This document shows, in pieces, positions 1-64,000 of a stretch of 64,000 nucleotides of DNA. The stretch spans positions 26,040 through 90,039 of the forward strand of contig NZ_JADJNN010000012.1 in the NCBI RefSeq assembly GCF_016714285.1. Reading direction: 5' to 3'. This DNA is from Nannocystis sp. (lineage in GTDB: Bacteria > Myxococcota_A > Polyangia > Nannocystales > Nannocystaceae). Numbering within the stretch: the first letter of the stretch is position 1; the number at the start of each line of letters is the position of its first letter. Under the pieces are notes generated by a model, which saw only the letters and a program-made list of their open reading frames with translations, was not told the DNA's origin and did no database searches. The position numbers were made by a program, and so were the translations under genes.

Positions 1-174
1 CTGGCGCGAAAGCATGGCGTCTTGACAAGAAGCGCCGCGGCTTCGATCGTGATCGTCGGGTCAGCGCGTCGATCCTGAAGACGCGCTCCCGCGGTTCGCC
101 CGCGAGCTCATACGGGCCTCCTGGACTGCGCGGTGGCCCGCCGCGCGCGCCACGGTCGGCGCGGTCACCACGCC

Positions 175-1065
175 ATGACCCGCCGCCTCGCCACGCTCCT
201 CGTCCTGCCGCTCGCCGGCTGCTTCGTCGATCCCGGTCGCCACGGCAGCGACGGCGCCAGCGCGAGCGGACCCGGGAGCAGCGGCGCTGACGACACCAGC
301 GGGCCGGTCCTCACCAGCACCGGCGAGCTCGAGACCAGCACCGGCATCACCCCCATCTCGACCTCCGGCGTCGATCCCACGAGCTCGGCGAGCGACCCGT
401 CGGCGAGTGACCCATCGGCGAGCGACCCGTCGGCGAGCGACCCGACCATGACCGCGACCACGCTCCCGCCCGCGCACTGCGGTGACGGCGTCGTCGACCC
501 CGGCGAGGGCTGCGACGACGGCAACAACCTCGACGCCGACGCCTGCCTCGCCAATTGCCAGCCAGCCAGCTGCAGCGACGGCGTCCAGAGCCAGAGCGAG
601 AGCGACGTCGACTGCGGCGGCCCCTGCTCGTCGTGCGGCAGCTGCCACCTGTGCGGCGGCGACGGCGACTGCGAGGGCGGCCTCGTCTGCGACGGGGCCC
701 GCTGCGTCGCCGCCGCCAAGCTGAGCGTCGACTGGGTCACGCACTGCGGCGTCGACAGCAGCAATTGGTACGTCGGTCCAGCGCTGCCAGCCGGGCCCTA
801 CCGCGTCCTCGCGCTGGGCGGCGGCGGGACCAACTTCGTCCAGGGCTCCAACTACGCGTGGCAGGTCGCCTGCGAGGGCATCGACCTCACCGCCCTGGAC
901 TCCGGCTACGGCCACGCCTCGCCCGACGAGGCCTTCAACGCGCTGCCGGTCAAGCAGATCGTCCGCGACTACGCGGGCGGTCCCCTGCGCTGCGGCATCA
1001 TCGACGACCCCTGCGACGACAACGCCGGGAGCGTCGAATTCACCTTCACCCTCGACTGCCCGTAA
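175..1065 (+). CDS. secreted lipoprotein with Myxococcus-type cysteine-rich repeat (CGDGVVDPGEGCDDGN...)
   Basis: ATG at 175 begins MTRRLATLLVLPLAGC (lipobox). Ser/Asp-rich linker, many Cys, and a CxDGxxDxGExCDDGN motif typical of the Myxococcus cysteine-rich repeat. Confidence 0.7.
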   Translation: MTRRLATLLVLPLAGCFVDPGRHGSDGASASGPGSSGADDTSGPVLTSTGELETSTGITPISTSGVDPTSSASDPSASDPSASDPSASDPTMTATTLPPAHCGDGVVDPGEGCDDGNNLDADACLANCQPASCSDGVQSQSESDVDCGGPCSSCGSCHLCGGDGDCEGGLVCDGARCVAAAKLSVDWVTHCGVDSSNWYVGPALPAGPYRVLALGGGGTNFVQGSNYAWQVACEGIDLTALDSGYGHASPDEAFNALPVKQIVRDYAGGPLRCGIIDDPCDDNAGSVEFTFTLDCP

Positions 1066-1091
1066 TTGCGAGAAGGCCAGGTCCCGGGTGG

Positions 1092-1135
1092 GGCCTGGCC
1101 TTTGGAGCCTGGCCTTTGGGGCCTGGCCTTTGGGT
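1092..1135. repeat. 14 bp tandem repeat x3 (gcctggcctttggR) between convergent gene ends
   Basis: Direct reading: ggggcctggcctttggagcctggcctttggggcctggcctttggg. Confidence 0.8.
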
Positions 1136-1148
1136 CATGTCCTTCGGG

Positions 1149-3413
1149 TCAGCCGCGGGCGCCCGGCCAGGCCGCGGGCGCGGCGACCGGGTCGCGGCGC
1201 ACGGGGTTGCGCGGCCGCTCGTAGCGCGAGCAGAACTTGTCCCACAGGCCGAGCACGCGGTTGGCCTCGGGGTCGCTGAGGCCCTGGGCCAGCGCGCTCA
1301 GCTCGCCGCGCCCGGTGTCGCAGGCCTGCCAGCCCTCGGGGTCGTCCCACGAGCCCTCGACCATGCCGCGACCGGAGGGCTGCGGGCGCTGGGCGAGCAG
1401 CGCCAGGCGGTCGGCCCAGCCGATCAACAGGCGCCCCTTGCGGACGTTGAACGCGTCCTCCTGCAGCACCTCCGCGAGCGTGAAGGCCTGCTCCTCGACC
1501 ATCTGCGTGCCGGTCTCCGGGTCCTCGTACTCGATCGTCAGCATGATCTGGTCCTGCGGGCGCAGCTTGCCGCCGCGGGCCATCAGGTCGGAGAGGAACA
1601 GCTGCGAGGTGTTGGCGAAGTAGTGGATCGCCTGCACGTCCTCCTTCACCACCGAGCTCTCCTCGCCGTAGAACACGTTCATCCGCAGCGAGGGCGGCAG
1701 GTGCAGCTGGAAGTGCACGTCCATCGCCGTGGTCTCGAGCAGCGAGATGAAACGCGCGCCGAACACCGCGTCGACCTCCGCCTCCGAGCCGAGGAACACG
1801 TAGGCCCCCTTGCCGCGCTCGGTCAGCTTGTCGAGCAGCGCGTCGTTGAACTCGCGGCCGACGCCGACGCCCGACAGGCGGATCTTCCGCGAATCGTAGT
1901 ACTTCGAGATCATCGACATCGTCCGCGGGTCGGTGTCGCCGGTGTTGGCCAGCGCGTCTGTCACCAGGACCACCCGGTTGTTGTAGGTCGGCTGGTACGA
2001 CGAGTCGGCCAGCGCGTAGCCCTTGCTGAGCCCGAGGTGCACGTCGGTCGAGCCGCGCGGCTTCATCTTGTCGATCGCCTTCTGCAAGATCTCCGGCTTG
2101 TCGCGCCCGACGACGAAGTTCTCGATCGGGGTGCACTCCTCGTGGTCAAACAGCACCACGTTGACCAGGTCCCCGGTCTTGAGCTGCGAGGTCATCTTGG
2201 TCATGCCGCGCTTCAGGTAGTCCATGCGACCCTCGTCCGACATCGAGCCCGAGCGGTCGACCACGAAGGTGAGGTTGGCGTTGCGCCGCGCCTGCAGATC
2301 GACCGGCCGGCCCTTGATCGCCAGCGCCAGGTTGTAGATGCCCGCCTGGTTCGGATCCGGGGCGATGTCCGCCAGCACCGAGAAGTCGTCCTGCGGGGCC
2401 ACCGGGGCGGTCTGGAACGAGAAGTAGTTGAGCAGCTCGTGCGGCCGGATGTGCTCGACCGGGAGCGGCAAGAACTTCTCGATAGCGAAGATCACCCGCT
2501 GCGCCGACGACAGGCTCATCGTGTCGTCGTTGCTGAGGTAGATCGCTTGACCCCAGTCCTTGTACTGCTCGCGCGGGTCGTCGAGCTGGACCGGCTTCAT
2601 CTCCTCGTCCGCGGCGATGTCCATCGGCGCCGAGGCCGAGGCCGGCTCCTGCGCCGCCTCGCCGGCGGACGGGCGGTTACTCGCCTCCCTCGCTTCCTTC
2701 TTGGCCAGACGATCGGCCTTGCGCTCGGCGCTGCGCTCCGACAGCGAGGTCTTGTCCGCCGGCCGCGGGGGCGCCGGGGACGTGGCAACCGGCGCGCTCA
2801 TCGGCGAAGACATCCCCGCCGACACCTCGGCGGCGGGCGCTGGCCCCGACGCGCGGCCCTTGCCCGCGCTGTCGCCGTCGCTGGCGTCCTTCCTCGGCGG
2901 CGGCGCCGGCTTGTTCGGCGCTGGCGCCCGGGTCGCGGGGTCCGGAGCGCTGGCGCCGTAGCCCTGACTGGACCCGCCGAGCACGCCGCCGCTGCTGCCG
3001 GTCGGCTGGATCGCCGTCGACCCGCCGGCCGAGCCGTACTGAACCTTCTTGTACTTCCCCTGGTAGCCCGTCGGCGGCTTCGGCTTCGGCGTCGGCTGGC
3101 GCGGCCCGCTGGCGATCGGCTGCGGGTGCTCGCCGCCGTAGCAGCGGTCGATGTGGTTGACGAGCTTGGGCAGCGCGTTCAGGTTCGGCGCGGGCGGATC
3201 GACGCGCGTGTGCGCCGGGTGCGGCCGCGGTGAGAACAGGTGCGGCGGCGCCTCGTAGGCGCCCTGGCCCTGGACCAGCAGGGCCCCGTTGCCGCCGCCC
3301 TGGCCCGGATCGACGGTGCCGCCGATCGGCGTGACGGTCGAGCCGGTGCGGCAACCGACGAAGCACAGGGGCAGCGACAGCAGGATCCACTTCGCAATAG
3401 ACGGGGCGTTCAT
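1149..3413 (-). CDS. von Willebrand factor type A (VWA) domain lipoprotein
   Basis: MIDAS motif DRSGSMS (DxSxS). Signal peptide MNAPSIAKWILLSLPLCFVGC. ATG at 3413..3411 preceded by GGAGAC RBS. Long Pro-rich linker. The upstream in-frame extension to 3908 was rejected. Confidence 0.85.
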   Translation of the reverse strand: MNAPSIAKWILLSLPLCFVGCRTGSTVTPIGGTVDPGQGGGNGALLVQGQGAYEAPPHLFSPRPHPAHTRVDPPAPNLNALPKLVNHIDRCYGGEHPQPIASGPRQPTPKPKPPTGYQGKYKKVQYGSAGGSTAIQPTGSSGGVLGGSSQGYGASAPDPATRAPAPNKPAPPPRKDASDGDSAGKGRASGPAPAAEVSAGMSSPMSAPVATSPAPPRPADKTSLSERSAERKADRLAKKEAREASNRPSAGEAAQEPASASAPMDIAADEEMKPVQLDDPREQYKDWGQAIYLSNDDTMSLSSAQRVIFAIEKFLPLPVEHIRPHELLNYFSFQTAPVAPQDDFSVLADIAPDPNQAGIYNLALAIKGRPVDLQARRNANLTFVVDRSGSMSDEGRMDYLKRGMTKMTSQLKTGDLVNVVLFDHEECTPIENFVVGRDKPEILQKAIDKMKPRGSTDVHLGLSKGYALADSSYQPTYNNRVVLVTDALANTGDTDPRTMSMISKYYDSRKIRLSGVGVGREFNDALLDKLTERGKGAYVFLGSEAEVDAVFGARFISLLETTAMDVHFQLHLPPSLRMNVFYGEESSVVKEDVQAIHYFANTSQLFLSDLMARGGKLRPQDQIMLTIEYEDPETGTQMVEEQAFTLAEVLQEDAFNVRKGRLLIGWADRLALLAQRPQPSGRGMVEGSWDDPEGWQACDTGRGELSALAQGLSDPEANRVLGLWDKFCSRYERPRNPVRRDPVAAPAAWPGARG

Positions 3414-3743
3414 CGTTGTCTCCTCGAGCCTTCTTTGCAGCAGGGACCGAGCATGGCACAGATCGTCGGCCGTCTCGGCCGCGATCGCCGGGGTCCCCGG
3501 GCGCCCCTGGAACGACGCCCCGAGCCCCGACCTTTCGCCCACCCGAGAAATTTGTCCACGGCCCGCGGAGACCGCCATAAACGGTGTTCTGATGGCCCCG
3601 GCGCTCGCCGGTGCCCGCCGCTCGCGCGCCACCACCTGCGCGCGCCCGCTCGCCTGGCTGTCAGGACATGCTCTCGCGGACACCCACTCGCGCTCGCACG
3701 CCCGCAAAGCACTCGCACAGCACCTGTACTGAAGCCGGTGATG

Positions 3744-3778
3744 GCATGTCCCAAAGGACATGTCCATCGGGACATGCA
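3744..3778. repeat. palindromic hairpin element (catgtcc-caaa-ggacatgtcc-atc-gggacatg)
   Basis: Overlapping inverted repeats of a GGACATG half-site in the intergenic region. Same family as the elements at 7811, 34650, 40133 and 40311. Confidence 0.75.
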
Positions 3779-3832
3779 GCAGCGCATCGGCACGGTGACC
3801 GACGAGGTCGATCAGGGCCCAGTACTGCGCGC

Positions 3833-5107
3833 ATGTCAAGCCGTGGGGCCCGGCGGTCCGGCGGACCTGGCCCGCGGACTTGGCCCGCGCCGGGCGTGGG
3901 TGCGACAATCACGGCGGTGGACTCGCTGCTCCTCGTCGTCGCCGAACTGGTGGCGGTGCCGCGTCTCGTCGCGGCCGTGCTGTTGCTCGCGATCGGCGGC
4001 GGCACGCTGCTCGTGCTCGGGCAGTGGACCTTCGGGCGGCGCCTGCGGGCCCGCCTGCAGCGCTGGTGGCGGCGTCTGCTGTGGGCCACCGTCGGCGGCC
4101 TCGGTGCGCTCCTGCTCGGGCTCCTGCTGATCGACCTCCTGCTGTTCGCGCCGGCCCTGCGCATCGCCCTCGACCAGGTCGAGCTGCGATCGGGCGTCGA
4201 CGTCAGCTTCCAGCGAGCGCGCGGCAGCCTGTTCACCGGACGCCTCGAGCTCGAGGACGTGAGCGTGCGCCGCAGCGGCCGCGGCCTCGACTTCTCGCTC
4301 ACGGTCCGCGAGCTCGTCGTCGACGTCGACATGCTCGGCCTCCTCCGCGACGAGCTGCCGATCGCCGAGCTGCGGGTGGCCGGGGTGCGCGGCTCGCTGG
4401 TACGGCGGGAGGAGGGCGCCCCGGGTCCGGCGCGGCGCTTTGCGATCGCCAGCCTCGACCTCCGCGACGTCCAGCTCGACTTCGAGGACACGATCACCGC
4501 GCCGTTCCGCAATCTCCCGCTCGAGTTCGAGGTGCTGCAGATAAGCCCCCTGCGCAGCGACTACGCCATGCTCGACGTGGTGTGCGGCAGCGAGGCCCGC
4601 GGCAGCGCCCGCGGCCACCGCTTCAGCGCCGGCGGCCACGCCTGGCAGGCCCGCGGGATCCCGGTCGGCCCCGCCGCGCACAAGCTCGGCGCCGCCGGGC
4701 GCTGGATCCGGGGTGGTGACCTCGACGTGACCCTGCGCTGCGCCGGCGACCGCGACGCCGCCGAGCTCTCCCTCGCCGTCGACCTCCGCCTGCACAACTT
4801 CAAGATCGCCCCGCCCGGCGACAGCGATCGCAGCCTGCCCGTCAGCCGAATCACCGATGCCCTCACCCGCCTGGGCCCCGAGATCCAGTTTCACTTCAGC
4901 TTCTCGCTCCCGCGCGAGCGCTTTCACGGCGCCAGCAACGTCGGCAGCCTCGGCCTGTGGGAGGGCGCGATCCAGGCCTGGAACCTCGAGCTCGGGACTC
5001 GCCTCGGCCTCGGCGGCGACGACCTGCGCATGCTCGGCGTCGGCTCGCGCGTGCTGGACCGATTGCGACAGGACGGTCGACCCGCGCCCGATCGGCGGCG
5101 TGATTGA
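3833..5107 (+). CDS. hypothetical membrane protein (N-terminal TM helices; start uncertain, GTG at 3896 is an alternative)
   Basis: Hydrophobic segments LLLVVAELVAVPRLVAAVLLLAIGGGTLLVL and LGALLLGLLLIDLLLF followed by a soluble domain. The antisense ORF 3836..5128 has the low-complexity A/G/E/V composition of a shadow frame. Confidence 0.5.
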   Translation: MSSRGARRSGGPGPRTWPAPGVGATITAVDSLLLVVAELVAVPRLVAAVLLLAIGGGTLLVLGQWTFGRRLRARLQRWWRRLLWATVGGLGALLLGLLLIDLLLFAPALRIALDQVELRSGVDVSFQRARGSLFTGRLELEDVSVRRSGRGLDFSLTVRELVVDVDMLGLLRDELPIAELRVAGVRGSLVRREEGAPGPARRFAIASLDLRDVQLDFEDTITAPFRNLPLEFEVLQISPLRSDYAMLDVVCGSEARGSARGHRFSAGGHAWQARGIPVGPAAHKLGAAGRWIRGGDLDVTLRCAGDRDAAELSLAVDLRLHNFKIAPPGDSDRSLPVSRITDALTRLGPEIQFHFSFSLPRERFHGASNVGSLGLWEGAIQAWNLELGTRLGLGGDDLRMLGVGSRVLDRLRQDGRPAPDRRRD

Positions 5108-5139
5108 CCCGTCGTCGCGCATTTGCAAGGATCGGCCGC

Positions 5140-5943
5140 ATGCTTGGCCTACGTATCAGCCGCCTCGTCCACGCCACGCTCGCGGGCGGCGGCCTCGCCC
5201 TCACCACCGGCTGTCCCAGCGGCGGGCAGGACACCGACACCGACACGGACACCGATAGCACCGGCACCGACGGCGACAGCGACGATCCCACCACGACCGT
5301 CACGCCGACCACCGACCCGCCGCCGCCACCTCCTCCGCCGGTCGACGTCACGCCGCCGCAGCTGATCGCCGTCGAGTTCATCGACCCGCAGATCCTCCGC
5401 CTCACCTTCACCGAGGCGATCGCCCCGGTCGACGACGTGAACCCCAAGCGCTTCCGCCTCAGCGTCGGTCGCTACCAGAAGAACGATTACTACGACGACT
5501 ATCGGCGCACGATCTATAGCGACCCGGAGCAGTACAACCACCAGCAGTACTGCAAGGAGGTCTGCTACGACTACGGTTACTGCTACTACCAGTGTTACTA
5601 CGGGCCCACGCTCGAGCTCGATCCCCTCGACGTCCTCGCCGACGCCTACAACCCGGCCCAGGTCGTGCTGCTGCTCACCCAGCCGGCCACCACCAATCTG
5701 TGCAACTTGATCAACGCGATCAGCGGCGACCCGGAGCGCCCCGCCGGCCTCCTGCTGCACTACGCGGACGGCGGCGCCGCCCAGATCACGGACCTCGTCG
5801 GCATCCCGCTCGCCAGCTTCGGCGCCAGCTGGGTGAAGGAGGGCAACAACCCCTTCATGTACGTCGACGACCTCAAGTTCCCCGAGCTCAACCCCTTCCT
5901 GCCGATCCCCTGCCCGTTCGAGATGCCCGTGCCTCCGCCCTGA
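5140..5943 (+). CDS. hypothetical lipoprotein (DT-repeat and poly-Pro linker, Tyr/Cys-rich core)
   Basis: ATG at 5140 with AAGGA RBS 10 nt upstream. MLGLRISRLVHATLAGGGLALTTGC lipobox. Confidence 0.65.
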   Translation: MLGLRISRLVHATLAGGGLALTTGCPSGGQDTDTDTDTDSTGTDGDSDDPTTTVTPTTDPPPPPPPPVDVTPPQLIAVEFIDPQILRLTFTEAIAPVDDVNPKRFRLSVGRYQKNDYYDDYRRTIYSDPEQYNHQQYCKEVCYDYGYCYYQCYYGPTLELDPLDVLADAYNPAQVVLLLTQPATTNLCNLINAISGDPERPAGLLLHYADGGAAQITDLVGIPLASFGASWVKEGNNPFMYVDDLKFPELNPFLPIPCPFEMPVPPP

Positions 5944-6037
5944 GCTCGGCCGCCCGCGCAGCTTGCGCGAGCGCGCGCCGACAGGCTGACCTTTCGGACA
6001 GGTTGTGGCCCGGCCCCGCCGGGTATACTCCGCCGCC

Positions 6038-7804
<1,767 letters not shown>

Positions 7805-7810
7805 GCTGCA

Positions 7811-7850
7811 CCCAAGGACATGTTCCAAGGGGCATGTCCCAAGGACCATG
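7811..7850. repeat. 13 bp tandem repeat x3 (ccaaggNNNatgt) of the GGACATG palindromic element family
   Basis: ccaaggacatgtt / ccaaggggcatgt / cccaaggaccatg, immediately after the kinase stop codon. Confidence 0.7.
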
Positions 7851-8050
7851 CCTCGCGCGCAGGCGCGCCCACGGCCGCAGCGGAGCACGCGCCCGCGCGC
7901 TGGCACAATCGCCGCACCGCGGGCCATTGCGCGCCGGGCCTACCTCCACGCCTGTGACAGCACACGCTCCCCCCGCAGATCCCTGCTAGCGAGGCGGCCG
8001 CGACTCGGTTCTACTGGGGGCCGTTCCTGCGAACGAGTGCGAGGTTGGTC

Positions 8051-10171
8051 ATGACAACGAGAATCTATCTGCTCCTCACGGGTGCGTGTGTGCTCGCCAC
8101 GGCGTGCAGCGACGACGGTCGCGCCGAATCCAACAGCAACACCGATGGCGGCAGCGGCAGCGTCAGCGCCAGCGGCGCGACCGATGCCGACACCGAACCG
8201 GTGCCGACCACCAGTCCGACGACCGACCCGAGCGGCGGCACGCCGGGCACCGCGAGCCAGACCAGCGAGGCGACCGAGGCCACCACCGTCGACCCGAGCG
8301 CGGGCACGGTGATGACCAGCGCCGACACGACCACCGGCGACGACCCGATCGTCGAGGTCGTGATCGATCCGCTCGACGCGATCGTCACCGTGATCGACGG
8401 CCAGATCCCCGCGCCGCTGCAGTACACCGCCAAGGGCATCACCCAGAACAACGTCGAGATCCCGCTCGACGGCACCTGGACCTACGACCGCCTCGACCTC
8501 GCCAGCCTCGGCGGCCAGTCCGGCTCCTTCACCGCGACGGGCTTCGCTGGCGGCAAGGGCACCGTCAGCTTCGACCCCGCCGGCGACCTCCTCCCGGTCC
8601 AGACCTCCGCCACCGTCAAGCTGCAGTACACCAGCGAGCCCGACCCCGTCGACCCCGGCATCAAGGACGGCTTCGGCATGGCCGTCGAGCCCGACCCGGC
8701 GATGGTCCTGCTCTACCCCTACGACAAGACCGTGTTCCCTCGCGGCCTCACCGGCCCGACCGTGCAGTGGAACGGCGGCGCCGCCGACGACCTCTACTAC
8801 ATCCACGTCTACAGCGACTTCTTCGAGTTCAAGGGCTACACCAAGGTCCCGCCGCCCTCGCGCTACAACTTCCCGAAGCTGCCCGCGGACGTGTGGCTCA
8901 AGCTCACCGCCTCGACCGAGGGCCCGGTGACCTTCGACATCCAGCGCTTCGACGGCAACAAGGCCTACCTCGCCAAGACCCAGACCTGGACGATCGCCCC
9001 CGCCAACCTCACCGGCGCCGTCTACTACTGGGAGGTCAACAACGGCAACGTCGTCCGCCTCAAGATCGGCGACCCCGCCCCGCAGCAGTTCATCAACAAG
9101 CCGCCGGGCGTCGCCTGCGTCGCCTGTCACAGCGTCTCGAAGGACGGCTCGCGCATCGCCGCCGCCTTCCACGGCGGCTACAGCCCGTGGAACGTGATCG
9201 AGGCCGCGACCGGCAACGTGCTCTACTTCCCGAACATCGCCTCCGGTTTCCAGGCCATCTCGCCCAACGGCTCGCACGTGCTGTGGGGCCAGTCCGACGA
9301 GACCGGCTCGCTCAAGCTGACGACCTTCGACAACGCCGCCGTGCTCACCACCCTGACCACCCCGGGTGGCAAGCCGGTCCACCCGGCCTGGGCCGGCGAT
9401 CCCAGCCGCGTCGCCTTCGCGCGCAAGACCGACGGCAACTGGCTCGACTTCAACAACAGCGAGCTGTGGACCGCCAACGTCGATCTCATGACCAACAGCT
9501 TCTCGAACGTGAAGCAGATCGTCGACAAGGCCCCGCCGCTCGGCACCACCACCTTCCCGACCTTCGCCCCCGACTCCGAGTGGATCGCGTTCAGCCGCCT
9601 CAACCAGGCCCGCACCCGCGGCGCCGTCACCGAGGTCTGGCTCACCAACTTCGACGGCAGCGCCCAGATGCGCCTCGACAAGGCCAACGGCCTCGGCATC
9701 ATCGAGCCCGGCCAGGACCAGACCACCTACGAGCCCACCTTCCTCCCGGTCTCCGTCGGCGGCTACTTCTGGCTCATCATCGGCAGCGAGCGCAAGTACG
9801 GCAACACCCTCACCGACACCAACCCCGGCAGCCGTCGCAAGCAGCTGTGGGTCTCGGCGATCGACGCCAACATCCAGCCCGGCCAGGACCCGAGCCACCC
9901 GCCGTTCTGGCTGCCCGGTCAGGAGCTCAACAACTCCAACATGCGCGGCGAGTGGGCGCTCGCCCCGTGCAAGCAGATCGGCGAGGGCTGCAACGCCGGC
10001 TTCGACTGCTGCGGCGGCTTCTGCTACCCGCCCGCCGAGGGCGAGGAGCCGACCTGCAACGACATGCCCGACAGCTGCTCGCACATGGGCGACGCCTGTG
10101 AGGTCGACGCGGCCTGCTGCGAGGGCGAGGGCAGCTGCATCGGCGGCTTCTGCTCGATCATGCCCGGCTGA
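8051..10171 (+). CDS. secreted lipoprotein: TolB-like beta-propeller region, single CxxCH motif, C-terminal Cys-knot tail
   Basis: GAGG RBS then ATG at 8051. Signal peptide LLLTGACVLATAC. CVACH (CxxCH) motif. TolB/WD40-like FAPDSEWIAFSR segment. C-terminal CNAGFDCCGGFCYPP...CEGEGSCIGGFCS. Confidence 0.75.
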   Translation: MTTRIYLLLTGACVLATACSDDGRAESNSNTDGGSGSVSASGATDADTEPVPTTSPTTDPSGGTPGTASQTSEATEATTVDPSAGTVMTSADTTTGDDPIVEVVIDPLDAIVTVIDGQIPAPLQYTAKGITQNNVEIPLDGTWTYDRLDLASLGGQSGSFTATGFAGGKGTVSFDPAGDLLPVQTSATVKLQYTSEPDPVDPGIKDGFGMAVEPDPAMVLLYPYDKTVFPRGLTGPTVQWNGGAADDLYYIHVYSDFFEFKGYTKVPPPSRYNFPKLPADVWLKLTASTEGPVTFDIQRFDGNKAYLAKTQTWTIAPANLTGAVYYWEVNNGNVVRLKIGDPAPQQFINKPPGVACVACHSVSKDGSRIAAAFHGGYSPWNVIEAATGNVLYFPNIASGFQAISPNGSHVLWGQSDETGSLKLTTFDNAAVLTTLTTPGGKPVHPAWAGDPSRVAFARKTDGNWLDFNNSELWTANVDLMTNSFSNVKQIVDKAPPLGTTTFPTFAPDSEWIAFSRLNQARTRGAVTEVWLTNFDGSAQMRLDKANGLGIIEPGQDQTTYEPTFLPVSVGGYFWLIIGSERKYGNTLTDTNPGSRRKQLWVSAIDANIQPGQDPSHPPFWLPGQELNNSNMRGEWALAPCKQIGEGCNAGFDCCGGFCYPPAEGEEPTCNDMPDSCSHMGDACEVDAACCEGEGSCIGGFCSIMPG

Positions 10172-10235
10172 TCGACGCAGCCCACACGCATTGAACGTGA
10201 CCCTCGGGCCAGCAGCGGCCGGTCCGGGGGTCACG

Positions 10236-10335
10236 GCGTTCGGGCGCTTGGCAAGCGGCGCCGCGTCCACGCCAGCGTTGGTGGCCGCCACGTTGGCCAC
10301 GGTCATTGCGTTCGGGCGCTTGGCAAGCGGCGCCG
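10236..10335. promoter_or_regulatory. 27 bp direct repeat (cgttcgggcgcttggcaagcggcgccg) x2 plus inverted repeat acgtgaccc/gggtcacgg upstream of the RCK-domain channel gene
   Basis: Seen directly. Located 25-120 bp upstream of the ATG at 10359. Confidence 0.4.
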
Positions 10336-10358
10336 GCCCGCGGTAGCGTGCGCGCACG

Positions 10359-11423
10359 ATGGCCGTCCAGGTGCGCCGGGTGCATACGCCGCTGCGGGCC
10401 CGGCTGCGCTTCGGGGCCTACGCCGCGCGCCTCCTGGTCGGCCGCTTGCTGGTGCTGACGACCCTGCTGGTGGTCGGCGGCGCGACCCTGCTGTGGCGCG
10501 GCGATCCGGCGGTGGTCGAGCACCTCGACTTCGTCGGCGCCTGCTTCCTGGTCTACACCCAGCTGTTCTTCGAGCACCTCACCGACCTGCCGGGCGACTG
10601 GGTGCTGCGGATCATGTACTTCACGGTGCCGGTCGCCGGCGCCTTCATCATCGCCGAGGGCCTGCTGAAGGTCGGCACCTCGCTGATGGACTTCAACAAC
10701 CACCGGCAGGCCTGGGTGCGCATCATGGCGGAGATCTACCGCGACCACATCGTCCTGATCGGCCTCGGCCACGTCGGCTTCCGCGTCCTCGGCGAGCTGC
10801 TCGGCCGCGGCCGCCAGGTCATCGCCGTCGAGGCTCTCGACCACGGCCAATTCGTCGAGGAGGCCCGCGCCCGCGGCGTGCCGCTCGTCATCGGCGACGC
10901 CCGCCGCGAGAGCCTGCTGCGCGACCTCGGCATCGAGCACGCCGCCTGCGTGATCGCCTGCACCGACAACGACCTCGTCAACCTCGAGATCGCCCTCGAC
11001 GTGCGCACCATCAACCCGAAGGTCCGCCTCGTCATGCGCTTCTTCGACCAGAACATGGCCCAGAAGCTCGGCAAGGCGTTCCACGTCGACTCGACCTTCT
11101 CCACCTCGGCCCTCGCCGCGCCGCTGTTCGCCGCCGCCGCCCTCGACGAGCAGGTCCTCGGCGCCTACCGCCTCGGCGACACCGTGATGGCCAGCGTGCA
11201 GATCGACCTCCACCCCGGCAGCCCGTTGATCGCCAAGCCGCTGCGCGAGGCCGAGGAGCTGCTCGACGCCGCGATCGTCGGCATCCGCCGCGAGAAGCAG
11301 GCGGCCACCCACAAGTTCTCGCGCAGCGAGTCCCTGCGCCAGGGCGACGCGCTCATCTGCCACGTCGCCGTCGAGGAGATCGCCGGCGTGAAGCGCCGCG
11401 CAGCGCCCACCGCGACCACCTGA
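10359..11423 (+). CDS. membrane protein with TrkA-N/RCK NAD-binding domain (K+ channel/transport-related)
   Basis: Two N-terminal TM helices, then a Rossmann GxGxxG motif IVLIGLGHVGFRVLGELL and TrkA-N-like sequence. Confidence 0.75.
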   Translation: MAVQVRRVHTPLRARLRFGAYAARLLVGRLLVLTTLLVVGGATLLWRGDPAVVEHLDFVGACFLVYTQLFFEHLTDLPGDWVLRIMYFTVPVAGAFIIAEGLLKVGTSLMDFNNHRQAWVRIMAEIYRDHIVLIGLGHVGFRVLGELLGRGRQVIAVEALDHGQFVEEARARGVPLVIGDARRESLLRDLGIEHAACVIACTDNDLVNLEIALDVRTINPKVRLVMRFFDQNMAQKLGKAFHVDSTFSTSALAAPLFAAAALDEQVLGAYRLGDTVMASVQIDLHPGSPLIAKPLREAEELLDAAIVGIRREKQAATHKFSRSESLRQGDALICHVAVEEIAGVKRRAAPTATT

Positions 11424-11440
11424 TCGCTTATCTTCACGCC

Positions 11441-12091
11441 ATGCGACTGATCGTCTTCGGCGCGTCCGGCCAGTGCGGCCGCATCCTCGTCGAGCTCGCC
11501 GCGGCCGCGGGCCATGAGGTCAGCGCGCAGGTCCGCGACGGCGCCGACTACACGCCGCCAGCCGGCGTCCGGGTGCTGCGCGGCGACCCGCTCGACGCCG
11601 CCTTCGTGGCCGCCGCGATCGTCGGCCACGATCACGTCGCCAGCGGCCTCGGCCTGCGCCGCAGCAACCCGGCGAACCCGTGGTCGCGGCTGGTCTCCCC
11701 GCCGGACTTCTGCTCGCGCAGCGCCGCCCACATCGTCGCTGGCATGCGGGCCGCCGGGGTCACGCGGGTCACGGCGATCAGCGCGGCCGGGGTGGGGGAC
11801 AGCGCCGCCCGCATGAATTGGCTGATGCGCTTCTTCGTGGCGACCAGCAACGTGGGCGTCGGCTACCGCGACCTCGCCGTGATGGAGCGGGTCTACGCCG
11901 CGAGCGGCCTCGACTGGCAGACGCCGCGCCCGACTCGCCTGACGGACGGCCCCGCCAGCGGCGCGGTGATCGAGACCGACGCCTTCCCGATCTCCGCCGC
12001 CATCGCCCGCGCCGACGTGGCCGCGTACATGCTTGCGCAGCTGCAGGCCCCGACCTTCGCCCGCCGCACGCCGACGATCACCCGCGGGTGA
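11441..12091 (+). CDS. NAD(P)H-binding oxidoreductase (NmrA/SDR-like)
   Basis: MRLIVFGASGQCGRILVEL matches the GxxGxxG N-terminus of the NAD(P)-binding family. ATG at 11441. Confidence 0.75.
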   Translation: MRLIVFGASGQCGRILVELAAAAGHEVSAQVRDGADYTPPAGVRVLRGDPLDAAFVAAAIVGHDHVASGLGLRRSNPANPWSRLVSPPDFCSRSAAHIVAGMRAAGVTRVTAISAAGVGDSAARMNWLMRFFVATSNVGVGYRDLAVMERVYAASGLDWQTPRPTRLTDGPASGAVIETDAFPISAAIARADVAAYMLAQLQAPTFARRTPTITRG

Positions 12092-12185
12092 GCTCGGCCC
12101 CAAGGCCACGAACTGGCCGACAACCACACGGTGATCGCCGACGATCACCGCGGGTGACCCCGGCCCCATTGCCGCCATCACGTTC

Positions 12186-14021
12186 ATGGGTCGCGTGGAC
12201 CCCTCGCCCGTCCTTGCCGCTACAAAGTCGCCAGGTCGCCAGGACCCCTCCACCCGGGCGACGTTTCGTGCGATAGCTGCAGGCGTGCGGGTCCCCCACG
12301 GTCCACCTTCCACGCTCGGCCCCGTCGCCGTTTGCTTGGCCCTCGTCGCCGCGTGCTACTCGGGCAGCCCGGCGGGCGACAGCGGCGACGAGCTCACCGC
12401 CGCGTCCGCGTCCAGCTCGGGCGACCCGCCGACCACCTCGGTCGGCGAATCCTCCGGAGGCTCCGCGGGCGACGACACCGGCGATCCCGTCAAGCCCTTC
12501 ATGCCCGGGCCCCCGGTGCTCCCGCGCCTGACGCAGCGGCAGTACCTCAACAGCATCGAGGCGCTGCTCGGCCCCGGCCTGCCGGTCCCGCTGCTCGAGC
12601 CCGACACCAACCCCTACCTGTTCTTCAACATCGGCGCCGCCAGCACGACCCTCTCCGAGCCCGGCGTGCAGCAGTACGAGGAGGCCGCCGACCTGTTCAC
12701 CGGCATCGTGTTCGCCGACGCGCCGCGGCGCGAGGCCCTGGTCGGCTGCCTGCCGGCCGCGCCGGGCGACGCCTGCGTGGCTGACTTCATCGCCCGCTTC
12801 GGTCGCCGCGCCTATCGTCGCCCGCTGTCCGTCGACGAGCAGGCGCGCTGGCTCGGCATGGCCAGCGAGCTGTCCGACGGCGACGCCTGGCAGGGCCTGC
12901 GCCACGCGGTCGCCGGCATGCTGCAGTCGCCGCACTTCCTCTACCGCGTCGAGCTCGGCGAGCCCGACCCGATCGATCCGACCCGCTTGCGCTACACCAG
13001 CCACGAGATGGCGAGTCGCCTGTCGTTCCTGCTGTGGAACAGCACCCCGGACGACGCGCTGCTCGACGCCGCCGACGCCGGCGACCTGCTCTCCGAGGTC
13101 GGTCTGCTCGCCGAGACCGATCGCCTGCTCGCCGACCCGCGCTCGCGCACCGCGATCCGCGACTTCTTCGCCCAGTTCCTCGACCTCGGCCGCCTCGACG
13201 GCATCACCCGCGACCCGACCCGCTACCCGCAGTTCTCGCCGACGATGATCGAGTCGATGCGCACCGAGGTCCGCCTGCTCGTCGAGGACCTCGTCTATCG
13301 CCAGCAGGGCGACATCCGCAGCATGTTCAGCACCCGCAACACCTTCGTGAACAGCGAGCTGGCTGCGCTCTACGGCGTCACCGCGGAGGGTGCCACGCCG
13401 GTCACCTTCGTCCCGGTCGAGCTGCCCGCGGACGGCCCGCGCGCGGGCCTATTGACGCTCGGCGCCTTCCTGACGATGAACGCCCACGAGACCGAGAACG
13501 CGCCGACCTCGCGCGGCAAGTACGTGCGCACGCGCGTGCTGTGTCAGGACGTGCCGCCGCCGCCGCCCGACGTCGACCTCAAGCTCGACCCCGAGGAGGC
13601 CGAGGGCAAGACCCTGCGCGAGCGCCTGGAGCAGCACCGCGCCGACCCGAGCTGCGCCGGCTGCCACTCCTTCGTCGACCCGCCCGGCTTCCTGTTCGAG
13701 CACTTCAACCCGATCGGCGCCTGGCAGGACCTCGACAACGGCTACCCGATCGACAGCTCCGGCGACCTCGACGGCAAGCCCCTGGCCGACGCGCGCGGCC
13801 TCGCCGACCTGCTCGCCGACGACAAGCGCGTCGGCCGTTGCATCGTCACCCAGCTGTACCGCCACGCGATCGGCCGCCGCGACGTCGCCTCCGAGTGGCC
13901 CGCCCTCGACGAGGTCGCCGACGACTTCGGCGCGGCCGGCCACCGCTTCACCGAGCTGCTGCAGATCCTCGTGATCAGCGACCTGTTTCGCACCGTCGCC
14001 GAGGAGGAGATCGACCCATGA
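12186..14021 (+). CDS. DUF1592/DUF1588-family protein with CxxCH motif (start uncertain; GTG at 12285 gives a lipoprotein signal)
   Basis: CAGCHSFVDPPGFLFEHF and the DUF1595/1592/1588 architecture common in Planctomycetes and Myxobacteria. Stop overlaps the next gene's start (ATGA). Confidence 0.75.
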   Translation: MGRVDPSPVLAATKSPGRQDPSTRATFRAIAAGVRVPHGPPSTLGPVAVCLALVAACYSGSPAGDSGDELTAASASSSGDPPTTSVGESSGGSAGDDTGDPVKPFMPGPPVLPRLTQRQYLNSIEALLGPGLPVPLLEPDTNPYLFFNIGAASTTLSEPGVQQYEEAADLFTGIVFADAPRREALVGCLPAAPGDACVADFIARFGRRAYRRPLSVDEQARWLGMASELSDGDAWQGLRHAVAGMLQSPHFLYRVELGEPDPIDPTRLRYTSHEMASRLSFLLWNSTPDDALLDAADAGDLLSEVGLLAETDRLLADPRSRTAIRDFFAQFLDLGRLDGITRDPTRYPQFSPTMIESMRTEVRLLVEDLVYRQQGDIRSMFSTRNTFVNSELAALYGVTAEGATPVTFVPVELPADGPRAGLLTLGAFLTMNAHETENAPTSRGKYVRTRVLCQDVPPPPPDVDLKLDPEEAEGKTLRERLEQHRADPSCAGCHSFVDPPGFLFEHFNPIGAWQDLDNGYPIDSSGDLDGKPLADARGLADLLADDKRVGRCIVTQLYRHAIGRRDVASEWPALDEVADDFGAAGHRFTELLQILVISDLFRTVAEEEIDP

Positions 14022-15391
14022 CCCCGCGCAAGCCCCTCGCACGACGCACCTTCCTCCGCGGCGCCCTCGCTGGCGGCGCGCTCGTCTCGCTCGGCGTGCC
14101 GCTGCTCGACGCGATGCTGCCGACCCGCCCGGCCCGCGCCGACGCGCCCAAGGTCCTGCCGATCTTCGGCATCTTCTACTGGGCCAACGGCATGCCCTGG
14201 CACGCCGGCCACGGCGAGACCCAGGGCCAGGGCGGCTACCCTGATCTCTGGACCCCCGCCGCCACCGGCCCCGCGTACGCCCCGAGCCCGCTGCTCACCC
14301 CGCTCGCCGCGCATCAGGTCAGCGTCGTCACCGGCCTCGAGCCCAAGACCGTGATCCCCGACGTGCCGGGGGGCCAGGGCGACGGCCACATGCGCGGCTG
14401 GCACGTGGCCATGACCGGCGCCCCGATGCGCTCCGAGGGCTTCGACCAGCCCTCGCACACCATGACCGTGCTGCAGCCGACCCTCGATCAGGTGGTCGCC
14501 ACCAACGAGCAGTTCTACGGCAAGACCCCGCCGCGCTTCCGCTCGCTGCAGGTCGGCGTCAGCGAGGCCCGCTTCCACGACTTCGGCCACTGGAACGCCA
14601 TCTCGTACACCGGCCCCGACGCGCCGATCGCCCCGGTCATGAGCACCGCGCAGCTCCACGGCCTGCTGTTCAACGTCCCCGGCGACCTCGTGAGCCTGGG
14701 TCGGCGCGCTCGCCTGCTCGACGCCGTGCTCGACGACGCCGAGAGCCTGCGCGTGCGCCTCGGCGCGACGGACCGCCAGCGCCTCGAGGCCCACCTCGAC
14801 TCGCTCAGCGAGATCCAGCGGCGCCTGCAGCTGACCTCGGGCACCTGCGACATGGTCCCGCCGGTGCCCGAGGAGTCGGGCGACCTCCTGGTCAAGACCG
14901 AGATCATGGGCCAGATCCTCGCGGTCGCGCTGCAGTGCGACCTGACCCGCGTGTTCTCCTTCATGCTCACCTCGCCGGCGACCACCCATGTGTTCGCCAA
15001 CCTCGGGGTCGCCAACGACATGCACAAGACCTGTCACGACGGCGCGTGGGAGCAGGTGCGGGCGATCACCGATTATCAGATGCAGGCCTTCGCCCGCCTC
15101 CTCGACAAGCTCGCGGTCAAGGACGCGATGGACATGAGCCTGCTGGACCGCGCGCTCGTGTTCGGCACCTCGGAGTACGGCGAGGGCTACCAGCACAGCG
15201 ACCGCGAGATGGCCGTCATCTTCGCCGGTAAGGCGGGTGGCAAGCTGATCCCCAACGTGCATGTGCGTGAGCCCGAGGGCAACTTCAGCAAGGCTCACGT
15301 GACCATGCTGCGGGCGATCGGCATCGACACCCCGAGCTTCGGCTTCAACGGCGGCGAGACCAGCGACCAGTTCTCGGAGCTGCTCGCGTAG
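14018..15391 (+). CDS. DUF1552-family protein with twin-arginine signal
   Basis: MTPRKPLARRTFLRGALAGGALVSLGVPLLDA (Tat motif RRTFLRG). Canonical partner of DUF1592. Confidence 0.8.
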   Translation: MTPRKPLARRTFLRGALAGGALVSLGVPLLDAMLPTRPARADAPKVLPIFGIFYWANGMPWHAGHGETQGQGGYPDLWTPAATGPAYAPSPLLTPLAAHQVSVVTGLEPKTVIPDVPGGQGDGHMRGWHVAMTGAPMRSEGFDQPSHTMTVLQPTLDQVVATNEQFYGKTPPRFRSLQVGVSEARFHDFGHWNAISYTGPDAPIAPVMSTAQLHGLLFNVPGDLVSLGRRARLLDAVLDDAESLRVRLGATDRQRLEAHLDSLSEIQRRLQLTSGTCDMVPPVPEESGDLLVKTEIMGQILAVALQCDLTRVFSFMLTSPATTHVFANLGVANDMHKTCHDGAWEQVRAITDYQMQAFARLLDKLAVKDAMDMSLLDRALVFGTSEYGEGYQHSDREMAVIFAGKAGGKLIPNVHVREPEGNFSKAHVTMLRAIGIDTPSFGFNGGETSDQFSELLA

Positions 15392-15400
15392 GCCCGAACG

Positions 15401-16318
15401 ATGACAGTCGCGCCCTCCCACGGCATCGCGGCGTTCGCCCTGATCGTGTGCGCCTGCTCCGGCGACGGCAACGGCGACGGCGACGATCCCAGCACGAGCG
15501 GATCGAGCAGCAGCTCGACCGGCGCAGTGACCACCAGCGACGGTTCCAGCAGCGGCGAGGCGAGCAGCGGCGACGCGAGCAGCAGCAGCGGTATCCCCGA
15601 GCTGCCGCCGCCGGAGTGCGGCCCGCTCAGCGTGTGCGGTCAGCTCTGCGTCGACCTCAGCGTCGACCCCGGCAATTGTGGCAAGTGCGGGGTGAGCTGC
15701 GTGATCCCCCACGCGAGCCCGGCGTGCAGCGGCAACGCCTGCGCGATCGCCAGCTGCGACCCCGGCTGGACCGACTGCGACGGCGACCCGCAGAACGGCT
15801 GCGAGCTGCTCGGCCCCGGCGAGAACTGCACGCCGGTGTGCAAGCAGGGCCAGCCCGAGGCCTGCAACCTGCTCGACGACAACTGCGACGGCCAGTGCGA
15901 CGAGGGAGCCGTGCCCGGCTGCCGCCAACCGGTCCATCGCGCCAGCAGCCCGACCCTCGGCCACTTCTACACGCTCGACCAGGCCGAGGCCGCATCCGGC
16001 GACTTCAAGCCCGAGTTCCTCAACTACTTCTACATGCACGTCGCCGCGGCGCCGGGCCTGGTGCCGCTGTACCGCTGCCTCAAGGGCGACAACCGCCGCT
16101 TCTACACCACGAGCGACACCTGCGAGGGTGCAGGCCCGGTCGAGGGCACGCTCGGCTATCTCGGCACCGAGGCCTTCTGCGGGGCAGTGCCGCTGTACCG
16201 GCTCTACGGGAAGGCCGACCATTTCTACACGACCAGCGTCGAGGAGCGCGACAACGCGGTGGCGATGTACGGCTATCTGTTCGAGTCGCAGGTCGGCTTC
16301 GTGTGGCCAGGACCGTGA
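15401..16318 (+). CDS. Cys-rich secreted lipoprotein with C-terminal (R/H)FYTTS repeats
   Basis: Signal IAAFALIVCAC. EGF-like Cys spacing. Repeated xFYTTS motifs. Confidence 0.65.
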   Translation: MTVAPSHGIAAFALIVCACSGDGNGDGDDPSTSGSSSSSTGAVTTSDGSSSGEASSGDASSSSGIPELPPPECGPLSVCGQLCVDLSVDPGNCGKCGVSCVIPHASPACSGNACAIASCDPGWTDCDGDPQNGCELLGPGENCTPVCKQGQPEACNLLDDNCDGQCDEGAVPGCRQPVHRASSPTLGHFYTLDQAEAASGDFKPEFLNYFYMHVAAAPGLVPLYRCLKGDNRRFYTTSDTCEGAGPVEGTLGYLGTEAFCGAVPLYRLYGKADHFYTTSVEERDNAVAMYGYLFESQVGFVWPGP

Positions 16319-16345
16319 GCAGGTCGCGCGGGCCGGATCGAGCGA

Positions 16346-16627
16346 TCAGCGCAGACACTCGTGGCTGATCTGCTCGCTCGAACCGGCCCGCGCGACGCAC
16401 TCGCGGGCCCCGGCCGGCAAGCGCACGCCCTCGCAGCGCGTCATCTCGGCGGCGTAGCGCTGGGCGAAGGCCTCCTGCTTGCGCCGCGTGAGCGCGGGGT
16501 CGCGATAACCCTGCTCGGCGAGCTCGAGCGCGACGATGCGATCGAGGATCTCCCGGCAATCGGCGGCCGTGGCCGGCTCGCCGCGGCACGCGGCGAACAG
16601 GAGCAGTGGGGCGAGGAGGCGGCGCAT
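16346..16627 (-). CDS. small secreted/lipoprotein (94 aa, 4 Cys), 5 bp downstream of the HNH gene
   Basis: ATG at 16627. MRRLLAPLLLFAACRGEP signal. Confidence 0.5.
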   Translation of the reverse strand: MRRLLAPLLLFAACRGEPATAADCREILDRIVALELAEQGYRDPALTRRKQEAFAQRYAAEMTRCEGVRLPAGARECVARAGSSEQISHECLR

Positions 16628-16632
16628 GGCGG

Positions 16633-17274
16633 TCAATCGAAGAGGTGATCGAGGCCCGCGCCGAGCCGGCCGCGGACCAGCGCAGTGAACGGGGCGCGGC
16701 GCGAGAAGTCGAGGCGCAGCGGCTCCTCCCACGCGGCACGGACCGGCCCGCGCGTCGCGCTGCCATGGGCGCGAAACTCGAGCACTCGTTCGAGGATCTC
16801 GTCGATCCGCTGGTTGATCGCCGCGCGGAGCTCGGCCGCCTTCACCGACTTACCGTTGTGCAGATAATGGAGCTCCCGGGCGGTGGCCACGGCGAGCGCG
16901 TCTGTGGCGTCGATGGCCGCGAACCGTGGGGCTTCGGAGTTGTCGCGAGCGTCGGCCTGGGTGGTCTGAGCGAGCCGCGCCTCGACATCGTCGCAGGTCG
17001 GATCGAGGAGGCCTTCTGGCGGAAACGCCGGCCGCCGCTCGTTGCAGTCGCGGCAGCTCGGGAACAGATTGGTCCATGCGTATGTGAGATCGGGGAATCG
17101 GGCCTTGGGCCGGCGATGGTCCACCGAATGTTCACGCACCGAGAGCCGAATCTCGCAGAGGTAGCACTTGCCCAGGAAGTCGCGCAGGAGCGTGTCAACG
17201 ACGTCTGGCGCGTTGTACTTCGTGCCCGCCGCGAGGCTCTGCGGCGCCTCGGTCGAGCGACGCGCGTTGATCAT
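16633..17274 (-). CDS. HNH endonuclease (PtuB-like)
   Basis: CYLCE...HSVDHRRPK...WTNLFPSCRDCN is an HNH motif with a CxxC zinc finger. The ATG overlaps the upstream ATPase stop codon as ATGA. Confidence 0.8.
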   Translation of the reverse strand: MINARRSTEAPQSLAAGTKYNAPDVVDTLLRDFLGKCYLCEIRLSVREHSVDHRRPKARFPDLTYAWTNLFPSCRDCNERRPAFPPEGLLDPTCDDVEARLAQTTQADARDNSEAPRFAAIDATDALAVATARELHYLHNGKSVKAAELRAAINQRIDEILERVLEFRAHGSATRGPVRAAWEEPLRLDFSRRAPFTALVRGRLGAGLDHLFD

Positions 17275-18377
17275 GACGCACCTGCGAGGGCCCGCACCGG
17301 GCTGGGGTTTTGGATCTTCCACACCTCGAGCGCCAGGGTCCTGGAGCGCTCGCTGAGCGTGTCGCTCAGGGTTGTCATTTCCTGCTCCTCCGCGGCGCTC
17401 CGCGCCCGCCCGGCCAGCTCGCGCAGGCGCTGGAGCTTCGCGGTCGAGTCGAGGTCCATGTCGGCGGTGATACCGAAGTGGTGCGTCATCAGGGTGCCGT
17501 AGCGGACCCCCTGGAGGTCGGCACTGTCGGTGGCCTCGCGCTTGCCGAGATCGTACACGACGGCGTCGGGGATGCTGGCGATCACCGCGGGCGAGTGGGT
17601 CGCGACGATGAATTGAAAGGTGGGAAAGATATCGGTGAGGAAGGGCAGGATGAGCTCCTGCAGGCGAATGTGCAGGTGGGTCTCGATCTCGTCGATGAGG
17701 ACAATGCCAGCGAGCTGCTCCCGCTTGAACTCCTCGCGGTGGGCCTGCGACTGAAGGAGCAGCTCGAAGAAGATGCTGAGCGCCGCCGAATGGCCCTGGG
17801 CGAGCTGCGCGAAGGAGACCTCGCGACCGTCGCTGTAGCGCAGGCTCACCGTGAAGTTCTTGCGATCGAAGTGCAGGGCCAGCGCCGGATCCTCGAACAA
17901 ATGCGCCAGGTGTCCCTGCAGCTCCGCGAACCAAGCCTCGATCGCCGCGACCGCGGCCTGATCGCCGTCGTCGCGCGCCAACGACTGTTCGACCTTGCGA
18001 TTGACGAGATACTGCACCGTCTGCTGAGTGGCAGTGATCCGGCCGCGGAGAATGTTCATCCAGTCGATCTTGGAGGGACCCGAAACCTCCTCGATCCGCA
18101 GCAGTCGCTGGGCCTGAAAGAACGCCACGATCTGCCCGCGGCCACCGTCATGCGGCTGCTCGTCGAGGCCGACATGACACGGCGCACTCGGCTGCGCCGG
18201 CATGGTGAGCTTGGGGAGGGCAGCATGAATCAGCTCGAGCGCGCTGCTCTTGCCCGAGCCGTTCGGGCCCGTCAGGATCAGGTGGCGAAACTTCGTCCCG
18301 TCGCGTGGCGATAGATCGACATCCAGCCGCTCGATGCCGCGGAATTTGGCGATCGTGATCCTGCGAATGTAGCTCAT
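17271..18377 (-). CDS. ABC/AAA-type P-loop ATPase (AAA_15/AAA_21-like, PtuA/OLD-family-like)
   Basis: Typical N-terminus MSYIRRITIAKFRGIERLDVDL and Walker A GPNGSGKSS. Walker B IVLIDEIETHLH. C-terminal ...IVATHSPAV. Confidence 0.85.
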   Translation of the reverse strand: MSYIRRITIAKFRGIERLDVDLSPRDGTKFRHLILTGPNGSGKSSALELIHAALPKLTMPAQPSAPCHVGLDEQPHDGGRGQIVAFFQAQRLLRIEEVSGPSKIDWMNILRGRITATQQTVQYLVNRKVEQSLARDDGDQAAVAAIEAWFAELQGHLAHLFEDPALALHFDRKNFTVSLRYSDGREVSFAQLAQGHSAALSIFFELLLQSQAHREEFKREQLAGIVLIDEIETHLHIRLQELILPFLTDIFPTFQFIVATHSPAVIASIPDAVVYDLGKREATDSADLQGVRYGTLMTHHFGITADMDLDSTAKLQRLRELAGRARSAAEEQEMTTLSDTLSERSRTLALEVWKIQNPSPVRALAGAS

Positions 18378-18422
18378 CGCGTGGCCAGGATAGCGCTTCT
18401 CGGTGACGGGGTGAACGGCGCC

Positions 18423-19301
18423 TCAGCGGTAGAAGTGCAGCCGGATCGGCGGTGAGACGGCGCGGATCGGGCGGCCGTCGGGGTCCTTCGCCGGGGTGAA
18501 GCGCGTGCGGCGAGCGCAGCGGATCGCGGCGGCGGCGAAGCCGTCGCCCGGGTCCTGCACGACCGTGCTGGACTCGACGCTGCCGTCGGCGCGCACGGTG
18601 ACGCGGATCGTCGCGGTCTGCTCGTCGATCGGGAGCTCGCTCGCCTCGTCGGGCCAGGGACAGTTCCACTCGTCGGTCGGCAGCGACACCGGGGCGGCTC
18701 GGCTCGGCTTGTTCGGCGTCGGTGGCGGTGTCGGTGACTCGGCGGGCGGCGGGGCGCCGACCTGCTTCGTGGGCGTCGTGCCGGTGCCGCCGGGGCTGGT
18801 GGCTCCGCCGGCGTAGGCGCTGCCCTGGCCCTCGACGAAGACCTCGCCGGTGAGGTCGAGCGGGGCGCCAGGGGCCGACACGATCTTGCCGGCGCGGGCC
18901 GGGGCGGCGCCGACTTTGAGCCGCACGCGCGGCGCGGGCTCGCTGGGCGGCGGCGTCGCGGAGGGCGTGGTGTCGGGCGCCAGGGCCGGTGGAGCGGCGA
19001 CGGGTGATGGCTCCGGGGGCTTCGGCGGGGCGAGCTCGACGATCTCGACGCGCGTGAGCTCGTCGTGGATCCGCGAGGCCAGGTCGGCGCTCCAGGCCTC
19101 GAGGCTCGGCTGCATGCCGACGATCCACACGCCGAGGGCCAGGTGCGCGAGCCCGGCGATCAGCGCGGCCGGCAGGCGTCGACGCGGCGCGGCGCGGCCG
19201 GGGCCGAACACCAGGTCGACGATGCGCGGGCTGTCCGCGGGGACAGGTGCACCTGGCGCGGAGGACAGGTCCGCGGGGACAGGTGCCTCGCGCTCGCTCA
19301 C
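18423..19301 (-). CDS. tonB: energy transducer TonB
   Basis: N-terminal TM anchor, Pro-rich spacer and C-terminal TonB domain. Last gene of the exbB-exbD-tonB operon. Confidence 0.85.
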   Translation of the reverse strand: MSEREAPVPADLSSAPGAPVPADSPRIVDLVFGPGRAAPRRRLPAALIAGLAHLALGVWIVGMQPSLEAWSADLASRIHDELTRVEIVELAPPKPPEPSPVAAPPALAPDTTPSATPPPSEPAPRVRLKVGAAPARAGKIVSAPGAPLDLTGEVFVEGQGSAYAGGATSPGGTGTTPTKQVGAPPPAESPTPPPTPNKPSRAAPVSLPTDEWNCPWPDEASELPIDEQTATIRVTVRADGSVESSTVVQDPGDGFAAAAIRCARRTRFTPAKDPDGRPIRAVSPPIRLHFYR

Positions 19302-19756
19302 GGGGAGCCTCCGGCAGGCGGCGACGAGATCGCCGGGCCCAGGCGCGGGGTCGTCGGCTCCTCGGCGCCGAAGGCGACGCGGGTGAGGCCGGCCTGCTTG
19401 AGCGCGTCGAGGGTCTGGAGGACGCGGCGGTGGGGCACGCCGCCGTCGGCGTGGATGACGGCGCGCAGCTCGGGGTCGCGGGCGCGGGCCTCGGCGGCGA
19501 GGCGGGTGAGCTCGGCGGGGGTGGGCGCGGGCTCGCCGTCGACGAGGGTGACGCCGCGCTCGGGCACCACCACGGAGAACACGACCTGGACCTGCTCGAC
19601 CTGGCTGGCCTCGGGGAGGTCCATCGGCACCGCGGGGGTGACGATGATCTTGGCGGTGACGATGAAGATGATCAGCAGCACCAGCATGATGTCGACCATC
19701 GGCGTGACGTTGATGCCGACGATCAGGCCGTCGCCCTGGGGCTGCTGGCTAGCCAC
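19298..19756 (-). CDS. exbD: biopolymer transport protein ExbD/TolR
   Basis: VTPMVDIMLVLLIIFIV ExbD signature. 4 nt overlap with tonB. Confidence 0.85.
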   Translation of the reverse strand: MASQQPQGDGLIVGINVTPMVDIMLVLLIIFIVTAKIIVTPAVPMDLPEASQVEQVQVVFSVVVPERGVTLVDGEPAPTPAELTRLAAEARARDPELRAVIHADGGVPHRRVLQTLDALKQAGLTRVAFGAEEPTTPRLGPAISSPPAGGSP

Positions 19757-20444
19757 GCGGCCCTCCCGGGGCGTTCTTCGTGGCTGTCTCCGAGGACAGG
19801 TAGGCGAGGACCAGGCTGGACAGCACCTCGGAGCTGGCGCACAGGCCGGCGATGCGGCGCTGGAAGTAGTTGTAGGCGGCGACCGCGGGGAGGGCGACCA
19901 GCAGGCCGACGGCGGTGGCGACCAGGGCCTCGGCGATGCTCGACATGACCGCCTGCGAGGCGACCTGCGAGGCCGCGCCGGTGCCAGCGCCGTGGCCCGG
20001 GCTGGCGTGGCCGAGCTCCTCGAACGCGGCGACCACGCCGATCACGGTGCCGAGCAGGCCGACGAAGGGGGCGTTGTTGCCGACGGTGCCGAGGAAGGCG
20101 AGGCCGCGCTCGAGGCGGCCGCGCTCGAGCGCGAGGGCGCTGTGCATCGCGTGCTCGACCGCCGCGGGGCCGCGCGGGGCGAGGCGCAGGCCGGCGGCGG
20201 CGACGTCGGCGGCGAGGCTGTCGGCGGCGCGCAGCTCGGTGATCGCGGTGGCGTGGTCGCCGCGGGCGAGGTGGGCGTCGAGGCGGATCGCCAGGGCCTG
20301 GAGGTCGCCGCCGCGGCGGCGCAGGACCAGCGCGCGCTCGATCGTCAGGCCGACGCTGACCAGCGAGAGCAGGCCGAGCAGGCCGAGGACCCAGCCGGCG
20401 CCGAGGCGGAGGAGCAGCTGTTGCAGGGCGTCGACGACGTGCAT
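19749..20444 (-). CDS. exbB: MotA/TolQ/ExbB proton channel
   Basis: Three TM helices and the conserved GLLGTVIG motif. Confidence 0.85.
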   Translation of the reverse strand: MHVVDALQQLLLRLGAGWVLGLLGLLSLVSVGLTIERALVLRRRGGDLQALAIRLDAHLARGDHATAITELRAADSLAADVAAAGLRLAPRGPAAVEHAMHSALALERGRLERGLAFLGTVGNNAPFVGLLGTVIGVVAAFEELGHASPGHGAGTGAASQVASQAVMSSIAEALVATAVGLLVALPAVAAYNYFQRRIAGLCASSEVLSSLVLAYLSSETATKNAPGGPRG

Positions 20445-20525
20445 GGCGCTACAGGGTCAGCCTTTCTTACGGGTCTCGCTGCGCTCGACGGTGTTGCAGG
20501 GCGTCGACGACGTGCATGGCGCTAC
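20416..20525. repeat. about 38 bp direct duplication spanning the upstream lipoprotein stop codon and the exbB start (period 75 bp)
   Basis: gttgcagggcgtcgacgacgtgcatggcgctacaggg occurs at 20417-20453 and 20488-20524. Confidence 0.8.
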
Positions 20526-21424
20526 AGGGGGTCGCGGGTGGGGCACTCGCCCTCGCCCTGGAAGTCGCCCAGCGTGCGCGCCTGGGCCTCAACGTAGTCG
20601 TGGGCGGTGACGATCGGGATGATCGCGCCGGAGAGGTTGTAGCCGAGCTCGGCGGGGAAGGCGACGGCGGCGGGGACCTGCTTGAGCTCGGCCAGCGTGG
20701 TCTCGCCGTCGCGATCGAGGTCGGCGTCGGCGATCCACTGCGCGCGGCGCTGCGTGATCTCGGCACCCTGCGTGAGGGTGGTGAAGAACCAGTGGTCGCC
20801 GTGCACGGTCGGCTTGACCTGGGCCGTGCCGCCCGAGGGCACCGCGAAGCCGAGGCCGCCGCTCGGCGGGGCGCAGTCGGAGAAGCGGGTACCGGCGGCC
20901 AGGCCCCAGCGGAAGCGGATCGTCGGCGCGGGCGTGCAGGTGACGGGCTCGCCGTGATCGCAGGATTCGCCGTCCGGCTTGCTGATCTCGCCCTCGAAGT
21001 AGACCGAGTAGCCGGCCTTCACCATGAGGTCGTGGTCAGCGGCAGCGGTGCCCTCGGCGGCCTTCGTGTCGGCGTCGGCGTCGGGCAGCGAGTAGGCGAC
21101 CTCGTCCCAGCGCACCGCCGCGACCTCGCTGAACTCGGCGAGCACGAGGCCGCCTGCCTGCAGGTGGAGGAGGTCGACGACGCGGGCGCCGGGGACCGTG
21201 AGGATGTCGTTGCCGTTGTCGCTGCGCTCGGCCGTGAAGTCGCCGACGACCACCAGGAACTTGTCGTAGCGGACGCTCCAGCCGTCGACGACCTGCTCCT
21301 CGCCGCTGCCGGCCTGCAGGCCCTCGGGGATGGTGTCCTCGGCCTCGATGAAGACCTGCACGCTGCCGATGCTGGTCTCGCAGGCGGCGAGGAGGATGAG
21401 CAGGGTGGCGATGGTGCTGCGCAT
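20522..21424 (-). CDS. lipoprotein with EF-hand-like Ca-binding loop (DADLDRDGETTLAEL)
   Basis: MRSTIATLLILLAAC lipobox. Lies between the receptor and exbB in the operon. Confidence 0.7.
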   Translation of the reverse strand: MRSTIATLLILLAACETSIGSVQVFIEAEDTIPEGLQAGSGEEQVVDGWSVRYDKFLVVVGDFTAERSDNGNDILTVPGARVVDLLHLQAGGLVLAEFSEVAAVRWDEVAYSLPDADADTKAAEGTAAADHDLMVKAGYSVYFEGEISKPDGESCDHGEPVTCTPAPTIRFRWGLAAGTRFSDCAPPSGGLGFAVPSGGTAQVKPTVHGDHWFFTTLTQGAEITQRRAQWIADADLDRDGETTLAELKQVPAAVAFPAELGYNLSGAIIPIVTAHDYVEAQARTLGDFQGEGECPTRDPL

Positions 21425-21438
21425 GGGGCTTGTGGCTT

Positions 21439-22215
21439 TCAGTCGTGGGTCCAGCGGAAGCTGGGCGGCTGGGTGGTCATGGCGAAGGCGATCGCGGCGT
21501 GGGCGGGGTCGCCAGGGTTGATGCTATGCACGAGGCCGGACGCGGCGAGGGCGTCGAAGTCGACGCCAGTCAGCCATGCGCGGGGGTCGAGGCGCAGCTC
21601 GAGCCGGCTGCCCTCGTCCTGGAATTCGCTGTGGGCCCGCACACCGACCAGGGCCGGGCTGCCGCGCAGCGGCGGGACGACGTCGACGAGCGCGTCGAAG
21701 CTCAGCGACGCTCCGTCGCGCACGGCGGTGCCGGTGAGCCGGGCGGAGTGGCCGAGGGTGGCGAGGGCCTCGGGTCGCGACTGGGTGGTGAACCAGGAGA
21801 TGCCGTAGTCGAGCATGGCCGAGCGCGGCTCGCCGGGGCGGGCGTGGAGCTCACCGATCTCCGCGACCGGGGCCAGCGCGTCGACGACGGCGACCTCGGT
21901 GAATTCGCCGAGGGCCACGTCGCACAGGTCGGGCGAGGCGGCCGCGGTGGCGCACAGGTAGATCGGGCCGATAGCGACCTCGGCGCGGGTCAGCGTGACC
22001 TGCCAGTCGCCGACCGGGAAGGGCCCGGCGCCGGCGCCCACGGCCGCGAGCGGGTAGCTGAAGGGCTCGCCGCCGCTGCTGCCGCAGGCGAGCAGCAGCA
22101 CGGCCGCGAGCAGGCATCTGCGCTTGCTGTCTCTCGGGCCAGGCTGCGATCGTTCGCGCAATTTGAACCTGCCGCGATCGCTGTCTCTCAGGCCAGGTTG
22201 GGATCGTTCGCGCAT
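21439..22215 (-). CDS. lipoprotein (operon partner of the TonB-dependent receptor)
   Basis: RRCLLAAVLLLACGSSG lipobox. ATG at 22215 lies inside a duplicated 33 bp block. Lies 11 bp downstream of the receptor stop. Confidence 0.55.
   Translation of the reverse strand: MRERSQPGLRDSDRGRFKLRERSQPGPRDSKRRCLLAAVLLLACGSSGGEPFSYPLAAVGAGAGPFPVGDWQVTLTRAEVAIGPIYLCATAAASPDLCDVALGEFTEVAVVDALAPVAEIGELHARPGEPRSAMLDYGISWFTTQSRPEALATLGHSARLTGTAVRDGASLSFDALVDVVPPLRGSPALVGVRAHSEFQDEGSRLELRLDPRAWLTGVDFDALAASGLVHSINPGDPAHAAIAFAMTTQPPSFRWTHD
22128..22214. repeat. 33 bp direct repeat x2 (tgtctctcRggccaggYtgSgatcgttcgcgca, period 54) spanning the lipoprotein start
   Basis: Seen directly. It encodes the duplicated peptide RERSQPGLRDSDRG / RERSQPGPRDSKRR. 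Confidence 0.75.
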
Positions 22216-22226
22216 ATCGGACCTGC

Positions 22227-24968
22227 TCAAAAGGACAGGGTGAGGGTACCGAGGACGCTGAGCGGCGGACCGGCGGCGAAGTGGCGCGCGGGCAGGCGCG
22301 AGGGCACGGGGGTGGTGCCCCAGTCGGACACGAAGGAGTAGACGCTGGCCGCGTAGCGGCGCGCGAGCAGGTTGTAGGCCTCGACGCCGAGCTCGATCCA
22401 CGACCAACGCAGCGACGCGGAGGCGTCGAGCAGGTACAGGGGATCGGAGCTTTGGCCGTAGGGGAGCGGGCGCGCGGACAGGTAGTTGAAGCCGCCGCCG
22501 AGGCGCATGGCGAGCGGGTGAGCGCCGAGCTGCACGAGGTCCTTGCTGACGCCGAGGTCGAGGCGCACGACCACCGGCGGCACGTAGGGCAGCAGCTGGC
22601 CCGCGACGTAGGCGGGGTTCGGGTCCTCGACCGTGGCCGGCGGCGGGGCGGTGAGGATCGCGTGCACGTAGGTGACCGAGGTGGAGACTTGCAGCCACGG
22701 CCACGGGCGGGTCTGCAGGGCGGCGACCACGCCGCTGCGACGGGTCGGGCCGATCTTCTCGAGGCGGCCCTCCTCGGGGTCGAAGGCGAGGTCCTGGGCG
22801 AGGAAGGTGCCGTAGCCGGCGGCCGTGAGCTCGACGGGTCGGCGCCAGCGCGGGGCCAGGCGCACGCCGCCCTCGACGCTGTGCACCTTGGTGAAGGGGG
22901 CCCGCTCGCCCTCCTCGAGCTGACGCGCCTGCGGTGAGCGGTAGCCCTGGCCGTAGGCGACGAAGGTCTTGAGCCACGGCAGCGGCGTGACCTCGAGGGC
23001 GACGCGCGGGCCCGCGGCGACGCCGGTGGCGGTGCGGCGGTAGCCGACCAGGTGCGAGGCGACCTGGTAGGGGGCGATGAAGTTGCCGAGGTGATCGTCG
23101 ATGTCGTAGTGCAGGACGTCGGCGCGGGCGCCCCCGCGCAGCTGCACGTACTTGCCGAATCGCAGCTCGAGGTCGGCGAAGAGGCCGACGTCGGTGGCGA
23201 GGATCTCGGCGTCGACGCGGTGGTCCCAGGTCTCGTTGCTGGGCGCCTGCAGCAGGTTCTGGGCCTGGCGGACGCGGTGGATGCGGGCGCTGCTGCCGAG
23301 CTCGAGGGTGGCCGCGAACCACCGCGCGGGCCGCCACCAGCCTGTCCGATGGGACAGGCGAAAGCCGCCGCCGAGGTCGCGGTTCTGCTGCTCGATCAGG
23401 TCGCCGCGGCCGACCCAGGCGGGCATGACCATGCTGCGCTGCAGGTAGCCGGTGAAGTTCTCGCGGCTGTGGAAATCGACCAGCGCCGCGTGGGCGGCGA
23501 ACAGGGTGCGGCCGCCGGTCTCGCTGCGGTGCGTGAGCTCGAGCCCGAGTTGGCCGCGCGCGGCCGAGGCCGACTGGGCGCCGGCGCCGGGGTCGGGGTA
23601 GCGGTCGTAGAAGCCGACGCGGCCGGCCTCGACGTCGTCGTTGCGCAGCACGCCGGCCATGCCGGCGCGGGCGGCGTGGGCGGCGACCATCAGCTTGCCC
23701 GCCAGGCCGCCGGGGCCGGTGAAGGCGAACTGGCCGAGGCCGGTGCCGGACAGGGCGCCGCGGTTCATGCCGAAGCCGCTGCTGCGGCGGATCGCGGCGG
23801 CGGCGAAGGTCTCCTCGGACTGGCCGCGCGGGGCCCACATGGCGAGCTGGCGAAAGGTCCCGAAGGAGCCGCCGGTCGAGCGCAGGAGGAAGCCGCGCTG
23901 GGCCACGCCGAGGTCGAAGTCGATGCTCCCGGCGACCGCGAAGTCGCCCTGGTGCGGGTCGTACACGCCCTCGGTGACGCGGATCGATCGCACCACTTCG
24001 GGCAGGATGAAGTTGAGGTCGGCGTAGCCCTGGCCGTGCAGGTGCGAGATCTGGTTGATCGGTGCGCCGCCGACGGTGAACTCGATGTCCTGGCCGTGGG
24101 CCGCGTTGAAGCCGCGGAGGTAGATCTCGTGCGCGACCGCGTCGCCCTCGGGCCGCGAGACGTACACGCCGGGCGCCCGCGTGAGCATGTCGCCGCTGCT
24201 CTGCTTCGGCGCGGCGTTCAGGACCTCGGGGCCGAGCACGAAGTCGCTGGCGGCCCGCGGCGGCGGCGGGCGCCGGCCGTGGGTGGAGACCTCGATCACG
24301 CCCTCGTCGCCCGGGGACGGGGCCGAGCCGGCTGAAGGGACAGGTTGCGTGGAGCTGTCTGAAGGGACAGGTGCGACGGGGGCCGGCGCGCTGGCCGTGG
24401 GGACAGGTGCGGATGTGCTGGCTGAAGGGACAGGTTGCGTGGGGCTGTCTGAAGGGGCAGGTGCGACGGGGGCCGGCGAGCTGGCCGCGGGGACAGGTGC
24501 GGATGGGCTGGCTGAAGGGACAGGTCGGGTGGGAGCTGGCGAGCTGGCCGCGGGGACAGGTGACGCGGGGATGTCTGAAGGGACAGGTGCGGGAGGAGCC
24601 GGCTCGGCGAGCGGCGGCGGGAACACGAAGGGGACGCGGATCCGGGCCGCGACGGGGGCGCCGCCCTGGGTCGCGGGGGTGAAGCGCCACTGGCGGACCG
24701 CGGCGATCGCCGCGGCGTCGAAGGCCGGGCCGGCGCTGCTGGCCACCGTCACCTCGCCGACGCCGCCGTCGACGCCGACGGTGACCAGCAGCTCGACGCG
24801 CTGCGGGCTGCTGCTGGCCGCGGCGAGCGGGTAGGCGGCCTCCACTTGCTGCACCGGGCGCGGCGCCTGCACGGCCGGGGCCGCGGCGGCGCTGCGGGCC
24901 GTGAGGGCGGCGAGGAGCAGGGCGGCGCCGCAGCGGACGCGGCGCGCCGGTGTCAGGGCCGGGGGCAT
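22227..24968 (-). CDS. TonB-dependent outer-membrane receptor with N-terminal TonB-C-like domain and Pro-rich tandem-repeat linker
   Basis: Signal peptide, plug and barrel, and C-terminal ...TLTLSF ending in Phe. The N-terminal segment resembles the TonB C-terminal fold. DNA at 24300-24600 is tandemly repetitive and encodes (PVPSAS/PAPVAPxPSDS) units. Confidence 0.85.
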   Translation of the reverse strand: MPPALTPARRVRCGAALLLAALTARSAAAAPAVQAPRPVQQVEAAYPLAAASSSPQRVELLVTVGVDGGVGEVTVASSAGPAFDAAAIAAVRQWRFTPATQGGAPVAARIRVPFVFPPPLAEPAPPAPVPSDIPASPVPAASSPAPTRPVPSASPSAPVPAASSPAPVAPAPSDSPTQPVPSASTSAPVPTASAPAPVAPVPSDSSTQPVPSAGSAPSPGDEGVIEVSTHGRRPPPPRAASDFVLGPEVLNAAPKQSSGDMLTRAPGVYVSRPEGDAVAHEIYLRGFNAAHGQDIEFTVGGAPINQISHLHGQGYADLNFILPEVVRSIRVTEGVYDPHQGDFAVAGSIDFDLGVAQRGFLLRSTGGSFGTFRQLAMWAPRGQSEETFAAAAIRRSSGFGMNRGALSGTGLGQFAFTGPGGLAGKLMVAAHAARAGMAGVLRNDDVEAGRVGFYDRYPDPGAGAQSASAARGQLGLELTHRSETGGRTLFAAHAALVDFHSRENFTGYLQRSMVMPAWVGRGDLIEQQNRDLGGGFRLSHRTGWWRPARWFAATLELGSSARIHRVRQAQNLLQAPSNETWDHRVDAEILATDVGLFADLELRFGKYVQLRGGARADVLHYDIDDHLGNFIAPYQVASHLVGYRRTATGVAAGPRVALEVTPLPWLKTFVAYGQGYRSPQARQLEEGERAPFTKVHSVEGGVRLAPRWRRPVELTAAGYGTFLAQDLAFDPEEGRLEKIGPTRRSGVVAALQTRPWPWLQVSTSVTYVHAILTAPPPATVEDPNPAYVAGQLLPYVPPVVVRLDLGVSKDLVQLGAHPLAMRLGGGFNYLSARPLPYGQSSDPLYLLDASASLRWSWIELGVEAYNLLARRYAASVYSFVSDWGTTPVPSRLPARHFAAGPPLSVLGTLTLSF

Positions 24969-25030
24969 GGGCGATCCTCGTCGTAGGCGGAAAGCCCGGG
25001 GGCGTCAAGCGCAGCAGCGTCGCTGTTGCC

Positions 25031-25100
25031 ACGAGATGTTTGTTGCAGTCTTATTGCAAGAGACAGCGAGATTGATTGCAGCCGCATTGCAAGAGCACTC
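25031..25100. promoter_or_regulatory. AT-rich putative operator/promoter upstream of the TonB-dependent receptor operon, with direct repeat ATTGCAAGAG x2
   Basis: A local GC drop in a 70% GC genome. ttattgcaagagacagcgagattgattgcagccgcattgcaagag lies 60-130 bp upstream of the receptor ATG. Confidence 0.35.
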
Positions 25101-25216
25101 GCGGGCGGGCGTCGATCGCGGCGCACGAGCGGCGGCGCGTGGCTTCACTGGGCCGCTCGTGGGCCGGCGCGGGGGTCATCGGCGCGGCGCTGCTGCAATC
25201 CGCGACGTGCGTTCGC

Positions 25217-26770
25217 TCAGCGCGGCGTGACGTCGAGGGAGATGCCGTCGCGGCGGGGGTCGCCGGCGCCCGCGAGGCGGCCGTCCGGGGCGCGCGTCAC
25301 GGTGTGGCAGCCGCCGAAGTACATGTTGCGGCCCTCCCACGCGATGACGCGCTCGAACAGGGCTGCGAGCCCGGCCGGCGCGGCGTCGGGGAAGCCGCCC
25401 TCGAGGTTGAGCTGGCCGGCGTCGGCGTGCATGCGCGGGGCGGCGACGGCCTCGGCGATCGGCATGGCGAAGTCGACGAGGTTGCTGATCACCTGGAGGA
25501 TGGCGCTGCGGATCCGCTTCGAGCCGCCGCTGCCGGTGACGGCGAACCAGCCGTCGTCGCGGGCGATCGCGGTGGGGGCCATCATCGAGGAGAGCCGGAC
25601 GTCCTGCGGCCAGGCGTGCGGGCCGGCGGGGTTCACGTCGTCCTCGCCGAGCATGTTGTTGAGCATCACGCCGGTGCCGGGGATCAGCGAGCCGCAGCCC
25701 TCGCCGTTGGACAGGGTGACCGCGGCGGCGTTGCCCTCGCGGTCGATCACGCTGATGTGGGTGGTGCCGCGGTGGGCCGTGCGGGCCGCGGCGAGCTCGC
25801 GCAGGAGCGACGCGCCGTGCTCACCGAGCACCGCCTCGCTGAGCAGGGCGTCGAGGTTGCTGTGGGCGGCGCGGGCGTCGACGGTGCGGGCGAGCACGCG
25901 GGCGAGCAGGGCCAGGTGCTCGCCTGACCCGAAGGACAGGTCGTGCATGGGCACGCGGGCGAGCAGGCCGAGGCCGAAGGCGATCAACGTGCCGCCGGCG
26001 GAGGGCGGCGGGTTGGTGATGAGGGTGGCGTCGCGGTAGCGCAGGGTCAGCGGCTCGCGGACGCGGACGCGGTAGCTGGCGAGGTCATCGCGGGTGATGT
26101 GGCCGCCGCGGGCGCGGCACTGCTCGACGATCGCGGCCGCGACCTCGCCCTCGTAGAACAGGCGCTCGCCGTCGCGGCCGAGCTGCTCGAACAGGTCGCC
26201 GAGCTCGGGGTTTCGCATGTGGTCGCCGCAGTTGCGCGAGCCGCCGTCGGGGTTGCCGAACAGCGCGCGGGCGTCGGGCTCGCCGAGGTAGATCGGCGCG
26301 ACCAGGGTCATGAGATAGGCCTGGAAGGGCGTGACGGCGACGCCCTCGTGGGCCGCGCGGACGGCCGGCGCGAGGACCTGCGGCATCGCCAGGCGCCCGA
26401 GCGCGGCGTGCACGGCGAACAGGCCGCGCACGAGCCCGGGGGTGGCGGCGGTGCCGATGCCGATCTGAAACTCCTGCTGGGTGGTGCCCCAGTCGGTGAC
26501 GATCGGGTGGGCGCTGGACTCGGCCTCGGGTCGACGCACGCGCGGGGTGTGGACGAAGAAGTCGAACACGCGGGCGGGCCCGTCCGCCGGGCGCGCGAGC
26601 AGGAAACCACCGCCGCCGGGCGAGGCGAGCACCGACTCGGCGACGCAGGCGGCGGCGACGGCCGCGAGCGCGGCGTCGAAGGCGTTGCCGCCGGCGCGCA
26701 GGACACAGGCGGCGGCCTCGGCGGTGACGGGGTGGCCGGCGGCGACGCAGCCGTGGATGTCAGGGGTCAT
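25217..26770 (-). CDS. ggt: gamma-glutamyltransferase
   Basis: GGT family sequence (TTHISVIDREGNAAAVTLSNG, GSGGSKRI). ATG at 26770 with AGGAGAG RBS. Confidence 0.9.
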   Translation of the reverse strand: MTPDIHGCVAAGHPVTAEAAACVLRAGGNAFDAALAAVAAACVAESVLASPGGGGFLLARPADGPARVFDFFVHTPRVRRPEAESSAHPIVTDWGTTQQEFQIGIGTAATPGLVRGLFAVHAALGRLAMPQVLAPAVRAAHEGVAVTPFQAYLMTLVAPIYLGEPDARALFGNPDGGSRNCGDHMRNPELGDLFEQLGRDGERLFYEGEVAAAIVEQCRARGGHITRDDLASYRVRVREPLTLRYRDATLITNPPPSAGGTLIAFGLGLLARVPMHDLSFGSGEHLALLARVLARTVDARAAHSNLDALLSEAVLGEHGASLLRELAAARTAHRGTTHISVIDREGNAAAVTLSNGEGCGSLIPGTGVMLNNMLGEDDVNPAGPHAWPQDVRLSSMMAPTAIARDDGWFAVTGSGGSKRIRSAILQVISNLVDFAMPIAEAVAAPRMHADAGQLNLEGGFPDAAPAGLAALFERVIAWEGRNMYFGGCHTVTRAPDGRLAGAGDPRRDGISLDVTPR

Positions 26771-26935
26771 GACGAGCACTCTCCTGGAGGCTTTGGCGCG
26801 AGCCGACATTGCCTGCCTTGCTGCGCGTCCTGATGGTCATCCAAGCTGCGCCACGGCTCGCGGCTTATACCGCGGTGGCGGCGGGGTAGCCAGGGCTTGG
26901 CGGGTCTGCGGGCGGTCGCTATCCTCGCGGCCGCA

Positions 26936-27853
26936 ATGACGGAGCGACACACCCATCCTGCGTCGCCGGAGGCTCGCGCTGAGCTCGTGCTCGGCGTGGT
27001 CGGCGGCTCGGGGCTGTACGAGATCGACGGGCTGCAGGCGGCGCGGCAGGTGGAGGTGGAGACGCCCTTTGGTCGGCCGTCGGACGCGTACACGCTGGGC
27101 GAGCTGGCGCGCGAGGGGGCGCCGCCGCTGCGCGCGGTGTTCCTGCCGCGGCACGGTCGCGGGCACGTGCTCACGCCGTCGGAGATCAACTACCGGGCCA
27201 ACATCCACGGGTTCAAGCAGCTCGGCGTGACCCACCTGCTGAGCGTGTCGGCGGTCGGATCGTTGCGTGAGCACATCGCCCCGGGGCACGTGGTGGCGCC
27301 CGATCAGTTCATTGATCGCAGCACGCAGCGGATCGCCACCTTCTTCGGGAACGGTGTGGTAGCACACGTGCAGATGGGTGACCCGGTGGACGCGCAGCTG
27401 CGTGCGCGGGTGGTCGCGGCGGCCCGGGCCGAGGGGGCCACGGTGCACGACGGTGGGACCTGCGTCGTGATGGAGGGGCCGGCCTTCAGCACGCGCGCCG
27501 AGTCGGAGCTGTATCGCAGCTGGGGCGCCAGCGTGATCGGCATGACGGCGCTGCCGGAGGCGAAGCTGGCCCGCGAGGCGGAGATCGCCTACGCGATGCT
27601 GGCGCTCAGCACCGATTACGACTGCTGGCATGTCAGTGAGGCGGAGGTATCGGTGGCCGACGTGATCGCGGTGCTGCACCGCAACGTCGCGCTGTCGCGG
27701 CGGATCATCCGGGCCCTCGCGCTGGCGCTGCCGGCCCGCTGCGCCGAGCTGCCGTATCCGCGGGCGCTCGCGCATGCCATCATCACCGCGCCCGAACGGG
27801 TGCCCGCGGCCACGCGGGCCCGCCTCGACCTGATCCTCGGTCATTACCTCTGA
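26936..27853 (+). CDS. mtnP: S-methyl-5'-thioadenosine phosphorylase
   Basis: PNP/MTAP family motifs (VIGGSGLYE, MEGPAFSTRAES). Confidence 0.9.
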   Translation: MTERHTHPASPEARAELVLGVVGGSGLYEIDGLQAARQVEVETPFGRPSDAYTLGELAREGAPPLRAVFLPRHGRGHVLTPSEINYRANIHGFKQLGVTHLLSVSAVGSLREHIAPGHVVAPDQFIDRSTQRIATFFGNGVVAHVQMGDPVDAQLRARVVAAARAEGATVHDGGTCVVMEGPAFSTRAESELYRSWGASVIGMTALPEAKLAREAEIAYAMLALSTDYDCWHVSEAEVSVADVIAVLHRNVALSRRIIRALALALPARCAELPYPRALAHAIITAPERVPAATRARLDLILGHYL

Positions 27854-27880
27854 ACCGCCTAGCCCCCCAGCCTCGCTCGC

Positions 27881-28825
27881 ATGCACAGCTCCAATCCCCA
27901 CCTGCTCGTCGTCGGTAGCGTCGCCATCGACTGGATCATCACCCCCCACGCCGAGCGCGAGGAGAGCGTCGGCGGGTCCGCGACCTTCTTCGCGATGGCG
28001 GCCTCGTACCTGTCGCGCGTGCGCCTGGTCGGGGTGGTCGGCGGGGACTTCCCGCAGGCGGCGATCGGCGATCTGCGCGATCGCGGGGTCGACCTCACCG
28101 GCCTCGAGGTGATCGCCGACGGCAAGACCTTCCGCTGGAAGGGCCGCTATCACGACAACATGAACGATCGCACGACGCTGGCGACCGACCTCAACGTGTT
28201 CGAGAGCTTCACGCCGAAGCTGCCGCCGGAGTTTCGCGGCAGCGACTTCCTGTTCCTGGCCAACATCCAGCCGAAGCTGCAGGAGCAGGTGTTCACGCAG
28301 ATGCAGCGGCCGCGCCTGGTCGGGCTCGACACCATGAACCTGTGGATCTCGATCGCCAACGAGGAGCTGCGCTCGGTGCTGCGTCACGTCGACGTGCTGA
28401 CGCTCAACGACGAGGAGGCGCGCCAGCTGAGCGGCGAGCACAACCTGGTCAAGGCGGCGCGCGGGGTCCAGCGGCTCGGGCCGAAGAACCTGGTGATCAA
28501 GCGCGGCGAGAGCGGGGCGCTGCTGTTCGACCATGAGGGGCACGTGTTCGCCGCGCCGGCGCTGCCGCTCGAGGAGGTCATCGATCCGACGGGCGCGGGC
28601 GACAGCTTCGCGGGCGGCTTCATGGGCTACCTGGCGCGCCCGGGCGTCGAGCCCACGGGGGCCAGCCTGCGCACGGCGATGATCTACGGGTCGGTGATGG
28701 CGAGCTTCTGCGTCGAGGGCTTCTCCTACGACCGCCTGCGCCAGCTCGACACCGCGAGCATCCAGCACCGCTTCGAGGCGTTCTCGTCGCTGACGAACTT
28801 CGCGCGGGCCAACCTGTTGGATTGA
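27881..28825 (+). CDS. PfkB-family carbohydrate/nucleoside kinase
   Basis: Ribokinase-like fold with C-terminal DPTGAGDSFAGGF motif. Confidence 0.85.
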   Translation: MHSSNPHLLVVGSVAIDWIITPHAEREESVGGSATFFAMAASYLSRVRLVGVVGGDFPQAAIGDLRDRGVDLTGLEVIADGKTFRWKGRYHDNMNDRTTLATDLNVFESFTPKLPPEFRGSDFLFLANIQPKLQEQVFTQMQRPRLVGLDTMNLWISIANEELRSVLRHVDVLTLNDEEARQLSGEHNLVKAARGVQRLGPKNLVIKRGESGALLFDHEGHVFAAPALPLEEVIDPTGAGDSFAGGFMGYLARPGVEPTGASLRTAMIYGSVMASFCVEGFSYDRLRQLDTASIQHRFEAFSSLTNFARANLLD

Positions 28826-28840
28826 GGGCTCGCTCGGGGC

Positions 28841-29782
28841 TCAGTACTCGTAGCCGAGCTGGTAGTTGACGCAGCTCGCGGGGGGGGGGTCGGCGGGGAG
28901 ATCGGGGTCGCGGCGGACCTCGATCCACACGCTCGCGTCCTCGTCGAGGCCCTTGCAGTCGAGGTAGGGCTGGAAGCTGCCGAAGCCGCAGCAGCCCTGC
29001 TGGCCGAGCGGGGCGTTGTCGGCGACGCTGTCGCCCGGGCACACGACCTTGGTGCCGGCGTTCTTGCACTGGAAATAGACGCAGACCTGGAGGTCGTCGG
29101 GGTCGCCGACGACGGCGGGCGCGACCTTGCCGAGCACGCTGTCGATCGCGTCGAAGGTGAACCAGTCGACGTCGCCGGGGCTGCCGAGGGCCTCGCACAG
29201 GTAGGTGATGTCGTCGGCGTCGCTCTGCTGCGGCAGGGCGAAGGCCTTGCTCTGGGTCTCGTTTGGTTCGGCGAGGCTCGTGTCCTCGCAGGTCTCGCGC
29301 TCGGCGCAGGGTTGGCAGCTGAGGTCGGCGTGGCAGTAGCCGCCGTCGCAGGGGCTGCCCGGGTCCTGCGGGGTGTTCTCGGGCGCGGCGTCGGGGCTGC
29401 AGGCGTCGACGGTGCAGCTGTTGCCGTCGTCGGGGAGGTCATTGAGGTCGTCGACCGGGGTGGCGCCGCTGTTGCCGTCGCAGACATAGCTGTGGCAGTC
29501 GCCGGGGATGTCGTCGTCGGGCTGGCCGGCGGCGCGGCGGGTGTACACGCAGGCGTCGTCGATGCACTGCACGCGCTCGCACAGCGCGGCCGCGGGGCAG
29601 TCGTCGACGCCGACGCAGTGCGTCGGTTCGCCGGTGGTCGGCACGAAGGTGGCGGCGGTCCCGAAGGTGGCGGCCTCGCTGTCGCCCTCGCTGGCGCCCG
29701 CGGAGGCGCCGTCCAGCAGGCCGCAGGCGGGCAGCAGCAGGAGGGCGAGTGTGGGGACGAGGCGAGGCAGGGTGGCGAGCAT
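28841..29782 (-). CDS. Cys-rich secreted lipoprotein
   Basis: MLATLPRLVPTLALLLLPAC lipobox and 30 Cys. Confidence 0.65.
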   Translation of the reverse strand: MLATLPRLVPTLALLLLPACGLLDGASAGASEGDSEAATFGTAATFVPTTGEPTHCVGVDDCPAAALCERVQCIDDACVYTRRAAGQPDDDIPGDCHSYVCDGNSGATPVDDLNDLPDDGNSCTVDACSPDAAPENTPQDPGSPCDGGYCHADLSCQPCAERETCEDTSLAEPNETQSKAFALPQQSDADDITYLCEALGSPGDVDWFTFDAIDSVLGKVAPAVVGDPDDLQVCVYFQCKNAGTKVVCPGDSVADNAPLGQQGCCGFGSFQPYLDCKGLDEDASVWIEVRRDPDLPADPPPASCVNYQLGYEY

Positions 29783-29831
29783 CCGCGGGGATTATCGCCA
29801 GATCGGGCGCGGATGCTAAGGTGCCGCGGCG

Positions 29832-31697
29832 GTGCTGCGCGCGGGTCACAGGGGCGAGGCGCATGGCGCGGACGATCCGGATGTGCGCGGGCGCCGGAGC
29901 TCGCTGCGGCGCGCGCTGGCGCTGGTGGGCGTCGGGGTCGCGGCGAAGCTGGTGCTCGTCCTGCTGCGCGCGGCCGATGGGGAGGCGGCCGGGCTGCTCG
30001 GTCCCTGGGCGCCGCCGACCCTGCTGTACCAGGAGCTGTGGCCGGTGATCGGGCTCTACGGGCTCGATCGCGCGCTGCTGTCTCTCGGGACCTGGCTCAA
30101 GCGACCTGTCCTTGCGGACAGGCTGTGTTGGGGCCTGTACGCGCTGCTGGCGGTGTACACGGCGATCAACGTGCCGATCGCCCGGCAATTCTCGACGCCG
30201 CTGACCTACGCCTTCATCGAGGCGGCCGGGGGGGCGCTGCGCGACTCGATCGCGGCGTACGCGACGGCGAGCAACGTGGCGGCGCTGCTCGGGCTGCTGG
30301 CGCTGGTGCTGGTGGCTCCGCGGATCGTGCGGGCGCCGCGACGGCCCGTGGCGGCGGTCGTGGTCGGGGTGCTGGTGCTGGTGTTGGGGCCGATCGGGGC
30401 GCGGCGCAGCGAGACTCTCGGGCTGCATCGCGGGGCGGTGGCGACGTTGCTCCGGACCTCCTGGGCGCGCCTGGGGCCGCGTTCGGCGGCGCCCCGGGAC
30501 GGCGCGGCGGCGGCCATCGAGCTGCCGCCCGAGGGGCCGGGGCTCGAGCTCTCGCACCTGTCAGGTGCGGCCCGCGGCTACCACGTGATCTGGGTGATCC
30601 TCGAGTCGACCGGGGCGCGGCACCTGCCAGCCTACGGCGCGGCGATCGACGCGATGCCGCGGCTCGGCGAGCTGGCGCGCACGGGCCTGGTGTTCGAGCG
30701 CATGTACACGAGCTATCCGGAGAGCATCAAGAGCCTGCTGCCGATCCTGTGTGGGGCCGCTCCGGCGCCGTACAGCGCGGCGAGTGACTACGCGGCCGGG
30801 CTTGCGCCTTGCGCCGCGCTGCCGGCGACGCTGGCGGCGGCGGGCTATCGCACCGGGCTGTTTCACTCGGGGCGCTTCATGTATCTCGGGATGCAGGCGA
30901 TGGTGGAGGGGCGGGGCTTCGACGTGCTGGCCGACGCGGCGGAGATCGGCGGACCGTATGCGGCGAGCTTCGGCACCGACGACCGCTCGACCGCGCGGCG
31001 GGTGCTTGGGTTCATCGACGAGCGCGGCGAGCGGCCGGTGTTCGCGCTGTACATGCCGATCGCGGGGCACCACCCGTACCGCTCGCCGGGCGCGGGGACG
31101 CGGCCGTTCCCGGCGCACACGGAGGCGGAGCACCATCGCAATGACCTGCACGTCGGCGACGAGGCGCTCGGCGAATTGATCGACGGGGTGCGCGCGCGCG
31201 GGCTGATGGATCGGACGCTGTGGATCGTGATGGGCGACCACGGCGAGGCGTTCCACGAGCACCCGGGGAACTTCGCCCACTCGCTGTTCGTGTACGAGGA
31301 GAACGTGCACATCCCGGTGATCATCGTGGTGCCGGGGGCGCTGCGGCAGGCGTTGCGGGTGCCGCAGGTCGGCGGGACGATCGACCTGGCGCCGACGCTG
31401 CAGGACCTGCTCGGCCTGCCGCAGACCGGCGTCGGGCGATCGCTGCTGCGCGGCGAGCCGGGGGTGGCCCGCTTCTTCACCGATCACAGCACGCTGCTGC
31501 TCGGGCTGCGGCAAGATCGCTGGAAGTGCATCGTCGAGCCGGAGGCCGGGCGCACGCGGCTGTTCGACCTCGAGGCGGATCCTGGCGAGACGGTCGACCT
31601 CGCGGGACAGGAGCCGGCCCGCAGCGAACGCTACCGCGAGGCGCTGATGGCCTGGTCGGCGCAGCAGTCGGCGCGGCTCGGCACCCACCTGCGTTGA
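29832..31697 (+). CDS. membrane-anchored sulfatase/LTA-synthase-family (alkaline phosphatase superfamily) protein; start uncertain
   Basis: N-terminal polytopic TM region followed by a sulfatase-like domain (ILESTGARHL, MGDHGEAFHEH). Confidence 0.75.
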   Translation: MLRAGHRGEAHGADDPDVRGRRSSLRRALALVGVGVAAKLVLVLLRAADGEAAGLLGPWAPPTLLYQELWPVIGLYGLDRALLSLGTWLKRPVLADRLCWGLYALLAVYTAINVPIARQFSTPLTYAFIEAAGGALRDSIAAYATASNVAALLGLLALVLVAPRIVRAPRRPVAAVVVGVLVLVLGPIGARRSETLGLHRGAVATLLRTSWARLGPRSAAPRDGAAAAIELPPEGPGLELSHLSGAARGYHVIWVILESTGARHLPAYGAAIDAMPRLGELARTGLVFERMYTSYPESIKSLLPILCGAAPAPYSAASDYAAGLAPCAALPATLAAAGYRTGLFHSGRFMYLGMQAMVEGRGFDVLADAAEIGGPYAASFGTDDRSTARRVLGFIDERGERPVFALYMPIAGHHPYRSPGAGTRPFPAHTEAEHHRNDLHVGDEALGELIDGVRARGLMDRTLWIVMGDHGEAFHEHPGNFAHSLFVYEENVHIPVIIVVPGALRQALRVPQVGGTIDLAPTLQDLLGLPQTGVGRSLLRGEPGVARFFTDHSTLLLGLRQDRWKCIVEPEAGRTRLFDLEADPGETVDLAGQEPARSERYREALMAWSAQQSARLGTHLR

Positions 31698-31701
31698 GCG
31701 A

Positions 31702-32547
31702 TCACCACAGGCGCTGGCCCATGCGCAGGTGGGCGCCGAGCGGCGGCGGTAGGCCGGCGAGCGCGGGCGGGACCAGGAGGACCACGGTGGAGCCGAAGCT
31801 GAAGTGGCCGAGCTCCTCGCCGCGGGCGAAGTGGCGGCCCCAGGGCACGGGGTAGGGGCGGACGAAGTCGCGGCGCTCGCGGCCCTGCAGGTGGATGCCG
31901 CCGATCAGGCTGGCGCCGACCATGACGAGCAGGAACTCGGGGCCGGCGTCGCTGCGACAGCGCAGGGTGACCCGCTCGTTGCGCTCGTAGATCCGCGGGA
32001 TGTGGCGCAGGGCGTCCTGGTTCTGCGGGAAGGCGCGGCCGGAGATCCAGCGCAGATCGACGACGGTGCCGGCGAGCGGCATGTGCACGTAGTGGTAGCC
32101 GTGCGGGGTGAGGAAGATGGTGGTGTAGCGGCCGCCCTCGTAGTCGGCGAGCGGCAGCACCGGGCCGCGGCCGCTGGTGAGGCGGGCGAGCGACAGCGGG
32201 ACGCCCTTGATCTGGAGGATCGCGGCCTCGGCGATCGGTCCGGCGCCGACCACCACGCCGTCGACGGGGGCGATGAAGCCGTCGCCGATCGGGCGCGCGC
32301 CGGGTCGGAGGCGGCGCAGGAAGAAGGACTCGAGGCTGGCGAAGGGGCCGGGGAGGTAGTCGTCCATGCGGATCGCGGCGCGCTCGGTCCAGCGACGCAC
32401 GGCGAGGTCGATCGCCCAGCGCGGCCGCGTGGCCCGGGCGAGCGCGCGGCTGAGGCGGCCGAGCAGGCCGTGCGGCAAGTAGCGATAGAGGCGCAGGAAC
32501 GTGGCGCTGCGGTGCAGACGGAGCGTCCCGGGCCGGTGCCAGCGCAT
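31702..32547 (-). CDS. psd: phosphatidylserine decarboxylase
   Basis: FLTPHGYHYVHMP and C-terminal GSTVV pyruvoyl site motif. Confidence 0.9.
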   Translation of the reverse strand: MRWHRPGTLRLHRSATFLRLYRYLPHGLLGRLSRALARATRPRWAIDLAVRRWTERAAIRMDDYLPGPFASLESFFLRRLRPGARPIGDGFIAPVDGVVVGAGPIAEAAILQIKGVPLSLARLTSGRGPVLPLADYEGGRYTTIFLTPHGYHYVHMPLAGTVVDLRWISGRAFPQNQDALRHIPRIYERNERVTLRCRSDAGPEFLLVMVGASLIGGIHLQGRERRDFVRPYPVPWGRHFARGEELGHFSFGSTVVLLVPPALAGLPPPLGAHLRMGQRLW

Positions 32548-32621
32548 CGCTCGAGGGTAACACCGGGCGCCCGAGGAATACACGCTGTGGGCCCGCGGTA
32601 GCGCTCGCGGAGGGTGTCACG

Positions 32622-33494
32622 ATGGAGCTCGTGGGTCTCGGCGCGGCCGCGGGTCTGTGCCTGTGCACGATCTGGCTGGCGCCGGCGCAGGAGCTGCGCG
32701 CGGGCGAGGCGGCGCAGGCCAGGGTGAGCCAGGCGGCGGCGGCGAGTGAGCGTGTCGTGCCTGCGCCGCGGGTGTCGGCCGGGCTCATGCTGCGTGAGGA
32801 TCGATCGCCGGACACGGGTCCGAAGCTGCGGTCGATCGGCGGCGGGCGGCTCGTGCACGAGGACGGTCGCTTCACCGCGACGATCGCGGCGGACGGCAGC
32901 GTCCGGTTCAAGGATGTGTGGGTCAAGCCGAAGGTCGTGGTCGTGGGTCTCGATGTCCTGAGTGGCAAGGCGGACGAGTCGCAGCCGCGCGACGCGTTCG
33001 CGGAGCGGGCGGTGTACCCCTTTGGTCCGTCGACGGCGGCGATGCTCGGCGGCGGCGGCGGGGTGCCGGGGCTGGCGGACATGCTGATCGGGACGCGGCA
33101 CGCGGCCGCGAAGACCCGCTTCCTGCGCGCGACCGAGGCGCTGCGCATGCGGATGGCGTACGCGTGGCTGCGGCAGCAGCTGGAGGCGCAGCTCGGCGAG
33201 CTGGTGCCGCGCATGCTGGCGATCTGGCACGACCGGTCGCTCGCGCTGGCGGAGCGGCGGCGGCGGATCTTCGTCGCGTGGGACGAGTGCGCCGAGGCGA
33301 GCGCGAGCCCGGGCTCGCCCGCGGAGGCGCTGCGCGGGGAGGCGGCGATGCAGGCCCGCGATCGCATCGAGCGGCTGGTGCGGACGATCGCCCCGTCCGG
33401 ATCGCCGCAGCAGTTCACGCCGGCCGAGCTGGAAGCGCTGAACGCGGGGCGTCGCAGTCGGCGGCGCTTCGAGCCGTACGCGGCGGGGCCGTGA
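32622..33494 (+). CDS. hypothetical secreted protein
   Basis: Signal-like N-terminus. Coding-like composition. No recognisable motif. Confidence 0.5.
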   Translation: MELVGLGAAAGLCLCTIWLAPAQELRAGEAAQARVSQAAAASERVVPAPRVSAGLMLREDRSPDTGPKLRSIGGGRLVHEDGRFTATIAADGSVRFKDVWVKPKVVVVGLDVLSGKADESQPRDAFAERAVYPFGPSTAAMLGGGGGVPGLADMLIGTRHAAAKTRFLRATEALRMRMAYAWLRQQLEAQLGELVPRMLAIWHDRSLALAERRRRIFVAWDECAEASASPGSPAEALRGEAAMQARDRIERLVRTIAPSGSPQQFTPAELEALNAGRRSRRRFEPYAAGP

Positions 33495-33509
33495 GGGCCG
33501 GGCCAGTGA

Positions 33510-34772
33510 TCAGATCGCTGGTGTCGAGGTGCCGCGCGGGTGCACGAGGTTCAGGCGCTTGAGCAGCGGCCAGGAGACGACGACGCCGGGGCCGCGGCGG
33601 CGCCACAGCCAGTCGTGGACCAGGCGCGGCGGGCCGGCGGCGCTGTAGACCGCGGCCCGGTCGCCGACCAGGGCGAGCGGGACGATCACGAGGTCGTGGG
33701 TCTGCGGCGCGCGCGGGTCCCAGGTGGCGTGCACGAGCTCGACCGCGAGGTGGCCGCTGGCGGCCAGGTGGGCGCGGGCGCGGGCGAGGTGGCCGGCGTC
33801 GGCGTCGACGATCGTGACGCGGGCGGCTGGCCACACGCGGGCCAGGGCGAGGGCGGTGCGCGGGAACAGGCCGCCGCCGATGACGGCGATCCGGACGGGC
33901 CTTCGGGACAGGTCGGATGGGACATGTCCTGGAGGACAGGTGGCGGGATCGTGGGACAGGTCGGAGGGGACATGTCCCGGGAGACAGGTGGCGAGCTCGG
34001 GCATCAGCCGCGCGAGGGCGCGGGCGTGGCTGGCGACCAGGCGGGCTTGCAGGCGCGGGCTGCGGAGGGCGAGGCGCTCGAGGCCCCCGAGGCCGCGGGC
34101 GAGGGCGCTGGCGAGGGCGAGGTGCAGGCCGCGGAGCACCGGGGGCCAGGGGCTGCGCGGGGCGTCGGCGAGGCGGCGGGCGGGGAGGGCGGTCCAGTGG
34201 GCGCCGGGCCAGCGGTGGTGCTCGGCGTGGAGGCCGTCGTTGAGCCACAGGAGGTTGTAGAGGCGGCCGTCGTGGGAGACGCCGCCGCGAGCGGCGAAGG
34301 GGTGCTCGCCCAGGCCCTGGAGCTGGCACAGGCCGAGGCCGAGGAGGAAGCCGGGGAGGTAGACGAGGAGCAGGAAGCGGGGGGCGAGGACGGCGAGGGC
34401 GAGCCAGAGGTGGGCGACGGCGGCGAGCTCGAGGCTGCCCTGGAGGCCGAGGCGGAGCGGGCCGGGGGCCTCGCCGCGGTGGTGGGCGAGGTGGCGGGCG
34501 CGCCAGATCGTCTGCGGCACGCCGGTGAGCAGGGACAGGGCCAGCGAGAACAGGCGGTTGGGCAGCCGCGCCCGGAACACCGGGGTGTGCAGGTGGATGT
34601 GCGCGGCGGTGTTGGAGACCCACCAGACGACCAGGCCGATCGCACAGGTCGCAAGGGACATGCCCCAGAGGCCATGTCCCGAGAGCCAGACGGTGAGCGG
34701 GGCGAGCAGGGCCAGGAGGGCCGGGAGCGCGACGACCCAGGCGTCGCGCGGGCTGTGGCGCCAGCGCGGCAC
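33510..34772 (-). CDS. fatty acid desaturase-like membrane protein (His boxes HLAHH, HAEHH) fused to a C-terminal Rossmann-like domain, with in-frame repeat insertion
   Basis: GTG start 3 nt after the upstream stop. Three histidine boxes. C-terminal VRIAVIGGG. The interdomain peptide TCLPGHVPSDLSHDPATCPPGHVPSDLS is encoded by palindromic repeats. Confidence 0.65.
   Translation of the reverse strand: MPRWRHSPRDAWVVALPALLALLAPLTVWLSGHGLWGMSLATCAIGLVVWWVSNTAAHIHLHTPVFRARLPNRLFSLALSLLTGVPQTIWRARHLAHHRGEAPGPLRLGLQGSLELAAVAHLWLALAVLAPRFLLLVYLPGFLLGLGLCQLQGLGEHPFAARGGVSHDGRLYNLLWLNDGLHAEHHRWPGAHWTALPARRLADAPRSPWPPVLRGLHLALASALARGLGGLERLALRSPRLQARLVASHARALARLMPELATCLPGHVPSDLSHDPATCPPGHVPSDLSRRPVRIAVIGGGLFPRTALALARVWPAARVTIVDADAGHLARARAHLAASGHLAVELVHATWDPRAPQTHDLVIVPLALVGDRAAVYSAAGPPRLVHDWLWRRRGPGVVVSWPLLKRLNLVHPRGTSTPAI
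33899..33998. repeat. two about 45 bp copies of a gggacaggtcgga-gggacatgtcc-(t/c)gg(a/g)agacaggtggc element, in frame within a CDS
   Basis: Seen directly. Contains perfect palindromes GGGACATGTCC. Confidence 0.8.
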
Positions 34773-34775
34773 GGG

Positions 34776-35675
34776 CTAGGCGCGGCGGCGGCGGAGGCCG
34801 AGGACGCCGAGGAGGGCGAGCGCGGCGAGGCCGGGGCGGGCCGGGGCGGCGCTGTCACAGGCGCAGCCGCCCTTGTCGTCCGCGCCGCTGGTGTCGGTGG
34901 CGGTGGCGGTGGCGGTGGTGTTGTTGCCGCCGCTGGTGGAGCCGGCGCCGCCTTCGGTGGGTGCGGAGGTGGCGGGGGCAGTGTCGCTGCCGCTGCCGCT
35001 GCCGGCGCCGCCGGTGCTCGCGTCGGTGGTGGCCGGGGTGCCGCTGGTGGAGCCGGGGTCGCCGCTGGTGGAGCCGGGGGCGGTGGTGGTCTCGGGGGGC
35101 GCGGTGGTGGTCTCCGGAGTGCCGGTGGAGCCGAGCTCACCGGTGGAGCCGGGGTCGCCGGTGCCCGAGGTGGTGCCCGGCGGCGGATCGTCGGGCGGCG
35201 GGTTCTCGACCTGCCAGGCCTTGATCGCGGCGCAGGGGGAGAAGCCCTGGACCACGCCGAGCGCGATCGGGTAGGCGTCGGGCTTCTGCTCGGGGTCCAT
35301 CGCGGGGCGCACCGTGCCGTTGTTGAGCTGGCTGTTGTCACCCCAGCCGCGGCAAATGTCGTCGCTGCCGACGGCCTTCTGCAGCTCGGTCCATTGCATG
35401 AGGCACATCGGTTGCTCCTTGGGCAGCGCGCAGTTGTAGAGCATGTAGCCGTACTGCGGGACCGAGTAGCCGGGGTAGTCGGGGAAGTCGGGCTGCTGGT
35501 TGGCCACCATGAACACGCCGTCGATGCGGACGACCGGGACCTTCATGTTGGGATCGAAGGTGACCTTGTCGAGGCGGCCCCACACGCCGGCGGGGGAGCT
35601 GGCGTGGGCGACGGAGGCGAGGCCCAGGGTGGTGAGCACAGCGGCGAGGAGGGGGACGCGGCGCAGGTAAGTCAT
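34776..35675 (-). CDS. secreted protein with MYXO-CTERM sorting signal
   Basis: Signal peptide. Gly/Thr/Ser-rich region. C-terminal GGCACDS...LAALALLGVLGLRRRRA. GGAGCTG RBS. Confidence 0.85.
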   Translation of the reverse strand: MTYLRRVPLLAAVLTTLGLASVAHASSPAGVWGRLDKVTFDPNMKVPVVRIDGVFMVANQQPDFPDYPGYSVPQYGYMLYNCALPKEQPMCLMQWTELQKAVGSDDICRGWGDNSQLNNGTVRPAMDPEQKPDAYPIALGVVQGFSPCAAIKAWQVENPPPDDPPPGTTSGTGDPGSTGELGSTGTPETTTAPPETTTAPGSTSGDPGSTSGTPATTDASTGGAGSGSGSDTAPATSAPTEGGAGSTSGGNNTTATATATDTSGADDKGGCACDSAAPARPGLAALALLGVLGLRRRRA

Positions 35676-35789
35676 GGACAGCTCCAATGCGGCGAAGGGA
35701 GGGCCGGCAGCCGACCGTATCACAGCGGCGCGGACCGCGATGGCGGCCGACGGTCCGTGGTCGTTGGCGCGTCGCGGAGAACGCGCTAC

Positions 35790-35830
35790 GACCTGGGGCA
35801 AGCCCCTAGAGGCGCCGCTTGTGATAATGA
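35790..35830 (+). promoter_or_regulatory. possible promoter (-10-like TGTGATAAT) upstream of the RIO kinase gene
   Basis: gcttgtgataatgaggcgaacccc ATG. An AT-rich hexamer that is rare in this 70% GC background. Confidence 0.2.
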
Positions 35831-35840
35831 GGCGAACCCC

Positions 35841-37190
35841 ATGCGCACCCCGGAGGCCCTGGAGACGCTCGTCGAGTACGGCATCGTCGAGGAGGTGCTG
35901 CGCCCGCTGATGAGCGGCAAAGAGGCGCAGATCTTCCTCGTGCGATCGGCCGGCGAGCTGCGCGTGGCGAAGATCTACAAGGACGCGGAGCAGCGGTCGT
36001 TTCGCCAGCGCAGCGACTACACCGAGGGCCGCACGACCCGCAACACGCGCGACCGCCGGGCGATGGCCAAGCACTCGCGCCACGGCAAGGCCCAGGACGA
36101 GGCGGCCTGGCGATCGGCGGAGGTCAACGCGATCTATCGCCTGAGCGAGGCGGGCGTGCGCGTGCCGGTGCCGTACCACTTCATCGACGGCGTGCTGGTG
36201 ATGGAGCTGGTCCGCGATCACGAGGGCCAGCCGGCGCCGCGCCTCGGCGACCTGGTGTACGCGCCCGCGGTGGCCCAGCAGATCTTCGACATCCTGCTCG
36301 CTGCGGTGGTGCGGATGCTCTGCGCCGGGGTCGTGCACGGCGATCTGTCCGAGTTCAATGTGCTGATGGCCGCGGACGGGCCGGTGGTGATCGACTTCCC
36401 GCAGGCGGTCGACCCGGCGAGCAACCTGAGCGCGCGCAAGCTGCTCATCCGCGACGTCGATAATCTCCACACTTTCCTCGGCCGACACTTTCGCGGCTAC
36501 CGCCCGCTGCCCTACGCGCAGGAGATGTGGGAGCTGTATCAGCAGAACCTGCTGACCCCGGAGACGCGCCTGCGCGGGCGGGTGTCGGCGTCGCAGCGGC
36601 CGACGAATACGTCGGAGGTGCTGGCGCTGATCGGCGACGCGGAGCGCGAGCAACGGCGGCGCAGCGGGGCGGCGCCGCAGGGGGCGTCGCAGCGGGGGTC
36701 GCCCTCGGGGCCGCGCGGGTCGCAGGGGTCGCAGGGTCAGCAGGGTTCGCGGGGTCCGCAGGGATCGCGGGCATCGCAGGCTCCGCGGGCATCGCAGGCT
36801 CCGCGACAGCAGCCAGATCGTGGTGGGCCGCGCGGGCCGAAGGTCGAGGTGGTGGTGAAGCGCGGCGGGAGCTCGCAGCAGGACGCTCGACGCGACGAGG
36901 CCGCGAGGCCGGCGCAGGAGCCGCGGCGTGACGGGGCTGCGGCGCCGGCTCGCCAGGAGCCGCGACGCGACGGGGCTGCGGCGCCGGCTCGCCAGGAGCC
37001 GCGACGCGACGGGGCTGCGGCGCCGGCTCGGCAGGACGCGCGGGCCGGGGTGCGTGAGGCGAAGGCGCCAGTACAGGATGCCCAGGGCACGGCGGCGGCG
37101 CAGGACCCCAGCGCGGACGAGGGCGCGTCGCGACGGCGGCGACGTCGGCGCTCGCGCGGATCGGCGGCCAGCGACGCGCCGGGGGCCTGA
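35841..37190 (+). CDS. RIO-type atypical serine protein kinase with repetitive charged C-terminal tail
   Basis: RIO motifs VHGDLSEFNVL and IDFPQAV. Confidence 0.8.
   Translation: MRTPEALETLVEYGIVEEVLRPLMSGKEAQIFLVRSAGELRVAKIYKDAEQRSFRQRSDYTEGRTTRNTRDRRAMAKHSRHGKAQDEAAWRSAEVNAIYRLSEAGVRVPVPYHFIDGVLVMELVRDHEGQPAPRLGDLVYAPAVAQQIFDILLAAVVRMLCAGVVHGDLSEFNVLMAADGPVVIDFPQAVDPASNLSARKLLIRDVDNLHTFLGRHFRGYRPLPYAQEMWELYQQNLLTPETRLRGRVSASQRPTNTSEVLALIGDAEREQRRRSGAAPQGASQRGSPSGPRGSQGSQGQQGSRGPQGSRASQAPRASQAPRQQPDRGGPRGPKVEVVVKRGGSSQQDARRDEAARPAQEPRRDGAAAPARQEPRRDGAAAPARQEPRRDGAAAPARQDARAGVREAKAPVQDAQGTAAAQDPSADEGASRRRRRRRSRGSAASDAPGA
36930..37040. repeat. 39 bp tandem repeat x about 3 encoding (RDGAAAPARQEPR)
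   Basis: gacggggctgcggcgccggctcgccaggagccgcgacgc repeated. Confidence 0.85.
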
Positions 37191-37244
37191 GGGCGAGGAC
37201 GAGGGAGCCACCGCTCGTGGTGCCCACTGGGGTACACTGGCCCA

Positions 37245-38158
37245 ATGACACCGCTCCGATGGCGATGCGCATGTCAGCTCGGAGCGGGCGTTGCGCTCGC
37301 GGTGACGTCGGGTTGCGGACCCGTCCAGCCGCTCGCCGAGACCAGCGCCACGGTGGCGGCCGGTACCAGCGATACGAGCAATGGCAGCACCACGAGCGGG
37401 ACGCCGCCGACTGGCAGCACGACCAGCACGACCAGCACGACCAGCACCGATACCAGCGGCATCGACGACGGCACGTTCATCGTCAAGTCGGACTTCCAGG
37501 GTCCCGAGATGGAGTGCGATATCTACGCGCAGGACTGTCCCGCGGGCCAGAAGTGCGCCTGGTGGGGCGTGGGCACCTGGGACGCGACAAAGTGCGTCGA
37601 GGTGACGGGTGACAAGGTGCCGGGCGAGGCGTGCACGCCCGTCGGTGGACCGACCAGCGGCATCGACGATTGCGTCGCCGGCGCGTGGTGCTGGAATGTC
37701 GACAGCATGAATATCGGCACCTGCGTGGCATTGTGCACGGGTAGCGAGGAGGCCTTGACCTGCCCGCCTGGCTTTGTCTGTCTGACCTCGCGGCTCATCG
37801 CCATCTGCTATGAGACCTGCGATCCGCTGTTGCAGGACTGCGAGCGAGACGACGCGCTCTGTCTCCCCGATGGCTTCGAGGGGTTCGCGTATTGCTCCCG
37901 CGACGGGGCGGGCTCGCGGGGGTGGCCAACGATCCTTGCAAGGGTCTCGACGACTGCGCGCCTGGCTACGCTTGCCGCCCGAGCGCCGAGGCGCCCAAGG
38001 CGTGCCTCCAGGACTTCTACGGCTGCTGCCAGCCCTTCTGCGAGTTCCCGGGCGGCGATTGTCCGAACCCCGATCAGCAGTGTCGACAGTGGTACGACCC
38101 GATGAACGAGCTGCCGGCGGGGGCCGAGAAGCTCGGTGTCTGCGCCATCCCGGCGTGA
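37245..38158 (+). pseudogene. Cys-rich secreted lipoprotein interrupted by a -1 frameshift in the G5 run at 37918-37922 (probable homopolymer sequencing error)
   Basis: The N-terminal frame (37245...) and C-terminal frame (37892..38158) are both clearly coding. Inserting one G restores ...DGAGSRGVANDPCKGLDDCAPGYACRP... Confidence 0.7.
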
Positions 38159-38239
38159 CTCGGCGGCGAGGCGACGAGCGAAGCGAGCCTGGCCCGAAGG
38201 CCAGGCTCGCTGGTTGGCTGTCCCGGGGGACAGGTGAGC

Positions 38240-39982
38240 TCAGCGCTGGGGCAGGCGCGGGAAGCCGCCGTCGCCCTGGCCGGGGGTCTTGGCCGGGGGC
38301 GGCGCGGCCTGGTCGACGCTGCGGCGGACGATGTCGCCGGCGACGTCGCGGCCGCCGAGGCCGAAGGCGAGGGCCATGGCCAGGCACAGGCCGCCGAACA
38401 GCAGGCCGAAGGCGAGCAGGACGAACTCGGGGGCCACGTCGAGCTGGTGGACGGCCATGGTGAAGGCGAAGACCAGCACGGCGTAGCGGGCGAACTCGCC
38501 GAGCCAGCGGCTCTGGGTCTCGCCGGGGGCGGCGCTGCGGGCCCGCACGAGGTCGCGGACGTAGTTGCCGATCGCCACGCCGACGCCGACGATCGCGACC
38601 GCGACGAGCACGTGCTTGAGCAGGTAACCGAGGAAGCCGTTGAGGTAGTGCGACCAGGTGTCGAGCTCGAGGTTGTCGCAGGCCTGGGCGGTGGCGAGGA
38701 GGATCACGGCGAGCTGGACCAGGAAACCGACCAGCTCGCTCGGGCGCTCGAGGTTGTCGGCGCGCGGGCTGAGGGCGGGGAAGCCGAGGCGGGCGGCGAG
38801 GTCGTCGAAGCCGAGGTTCTTGAGGGTGGCCGCGGCGGCGCCGCGCAGCAGGCGGCCGATGAACACGCCGGCGAACACCACCAGGGCGGACACGGCGAGG
38901 TTCGGGAGGAGCAGCCAGAAGCGGGCCATCATCGCGGTGAGCGGGCCGCTGAGGGTGACGAGGCCGAGCTCGTTGAGCGCGGCGACGCTGGTCTGGAACA
39001 CGATGAAGGCCATGGCGAGCAGGCCGACGACGGCGCTCGGGCGGGTGTGGCCGAACAGCTTGCCGAGGCCGAGGCGGTCGACGAGGCGGTTGAAGCCGAG
39101 GCTGTCGAGGAGGTTGTGGAGGACGACGCGGACGACGCGGCCGAGGACGTAGCCGGCGAGCACGAGCAGGGCGGCGAAGCCGAGCGAGGGGACGACGGCG
39201 ATGACGCGGTCGAGGGCGTTGTGCAGCGGCTCGGAGATCGGGGTGATGTGGAGGGCATCGAAGGCGCCAGCGAGGCCGGCGACCATGACGAGCCAGAACA
39301 CGATGTCGCCGGCGGCGCGCGAGAAGGGCTTGGCGTCGGCGGCGGGGGCGTCGGCGGCGGGCTGGTCGGGGCTGCTGAGCTCGGCGAAGCGGGCGTCGAG
39401 GCGCAGGCCGGAGATCGCGGCGCCGACGAGGCGGCTGAGGATGAGGCCGGCGAAGTAGGCGATGACGACGATCAGCGCGGCCTTGCCGACCAGCGGGAGG
39501 GCCTGGATCACGGTGTCGACGAGGCCCTGGATCGGACCGGCGGCCTGGCTGAGGCCGGCGAACTGCAGCACGCCGACGACGACGAGCAGCATCAACATGT
39601 AATAGACGACGCGGGCGATGGCCCGCTCGAGCGCGTTGGGCTGGCTCGGCTTGCCGGCGGGCTGGCCGTCGCTGAGCACGCCGAGGTGCAGCTTGGCGGC
39701 CAGCTTGTTGTCGAGGCTGGTGCGACACAGGCCGCGGTACACGGCGAAGGAGATGAGCTTGGCGACCAGCCAGCCGCCGAGGAAGAGCAGCAGCGAGAGC
39801 AGCACCTGCTTGCCGACGACGAGCGCGTCGCTCGAGAGCAGGTCCTGGACGGAGTCCCACCAGGTCGGCCCGCTCGGCGCGCCGGGGCGAGGTACGGGCG
39901 CCGGGGTGGCGGCGTGGGCGAGGCCCGAGGTCCATGCGGACGCTCCGAGCAGCAGGGTCAGGACACATCGTTGCAGCTTCAC
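38240..39982 (-). CDS. polytopic membrane protein with repeated conserved-TM-helix modules (MscS-associated type)
   Basis: GTG start and signal peptide. Multiple paired TM helices with an ...LGFxxL... pattern. Confidence 0.6.
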   Translation of the reverse strand: MKLQRCVLTLLLGASAWTSGLAHAATPAPVPRPGAPSGPTWWDSVQDLLSSDALVVGKQVLLSLLLFLGGWLVAKLISFAVYRGLCRTSLDNKLAAKLHLGVLSDGQPAGKPSQPNALERAIARVVYYMLMLLVVVGVLQFAGLSQAAGPIQGLVDTVIQALPLVGKAALIVVIAYFAGLILSRLVGAAISGLRLDARFAELSSPDQPAADAPAADAKPFSRAAGDIVFWLVMVAGLAGAFDALHITPISEPLHNALDRVIAVVPSLGFAALLVLAGYVLGRVVRVVLHNLLDSLGFNRLVDRLGLGKLFGHTRPSAVVGLLAMAFIVFQTSVAALNELGLVTLSGPLTAMMARFWLLLPNLAVSALVVFAGVFIGRLLRGAAAATLKNLGFDDLAARLGFPALSPRADNLERPSELVGFLVQLAVILLATAQACDNLELDTWSHYLNGFLGYLLKHVLVAVAIVGVGVAIGNYVRDLVRARSAAPGETQSRWLGEFARYAVLVFAFTMAVHQLDVAPEFVLLAFGLLFGGLCLAMALAFGLGGRDVAGDIVRRSVDQAAPPPAKTPGQGDGGFPRLPQR

Positions 39983-40180
39983 GGCAGATCCTCCGAAGAT
40001 TGGCGCCGCATACGGCGGCGAGGCCGTTACGATCGTTCACCGGCGGCCGCGTTGACAAGCCGCGGCATAGTGTTCCGTGACGGGCGAAGCTCGGCGGGCG
40101 CGCGAGAATGGCGATCACATGGCCCAAAGGACAGTCGCCGCTTGTCGCCGCGTGGGGCGGTCGTGCGCGCTCGCGGACTC

Positions 40181-43100
40181 TCAGGGCCCCGGGAGCGGGT
40201 GCTCGCGCAGCCACTGCTGGACCTCGGCGAGCGCCGCGAGGGCGCCGGCGCGGCGGTGGGCGTCGGCGGCGGTGCGGGCGAGGACGTGGGCGCGCGGGCG
40301 GTCGCGCTTGCTGTCCCAAAGGACACGCGCGTGTTGGAGGTCGAGCGAGGCGAGCAGGCTCGGCAGCTGCTCGCGGGTCGCGAGGACGCGGGCGCGATCG
40401 AGGTCGGCGAGCGCCGCGTCGTACTGGCCGATGCCGTTGTGGGCGGCGGCGAGGACCAGCAGGGGCTCGATCAGCCAGCGAGCGTCGGGGCCGTGGTCCT
40501 TCTCGATGGTGGCGACGAGGGCCTGCAGCTGCGGCTGCGCGGCCGCGGCCTCGCCGGCCTCGACGCGCTGTTGCAGCAGCAACATCTCGGCCATCAGGGC
40601 GTAGAGGTGGGTCGCGCCGAAGGCGGCGGCGGCGGTGGTCCGGGCGCGCTCGGCGAGGACGCGGGCGGTGGCGAGGTCGTGCTCGGCGGTCGCGATCTGG
40701 GCGCGGGTGAGGAGGGCGAGGGTGAGGCCGCCGGGGTCGGGGTCGGGGCGGCTGTCCCAGGCCCGCACGGCGCGCTCGGCCAGCGCCCGCGCGGGGGCCA
40801 GCGAGCCCTCGATGAGCAGCACGTTGGCGAGGCGCTCATGCATGATGATCACCGAGGGGTAGTCGGCGCCGAAGTGCAGCTCCCAGACGATGCGGGCCTC
40901 GTCGTAATAGCGGCGGGCCTCGTCGTAGGCGCCGCGCTGGAGCGCGAGGTCGCCGAGCGCGGCGAGCGGGAAGGCCAGGCGATCGTGGCGCGGCGGCAGG
41001 CTGGCGCGCCAGATCTGGAGGGCTCGACGCTGGGCGGCCTCGGCCGCGGCGTTGTCGCCGAGCAGGGCGTAGGTGCCGCCGAGGTTGGTTAGCACGTTGG
41101 CGATGCTGGGGTGGCCGGGCCCGAGCGAGGCGCTGCGCATGGCGAGCGCGCGCTGAGACAGGGCGATGGCCTCGTCGAATTGACCGACGGTGCCGAGGAG
41201 GCTGGCGAGGTTGCCGATCGCAGCGGCGAGGGCGTCGGTGTCGGGGACGGGGGCGGCCTCGTGGGCCGCGATGGCGGCGCGGTAGGCCGCCTCGGCGCCG
41301 GCATAGTCGCCGCTGCGCGCCGCGATGCCGCCGCGGGCGGCGTGCAGGCGGGCCTCGGTCTCGGGGCTGCGACCGACGCGGTCGAGCAGGGCGTCCGCGT
41401 GGCGGAGCCAGCGGAGGCCGACCTCGGGGTGGGCGAGGCGATCGCCGGTGAGGTTGGCGAGGTTGAGGGCGGACTCGAGGGCGAGCTCGTCGCGGCCGAG
41501 GGCGAGGGCGTCGAAGTAGGCGGCCTCGAGGTCGCGCTCGCCGGGGCCGTGCTCGGCGAGCTCGACCTCGATGACGCCGAGGCTCTGCTCGGCGAGGGCG
41601 CGGAGGTGGCGGTCGTCCTGGCGGACGGCGACGGCGAGGACCTCCTGCGCGAGCGTGCGGGCGGCGGCGAATCTCCCGGCGCTGGACTGGGCGCCAGCGG
41701 CGGCGAGGCGGCGGCGGGCCTCGGCGACGGCGAGGGCCAGCGCAGGATCGGCGGGAAGGGCCTCGGCGCGCTCGAGGGCCTCGAGGTCGGCGCAGGCCTC
41801 GACGGCCGGGAGGGCGCGGACCGCCGCGACGGCGTGCTCGACGACGTCGGCGTCGGCGGCCGCGAACACGGCGAGCACGGCGAGCAGCTCGTCGCGGCGC
41901 TGCTGCAGGCAGAGCATGCGGCGGTCCATGAGCGCGGGCGACTGGGTGCGGCGGACGTTGGCGGCGAGGCAGGCGTCGGTGTGAACGGCGAGCCAGCGGG
42001 TGCGGTAGTCGTCCAGGTGCTCGGCGACGCGGTCGGCGGTGTCGGCCGCGTAGGCGAGCTTGGTGGCCGCGAAGGCGCGGTCGATCTCGGCGCGCGGGGC
42101 CTCGCCCCAGGCCTCGGCGAAGGCGGCGGGCGCCCCGGTGCACACGTCGGCGCGGGCGGCCGCGTAGGCGCCGAGGCCAGCGCCCAGCATCGCGACCGCG
42201 AGGACCGCGGCGGCGATGCGTCCGCGGCGGCGACGGAGCAGGCGCTCGAGCTCGGCGAGCAGGGCCGGGAGCGAGGGCCAGCGCTCCTTCGGCGCGGCCG
42301 CGAGTCCGCGCAGCACCAGGCGGTGCAGGCCCTTGGGCAAGCGGACGGGGCGACGCGGCGGATCGATCGCGCCGCCGAGCTTGGCCATCTCGAGGGCGTA
42401 GATGTTCTCGCCGGAGAAGGGCCGGTTGCCGAACAGGCCCTCGTAGAGCGCGACGCAGAAGCTGAATTGATCGGAGCGCTCGTCGACCTCCTCGCCGCCG
42501 CGCTGCTCGGGGGCCATGTACGCGGGCGTGCCGATGAAGGCGCCGTACTGGGTGAGCGGGCTGGACAGGGTGGAGGAGAAGGTCTCGTGCAGGCTCTCGC
42601 TGCTGAGCTCGCGCTGCTGCGAGGGCACCGCGCCGGCCGAACGCGCGAGGCCGAAGTCGAAGACGTGCACGCTGCCGTCGCTGCGCACGAGCACGTTGCT
42701 GGGCTTGAAGTCGCGGTGGATCACGCCGACCGCGTGGGCGGCGACCAGGCCGTGGCCGGCGGCGAGGAAGGTCTCCACGACCTCACGCCACGAGCGTGGT
42801 CGTTCCTCGAGCCAGCGGGCGAGGGTGACGCCCTCGATGTACTCCATCACCAGGAACACGCCCTGGCCGGTGTCGTCGCGGTGGCCCTGACCGTAGAGGG
42901 CGCCGGCGTCGTAGGTGCCGACGTCGTAGACGGCGACGACGTTGGGGTGCGAGAGCTTGGCCAGCGCCTGGGCCTCGCGGTGCAGCCGGGCGTGGGCCTC
43001 GGCGGCGGGCTCCTGATCGTCGCCGCCAGGGCGCAGCAGCTTGATCGCGACCTTGCGATCGAGGCTGGGATCGTAGGCGAGGTAGACCAGGCCCATGCCG

Positions 43101-43324
43101 CCGGCGCCGAGCCGTGAGAGCAGGCGGTAGCGCGAGATGACCAGGTCGCGCTCCCGCGGGCTGAGGCTCGAGCGGTCGAGCTCGGGGGGCAGCTCGCGCT
43201 CCAGGGAGAGGCCGGCGCGGCTGCCCGAGAGGACCGAGGGTGGGGCGGCGGTCGCGAGCAGGCTGCCGGCGACGGTGGCGTCGCTGCCGATGTCGAACTT
43301 CGGCGGCTTCGGTGCGTCGCTCAC
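40181..43324 (-). CDS. serine/threonine protein kinase with large TPR-repeat C-terminal domain
   Basis: GTG start. Motifs GAGGMGLVY, HRDFKPSNVLV, DFGLAR and GTPAYMAPE, then about 650 aa of TPR-like helical repeats. Confidence 0.9.
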   Translation of the reverse strand: MSDAPKPPKFDIGSDATVAGSLLATAAPPSVLSGSRAGLSLERELPPELDRSSLSPRERDLVISRYRLLSRLGAGGMGLVYLAYDPSLDRKVAIKLLRPGGDDQEPAAEAHARLHREAQALAKLSHPNVVAVYDVGTYDAGALYGQGHRDDTGQGVFLVMEYIEGVTLARWLEERPRSWREVVETFLAAGHGLVAAHAVGVIHRDFKPSNVLVRSDGSVHVFDFGLARSAGAVPSQQRELSSESLHETFSSTLSSPLTQYGAFIGTPAYMAPEQRGGEEVDERSDQFSFCVALYEGLFGNRPFSGENIYALEMAKLGGAIDPPRRPVRLPKGLHRLVLRGLAAAPKERWPSLPALLAELERLLRRRRGRIAAAVLAVAMLGAGLGAYAAARADVCTGAPAAFAEAWGEAPRAEIDRAFAATKLAYAADTADRVAEHLDDYRTRWLAVHTDACLAANVRRTQSPALMDRRMLCLQQRRDELLAVLAVFAAADADVVEHAVAAVRALPAVEACADLEALERAEALPADPALALAVAEARRRLAAAGAQSSAGRFAAARTLAQEVLAVAVRQDDRHLRALAEQSLGVIEVELAEHGPGERDLEAAYFDALALGRDELALESALNLANLTGDRLAHPEVGLRWLRHADALLDRVGRSPETEARLHAARGGIAARSGDYAGAEAAYRAAIAAHEAAPVPDTDALAAAIGNLASLLGTVGQFDEAIALSQRALAMRSASLGPGHPSIANVLTNLGGTYALLGDNAAAEAAQRRALQIWRASLPPRHDRLAFPLAALGDLALQRGAYDEARRYYDEARIVWELHFGADYPSVIIMHERLANVLLIEGSLAPARALAERAVRAWDSRPDPDPGGLTLALLTRAQIATAEHDLATARVLAERARTTAAAAFGATHLYALMAEMLLLQQRVEAGEAAAAQPQLQALVATIEKDHGPDARWLIEPLLVLAAAHNGIGQYDAALADLDRARVLATREQLPSLLASLDLQHARVLWDSKRDRPRAHVLARTAADAHRRAGALAALAEVQQWLREHPLPGP

Positions 43325-43434
43325 GCGGCCAGGTTAACAAAGACCACGCCGCCCCGTGGATGCGCGGATCGGCGAGGCGATGGCGGGCGTCGCCGCTGGA
43401 GGAACACAAGCGCGCGAGATAGGATGCGCCGGTC

Positions 43435-44434
43435 ATGCGCGTCGTCGTCACCGGTGCCACGGGCCACGTCGGATCCAACCTCGTTCGGGCGCTGCTCCGC
43501 CGGGGAGACGAGGTGCGGGTGATGGTCCGCGGCCAGCAGCGCTCGCTCGAGGGCCTCGAGGTCGAGCGCGTGACCGGCGACGTGCGCGACGCGGACTCGC
43601 TGCGCGCCGCGTTCGCGGGGGCGGAGATCGTCTACCACCTGGCGGCGGTCATCTCGATCACCGGTGACCCGAGCGGGATGGTCCGCGCGGTCAACGTCGA
43701 CGGCACGCGCCGCGTCGCCGAGGCGGCCCTGGCGGCGGGCGTGCGCCGCCTGGTCCACTGCAGCTCGGTGCACGCCTTCGACCTGTATCAGGCGGGTCGC
43801 GCGGACGGCGAGGCGATCGACGAGACCTGGGCCCGCGTGCCGGACGCGGCGAGCCACTTCGCCTACGACCGATCGAAGGCGGCCGGCGAGCGGGCGCTCC
43901 GCGAGGTGGTCGCCCGCGGTCTCGACGCGGTGATCGTGCACCCGTCGGGGATCGTCGGGCCCTACGACTTCGGGCCGTCGCGCATGGGTCGGGTGCTGCT
44001 CGGGCTCTACCACCGCAGGCTGCCGAGCCTGGTCGACGGCGGCTTCGACTTCGTCGACGTGCGGGACGTGGTCGCCGCGTTGATGGCGGCGGAGGAGCAG
44101 GGGCGGACCGGCGAGAGCTACCTGGCGACCGGGCACTTCCTCGGCGTGCCGGAGCTGGCCCGCATGGCCGAGCAGATCACCGGCGTGCGGCCGCCGCGGC
44201 TGAACGCGCCGATCTGGCTGTGCCGCGTGGGCGTGCCCTTCGCCGCGGCCTACGGGCGCGTGCGCCGGCAGGAGCCGCTCTACACCCACGAGTCGCTGGC
44301 GGTGCTCGAGACCAAGGGGGCGCTTCAGCTGGGCGAAGGCGCAGCGCGAGCTCGGCTATTCGCCGCGCGCGATGACGGAGACCCTGCGCGACACCTACGC
44401 GTGGTTCGACGCGGCCGGGATCCTGCGGCGCTGA
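43435..44434 (+). pseudogene. NAD-dependent epimerase/dehydratase (SDR, HpnA/dihydroflavonol-reductase-like) with +1 frameshift in the G5 run at 44316-44320 (probable sequencing error)
   Basis: MRVVVTGATGHVGSNLVRAL. Removing one G restores ...LETKGRFSWAKAQRELGYSPRAMTETLRDTYAWFDAAGILRR*. Confidence 0.75.
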
Positions 44435-44488
44435 TCGGGGCGTGGCCGAGGGCTTGTCGTCCGGGTGGGCGGCGGCGACAATCGCGGG

Positions 44489-45256
44489 ATGCGGATCGTC
44501 GGCGTGGCGCTGTTGTTGTTGGTGGCATGCACGGATCGAAAACAGGCGGATACGGACGCGGAGGGCACGGAGACGGGCGACACGGGCGACACGGGCGACA
44601 CGGGCGGCTCGACGCCCACGACCGGCGAGCTCGAGAATCCGTCGGGCTTCTGTTCGCCGGCCGTGGCGGCGCCCGGGGCTTGCCCGCAGAACTATCAGTG
44701 CTGCTCGGACGACCCGGCGACGACGCTGGGGCGGCTGCCCAATTACTTCACCGGCAAGGTCGACGACAAGTACGGGGTGCCGATCTTCTCGGGGGTCAAC
44801 AATGTGCTCAGTTACTCGGGGCAGTGCGTCGACAATGGCGGCAACCCGTCGCCGTTTAGTAACGGCTGCCCGGTGCCCTGCAACCCGACCTGGTCTGACG
44901 CGCAGAAGGCCGAGATCTGCGGCGTGGGCTCGGCGTGTTGCGCGTTCCAGACGGTCGATCCGGTCAAGGATTGTGTGCTCGATCCGAACACCGGGCGCTG
45001 GCGCTCGGCGCGGGGCAGCGACATCCCCAATCTCAGCACCTGGGGCCAGGCGCACACGACGAATCAGGACCCGCAGGGGGCGTCGTGCCTGATCTTCGCC
45101 ACGGGCGGCGGCGGCATCCTCGACATGGAGGCGCTCAAGGACTGTTATATGCAGCTCACCGTCGCCGATCAGCGCGGGTTCTGTTATGTGGGCTGCGATT
45201 GCACCGAGGATCTGTGCGACATGAAGAATCCGGACTGGACGCCGCGCTGCGGGTGA
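44489..45256 (+). CDS. Cys-rich secreted lipoprotein
   Basis: MRIVGVALLLLVAC lipobox. 24 Cys. Confidence 0.65.
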   Translation: MRIVGVALLLLVACTDRKQADTDAEGTETGDTGDTGDTGGSTPTTGELENPSGFCSPAVAAPGACPQNYQCCSDDPATTLGRLPNYFTGKVDDKYGVPIFSGVNNVLSYSGQCVDNGGNPSPFSNGCPVPCNPTWSDAQKAEICGVGSACCAFQTVDPVKDCVLDPNTGRWRSARGSDIPNLSTWGQAHTTNQDPQGASCLIFATGGGGILDMEALKDCYMQLTVADQRGFCYVGCDCTEDLCDMKNPDWTPRCG

Positions 45257-45266
45257 TGGTGTCGAG

Positions 45267-46448
45267 ATGGTGCGTGTCCTTCACCGCGCCGCGCTCGCCG
45301 TTTCGGTGGTCGGGCTGTGTCTCGCCGCCGGGGCGTGCCACAGCGGGCAGCAGCGATCACCGCCGCCGCTGCCGGTGGTGTCAGATCTGCCGCCGAGCCC
45401 GCCGGTGATCGAGCCGGCGGCGCCGGTTGTGGCGCCGGCGTTGGTGCGTCCTGGCGCGGTGAAGACGGTGTCGCTGCGCGCACGCCTGCCGCACACCAAC
45501 TGGCTCGGGGAGGTCGCGTGGGCCCCCGACGGTGCGCGCCTGGCCAGCGGCGACGACGATGGCGCGCTGCGCATCTGGGACGCGCGCACCGGCAAGCTCG
45601 CGCTGGATCTCGGCAAGCACGAGCGGCGGATCACCGCCCTGGCCTATGCACCGGACGGGGCCCAGGTCGCGGTCGCGGGTATGACCGACCTGCGGATCTG
45701 GGACACGGATACTGGCGCCGTGGTGCACCGTCTGTCCGGGCACGAGGATATCATCACAGACCTGCGCTGCGTCGGCGACGAGCTGTACGCCGTCGATCTG
45801 CGCAATGCGCTGGTGCGCTGGGACCTGCGGAGCGGGCGACGGATCGCCACGATCGAGGTGCCGACGATCCACAGCCTGTCGCTGGCGATCGCCCCGGGCG
45901 GGCGAGCGCTGGCGCTGGGCGGCTATGGGGATATCGAGCTGATCGAGCTGTCGGGTCGCAAGTCGCGCTTCAAGCTCGAGATGCCGCGCTGTGATCAGCA
46001 GCCGGGCGACCTCCTGTGCGCGCGCTGGAAGGTGCGGGAGGTCGAGGAGTTCGGCTACGAGGGCGGCTCGCCGAGTCGGCACAAAGAGAGCGGGCCGCAG
46101 TGGTATGTGCAGGACCTCGCGTTCTCGGGCGACGGCGGGCTGCTGCTGGCCGGCCGCGCCGACGGCGTGGCGATCCTCATCGATACGGCGAGCGGCAAGC
46201 CGCTGGCTCGCCTCGCGATCGGGGACGATGACCACGCCGCCGTGGCGTTGACGGCCGACGGCGCCACCGCGGCGCTGGCCAACCGCGACGGGCTGATCAC
46301 GCTGTGGGATGTCGCGTCGCGTACCGAGCTGCGGGTGACGCACGAGTCCGGTGAGATCGTCGCGGGTCTGGCGTTCTCGCCGGACGCGACCGCGCTGGCG
46401 GCGGCGGGGCCGGGGCAAGCCGTGACGATCTGGGAGCTCGGGCGTTGA
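45267..46448 (+). CDS. WD40-repeat lipoprotein
   Basis: Lipobox VVGLCLAAGAC. WD repeats (LRIWDARTG, LITLWDV, VTIWEL). Confidence 0.8.
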   Translation: MVRVLHRAALAVSVVGLCLAAGACHSGQQRSPPPLPVVSDLPPSPPVIEPAAPVVAPALVRPGAVKTVSLRARLPHTNWLGEVAWAPDGARLASGDDDGALRIWDARTGKLALDLGKHERRITALAYAPDGAQVAVAGMTDLRIWDTDTGAVVHRLSGHEDIITDLRCVGDELYAVDLRNALVRWDLRSGRRIATIEVPTIHSLSLAIAPGGRALALGGYGDIELIELSGRKSRFKLEMPRCDQQPGDLLCARWKVREVEEFGYEGGSPSRHKESGPQWYVQDLAFSGDGGLLLAGRADGVAILIDTASGKPLARLAIGDDDHAAVALTADGATAALANRDGLITLWDVASRTELRVTHESGEIVAGLAFSPDATALAAAGPGQAVTIWELGR

Positions 46449-46601
46449 GCGGGCGCGTGCACGATTTTCGGATCGCTGCAAACCTTGCATTCGACCGGGG
46501 CGCGTCGCCCGTCCAAGGCGTCGAGATTCCTCGTCAGTCTCGGTTCGCCGGGCCACGTCGCGGCTGGAACCGGAGCTGCATGGCGCCTCGCGGGTCGACG
46601 G

Positions 46602-49316
46602 ATGCTATCGCTCACCTCCTTCTCATTGCGTCGGCCGTGGTGGATCCTCCTCTGTTTCGTCGCGCTCACGGCCGTCGCGCTGATCGGCGTCATGCGGATC
46701 GAGAGCGAGGATGACGTGTTTGTATTCCTCCCGGACGAGGATCCCGACGTCCGCGGATTTCGCGAGGTGAGTGACCGATTTGGTTCGCTGCGGGTGGCGC
46801 TCATCGGGGCCGAGGCCCGCGATCCCACGGGTGATGTATTTGGGCCGGAGGAGGCCCGCGCGCTGGCAGCGGCGACCGAGGCGCTGGGTGCCACACCCGG
46901 GGTCGCGCGCGTGATGTCGCTGGCCAACACCGCCGACGTGGTGAGCACCGAGGACGGCGCCGAGATCGGGCCGCTCCTGCCCGGTCCGCCGGCGTCCGTC
47001 GCGGCCCACGCGGCGGTTCGGCAGCGGGTGCTCGCGCTGGACCACATCGTAGGTAACCTGGTGTCCGCCGATGGCCGGGCCACGACCATCTATGTATATA
47101 TGCTGGACGGCGTCGGCACCGAGGAGACGGTGACGGCATTGCGCGCGGTCGCCGAGCGCGAGTTGGCCCCATTCGAGGTCCATTACGCCGGGGCGGCCTT
47201 CGCCGCCGAGGCGATCTATGGCGAGGCCCGCGACGACGTACGCCACCTGTCTCCGGTCGCCGCGCTCGTGCTCATCCTCGTCGTCCTGCTGTCCTTTCGC
47301 GATCCGGTGGGCGTCGTGCTCACCCTCGGGTCGGTCGGCATCGCCACCGTGGTCGTGTTCGGCGCGATGGGCTTCGCGGGTGAGCGCTACACGGCGCTGA
47401 CCTCGACGATGCCCGTCATCCTGCTGGCGACCGGGAGCGCCTACACGGTGCACGTGCTCGGTCGCTACTACCTCGAGCGCGAGGGGGCGACGCCCCGGGT
47501 CGCGCTCGAGCGAGCGAGCCGTATCGTCGCCCGTCCGCTGGCGATCGCCGCGTGGACGACCGCCGCTGCGTTCCTCTCGTTCCTGGTGATGGATGTGCGG
47601 CCGATGCGGGCCTTCGGCCTGGCCGTCGCGGTCGGCACGCTGTTGTGCTGGTTCATCGCCCGGACCCTGGTCCCGGCGGTGATGATCCTGTGGCCGCGAG
47701 CGCCGAGCCGCGAGCAACTGCTGCCATTCGGCGCGGCGCTGGCCGGGATGTGGCGAGCCGTCGAGCGCCGCCCGAAGACGGTGGCGGCGGCGATGCTGCT
47801 CGTGACCGCGGCCTCGCTGCTGCCGCTCGGGGAGGTCGAGGTGCGGATGGAGGCCCAGGCCTTCTTGCGCGAGGGCTCCCCCGCGTGGCGAGACCAACGA
47901 TTCTTCGAGGACCGCTTCGGCGGCGCGCGCTTCGTCCAGATCGAGATCGCGGGCGACATGCAAGATCCGGCGAGCCTCCGCGAGATCGCGCGCCTCGCCG
48001 ACTATGCACGCAGTCTCCCGGGCGTGTCCCAGGTGTCGTCACTCATCGACCCGCTGGCGATCGGTGCCGAGGTGTTGAGCGGCGAATACCGGCTGCCGAC
48101 CTCGCGCCGTGAGGCGGCCCAGGTCTACCTGTTCCTCGCTGGTGAGACCGGCCTGGCCTCGCTGCTGACGCCCGATCGCGGGCACGCCCTGATCAATGCC
48201 CGGGTGAAAGGCGAGGCCGCACCGGTCGTCGCGGGGCTCGAGGCGTACCTCACGGAGCAGCTGCAGACCACGCCGTCCGGCCCGACGCCCACATCGGTCG
48301 CGGAGCGCCTGGTGCTCGTCGCTCGGGGCGCCGGCGGTACGGTGGACGCGCGGGCGGTCGGCGCAATGATCGATCGCGGGGCGGCCGTCGACGAGGCCTC
48401 GCCGACGTGGGGATCGGCGGTCGCCCAGCAGGTCGACCAGCACCTGCGCGGGGATCTGGCGCCGCCCTTCGACGCCGCCGCGCAGGCCGAGATCCGGGCC
48501 GCGGCGGGGCGATCGGGGGTCGCGCTGCGGGCCCTCCTGGTCGAGCGAGCGCAGGGCGACCGCGACGCCGATCTGTACCAGGAGATGCTGCGTCTGCTCG
48601 ACGGGGCGCGGCGCAGCTTCCAGGTCCAGCAGACCGCGACCGCGGTGCTCGCCGCGGCGGGGCTCGATGCGAGTAACGCGACCCTGCGAAGGCGGGCCGA
48701 GCTGATCCTCCGCGACCTCAACGCCCCGCCGATCGAGCGCGCCTCGACCGAGCTCGTGGCCCGCGTCACCGGCGAGCCGGTCCTCGATCGTGCGCTCTCG
48801 CGTTCGGTCGAGCGCAACCAGCTGCGCAGTATGGCCGTCGGGTTGGTGACCGTATCGGCCCTGTTGCTGCTGTTGTTCCGCTCGCTGACGCTGTCGCTGC
48901 TCTGCGTCGTGCCAGCGGCGGTCACGGCCGTGATCGTCGGCGGTGTCATGGGAATGATGGGGGCCCGGATCGACCTCAGCACGGCGATGGTCGGGGCGAT
49001 CCTCACGGACACGGCCTCCGATTTCGGCATGCATTACGTATGGTACCTCCGGCGGCGTGCACCGGAGGAGGTGGCGCGTCGTGTCGGTCCGGTGATGCTC
49101 GTCAGCACGGCTCTGGTCGCCCTCGGCTTCTACGTGTTCGCCGCGGGCCAGTCGACGGTGATGCGGACCTTCGGCCTGCTCGCCGGCAGCACCTGCCTGG
49201 TATCTGGGCTCGTCACGATCCTCCTGCTCCCGGTCGTGTGGCCGTGGCTCCGGCGGCTTCACCCGGAGTGGAGCAGCGCGCCCACTGATCTGGCCGAGGA
49301 CGACGTGGCGCCCTAG
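46602..49316 (+). CDS. MMPL/RND-superfamily exporter (two 6-TM sterol-sensing-like bundles)
   Basis: Topology and motifs of the MMPL/HpnN type. The upstream in-frame extension to 46485 was rejected. Confidence 0.8.
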   Translation: MLSLTSFSLRRPWWILLCFVALTAVALIGVMRIESEDDVFVFLPDEDPDVRGFREVSDRFGSLRVALIGAEARDPTGDVFGPEEARALAAATEALGATPGVARVMSLANTADVVSTEDGAEIGPLLPGPPASVAAHAAVRQRVLALDHIVGNLVSADGRATTIYVYMLDGVGTEETVTALRAVAERELAPFEVHYAGAAFAAEAIYGEARDDVRHLSPVAALVLILVVLLSFRDPVGVVLTLGSVGIATVVVFGAMGFAGERYTALTSTMPVILLATGSAYTVHVLGRYYLEREGATPRVALERASRIVARPLAIAAWTTAAAFLSFLVMDVRPMRAFGLAVAVGTLLCWFIARTLVPAVMILWPRAPSREQLLPFGAALAGMWRAVERRPKTVAAAMLLVTAASLLPLGEVEVRMEAQAFLREGSPAWRDQRFFEDRFGGARFVQIEIAGDMQDPASLREIARLADYARSLPGVSQVSSLIDPLAIGAEVLSGEYRLPTSRREAAQVYLFLAGETGLASLLTPDRGHALINARVKGEAAPVVAGLEAYLTEQLQTTPSGPTPTSVAERLVLVARGAGGTVDARAVGAMIDRGAAVDEASPTWGSAVAQQVDQHLRGDLAPPFDAAAQAEIRAAAGRSGVALRALLVERAQGDRDADLYQEMLRLLDGARRSFQVQQTATAVLAAAGLDASNATLRRRAELILRDLNAPPIERASTELVARVTGEPVLDRALSRSVERNQLRSMAVGLVTVSALLLLLFRSLTLSLLCVVPAAVTAVIVGGVMGMMGARIDLSTAMVGAILTDTASDFGMHYVWYLRRRAPEEVARRVGPVMLVSTALVALGFYVFAAGQSTVMRTFGLLAGSTCLVSGLVTILLLPVVWPWLRRLHPEWSSAPTDLAEDDVAP

Positions 49317-49439
49317 TCGGACGCGGACCGGGGAACACGCAGGACTTGCACGTGGGTGCAAGGGGTTCCGCTGGCGGCGAAGCCCATGCTGGATCTCATG
49401 GCGAGGGCCGCGGCACGGGTCTTGCTGGGTGGACCCGTC

Positions 49440-50210
49440 ATGAAGTCAGCCACCCTCCTGCTGTCGTCGTTGCTCGGGCTAGCGAGCGTTCTGGTGTTCC
49501 CCCAGCGATCGGTCGTGGCCTCGGCGGAGTCTGTCGCTCAGGGAGCGGCGGTCTTGCGCGTCGCCGACGAACGTGCGGCCCGGTTCCCGGATCAGACATA
49601 TACGGCGAACATGGACATCTACAAGCACGGCGAGCTGCGCTCGACGCTGGTGTTCTCGATGGCGATGAAGAACCTCGAGAAGCAGCTGATCCGCTTTGTT
49701 GAGCCCGGTGACGTCGCGGGCATGAAGATCTTGATGGAGAATCGCGACACCATTTATATGTACAGCCCCGAGTTCCAGAAGGTCCGGCGGATCGCGGCCC
49801 ACATGCAGAACCAGGGCTTCCTCGGGAGCGAGTTCACGCCCGAGGACATGATCCTGGCCCGGCTGTCGCCGAGCTTCGACGCCGACCTGATCGGCAAGAC
49901 CGGCACCGAGACGGCCCTGGTCCTCACGCCGAAGAGCGGCGCGACGGTGTCCTTCTCGAAGCTCGAGATCTTCATCGATTCGACCGTCGGGGGCATCTCG
50001 CGGATCCACTACTACGACGTCGGCGGCAGCCACGTCCGCACCCAGCTCCGGGAGGTCTGGAAGCGCTTCGAGGACACCCAGATGCCGACCCAGATCCGCA
50101 TGAAGAACCTCGTGACCGGCGACGAGACGATCATCCGCCTGTCCAATATCGACGTGAAGTCGCCGGTCCCTGACGATTTGTTCTCGCGCCGCACCCTGAT
50201 GAGCGGGTGA
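49440..50210 (+). CDS. LolA-like outer-membrane lipoprotein-sorting-fold protein, usual partner of MMPL exporters
   Basis: Signal peptide MKSATLLLSSLLGLASVLVF. Conserved family pattern. Locally lower GC. Confidence 0.7.
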   Translation: MKSATLLLSSLLGLASVLVFPQRSVVASAESVAQGAAVLRVADERAARFPDQTYTANMDIYKHGELRSTLVFSMAMKNLEKQLIRFVEPGDVAGMKILMENRDTIYMYSPEFQKVRRIAAHMQNQGFLGSEFTPEDMILARLSPSFDADLIGKTGTETALVLTPKSGATVSFSKLEIFIDSTVGGISRIHYYDVGGSHVRTQLREVWKRFEDTQMPTQIRMKNLVTGDETIIRLSNIDVKSPVPDDLFSRRTLMSG

Positions 50211-50261
50211 GCGGGTGAGGGCCCTGGCCGTCGCGCCGGGTCTGGGCGATAGTGCCCGCAG

Positions 50262-50358
50262 GACGCGGGTCCCCGCGGGCCGAGGTCGATGGGCGAGGCG
50301 GTAGGCGCCGGGTTTCATCATTCGCGCGGGTCCCCGCGGGGCGAGGTCGATGGTGCGC
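50262..50358. repeat. about 30 bp direct repeat x2, each carrying the hairpin cgcggg-tcc-ccgcgg
   Basis: gcgggtccccgcgggccgaggtcgatgg and gcgggtccccgcggggcgaggtcgatgg upstream of the cyclase gene. Confidence 0.7.
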
Positions 50359-50394
50359 CGGTGATCGGGCTGATATCCTCGCGCTCCGGTCGGC

Positions 50395-60057: not shown

Positions 60058-60977
60058 AGGCCGAGATCCTCCGCCAAAGATTGCAAACGTGGAGATGAAA
60101 GGTCCCAGCTCATCGCCTGAGCGCTGGCCGGGAAGAGCGTAATGTTGAGCATGACGCCTGGCCAAGGCAGAGGTGTGAGCGCGTAAGCACTCGTGCCATC
60201 CTTGTTCATCGTAAACGAAGTGTCTCCTGTCCAGATCCAGAGCTCGCCACCGCTCGCGCGGATGAGCTCAGTCAGGAGGTGGAGACCCCATCCCATGTGG
60301 TGGTCTCGCTGATCCGATCCACCCTCCGATTCGGCGTAGGGGTCGCCTTGCACGATCGCGTCTTGCGGGAGTGTTCTGGCGGTGTGACGACCGGCGGTGT
60401 TGCCCTTCTTCAAGCACCATCGGATGGCATCCTCGTGATTCGTGATTGATGGTTGGGCCCGTCGGACGTTGCTCAAGAATCCGCACCCAGCATCCGCGAC
60501 CGAGAGCTCGAGGCGAGCCGGGTGGTCACTGCGACTTGGGTAGAACTGTGCCGCGGAAAATCCCCTCCCATCCGCATGAGAGGCAATATTATCATGCAAC
60601 TCGCCCACAACGCGTGCCATGGCATCGATCGCAGCGCGCGGCATTCCGCCGAGTTGGGCGAAGATGAGATCATTGATCGTTTGATTGCACGCTTCGATCT
60701 CTGCGTGGTGAAATAGCGTCGTGAGTGGGCTCCAAGTCTGGCCTTGCTGTCCCCGGCGGGCCTTGCTCATGGCCGCGTGATTGGCGGCGAGGGCGTCGTC
60801 GAGCCCGCTCAGCTTCGCGTACTCTTGAGTGTCGTTCACGAAATCTACATGCAATTGTCCGCGGGCGATGCGCGTGCATGCCAAGAACGTGGCGATCGCT
60901 GGCTGGATAAATCGAACCTCGATCGGCTCCTTGCGGCTCGCGCGCGACCACATGGTGATGACGGCTCTATCTAACAT
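60054..60977 (-). CDS. GHKL/HATPase_c-type ATPase (anti-sigma-factor-kinase-like)
   Basis: N box ELHDNIASHA. G1 box DAGCGF. G2 box GWGLHLL. Lower-GC context (about 57-60%). Confidence 0.7.
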   Translation of the reverse strand: MLDRAVITMWSRASRKEPIEVRFIQPAIATFLACTRIARGQLHVDFVNDTQEYAKLSGLDDALAANHAAMSKARRGQQGQTWSPLTTLFHHAEIEACNQTINDLIFAQLGGMPRAAIDAMARVVGELHDNIASHADGRGFSAAQFYPSRSDHPARLELSVADAGCGFLSNVRRAQPSITNHEDAIRWCLKKGNTAGRHTARTLPQDAIVQGDPYAESEGGSDQRDHHMGWGLHLLTELIRASGGELWIWTGDTSFTMNKDGTSAYALTPLPWPGVMLNITLFPASAQAMSWDLSSPRLQSLAEDLGL

Positions 60978-61085
60978 CCGCGGTGTCCTTGATGGTGCGA
61001 TCCCTGTTGCACTCTACACTGGAAGTGGTGCCCAGGCACGTGACGATTGTCCGTGTATTGTCTCACGAAAACGAGGACCAGGCTC

Positions 61086-63635
61086 CTATCGGCCGCGGAG
61101 GGTCTGGGCGATCTTCAGCACATCCGCCAGCACCCCGGCCGCCGTGACGGCACCGCCGGCCCCGGCGCCGCGGACGACCAGCGGATATTCTTCATATCGT
61201 TCGGTCGTGAATGCCACGAATGCCTCGGCGCCCTTGAGGGTCGCGGCGGGGTGGTCGGGGGCGACGTCGATCGGGCCGACGCGGACGCGGAACTCGCCGG
61301 TGTCGGGGGCGAGGTCGATGCGGGCGAGGTATCGCAGGACCCGGCCGCGGGCCTTGAGCTCGGCGAGGCTGGCGGCGAAGGTGCTGTCATAGTCGGCGAG
61401 GCCGGTGAAGAAGCGCTCGAGGTCGTCCTCGGCGAGCAGGTCGCTGTGGACCAGCGGGTGGACGTGGATCTGCGCCAGCTCGAGGGTGAGGCCGAGCTCG
61501 CGGGCGAGGATGAGGGCCTTGCGGGCGACGTCGAGGCCGCTGAGGTCGTCGCGCGGGTGGGGTTCGGTGTAGCCGCGCTGGCGGGCCTGGCGGACCGCCT
61601 GGGAGAGCGGGACGCCGCGCATGACCTCGCCGGCGATGTAGCCGAGCGAGCCCGAGAAGGAGCCCTCGACGCGGTGGACGCGGTCGCCGGTGCGGACGAG
61701 GTCGGCGAGGGTGGCGATGACGGGGAGCGAGGCGCCGACAGTGGTCTCGTAGCGCCACGCTGCGTGGGCGCTGCGGGCCGCGGCGCGCAGCTGTCCGTCG
61801 GGACCTGTCCCGAGGGTCAGGGGCTTCTTGTTGGCGCTGACGACGTGGATCCCGCGGGCGAAGGCCTCGGCGTAGACGGGGCCCATGCCGTCGGCGGCCG
61901 TGCAGTCGACGAGCACGGGGGCGGGCAGGCGCCGCAGGCGATCGAGCAGCGGGGTGAGGGCGGTGAGGGTGTCGCTGCTGGCGAGGGCGGGGGCCTCGGC
62001 GAGGTGGGCCTGCCAGCGCCCGAGCTCGAGGCCCTGAGGCTCGAACAGGGCGCGAGCGCGGTCGGCGAGGCCGACGACGCGGAGGGCGATGCCGTGGTGC
62101 TTGCGCAGCGCGGCCTGCTGTTGCTGGATCTGGGCCAGCAGCTGGGCGCCGACGGTGCCGTGGCCGAGGATCAGGAGGCTTATCTCCTCGTGGGCGAAGT
62201 TGAAGGCGGCGTGGACGGTGCGCACGGCGAGGGCCGTCTCGCCGCCGTCGATGGCGCAGGAGATCGAGCGCGAGCTCATGCCCTGGGCGATCGCCCGCAC
62301 GGGCACGCCGACCTGACCGAGCGCGCGGAAGAACTGGGCGGCGGCGCTGCGGGGATCCATGCGCTCGGCGACGAGGGTGAGCAGCGTGATCGGGGCGCGC
62401 ACGCCGGGGCTGTCGACCTCGCCGCGGGCCCGCTCGAGCGCGAGCTCGGCGTCGATCGCGGCGCTGGCCTGCTCGGCGGACTCCTGCGGGATGACGACGG
62501 CGACGGCCTGGCCGTGGGCGGCCTGGTTGGCCATCCACACGGTGATGCCGGCCTGCTCGAGGGCTCGCAGGACGCGGGCGCCGACGCCGGCCTCGTGGCT
62601 GATCCGGCGCCAGCGGAGGTCGAGCAGGGCGAGCTTCTCGAGCGAGGTGACGCAGGTCGGGCCGGCCGCCTCGGCGCCGCGCTCGTCGATGCGGGTGCCC
62701 TCGGCGTCGGGGTCCATGGTGCTGCGGATCCGCAGGGCGATCCGTCGCTCGATGAGCGGCACCATGGTCCGCGGGTGGAACATGCGGGCGCCGAAGTTGG
62801 CGAGCTCGAGCGCCTCCTGATACGACATGCGGGCGATCGGGTAGGCGTCGCGGAGGATCGTCGGGTCGCCGGTCATGACGCCGGGGACGTCGGTCCAGAT
62901 CTGGACCTCGGCGGCTCGCAGGGCGCTGGCGAGGAGGGTGGCCGTGTAGTCGGAGCCGTTGCGGCCGAGGGTGGTGCTGCGGCCGTCCGGGGTGGCGCCG
63001 AGGAAGCCGGTGTGGACGGCGACGACGTCGCCCCAGCCGGGCCGGAGCGCGGCGAGGCGGTCGTGGCTGGCGTCCTGATCGACGAGGGCGGCGCCGAAGC
63101 GGTCGTCGGTGACGAGCCAGTCGCGGGCGTCGACGAACACGGCGGGCAGGCCCGCGAGCGGGAGCAGGGCGGCGAGGATGCTGGCGCTCAGGCGCTCGCC
63201 GAAGGAGAGCACGAGGTCGAGGGTCTGCGGGGTGCACTGGCGCAGGAGGGCGACGCCGGTGAGCACCTGGCGCAGCGGGAGCAGCAGCGAGGTGACGTGG
63301 GCGGGGATGTCGGGGTGCGGCGCGCGGGCGTCGCTGGGATCGCTGGCGCTGTCGGTCTCGCTGCTGCGGCGCAGCAGCTCGCGCAGGGCGCCGCGGCTCG
63401 TGTCGATCGCCAGGCCGGCGACGCGGTCGAGGATCGGGTCGGCGGCCAGGACGTCGCCCTTCGCGGCGACCCGGGCGGCGTCGATCAGCCAGTCGGTGGT
63501 GTCGCCCATGGCGGAGACGACGACGGCGATCGGGCCGAGGGCCCGCTCGCGGGCGATGAGGTCAGTGACGCGGATCAGGCGGTCGGCGGCGCCGACCGAG
63601 GAGCCGCCGAACTTGAGGACGCGGAGAGGTGTCAT
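61086..63635 (-). CDS. thrA: bifunctional aspartokinase / homoserine dehydrogenase
   Basis: N-terminus MTPLRVLKFGGSSVG with ACT and HSDH domains. 849 aa. Confidence 0.9.
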   Translation of the reverse strand: MTPLRVLKFGGSSVGAADRLIRVTDLIARERALGPIAVVVSAMGDTTDWLIDAARVAAKGDVLAADPILDRVAGLAIDTSRGALRELLRRSSETDSASDPSDARAPHPDIPAHVTSLLLPLRQVLTGVALLRQCTPQTLDLVLSFGERLSASILAALLPLAGLPAVFVDARDWLVTDDRFGAALVDQDASHDRLAALRPGWGDVVAVHTGFLGATPDGRSTTLGRNGSDYTATLLASALRAAEVQIWTDVPGVMTGDPTILRDAYPIARMSYQEALELANFGARMFHPRTMVPLIERRIALRIRSTMDPDAEGTRIDERGAEAAGPTCVTSLEKLALLDLRWRRISHEAGVGARVLRALEQAGITVWMANQAAHGQAVAVVIPQESAEQASAAIDAELALERARGEVDSPGVRAPITLLTLVAERMDPRSAAAQFFRALGQVGVPVRAIAQGMSSRSISCAIDGGETALAVRTVHAAFNFAHEEISLLILGHGTVGAQLLAQIQQQQAALRKHHGIALRVVGLADRARALFEPQGLELGRWQAHLAEAPALASSDTLTALTPLLDRLRRLPAPVLVDCTAADGMGPVYAEAFARGIHVVSANKKPLTLGTGPDGQLRAAARSAHAAWRYETTVGASLPVIATLADLVRTGDRVHRVEGSFSGSLGYIAGEVMRGVPLSQAVRQARQRGYTEPHPRDDLSGLDVARKALILARELGLTLELAQIHVHPLVHSDLLAEDDLERFFTGLADYDSTFAASLAELKARGRVLRYLARIDLAPDTGEFRVRVGPIDVAPDHPAATLKGAEAFVAFTTERYEEYPLVVRGAGAGGAVTAAGVLADVLKIAQTLRGR

Positions 63636-63641
63636 GCGGGA

Positions 63642-63724
63642 GGGACAGGGCGGAAGGGACAGGGCGGAAGGGACAGGGCGGAAGGGACAGGGCGGAAGGG
63701 ACAGGGCGGAAGGGACAGGTGAGG
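63642..63724. repeat. 14 bp tandem repeat gggacagggcggaa x5 plus a partial copy, 6 nt upstream of the thrA start codon
   Basis: Seen directly. On the coding strand it is CCUGUCCCUUCCGC, pyrimidine-rich. Confidence 0.9.
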
Positions 63725-63768
63725 TGCGCGGGCGCGGGACGGGGGGCGTCGAGAGGGTTTGCGAGGCC

Positions 63769-64000
63769 TAGTCGGCGAGGGCGCGGGCGAGGTCGGCGAG
63801 CAGGTCGTCGGGGTCCTCGATGCCGAGGCTGAGGCGGACCAGGTTGTCGCGGATGCCGATGGCGAGGCGCTGCTCCGTGCTGAGCTCGTAGAAGGACATG
63901 AGGGCGGGCTGCTCGATGAGGCTCTCGACGCCGCCGAGCGAGGGGGCGATGCGGGCGATCTGGCAGCGGTCGATGAAGCGGCTGGTGCGGGCCTCGTCGC
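63769..64000 (-). CDS. Cys/Met-metabolism PLP-dependent enzyme (cystathionine gamma-synthase / O-acylhomoserine sulfhydrylase family), 3' part only
   Basis: C-terminus ...GGVESLIEQPALMSFYELSTEQRLAIGIRDNLVRLSLGIEDPDDL*. Continues beyond the window. Confidence 0.75.

Follow-up and report, generated by a model that had tools for sequence, protein, structure and literature searches.

The characterised Septu assembly is an inflammasome-like complex of six PtuA and two PtuB subunits (PtuA6:PtuB2) in which the nuclease is inhibited by ATP. The E. coli Septu systems (8EE4/8EEA/8SUX) and Septu EcB88 are encoded by two co-oriented, overlapping genes; PtuA of such stand-alone systems is an ABC/OLD-type ATPase without an N-terminal extension, and PtuB combines an HNH domain with a C-terminal helical domain. 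Both folds recur in the effectors of type I-A retrons (Ec78/Eco7 and Ec83 PtuAB), whose PtuA carries, according to PMC12819146, an N-terminal extension and a helical flap that bind the reverse transcriptase (RT), ncRNA and msDNA. More distantly, PARIS AriA, Gabija GajA and the OLD-family ATPases share the ABC-ATPase core and the logic of an ATP-regulated nuclease. Septu is among the commonest defence systems in myxobacteria (bioRxiv 10.64898/2026.09.14.751636).

We analysed a 64-kb stretch of Nannocystis DNA (the window), which holds a pair of this kind. Unlike in the E. coli systems, the host is a myxobacterium of 72% GC and the pair lies within a TonB operon, not in a defence island. The ATPase and HNH reading frames of the preliminary description, together with their motifs, were found in place. 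The features of the locus are as follows:

22227-24968: TonB-dependent receptor gene at the head of the operon (Pfam Plug/TonB_dep_Rec), with two unknown genes between it and exbB
19749-20444: exbB, upstream of exbD (Pfam MotA_ExbB)
19298-19756: exbD, upstream of tonB (Pfam ExbD)
18423..19301, minus strand: tonB, left edge of the insertion site (Pfam TonB_C)
18378..18422, minus strand: leader of 45 nt from the tonB stop to the ptuA ATG, which moves with the cassette
18415-18410 (TTCACC) and 18392-18387 (TATCCT), minus strand: promoter-like pair with a spacing of 17 nt, followed by 9 nt to the ptuA ATG
17271..18377, minus strand: ptuA, compact ABC/OLD-type ATPase of 368 aa
PtuA motifs: Walker A G37-K43; signature G195; Walker B D229/E230; H-loop H261
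16633..17274, minus strand: ptuB, predicted HNH (beta-beta-alpha-Me) nuclease of 213 aa, carrying a zinc-binding motif (CxxC...CxxC) and, at the C-terminus, a helical domain
PtuB motif residues: C37-x2-C40; D52-H53; N69; C74-x2-C77-N78
16346..16627, minus strand: native terminal gene of the TonB operon (small ORF, 93 aa), right edge of the insertion

As in the E. coli systems, ptuA and ptuB are adjacent and co-oriented, and the ATG of ptuB overlaps the stop of ptuA (ATGA). This overlap, already pointed out in the preliminary description, can be read directly from the sequence and is found again in each homologous locus, across all six lineages. The ATPase, whose N-terminus is MSYIRRITIAKFRGIERLDVDL and whose Walker A motif reads GPNGSGKS, matches the PADLOC model PtuA1 PDLC00268 over nearly its full length (E=1.3e-74, 250 bits). 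PtuA models make up 22 of its 25 top PADLOC matches, and non-Ptu ATPase models come next at ~70–98 bits. Pfam AAA_21 and AAA_15 score above their gathering cut-offs, and PDB sequence matches for the pair go exclusively to PtuA and PtuB, with AriA coming next. Residues G37, N39, G40, G42, K43, G195, D229, E230 and H261, invariant among 110 PtuA homologs, are all present, comprising the Walker A lysine, signature, Walker B D-E pair and H-loop of stand-alone Septu. Its partner matches PtuB1 PDLC00331 (E=2e-26, 91 bits, profile positions 1-203 of 222) and Pfam HNH (26.7 bits, cut-off 21.4); NCBIfam TIGR02646 scores 36.9, under its cut-off of 52.15. Among 87 PtuB homologs C37, C40, H53, C74 and N78 show no variation, and D52, N69 and C77 are conserved in at least 90%. 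Mutation of the catalytic and zinc residues conserved here in PtuA and PtuB abolishes Septu defence (PMC13096335).

Structure prediction, run on each protein with AlphaFold2, led to the same families as the profile searches, and both bear out the earlier proposal that the genes encode Septu PtuA and PtuB. The PtuA model (pLDDT 89.9) retrieves PtuA chains as every one of its top 50 PDB fold matches, including E. coli Septu 8eea and 8ee4, with TMq values of 0.5–0.66 against such chains. The PtuB model (pLDDT 96.1) has PtuB chains as all of its top nine fold matches (TMq 0.56–0.67, including 8eea_G). For both proteins the match covers the full-length fold, with the C-terminal helices of PtuA and the helical domain of PtuB included. 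Identity is only 15–16% to the solved Septu chains and only 14–21% to characterised PtuA or PtuB proteins generally. Both models end in three helices (residues 309–356 in PtuA, three long ones in PtuB), and the PtuA helices could clamp PtuB as in stand-alone Septu. Modelled in this way, these helices are compatible with the nine-helix PtuA2:PtuB bundle described in PMC12819146.

Compared with E. coli Septu PtuA, the ATPase is ~100 aa shorter (368 vs 465 aa) and its Walker A and Walker B motifs lie ~87 residues closer together (D229 here as against D316 in EcB88); PtuB differs from its E. coli counterpart in having a complete second CxxC. The short ATPase had been thought a possible divergent subtype. 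By its profile placement it is not a new one, because compact PtuAs of 330–440 aa form a populous family that the PADLOC PtuA1 models already cover. At E<=1e-30, 451 clusters (50% identity) match the PtuA family, and homologs with 40–50% identity occur in Sorangium, Minicystis, Polyangium and Paraliomyxa. The home family of the pair is the PDLC00268/PDLC00331 subfamily of compact PtuAB, common in Polyangia/Myxococcota, from which it shows no material difference.

The pair had been described as lying beside the TonB operon. Its neighbours are as stated, including the DUF5648/DUF1552/DUF1592 genes (Pfam) on the far side, but the pair itself is located inside the operon, between tonB and the last gene and in the same orientation. 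Leader (~45 nt), ptuA and ptuB together make up a cassette of ~1.8 kb. The GC dip noted earlier is real: the cassette has 66.5% GC against a window mean of ~72% (71.7%), with just one other stretch of equal size in the 64 kb as low, and its GC3 is 80–86% against 90–98%, or 84–86% against 92–98% when set beside the neighbouring genes. Genomic context was taken from homologous loci. Four related lineages of Nannocystis have the site after tonB occupied; their flanks diverge by 7–23% in protein sequence, and on the flank tree they form a single clade. Empty sites, located through homologs of the small ORF, confirm that related genomes without the insertion exist: they were found in N. punicea, N. 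pusilla and a metagenomic lineage (L011, L012, L015-17) and hold no remnants of the cassette. The order of the TonB operon genes is kept in occupied and empty loci. A scan of genome contigs with an ExbB alignment gave two loci only, one of them already known.

At the sites in N. punicea, N. pusilla and L015-L017 the small ORF directly follows tonB, and in L015 the tonB TGA even overlaps its ATG. It is therefore, on the evidence of gene order, native to the TonB operon, and with this gene native the pair can be recognised as an insertion of foreign composition. The signal peptide of its product ends in a conserved Cys (LLLFAAC), which makes the product, with four further conserved Cys, a likely lipoprotein. 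The same cassette with its leader also occurs in two other genomic contexts (L001 and L018), one of which adjoins a type II methyltransferase. The relic of an upstream gene stub is common to the spacers of L003 and L021.

These data indicate that a single insertion placed the cassette in the exbB-exbD-tonB-lipoprotein operon of an ancestral Nannocystis, at the exact junction of tonB with the terminal lipoprotein gene, and that purifying selection has since preserved it in at least four lineages descended from that ancestor. The dN/dS values (0.20–0.36 for ptuA and 0.17–0.26 for ptuB) indicate purifying selection and thus functional genes. At the cassette edges, the search for target-site duplications and terminal repeats returned only short repeats at chance level. 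One candidate edge repeat, a 13/14-nt match between 16299 and 18377, is without conservation in L003 or L007. No mobility genes that would account for movement of the cassette were found, and plasmid and phage collections contain no close relative; the best, from a Persicobacter plasmid, is just 35% identical, so no vehicle was identified.

How the surrounding genes are read bears on what the pair is. The preliminary description offered the small protein as a third component, and an exported, Cys-rich Septu accessory or sensor would suit a gene that starts 5 nt after the ptuB stop (ATG at 16627), keeps this position in all four occupied lineages and, in the extended form given by the gene caller, overlaps the ptuB stop in L003. 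The spacing and the Cys content were described correctly, and the length was not (93 aa instead of 94). The three-gene reading is nonetheless effectively refuted: besides following tonB where ptuAB is absent, the small ORF is missing beside ptuAB in L001 and L018; its identity (86–88%), GC3 (91–95%) and dS (0.17–0.36) resemble those of the flanks and not those of the cassette; it has no match to PADLOC defence models, Pfam or NCBIfam; and its family is confined to Nannocystis (61 clusters), the PtuA family being far broader. Gene order and composition thus identify it as native to the TonB operon, whose last gene it is, and as lying outside Septu. A pair that lies within an operon, has no predicted terminator ahead of it, is under purifying selection and is syntenic across four lineages with such divergent flanks could also be taken for domesticated core genes serving the TonB operon or DNA repair. 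We consider this very unlikely, as three other lineages have this operon without the pair, and the pair also occurs in two unrelated contexts, including the one beside a methyltransferase; the synteny that might have spoken for core genes is real within four lineages, but ptuAB is not a core gene. Nor does a housekeeping or DNA-repair ATPase emerge from the searches, where defence families score best and RecF/SMC matches are N-terminal only (~22–33 bits), and the pair diverges fastest in the locus, as is typical of defence genes. A similarly low probability attaches to a selfish, toxin-antitoxin-like cassette whose loss is toxic and which brings no net anti-phage benefit. Two genes that form a minimal, mobile and self-contained unit, in which the nuclease is held in check by its partner, and that have long stayed at one site and are present in others, have the appearance of such an element; yet characterised Septu gives protection from phages, which is lost when either enzyme is mutated (PMC13096335). 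The observations on ptuAB fit addiction and defence alike, and the two are not mutually exclusive.

The remaining alternatives concern the defence family. Descent from a type I-A (Ec78/Eco7-like) retron, as an effector module orphaned when its RT and ncRNA were lost or separated, would explain why the best PDB E-values, in sequence and in fold, belong to retron I-A PtuA and PtuB, and why the top NCBIfam names are those of retron Ec78 PtuA and PtuB. Retron structures outnumber Septu structures in the PDB, though, and the NCBIfam models in question, built on retron-type proteins, fall far short of their equivalog cut-offs (PtuA NF041760, 93.8 bits vs 500; PtuB NF041761, 28.5 vs 150). Alignment of the PtuA family profile begins at residue 4 of Septu PtuA 8ee4, as opposed to residue 64 of the retron Ec83 PtuA, so that by this alignment the extension to which PMC12819146 assigns RT and ncRNA binding is missing here. 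In L013, an annotated locus nearly identical to this one, the 10 kb on each side contain no RT, and Rfam has no match, retron RNA included, across the whole 64-kb window. With neither RT nor retron RNA nearby, the pair is to be classed as stand-alone type I Septu, and we hold a retron origin of this kind to be extremely improbable. A superficially Septu-like pair from another ABC/OLD-ATPase system (PARIS AriAB, Gabija, MADS or an AbiEii/AAA_21 toxin pair) has a probability close to nil. It could draw on the weaker PADLOC matches to AriA and mad3 (~70 bits), on the presence of AriA among the PDB matches and on the description of Pfam AAA_21 as a putative AbiEii toxin. Against these stand the 250 bits of the PtuA models, top fold matches that are all PtuA or PtuB, and a partner that is a full-length HNH protein of the PtuB family and not a TOPRIM/DUF4435 protein or a helicase; in PARIS, Gabija and OLD systems the partner or fused nuclease is of the TOPRIM type.

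We conclude that PtuAB is an ordinary two-gene Septu, of which the only unusual feature is its precise location inside a TonB operon. As an overall explanation, a stand-alone type I Septu pair, acting by analogy with described systems and brought into the operon by a single insertion, is highly probable.

Transcription of the cassette could occur by read-through from the TonB operon; the terminator-like calls of our scanner were at chance level, with no predicted terminator before ptuAB within the operon. Transcription would probably also start from the cassette's own promoter-like element. The leader can be aligned between every occupied site and the loci in other contexts, L001 and L018, and in the aligned leaders TAnnnT is invariant 9–10 nt upstream of the ptuA ATG. 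A consensus promoter scanner did not call the element, which matches 8 of 12 positions against a threshold of 9/12, and for this reason we only infer its promoter function. A Shine-Dalgarno sequence is absent from the ptuA leader, so the ptuA mRNA may be leaderless. A hairpin of -87 kcal/mol at the stop of the small ORF, considered as a conserved operon terminator, is specific to the lineage of the window and L013.

PtuA and PtuB are made from one message via the ATGA overlap. By analogy with characterised Septu systems, PtuA would oligomerise, with the three C-terminal helices from a PtuA dimer clamping the helical C-terminal domain of PtuB and keeping its nuclease restrained in an ATP-bound complex. 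Phage infection, through a phage protein cue or a drop in ATP, could then free or activate the HNH nuclease, which would nick DNA and/or cause cleavage of tRNA-Tyr, and the resulting arrest of the infected cell would block phage production. The shorter stretch between Walker A and Walker B means that the oligomeric state and the trigger may differ from those of E. coli Septu.

As a defence system the pair adds little, Septu being structurally well characterised, found by standard tools and common in myxobacteria. A more far-reaching reading would combine a functional placement, a compact PtuA that assembles or senses differently, and alleles swapped at the site; as a joint proposal it is unlikely. 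Phages commonly exploit outer-membrane uptake systems as receptors, and, if the placement is functional, Septu would be co-expressed with a receptor-headed exbB-exbD-tonB uptake system, so that immunity would rise with expression of the entry route. A helical insert shorter by ~87 residues may set assembly or sensing apart from the hexameric E. coli Septu. Synonymous divergence of the cassette, the fastest-diverging element of the locus, is ~3x that of every flanking gene, and this excess could reflect alleles repeatedly swapped at a fixed site; the recent comparison between the window and L013, in which counts are small, does not support faster synonymous evolution as its cause. Independently of this reading, the compact PtuA could help to define the minimal Septu architecture. 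The locus further offers a clean natural case of a minimal cassette, free of mobility genes, within a housekeeping operon that is left unbroken, with both occupied and empty sites available for comparing the insertion. It is also a cautionary case, in that a tightly abutting downstream gene need not be a component of the system.

Two overlapping genes, which together with a leader of ~45 nt we refer to as the ptuAB cassette, separate tonB (18423-19301, minus strand) from a small gene for a putative lipoprotein:

17271-18377, minus strand: ptuA, ATPase ORF of 368 aa with N-terminus MSYIRRITIAKFRGIERLDVDL and the motif GPNGSGKS
16633-17274, minus strand: ptuB, nuclease ORF of 213 aa, its ATG overlapping the ptuA TGA (ATGA)
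16346-16627, minus strand: small gene of 93 aa, its ATG (16627) 5 nt past the ptuB stop

The ORF map and sequence confirm the ORFs, overlap, motifs and neighbours claimed in the preliminary description, including the position of the small ORF, but the latter encodes 93 aa rather than 94. Upstream, on the same strand, lie genes for a TonB-dependent receptor, two unknown proteins, ExbB, ExbD and TonB, and DUF5648, DUF1552 and DUF1592-family genes converge on this operon from the opposite side. The lower GC content claimed for the cassette is real (66.5% vs. a window mean of 71.7%, with one other equal-sized stretch of the window as low), and codon usage differs likewise, with a GC3 of 84–86% in the cassette vs. 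92–98% in neighbouring genes.

PADLOC assigned the ATPase to PtuA1 (PDLC00268, E=1.3e-74, 250 bits) and the nuclease to PtuB1 (PDLC00331, E=2e-26, full length), bearing out the Septu-like identity initially proposed; the non-Ptu ATPase models AriA and mad3 reached ~70 bits on the ATPase. In Pfam, the ATPase matched AAA_21 and AAA_15 and the nuclease matched HNH; the best NCBIfam families were retron-Ec78 PtuA, retron-Ec78 PtuB and TIGR02646, every score being far under the curated cut-off. PDB sequence hits were confined to PtuA and PtuB, with AriA next. The PtuA family profile aligned with stand-alone Septu PtuA (8ee4) from residue 4, and with retron PtuAs only from their residue 64; the window PtuA is therefore without the retron-type N-terminal extension. 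Walker A (G37-K43), signature G195, Walker B D229/E230 and H-loop H261 are invariant in 110 PtuA homologs, as are C37, C40, H53, C74 and N78 in 87 PtuB homologs, where D52, N69 and C77 are conserved at ≥90%. Structure prediction, proposed earlier as a check, gave confident AlphaFold2 models (pLDDT 89.9 for PtuA and 96.1 for PtuB) that agreed with the profiles: in Foldseek searches of the PDB, the top 50 matches of the PtuA model were PtuA chains only, and the top nine of the PtuB model were PtuB chains matched over their full length, with generic HNH domains next. Sequence identity across these matches is 14–21%, and they include E. coli Septu structures 8eea and 8ee4. In L013 (GCA_016717175.1), an annotated locus 99.0% identical to the window over 20.3 kb, the 10 kb flanking the pair on each side contain no reverse transcriptase, and an Rfam search of the whole window returned no match. 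Taken together, these profile, PDB, fold and motif matches and the lack of a reverse transcriptase or Rfam match identify the pair as a stand-alone type I Septu system.

Stand-alone Septu forms a hexameric, inflammasome-like PtuA assembly holding PtuB, and its DNA-nicking activity drops with rising ATP (PMC12819146); the current model invokes activation by phage proteins (a tail-fibre cue is reported) and a fall in ATP (PMC12819146). By analogy with this literature, the compact window PtuAB may share this oligomeric state, trigger and substrate. All residues whose mutation abolishes Septu defence (PMC13096335) are kept in the window proteins. The AlphaFold2 models contain three C-terminal helices in PtuA and three long ones in PtuB, and the C-terminal helices would fit the nine-helix PtuA2:PtuB bundle (PMC12819146). 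Septu is already known to be common in myxobacteria, where a survey of 3,229 genomes counts it as one of the phylum's four dominant defence systems (bioRxiv 10.64898/2026.09.14.751636), and standard tools recognise the window pair.

The short ATPase had been suggested to represent a divergent subtype. In PtuA of the characterised stand-alone Septu EcB88, the Walker A lysine is K43 and the Walker B aspartate D316 (PMC13096335), whereas the window protein has K43 and D229, ~87 residues fewer, and the missing residues therefore fall in the helical insert between the Walker motifs; the C-terminal helices are kept in the AlphaFold2 model. The top 150 PtuA representatives are mostly 330–490 aa long, and the family comprises 451 clusters at 50% identity matching at E≤1e-30, with named relatives mostly from Polyangia (Sorangium, Minicystis, Polyangium, Paraliomyxa). 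Compact PtuAs are thus a populated, already modelled subfamily, neither rare nor a new subtype.

One homolog (P0001) is 100% identical to the window PtuA, and the occupied arrangement, with ptuAB between tonB and the small gene, recurs in three further lineages (L003-6, L007 and L021-24; PtuA 73–75% identical). In a concatenated receptor/ExbB/ExbD/TonB tree, which leaves out L021 with its incomplete receptor gene, the occupied window lineage, L013, L003 and L007 form one clade, with empty-site L015 as the nearest outgroup. The search for orthologous genomes without the insertion was successful: the operon (receptor, one or two further genes, ExbB, ExbD, TonB, small gene) is uninterrupted in N. 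punicea CP114040 (L011), N. pusilla CP185339 (L012) and a metagenomic lineage (L015-L017), and tblastn found no ptuAB remnants in these empty sites. In L015, the tonB TGA overlaps the small-gene ATG. The insertion edges lie directly after the tonB stop and 5 nt ahead of the small-gene ATG, and the tonB-ptuA spacer measures 45, 61, 108 or 151 nt across lineages. The longer L003 and L021 spacers share a coding 3′-end relic ('...DRLREAADQAWGPAPAP' plus stop, and '...VRLHEAADQARRPS'), pointing to one insertion in a common ancestor, with different deletions thereafter. This gene 3′ end ('...AELGFLRDRAAALALIDRLREAADQAWGPAPAP' plus stop; L003:9850-9955 and L021:5893-5955), deleted in the window, is probably a stub that came along from the donor context. 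Searches for an integrase, a transposase or meaningful terminal repeats found none, and no close relative was detected on known plasmids or phages. We conclude that ptuAB is an old and retained insertion, the only mildly unusual aspect being how precisely, and with orientation preserved, it was placed in a TonB operon and then kept across a subclade.

The DUF5648/DUF1552/DUF1592 block (12186-16318) is present only in ptuAB-carrying lineages, BfoA_C, VWA or other genes taking its place in empty-site genomes (compared with L011/L012/L015); this places a rearrangement of the operon's 3′ side on the branch that also gained the insertion. In a different genome (L001, GCA_965192245.1), the genes immediately downstream of ptuAB (L001:4543-5586) encode a type II DNA methyltransferase (507 bits to PADLOC MTase_II) and a B3_4-domain protein, a setting more typical of a defence island. 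Metagenome sample ERZ27296167 yields both L017 (empty tonB site) and L019 (related ptuAB in a P450/AF_1499 context); if these represent one organism, an empty-site lineage has the cassette elsewhere.

The small Cys-containing protein had been put forward as a possible third Septu component. This is rejected, as the gene follows tonB without ptuAB in all five empty-site loci, is absent after ptuAB in other contexts (L001/L002, L018-L020), and is flank-like rather than cassette-like (identity 86–88%, GC3 91–95%, dS 0.17–0.36). Its family comprises 61 clusters, all named members being Nannocystis. It is the lipoprotein gene that natively closes the TonB operon. A 49-nt inverted repeat (16310-16409) spans its stop codon, with a very stable hairpin of −87 kcal/mol (z=−8.3) exclusive to the window/L013 lineage; other lineages are without the 3′ arm (−40 to −69 kcal/mol). 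The structure resembles a local duplication, in inverted orientation, of the 3′ end of the gene and could function as a bidirectional terminator between convergent genes.

The last ~45 nt ahead of the ptuA ATG can be aligned in every lineage, both other contexts included. They contain a −35-like/−10-like pair (TTCACC-17 nt-TATCCT in the window, a perfect TTGACA in L018) ending 9–10 nt ahead of the ATG, with TAnnnT invariant in the −10-like element. On this pattern, the cassette may bring its own promoter and produce an almost leaderless message, a reading we keep tentative because the element is under the promoter scanner's threshold. Read-through from the TonB operon is also likely, given that no terminator is predicted in the tonB-ptuA spacer.

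Both ptuA and ptuB have dN/dS of 0.17–0.36 and are therefore functional. Among tonB-site copies (window, L003, L007, L021), their dS is 0.62–1.15, vs. 0.12–0.38 for every flanking gene, a ~3-fold difference. PtuA identities are incongruent with flank relationships, and L001, from another context, matches the tonB-site copies as closely as these match one another. In the recent window/L013 comparison, the cassette shows no rate excess over its flanks (5.2 mismatches per kb, vs. 9.6 in the rest of the locus and 3.7 in adjacent genes). Either flank dS is depressed by extreme codon bias, or alleles have been exchanged at a fixed tonB site. In the same pair, 21439-22226 (a 220-aa lipoprotein gene after the receptor, plus upstream intergenic sequence) carries 42–112 mismatches per kb vs. 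0–7 in adjacent genes, as would fit either recombination in this tract or diversification of a surface lipoprotein.

Of all low-GC islands in the window, the strongest (~58500-61000, 59–63% vs. 72%) may be another acquired segment; Pfam and PADLOC gave no match on its ORFs except a weak HATPase_c:

58219-59439, plus strand: ORF
59644-60120, plus strand: ORF
59062-59568, minus strand: ORF
60054-60977, minus strand: ORF

In the receptor (22227-24968), an N-terminal TonB_C-like domain is joined to the plug via a Pro/Ser/Ala-rich linker, encoded by a 90-nt tandem repeat in 2.3–2.9 copies (24330-24603). The motif GAAGGGACAGG is common to these repeats and to a near-perfect 14-nt tandem repeat (GCGGAAGGGACAGG, 6 copies, period not a multiple of three) at 63636-63719. 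ARAGORN calls a tRNA-Pro(CGG) at 8177-8267 which, at 91 nt, is over the usual tRNA length.

Follow-up and report, generated by a model that had tools for sequence, protein, structure and literature searches.

Why is the start codon of thrA in a Nannocystis genome preceded by six copies of a 14 nt pyrimidine-rich repeat, and what could such a repeat do for the gene behind it? The locus lies at one end of the window, that is, of the whole 64,000 nt stretch analysed from a contig of Nannocystis sp., a soil bacterium (66–76 % G+C). The original prediction, made from the letters alone, saw 5.5 copies of the repeat in the short spacer between a metB-like gene and thrA, took it to replace a Shine–Dalgarno (SD) sequence, and proposed that its copy number could modulate translation initiation or be phase-variable.

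The metB-like/thrA junction

The two flanking genes are those that had been predicted, as borne out by Pfam for both and by NCBIfam for thrA. The ThrA protein contains the AA_kinase, ACT_9, NAD_binding_3 and Homoserine_dh domains, and is 100 % identical to protein P0001 of a Nannocystis sp. MAG. It scores 759 bits against the NCBIfam equivalog for aspartate kinase/homoserine dehydrogenase (AK-HSD) I (cut-off 726) and 503 bits against AK-HSD II, which is under the cut-off of that model. The upstream fragment matches Cys_Met_Meta_PP (Pfam PF01053, E=3e-22) and belongs to the cystathionine gamma-synthase family; its full-length 395 aa orthologue at locus L084 falls under every NCBIfam equivalog cut-off. 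The order of the genes on one strand resembles that of E. coli metBL, in which a gene for a bifunctional aspartokinase-homoserine dehydrogenase likewise follows one for a Cys/Met PLP enzyme, although the downstream enzyme of Nannocystis is of the ThrA type by sequence and its junction carries a repeat array.

Tandem Repeats Finder (TRF) reports the array with a score of 161, a period of 14, 6.0 copies and 98 % matches (63636–63719). Thus, the 14 bp period of the original prediction stands and its copy number is raised from 5.5 to 6.0. The minus (mRNA) strand reads (CCUGUCCCUUCCGC)6 up to the AUG; unit by unit it is CCTGTCCCTTCCGC five times, followed by CCTGTCCCTCCCGC and the ATG (63635–63633), five units being perfect and the last having one T>C change. 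The TRF register abuts the AUG. With the units divided as in the original prediction, 6 nt separate the end of the last CCUGUCCC core from the AUG, as had been stated. The range initially given to the repeat, 63636–63768, covers the entire 132 nt spacer (63636–63767) and one base of the upstream stop codon, of which the array fills just the proximal 84 nt.

The reading of the mRNA strand as pyrimidine-rich is plain from the base composition, with C 58 %, U 27 %, G 14 % and A 0 % in the array, and C 58 % and G 16 % in the whole 132 nt spacer. No other 84-mer of the window is as C>G-skewed as the array, with its (C−G)/length of 0.44, or as rich in pyrimidines, and the motif of the array is found 11 times with up to two mismatches against 1.5 expected. 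The last 18 nt 5′ of the thrA AUG are CCGCCCUGUCCCUCCCGC, in which a purine-rich SD is absent. An assembly artefact is ruled out because homologous arrays occupy this position in contigs assembled independently from other samples.

Table 1. Positions of the junction features and of the 14 bp repeat family in the window
Feature	Position	Strand	Description
thrA, bifunctional aspartate kinase/homoserine dehydrogenase I	61086–63635	−	849 aa; start MTPLRVLKFGG fixed by homology
Tandem array	63636–63719	−	14 nt × 6.0; from TRF and sequence; adjoins thrA ATG
Distal non-repeat spacer part	63720–63767	−	C-rich, 48 nt; partly alignable with longer distal part in L084/L085
metB-like Cys/Met PLP enzyme gene, 3′ end	63768–64000	−	TAG at 63770–63768; extends past window edge
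Family member	1089–1151	+	CCTGGCC TTTGGNG ×3 + CATGTCC; 14 bp period; convergent 3′/3′ intergenic gap
Family member	3745–3781		CATGTCC CAAAGGA CATGTCC ATCGGGA CATG; overlapping GGACATGTCC palindromes; non-coding gap, likely promoter gap
Family member	7811–7846		14 bp × 2.7; 7 nt past stop of plus-strand gene ending at 7804
Family member	19240–19283	−	Co-directional junction; TGA-N14-CCTGTCC CCGCGGA CCTGTCC ... CCTGTCC CCGC GGACAG
Family member	33906–33988	−	Two 48 bp blocks, each of three 14 bp units; within ORF 33510–34775
Family member	34642–34679	−	CATGGCC TCTGGGG CATGTCC CTTGCGA CCTGTGC

No promoter-like or terminator-like sites were found in a scan of 63300–64000, and since the array has no A, no −10 element is possible inside it. 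thrA is read as an internal cistron. A leaderless thrA was ruled out, as there is neither a TANNNT hexamer nor an A upstream. Stop read-through, or an N-terminal extension of thrA, was likewise discarded: the TAG and the ATG are in frame in the window and in L084, but spacers of 149, 85 and 73 nt in L086, L081 and L082 do not keep the frame across relatives.

Origin and drift of the repeat

Sequences related to the array recur through the window (Table 1). The core C[AC]TG[TG]CC at exactly 14 bp spacing forms 15 pairs at 7 loci, against 0.04 expected from shuffles, and the 8-mer CCTGTCCC occurs 23 times where 3.6 are expected. Additionally, there are 8 hairpins of the type TGTCC-N3–6-GGACA (a form that includes TGTCC-N4-GGACA) against 0.16 expected, an enrichment of about 50-fold, for which TGTCC takes rank 1 among 30 half-sites of equal composition. 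The general unit of the family is CMTGKCC-YYNS-GGA. Because this unit ends in GGA, adjoining units give either GGAC[AC]TGTCC near-palindromes or 7 bp stems with 4 nt loops. The placement of family members relative to genes was judged by frame-specific GC3 plots. One member (33906–33988) lies in frame between the desaturase-like and Rossmann-type domains of its ORF, and the member at 7811–7846, detected by TRF, has a more degenerate core.

The thrA array is a one-armed variant of this unit. The GGA that pairs with the next core is replaced by CGC, which leaves direct repeats without self-complementarity. Judged by its units, the array is not a locus-specific device but one member of a dispersed family, whose period and core recur at seven or more loci of the window; the original prediction missed this kinship. 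A putative second regulatory copy in a TonB-dependent receptor gene (24330–24603) was rejected, as the shared 11-mer is coding there and specifies PVPS. A likeness of TGTCC to DnaA boxes or Pho boxes was dropped as well, with 5 nt in common only and the wrong spacing. The GC skew of the window changes sign near 16 kb; this tracks gene orientation and was not taken as a replication origin.

Orthologous junctions were gathered by genome scan and exact-protein look-ups (Table 2). In nine Myxococcota loci (L001, L011, L012, L023, L025, L064, L069, L216 and L217) the metB-like gene and thrA share a stop-start overlap of 4 nt (ATGA or GTGA). A neighbour-joining tree of ThrA places them in the sister clade, one further clade and the outgroups, and the arrays are limited to one Nannocystis clade. 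Since the overlaps span related loci while the array sits in that single clade, the array is, on comparison of these junctions, a derived insertion that broke a presumptive translational coupling. The simplest history would have the overlap as ancestral, one insertion in the ancestor of the array-bearing clade, and an independent colonisation of the junction in the lineage of L213. The insertion moved the cistrons 73–156 nt apart. The proposal that the repeat replaces an SD is not supported, as the ancestral junction was a 4 nt ATGA/GTGA overlap without a spacer.

Table 2. Spacers between the metB-like gene and thrA in the window and its relatives (unit identity is the mean against the window; thrA identity is over the first 900 nt)
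Locus	ThrA aa identity to window	Spacer (nt)	Repeat content	Unit identity	thrA 5′ DNA identity
Window	100 %	132	6 units		
L084/L085	Same 90 % cluster	156	6 units, some variant	0.95 (L084)	0.96 (L084)
L086	Same 90 % cluster	149	4 + 2.8 units, split by duplicated metB 3′ end		
L081	88 %	85	6 units; spacer entirely array	0.85	0.87
L082/L083/L218–L221	87 %	73	5 diverged units	0.74 (L082)	0.88 (L082)
L207–L212	80 %	92	5.6 degenerate units (CMTKNNC TTTCRGA)	0.57 (L207)	0.81 (L207)
L002	79 %	80	2.5 units		
L213 (more distant lineage)		282, structured	Five hairpin-type family members, same junction		
L214		38, C-rich	Repeat absent		

The units have diverged no more slowly than the DNA of thrA. The consensus of 24 distinct units is CCTGnnCnTTCnGn, and the half of the unit that is retained varies by lineage, being the core in L082 and the tail in L207. 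Units are more alike inside one genome than between genomes, which indicates that the arrays are probably homogenised internally, i.e. that they undergo concerted evolution. The fast drift together with the homogenisation argues against a sequence-specific constraint and for a compositional one. Every array has kept the 14 nt register, the pyrimidine richness and the lack of structure, and in most lineages also a length of about 80 nt.

Copy number ranges from 2.5 to about 7 between species. A comparison across samples, which had been proposed as a check on phase variation, found it stable in the consensus assemblies of three related species: independent samples gave the same spacer for L084 as for L085, those of L082, L083 and L218–L221 are identical, and those of L207–L212 (six contigs from six samples) are equal in length and differ by one SNP. 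The window and L084 both carry 6 units at 4 % divergence of flanking DNA, with three of the units differing. Tuning of expression by copy number could still occur over evolutionary time scales.

A possible role in translation initiation, and the alternatives

By prediction, the array has the least structure among 6088 windows of 84 nt, with a minimum free energy (MFE) of 0.0 against −33.4 ± 7.6 kcal/mol for the others, and it stays unpaired in the predicted fold of its surrounding context. The orthologous spacers all have less structure than their respective backgrounds, in which a fraction of 0.000–0.025 of the windows is at least as unstructured; at L213 the five hairpin-type units sit in a structured spacer, and unstructuredness is not universal at the junction. 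The predicted mean probability of being unpaired between −20 and +10 is 0.62–0.77 at the starts of array-bearing thrA genes (0.71 in the window) compared with 0.42 ± 0.09 for the other called genes of related contigs. The overlap-type locus L216 has a predicted value of 0.63, and therefore accessibility does not require the array.

These properties leave no room for a thr-type attenuator, which had already been rejected at the outset for want of Thr and Ile codons, and rightly so. An array without A contains no ACN or ATH codon in any frame, and the three frames read PVPSALSLPPCPFR. No ATG, GTG or TTG was found in the spacer. Attenuator hairpins and a U-tract terminator are likewise missing from the array, which has no predicted fold alone or in context and no terminator-like site.

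An SD-like 4-mer (GGAG, GAGG or AGGA within −18 to −4) precedes 25 of 69 genes (36 %) on related Nannocystaceae contigs, with gene starts taken from automatic calls. Since just 36 % of the genes carry one, the missing SD of thrA is normal for the lineage; the original prediction was right that none precedes thrA, but with 64 % of called genes in the same position this is not unusual. A TANNNT hexamer lies 5–10 nt 5′ of the start in nine of these genes and nowhere in an internal control, a sign that leaderless transcripts may occur in the lineage. A ‘CT-rich insulator’ of the anti-SD, SD-sequestering kind was ruled out, as there is no SD to sequester; the CCUCC at −8 to −4 equals the anti-SD and is not its complement.

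The thrA start combines the absence of an SD in −20 to −4 with a folding minimum at the start codon, as expected of a structure-poor region for SD-independent initiation. Local absence of structure has been found to be both necessary and sufficient for such initiation (PMC3121790). With the regions of Scharff et al. 2011 the locus shares the missing SD, the unpaired AUG and a genome background with many SD-less genes, whereas here the lack of structure comes from an inserted repeat and extends over 84 nt instead of forming a local dip.

Our preferred reading, held tentatively and at somewhat less than an even chance, is that the array serves as an unstructured leader from which thrA would be initiated independently of an SD and without coupling to metB. 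A short dispersed repeat, whose other copies are mostly small hairpins or near-palindromes (GGAC[AC]TGTCC), would have been amplified in tandem after landing at the metB-like/thrA junction in the ancestor of one Nannocystis clade. The ancestral 4 nt stop-start overlap would have provided translational coupling, which was lost when the insertion separated the cistrons. At this junction the complementary arm would then have been largely lost, with GGA becoming CGC or CGA in the sub-clade of the window, and arm loss would thereby have produced an A-free, G-poor, C/U-rich mRNA tract unable to fold in a genome of 72 % G+C. Such a tract would keep the thrA start region single-stranded, so that the 30S subunit, probably via protein S1, could initiate de novo without an SD, as the majority of genes in the lineage have to, and this start would replace the lost coupling to metB. 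Translation of thrA from the array leader is assumed throughout. Composition, unstructuredness and a length of about 80 nt would persist without the exact unit sequence being important, and copy number would shift slowly in evolution with no phase switch. Unstructuredness may thus be why the insertion was tolerated or kept, and initiation at thrA would be of the S1 or standby type.

The traits on which the unstructured-leader reading depends also define a Rho-loading (rut) site, which would lower thrA expression, and this counts against it. If the array recruited Rho between the cistrons, transcription into thrA would need prompt translation initiation, or thrA would be set below the upstream gene by intra-operon polarity or attenuation, and the six 14 nt units could give one YC dimer per Rho protomer. 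The array is the strongest C>G tract of the window, has an MFE of zero, lies in an untranslated 132 nt spacer, and thus contains the unstructured C>G stretch (PMC6144790) and the spaced YC dimers by which rut sites are described; the pattern [(YC)N9–13]6 is matched as (YC)N12 × 6 here and also in all seven orthologous arrays. The Rho ring is spanned by 60–80 nt with 12–13 nt between clefts (PMC6144790), against 84 nt in the array, and CU-rich tracts serve as rut elements in cfa (PMC12691595). Units turn over, yet most lineages keep a length near 6 units (73–96 nt), which is suggestive, although this near-constant count may be inherited and L002 has 2.5 units only. However, the pattern is frequent (E. 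coli has about 3.5 per kb; PMC6144790) and trivially matched by C-rich tracts, the coding strands of this genome are C-rich, and published descriptors may not fit the Rho specificity of Myxococcota. Natural rut sites resemble the array in being C-rich, G-poor, unstructured, about 80 nt long, untranslated and regular in their YC dimers, but lack a consensus and do not consist of exact tandem repeats. A strong terminator entry site directly 5′ of a promoter-less biosynthetic gene would furthermore be costly, and a role in Rho loading is unlikely, though as the main rival it carries real weight. A neutral array is rather unlikely, too. In that case a dispersed repeat would have landed at a permissive junction, grown there by slippage and survived because it is nearly harmless and has little chance of being excised exactly. 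Units drift about as expected for unconstrained DNA, decay is seen in the arrays of L082 (within-array identity 0.65) and L207 (0.74), the sister clade and the outgroups do without an array, the family also occupies 3′/3′ gaps and coding linkers, and a harmless insertion would look the same. Random drift at 72 % G+C should, however, bring back G and structure, whereas the 14 nt register, the pyrimidine richness and the very low structure are kept in 7/7 array-bearing lineages, the count stays near 6 despite turnover, and the complementary arm of other family members is absent in the sub-clade of the window.

The remaining readings have far less in their favour. It is very unlikely that phase variation or a tunable copy number of the array modulates the initiation of thrA translation within populations. 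A near-perfect array (98 % identity) can in principle slip and unit number does vary between species, but in each of three related species independent samples yield identical spacers, although metagenome consensus assemblies may mask minority variants, and the window agrees in copy number with L084. Moreover, contingency loci carry their repeats inside an ORF or between −35 and −10 elements; this 14 nt unit is intercistronic, outside any ORF or promoter spacer, with no promoter-like site found and without a switch mechanism. It is barely credible that the units are an array of binding sites, whether for a DNA-binding protein on GGACATGTCC-like sites, for an RNA-binding protein, or for a G-rich sRNA pairing with CCUGUCCC. 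The core CCTG..C is the best conserved part across the 24 units and is common to palindromic members such as 3745–3781. Yet a consistent motif is absent, as L207 has a degenerate core with TTTCRGA kept and L082 the reverse; a spacing of 14 bp does not fit the helical repeat that tandem DNA binders would follow, half of the palindrome is missing in the thrA array, and Rfam gives no match. Extremely improbable, finally, is a G-quadruplex on the template strand, where (GGGACAGGGCGGAA)6 supplies twelve G3 tracts and up to three quadruplexes that might impede RNA polymerase or replication. The arrangement G3-N3-G3-N5-G3-N3-G3 occurs three times in the window and in L084, but there are zero motifs in L081, L082, L207 and L002, which limits it to the sub-clade of the window, and the G-rich strand, being the template, is RNA-paired during transcription.

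Relation to known repeats and significance

By analogy, the thrA array seems to behave most like the mycobacterial MIRUs, and its relatives in the window like REP elements. With MIRUs it shares direct tandem repeats at several loci, a position between co-transcribed genes and a unit number that depends on lineage; tandem direct repeats occupy operon junctions both at metB-thrA and at 19240–19283. MIRU units reportedly (Supply et al. 1997) hold small ORFs with ends that overlap the flanking genes. No such small ORF was found in the thrA spacers, whose lengths of 132, 156, 149, 85, 73, 92 and 80 nt are inconsistent in frame, and the array has no A, start or stop codon. Its unit of 14 nt is not a multiple of 3 and compares with 46–100 bp in MIRUs. 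MIRUs are dispersed tandem repeats in operon junctions such as senX3-regX3, and those of senX3-regX3 have promoter activity (PMC4213456), whereas no promoter-like site was found at the thrA array.

The wider family recalls REP/BIME elements in being short, dispersed and mostly extragenic, with a conserved stem and variable loop, in lying frequently just past stop codons, and in clustering. Many dispersed copies with conserved sequence are present (7 loci; 8 hairpins), and palindromes or stem-loops occur in the other family members but not in the thrA array, which is purely direct, free of structure and has largely lost the inverted arm. The 14 bp register and the tandem amplification are traits of the window family and not of REP.

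Literature searches retrieved no description of such repeats for Nannocystis or other myxobacteria. At gathering score, Rfam gave no match on 135 kb, with two sub-threshold chance hits near the locus. A metagenome scan with CCTGTCC-N7-CCTGTCC-N7-CCTGTCC was unusable as a census: the matches listed were for the most part heptamer microsatellites of the type (CCTGTCC)n or 14-mers without relation to the family, in organisms with a G+C content of 35–76 %, and about 8 high-G+C hits among them resemble the Nannocystis family.

A dispersed short repeat amplified in a spacer is of ordinary origin, and it is the physical character of this one that is unusual; its evolutionary history is clear. Taken as a single locus, the array shows no sign of switching and is an intergenic minisatellite of an ordinary kind. 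The 14 bp family is unannotated and has consequences for how Nannocystis genomes are assembled and how their gene starts and operons are predicted. In a broader and altogether doubtful proposal, undescribed 14 bp repeats of Nannocystis would colonise junctions, decouple cistrons and add in-frame Pro/Ser-rich linkers, the metB-thrA copy of about 84 nt being kept as a Rho platform (one YC-bearing unit per protomer) and/or an S1 landing pad; if either or both were true, the array would be a repeat-encoded regulator of intra-operon expression ratios. Should the array load Rho, its six phased units would form a natural, near-ideal rut site, of use both as a model substrate and in marking intra-operon attenuation in bacteria other than the enterobacteria. 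If the leader works as proposed, a dispersed repeat would have rewired an operon from translational coupling to independent initiation, and a repeat of pyrimidines only would be the answer of a very G+C-rich bacterium, in which nearly every sequence folds strongly, to the general problem of start-codon accessibility.

The 14 bp repeat family and its hairpin-type relatives

The window contains a dispersed repeat family with a period of 14 bp, built on the core C[AC]TG[TG]CC and with CMTGKCC-YYNS-GGA as its general unit. Core pairs at exactly 14 bp spacing occur 15 times, against an expectation of 0.04, and the majority of copies map to gene junctions or to gaps that do not code for protein. No description of this family was found in the literature searched. 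Hairpin-type relatives of the form C[AC]TGTCC-N4-GGACA[GT]G, in which the stem sequence is conserved and the loop is variable, are also present (8 in the window versus 0.16 expected); some are located immediately 3′ of stop codons, as at 38219–38240.

Among the metagenome matches listed (L087–L166) are (CCTGTCC)n heptamer microsatellites as well as CCTGTCC-based 14-mers, such as CCTGTCC CCTGACT and CCTGTCC CCTGTAA; the contigs carrying these repeats range from 35 to 76 % G+C and come from many environments, and the repeats are often at contig ends.

Tandem repeats are otherwise plentiful in the window, with 88 TRF rows. GC skew across positions 1–64000 is negative to approximately 16 kb and positive thereafter. 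The sign change was considered as a replication origin and rejected, since the skew follows gene orientation, the coding strand being C-rich.

Coordinates of repeat-associated and conserved features
Feature	Location	Positions	Strand	Remark
14 bp family members besides the thrA array	Window	1089-1151, 3745-3781, 7811-7846, 19240-19283, 33906-33988, 34642-34679		
Hairpin-type relatives	Window	3747, 3761, 19232, 23343, 30107, 33925, 38219, 40312		
Hairpin-type relatives, metB-thrA spacer	L213	9742-9953		Five units
Repeat-built linker, TonB_C + Plug + TonB-dependent receptor fusion protein	Window	24330-24603	Minus	Inside ORF 22227-24968
Desaturase-like + Rossmann-type ORF	Window	33510-34775	Minus	
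Tandem repeat, 39 bp x 3.9	Window	36888-37036		TRF
Tandem repeat, 108 bp x 2	Window	57828-58035		TRF
Interrupted array	L086	2352-2500		
metB-thrA spacer, different repeat	L018	1686-1819		130 nt
Conserved stretch 5′ of metB-like start	L207	8631-8720		
Conserved stretch 5′ of metB-like start	L213	8386-8485		
Conserved stretch 5′ of metB-like start	L082	~1200-1233		

Repeat units within coding sequences

The desaturase-like ORF joins, in one frame, a histidine-box (fatty-acid desaturase-like) membrane domain and a Rossmann-type RIAVIGGG domain. Its linker consists of two in-frame 48 bp blocks (ATC[LP]PGHVPSDLS x2), each made up of three 14 bp family units; the family repeat may have given rise to this ORF by fusing two genes. 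The linker of the TonB fusion protein is Pro-rich, with PVPS repeats, and is encoded by 27, 63 and 90 bp repeats within which CCTGTCCC occurs eight times. This 8–11-mer is shared with the thrA array and serves here as coding sequence.

Gene starts and the metB–thrA junction in relatives

Called starts from five related contigs (L207, L213, L214, L216 and L217) were surveyed. Only 36 % of the 69 genes have a Shine–Dalgarno-like 4-mer, and a TANNNT hexamer lies 5–10 nt 5′ of the start codon in 13 %, versus 0 in the internal control, which suggests, at the sequence level, that leaderless mRNAs are frequent in Nannocystaceae. Directly 5′ of the metB-like start, a stretch (CGCGACCCT...GTG) is conserved in three lineages (L207, L213 and L082). 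No Rfam riboswitch was found there in these three, and the stretch may represent an operon leader element that has so far gone unrecognised.

Downstream, the metB–thrA spacer of L213 holds five of the hairpin-type relatives. In the close relative L086, the array is interrupted by an approximately 43 nt stretch (CTGCTCGCCGGCCTCGCCCGCGCCCTCGCCGACCAGG) that duplicates the final codons of the gene preceding it, which points to a segmental duplication taking in the junction. The corresponding spacer of L018, another Myxococcota MAG, carries copies of a different repeat (GTCATAGG / CCTATGAC); thus, unrelated repeats have colonised the metB–thrA junction more than once.
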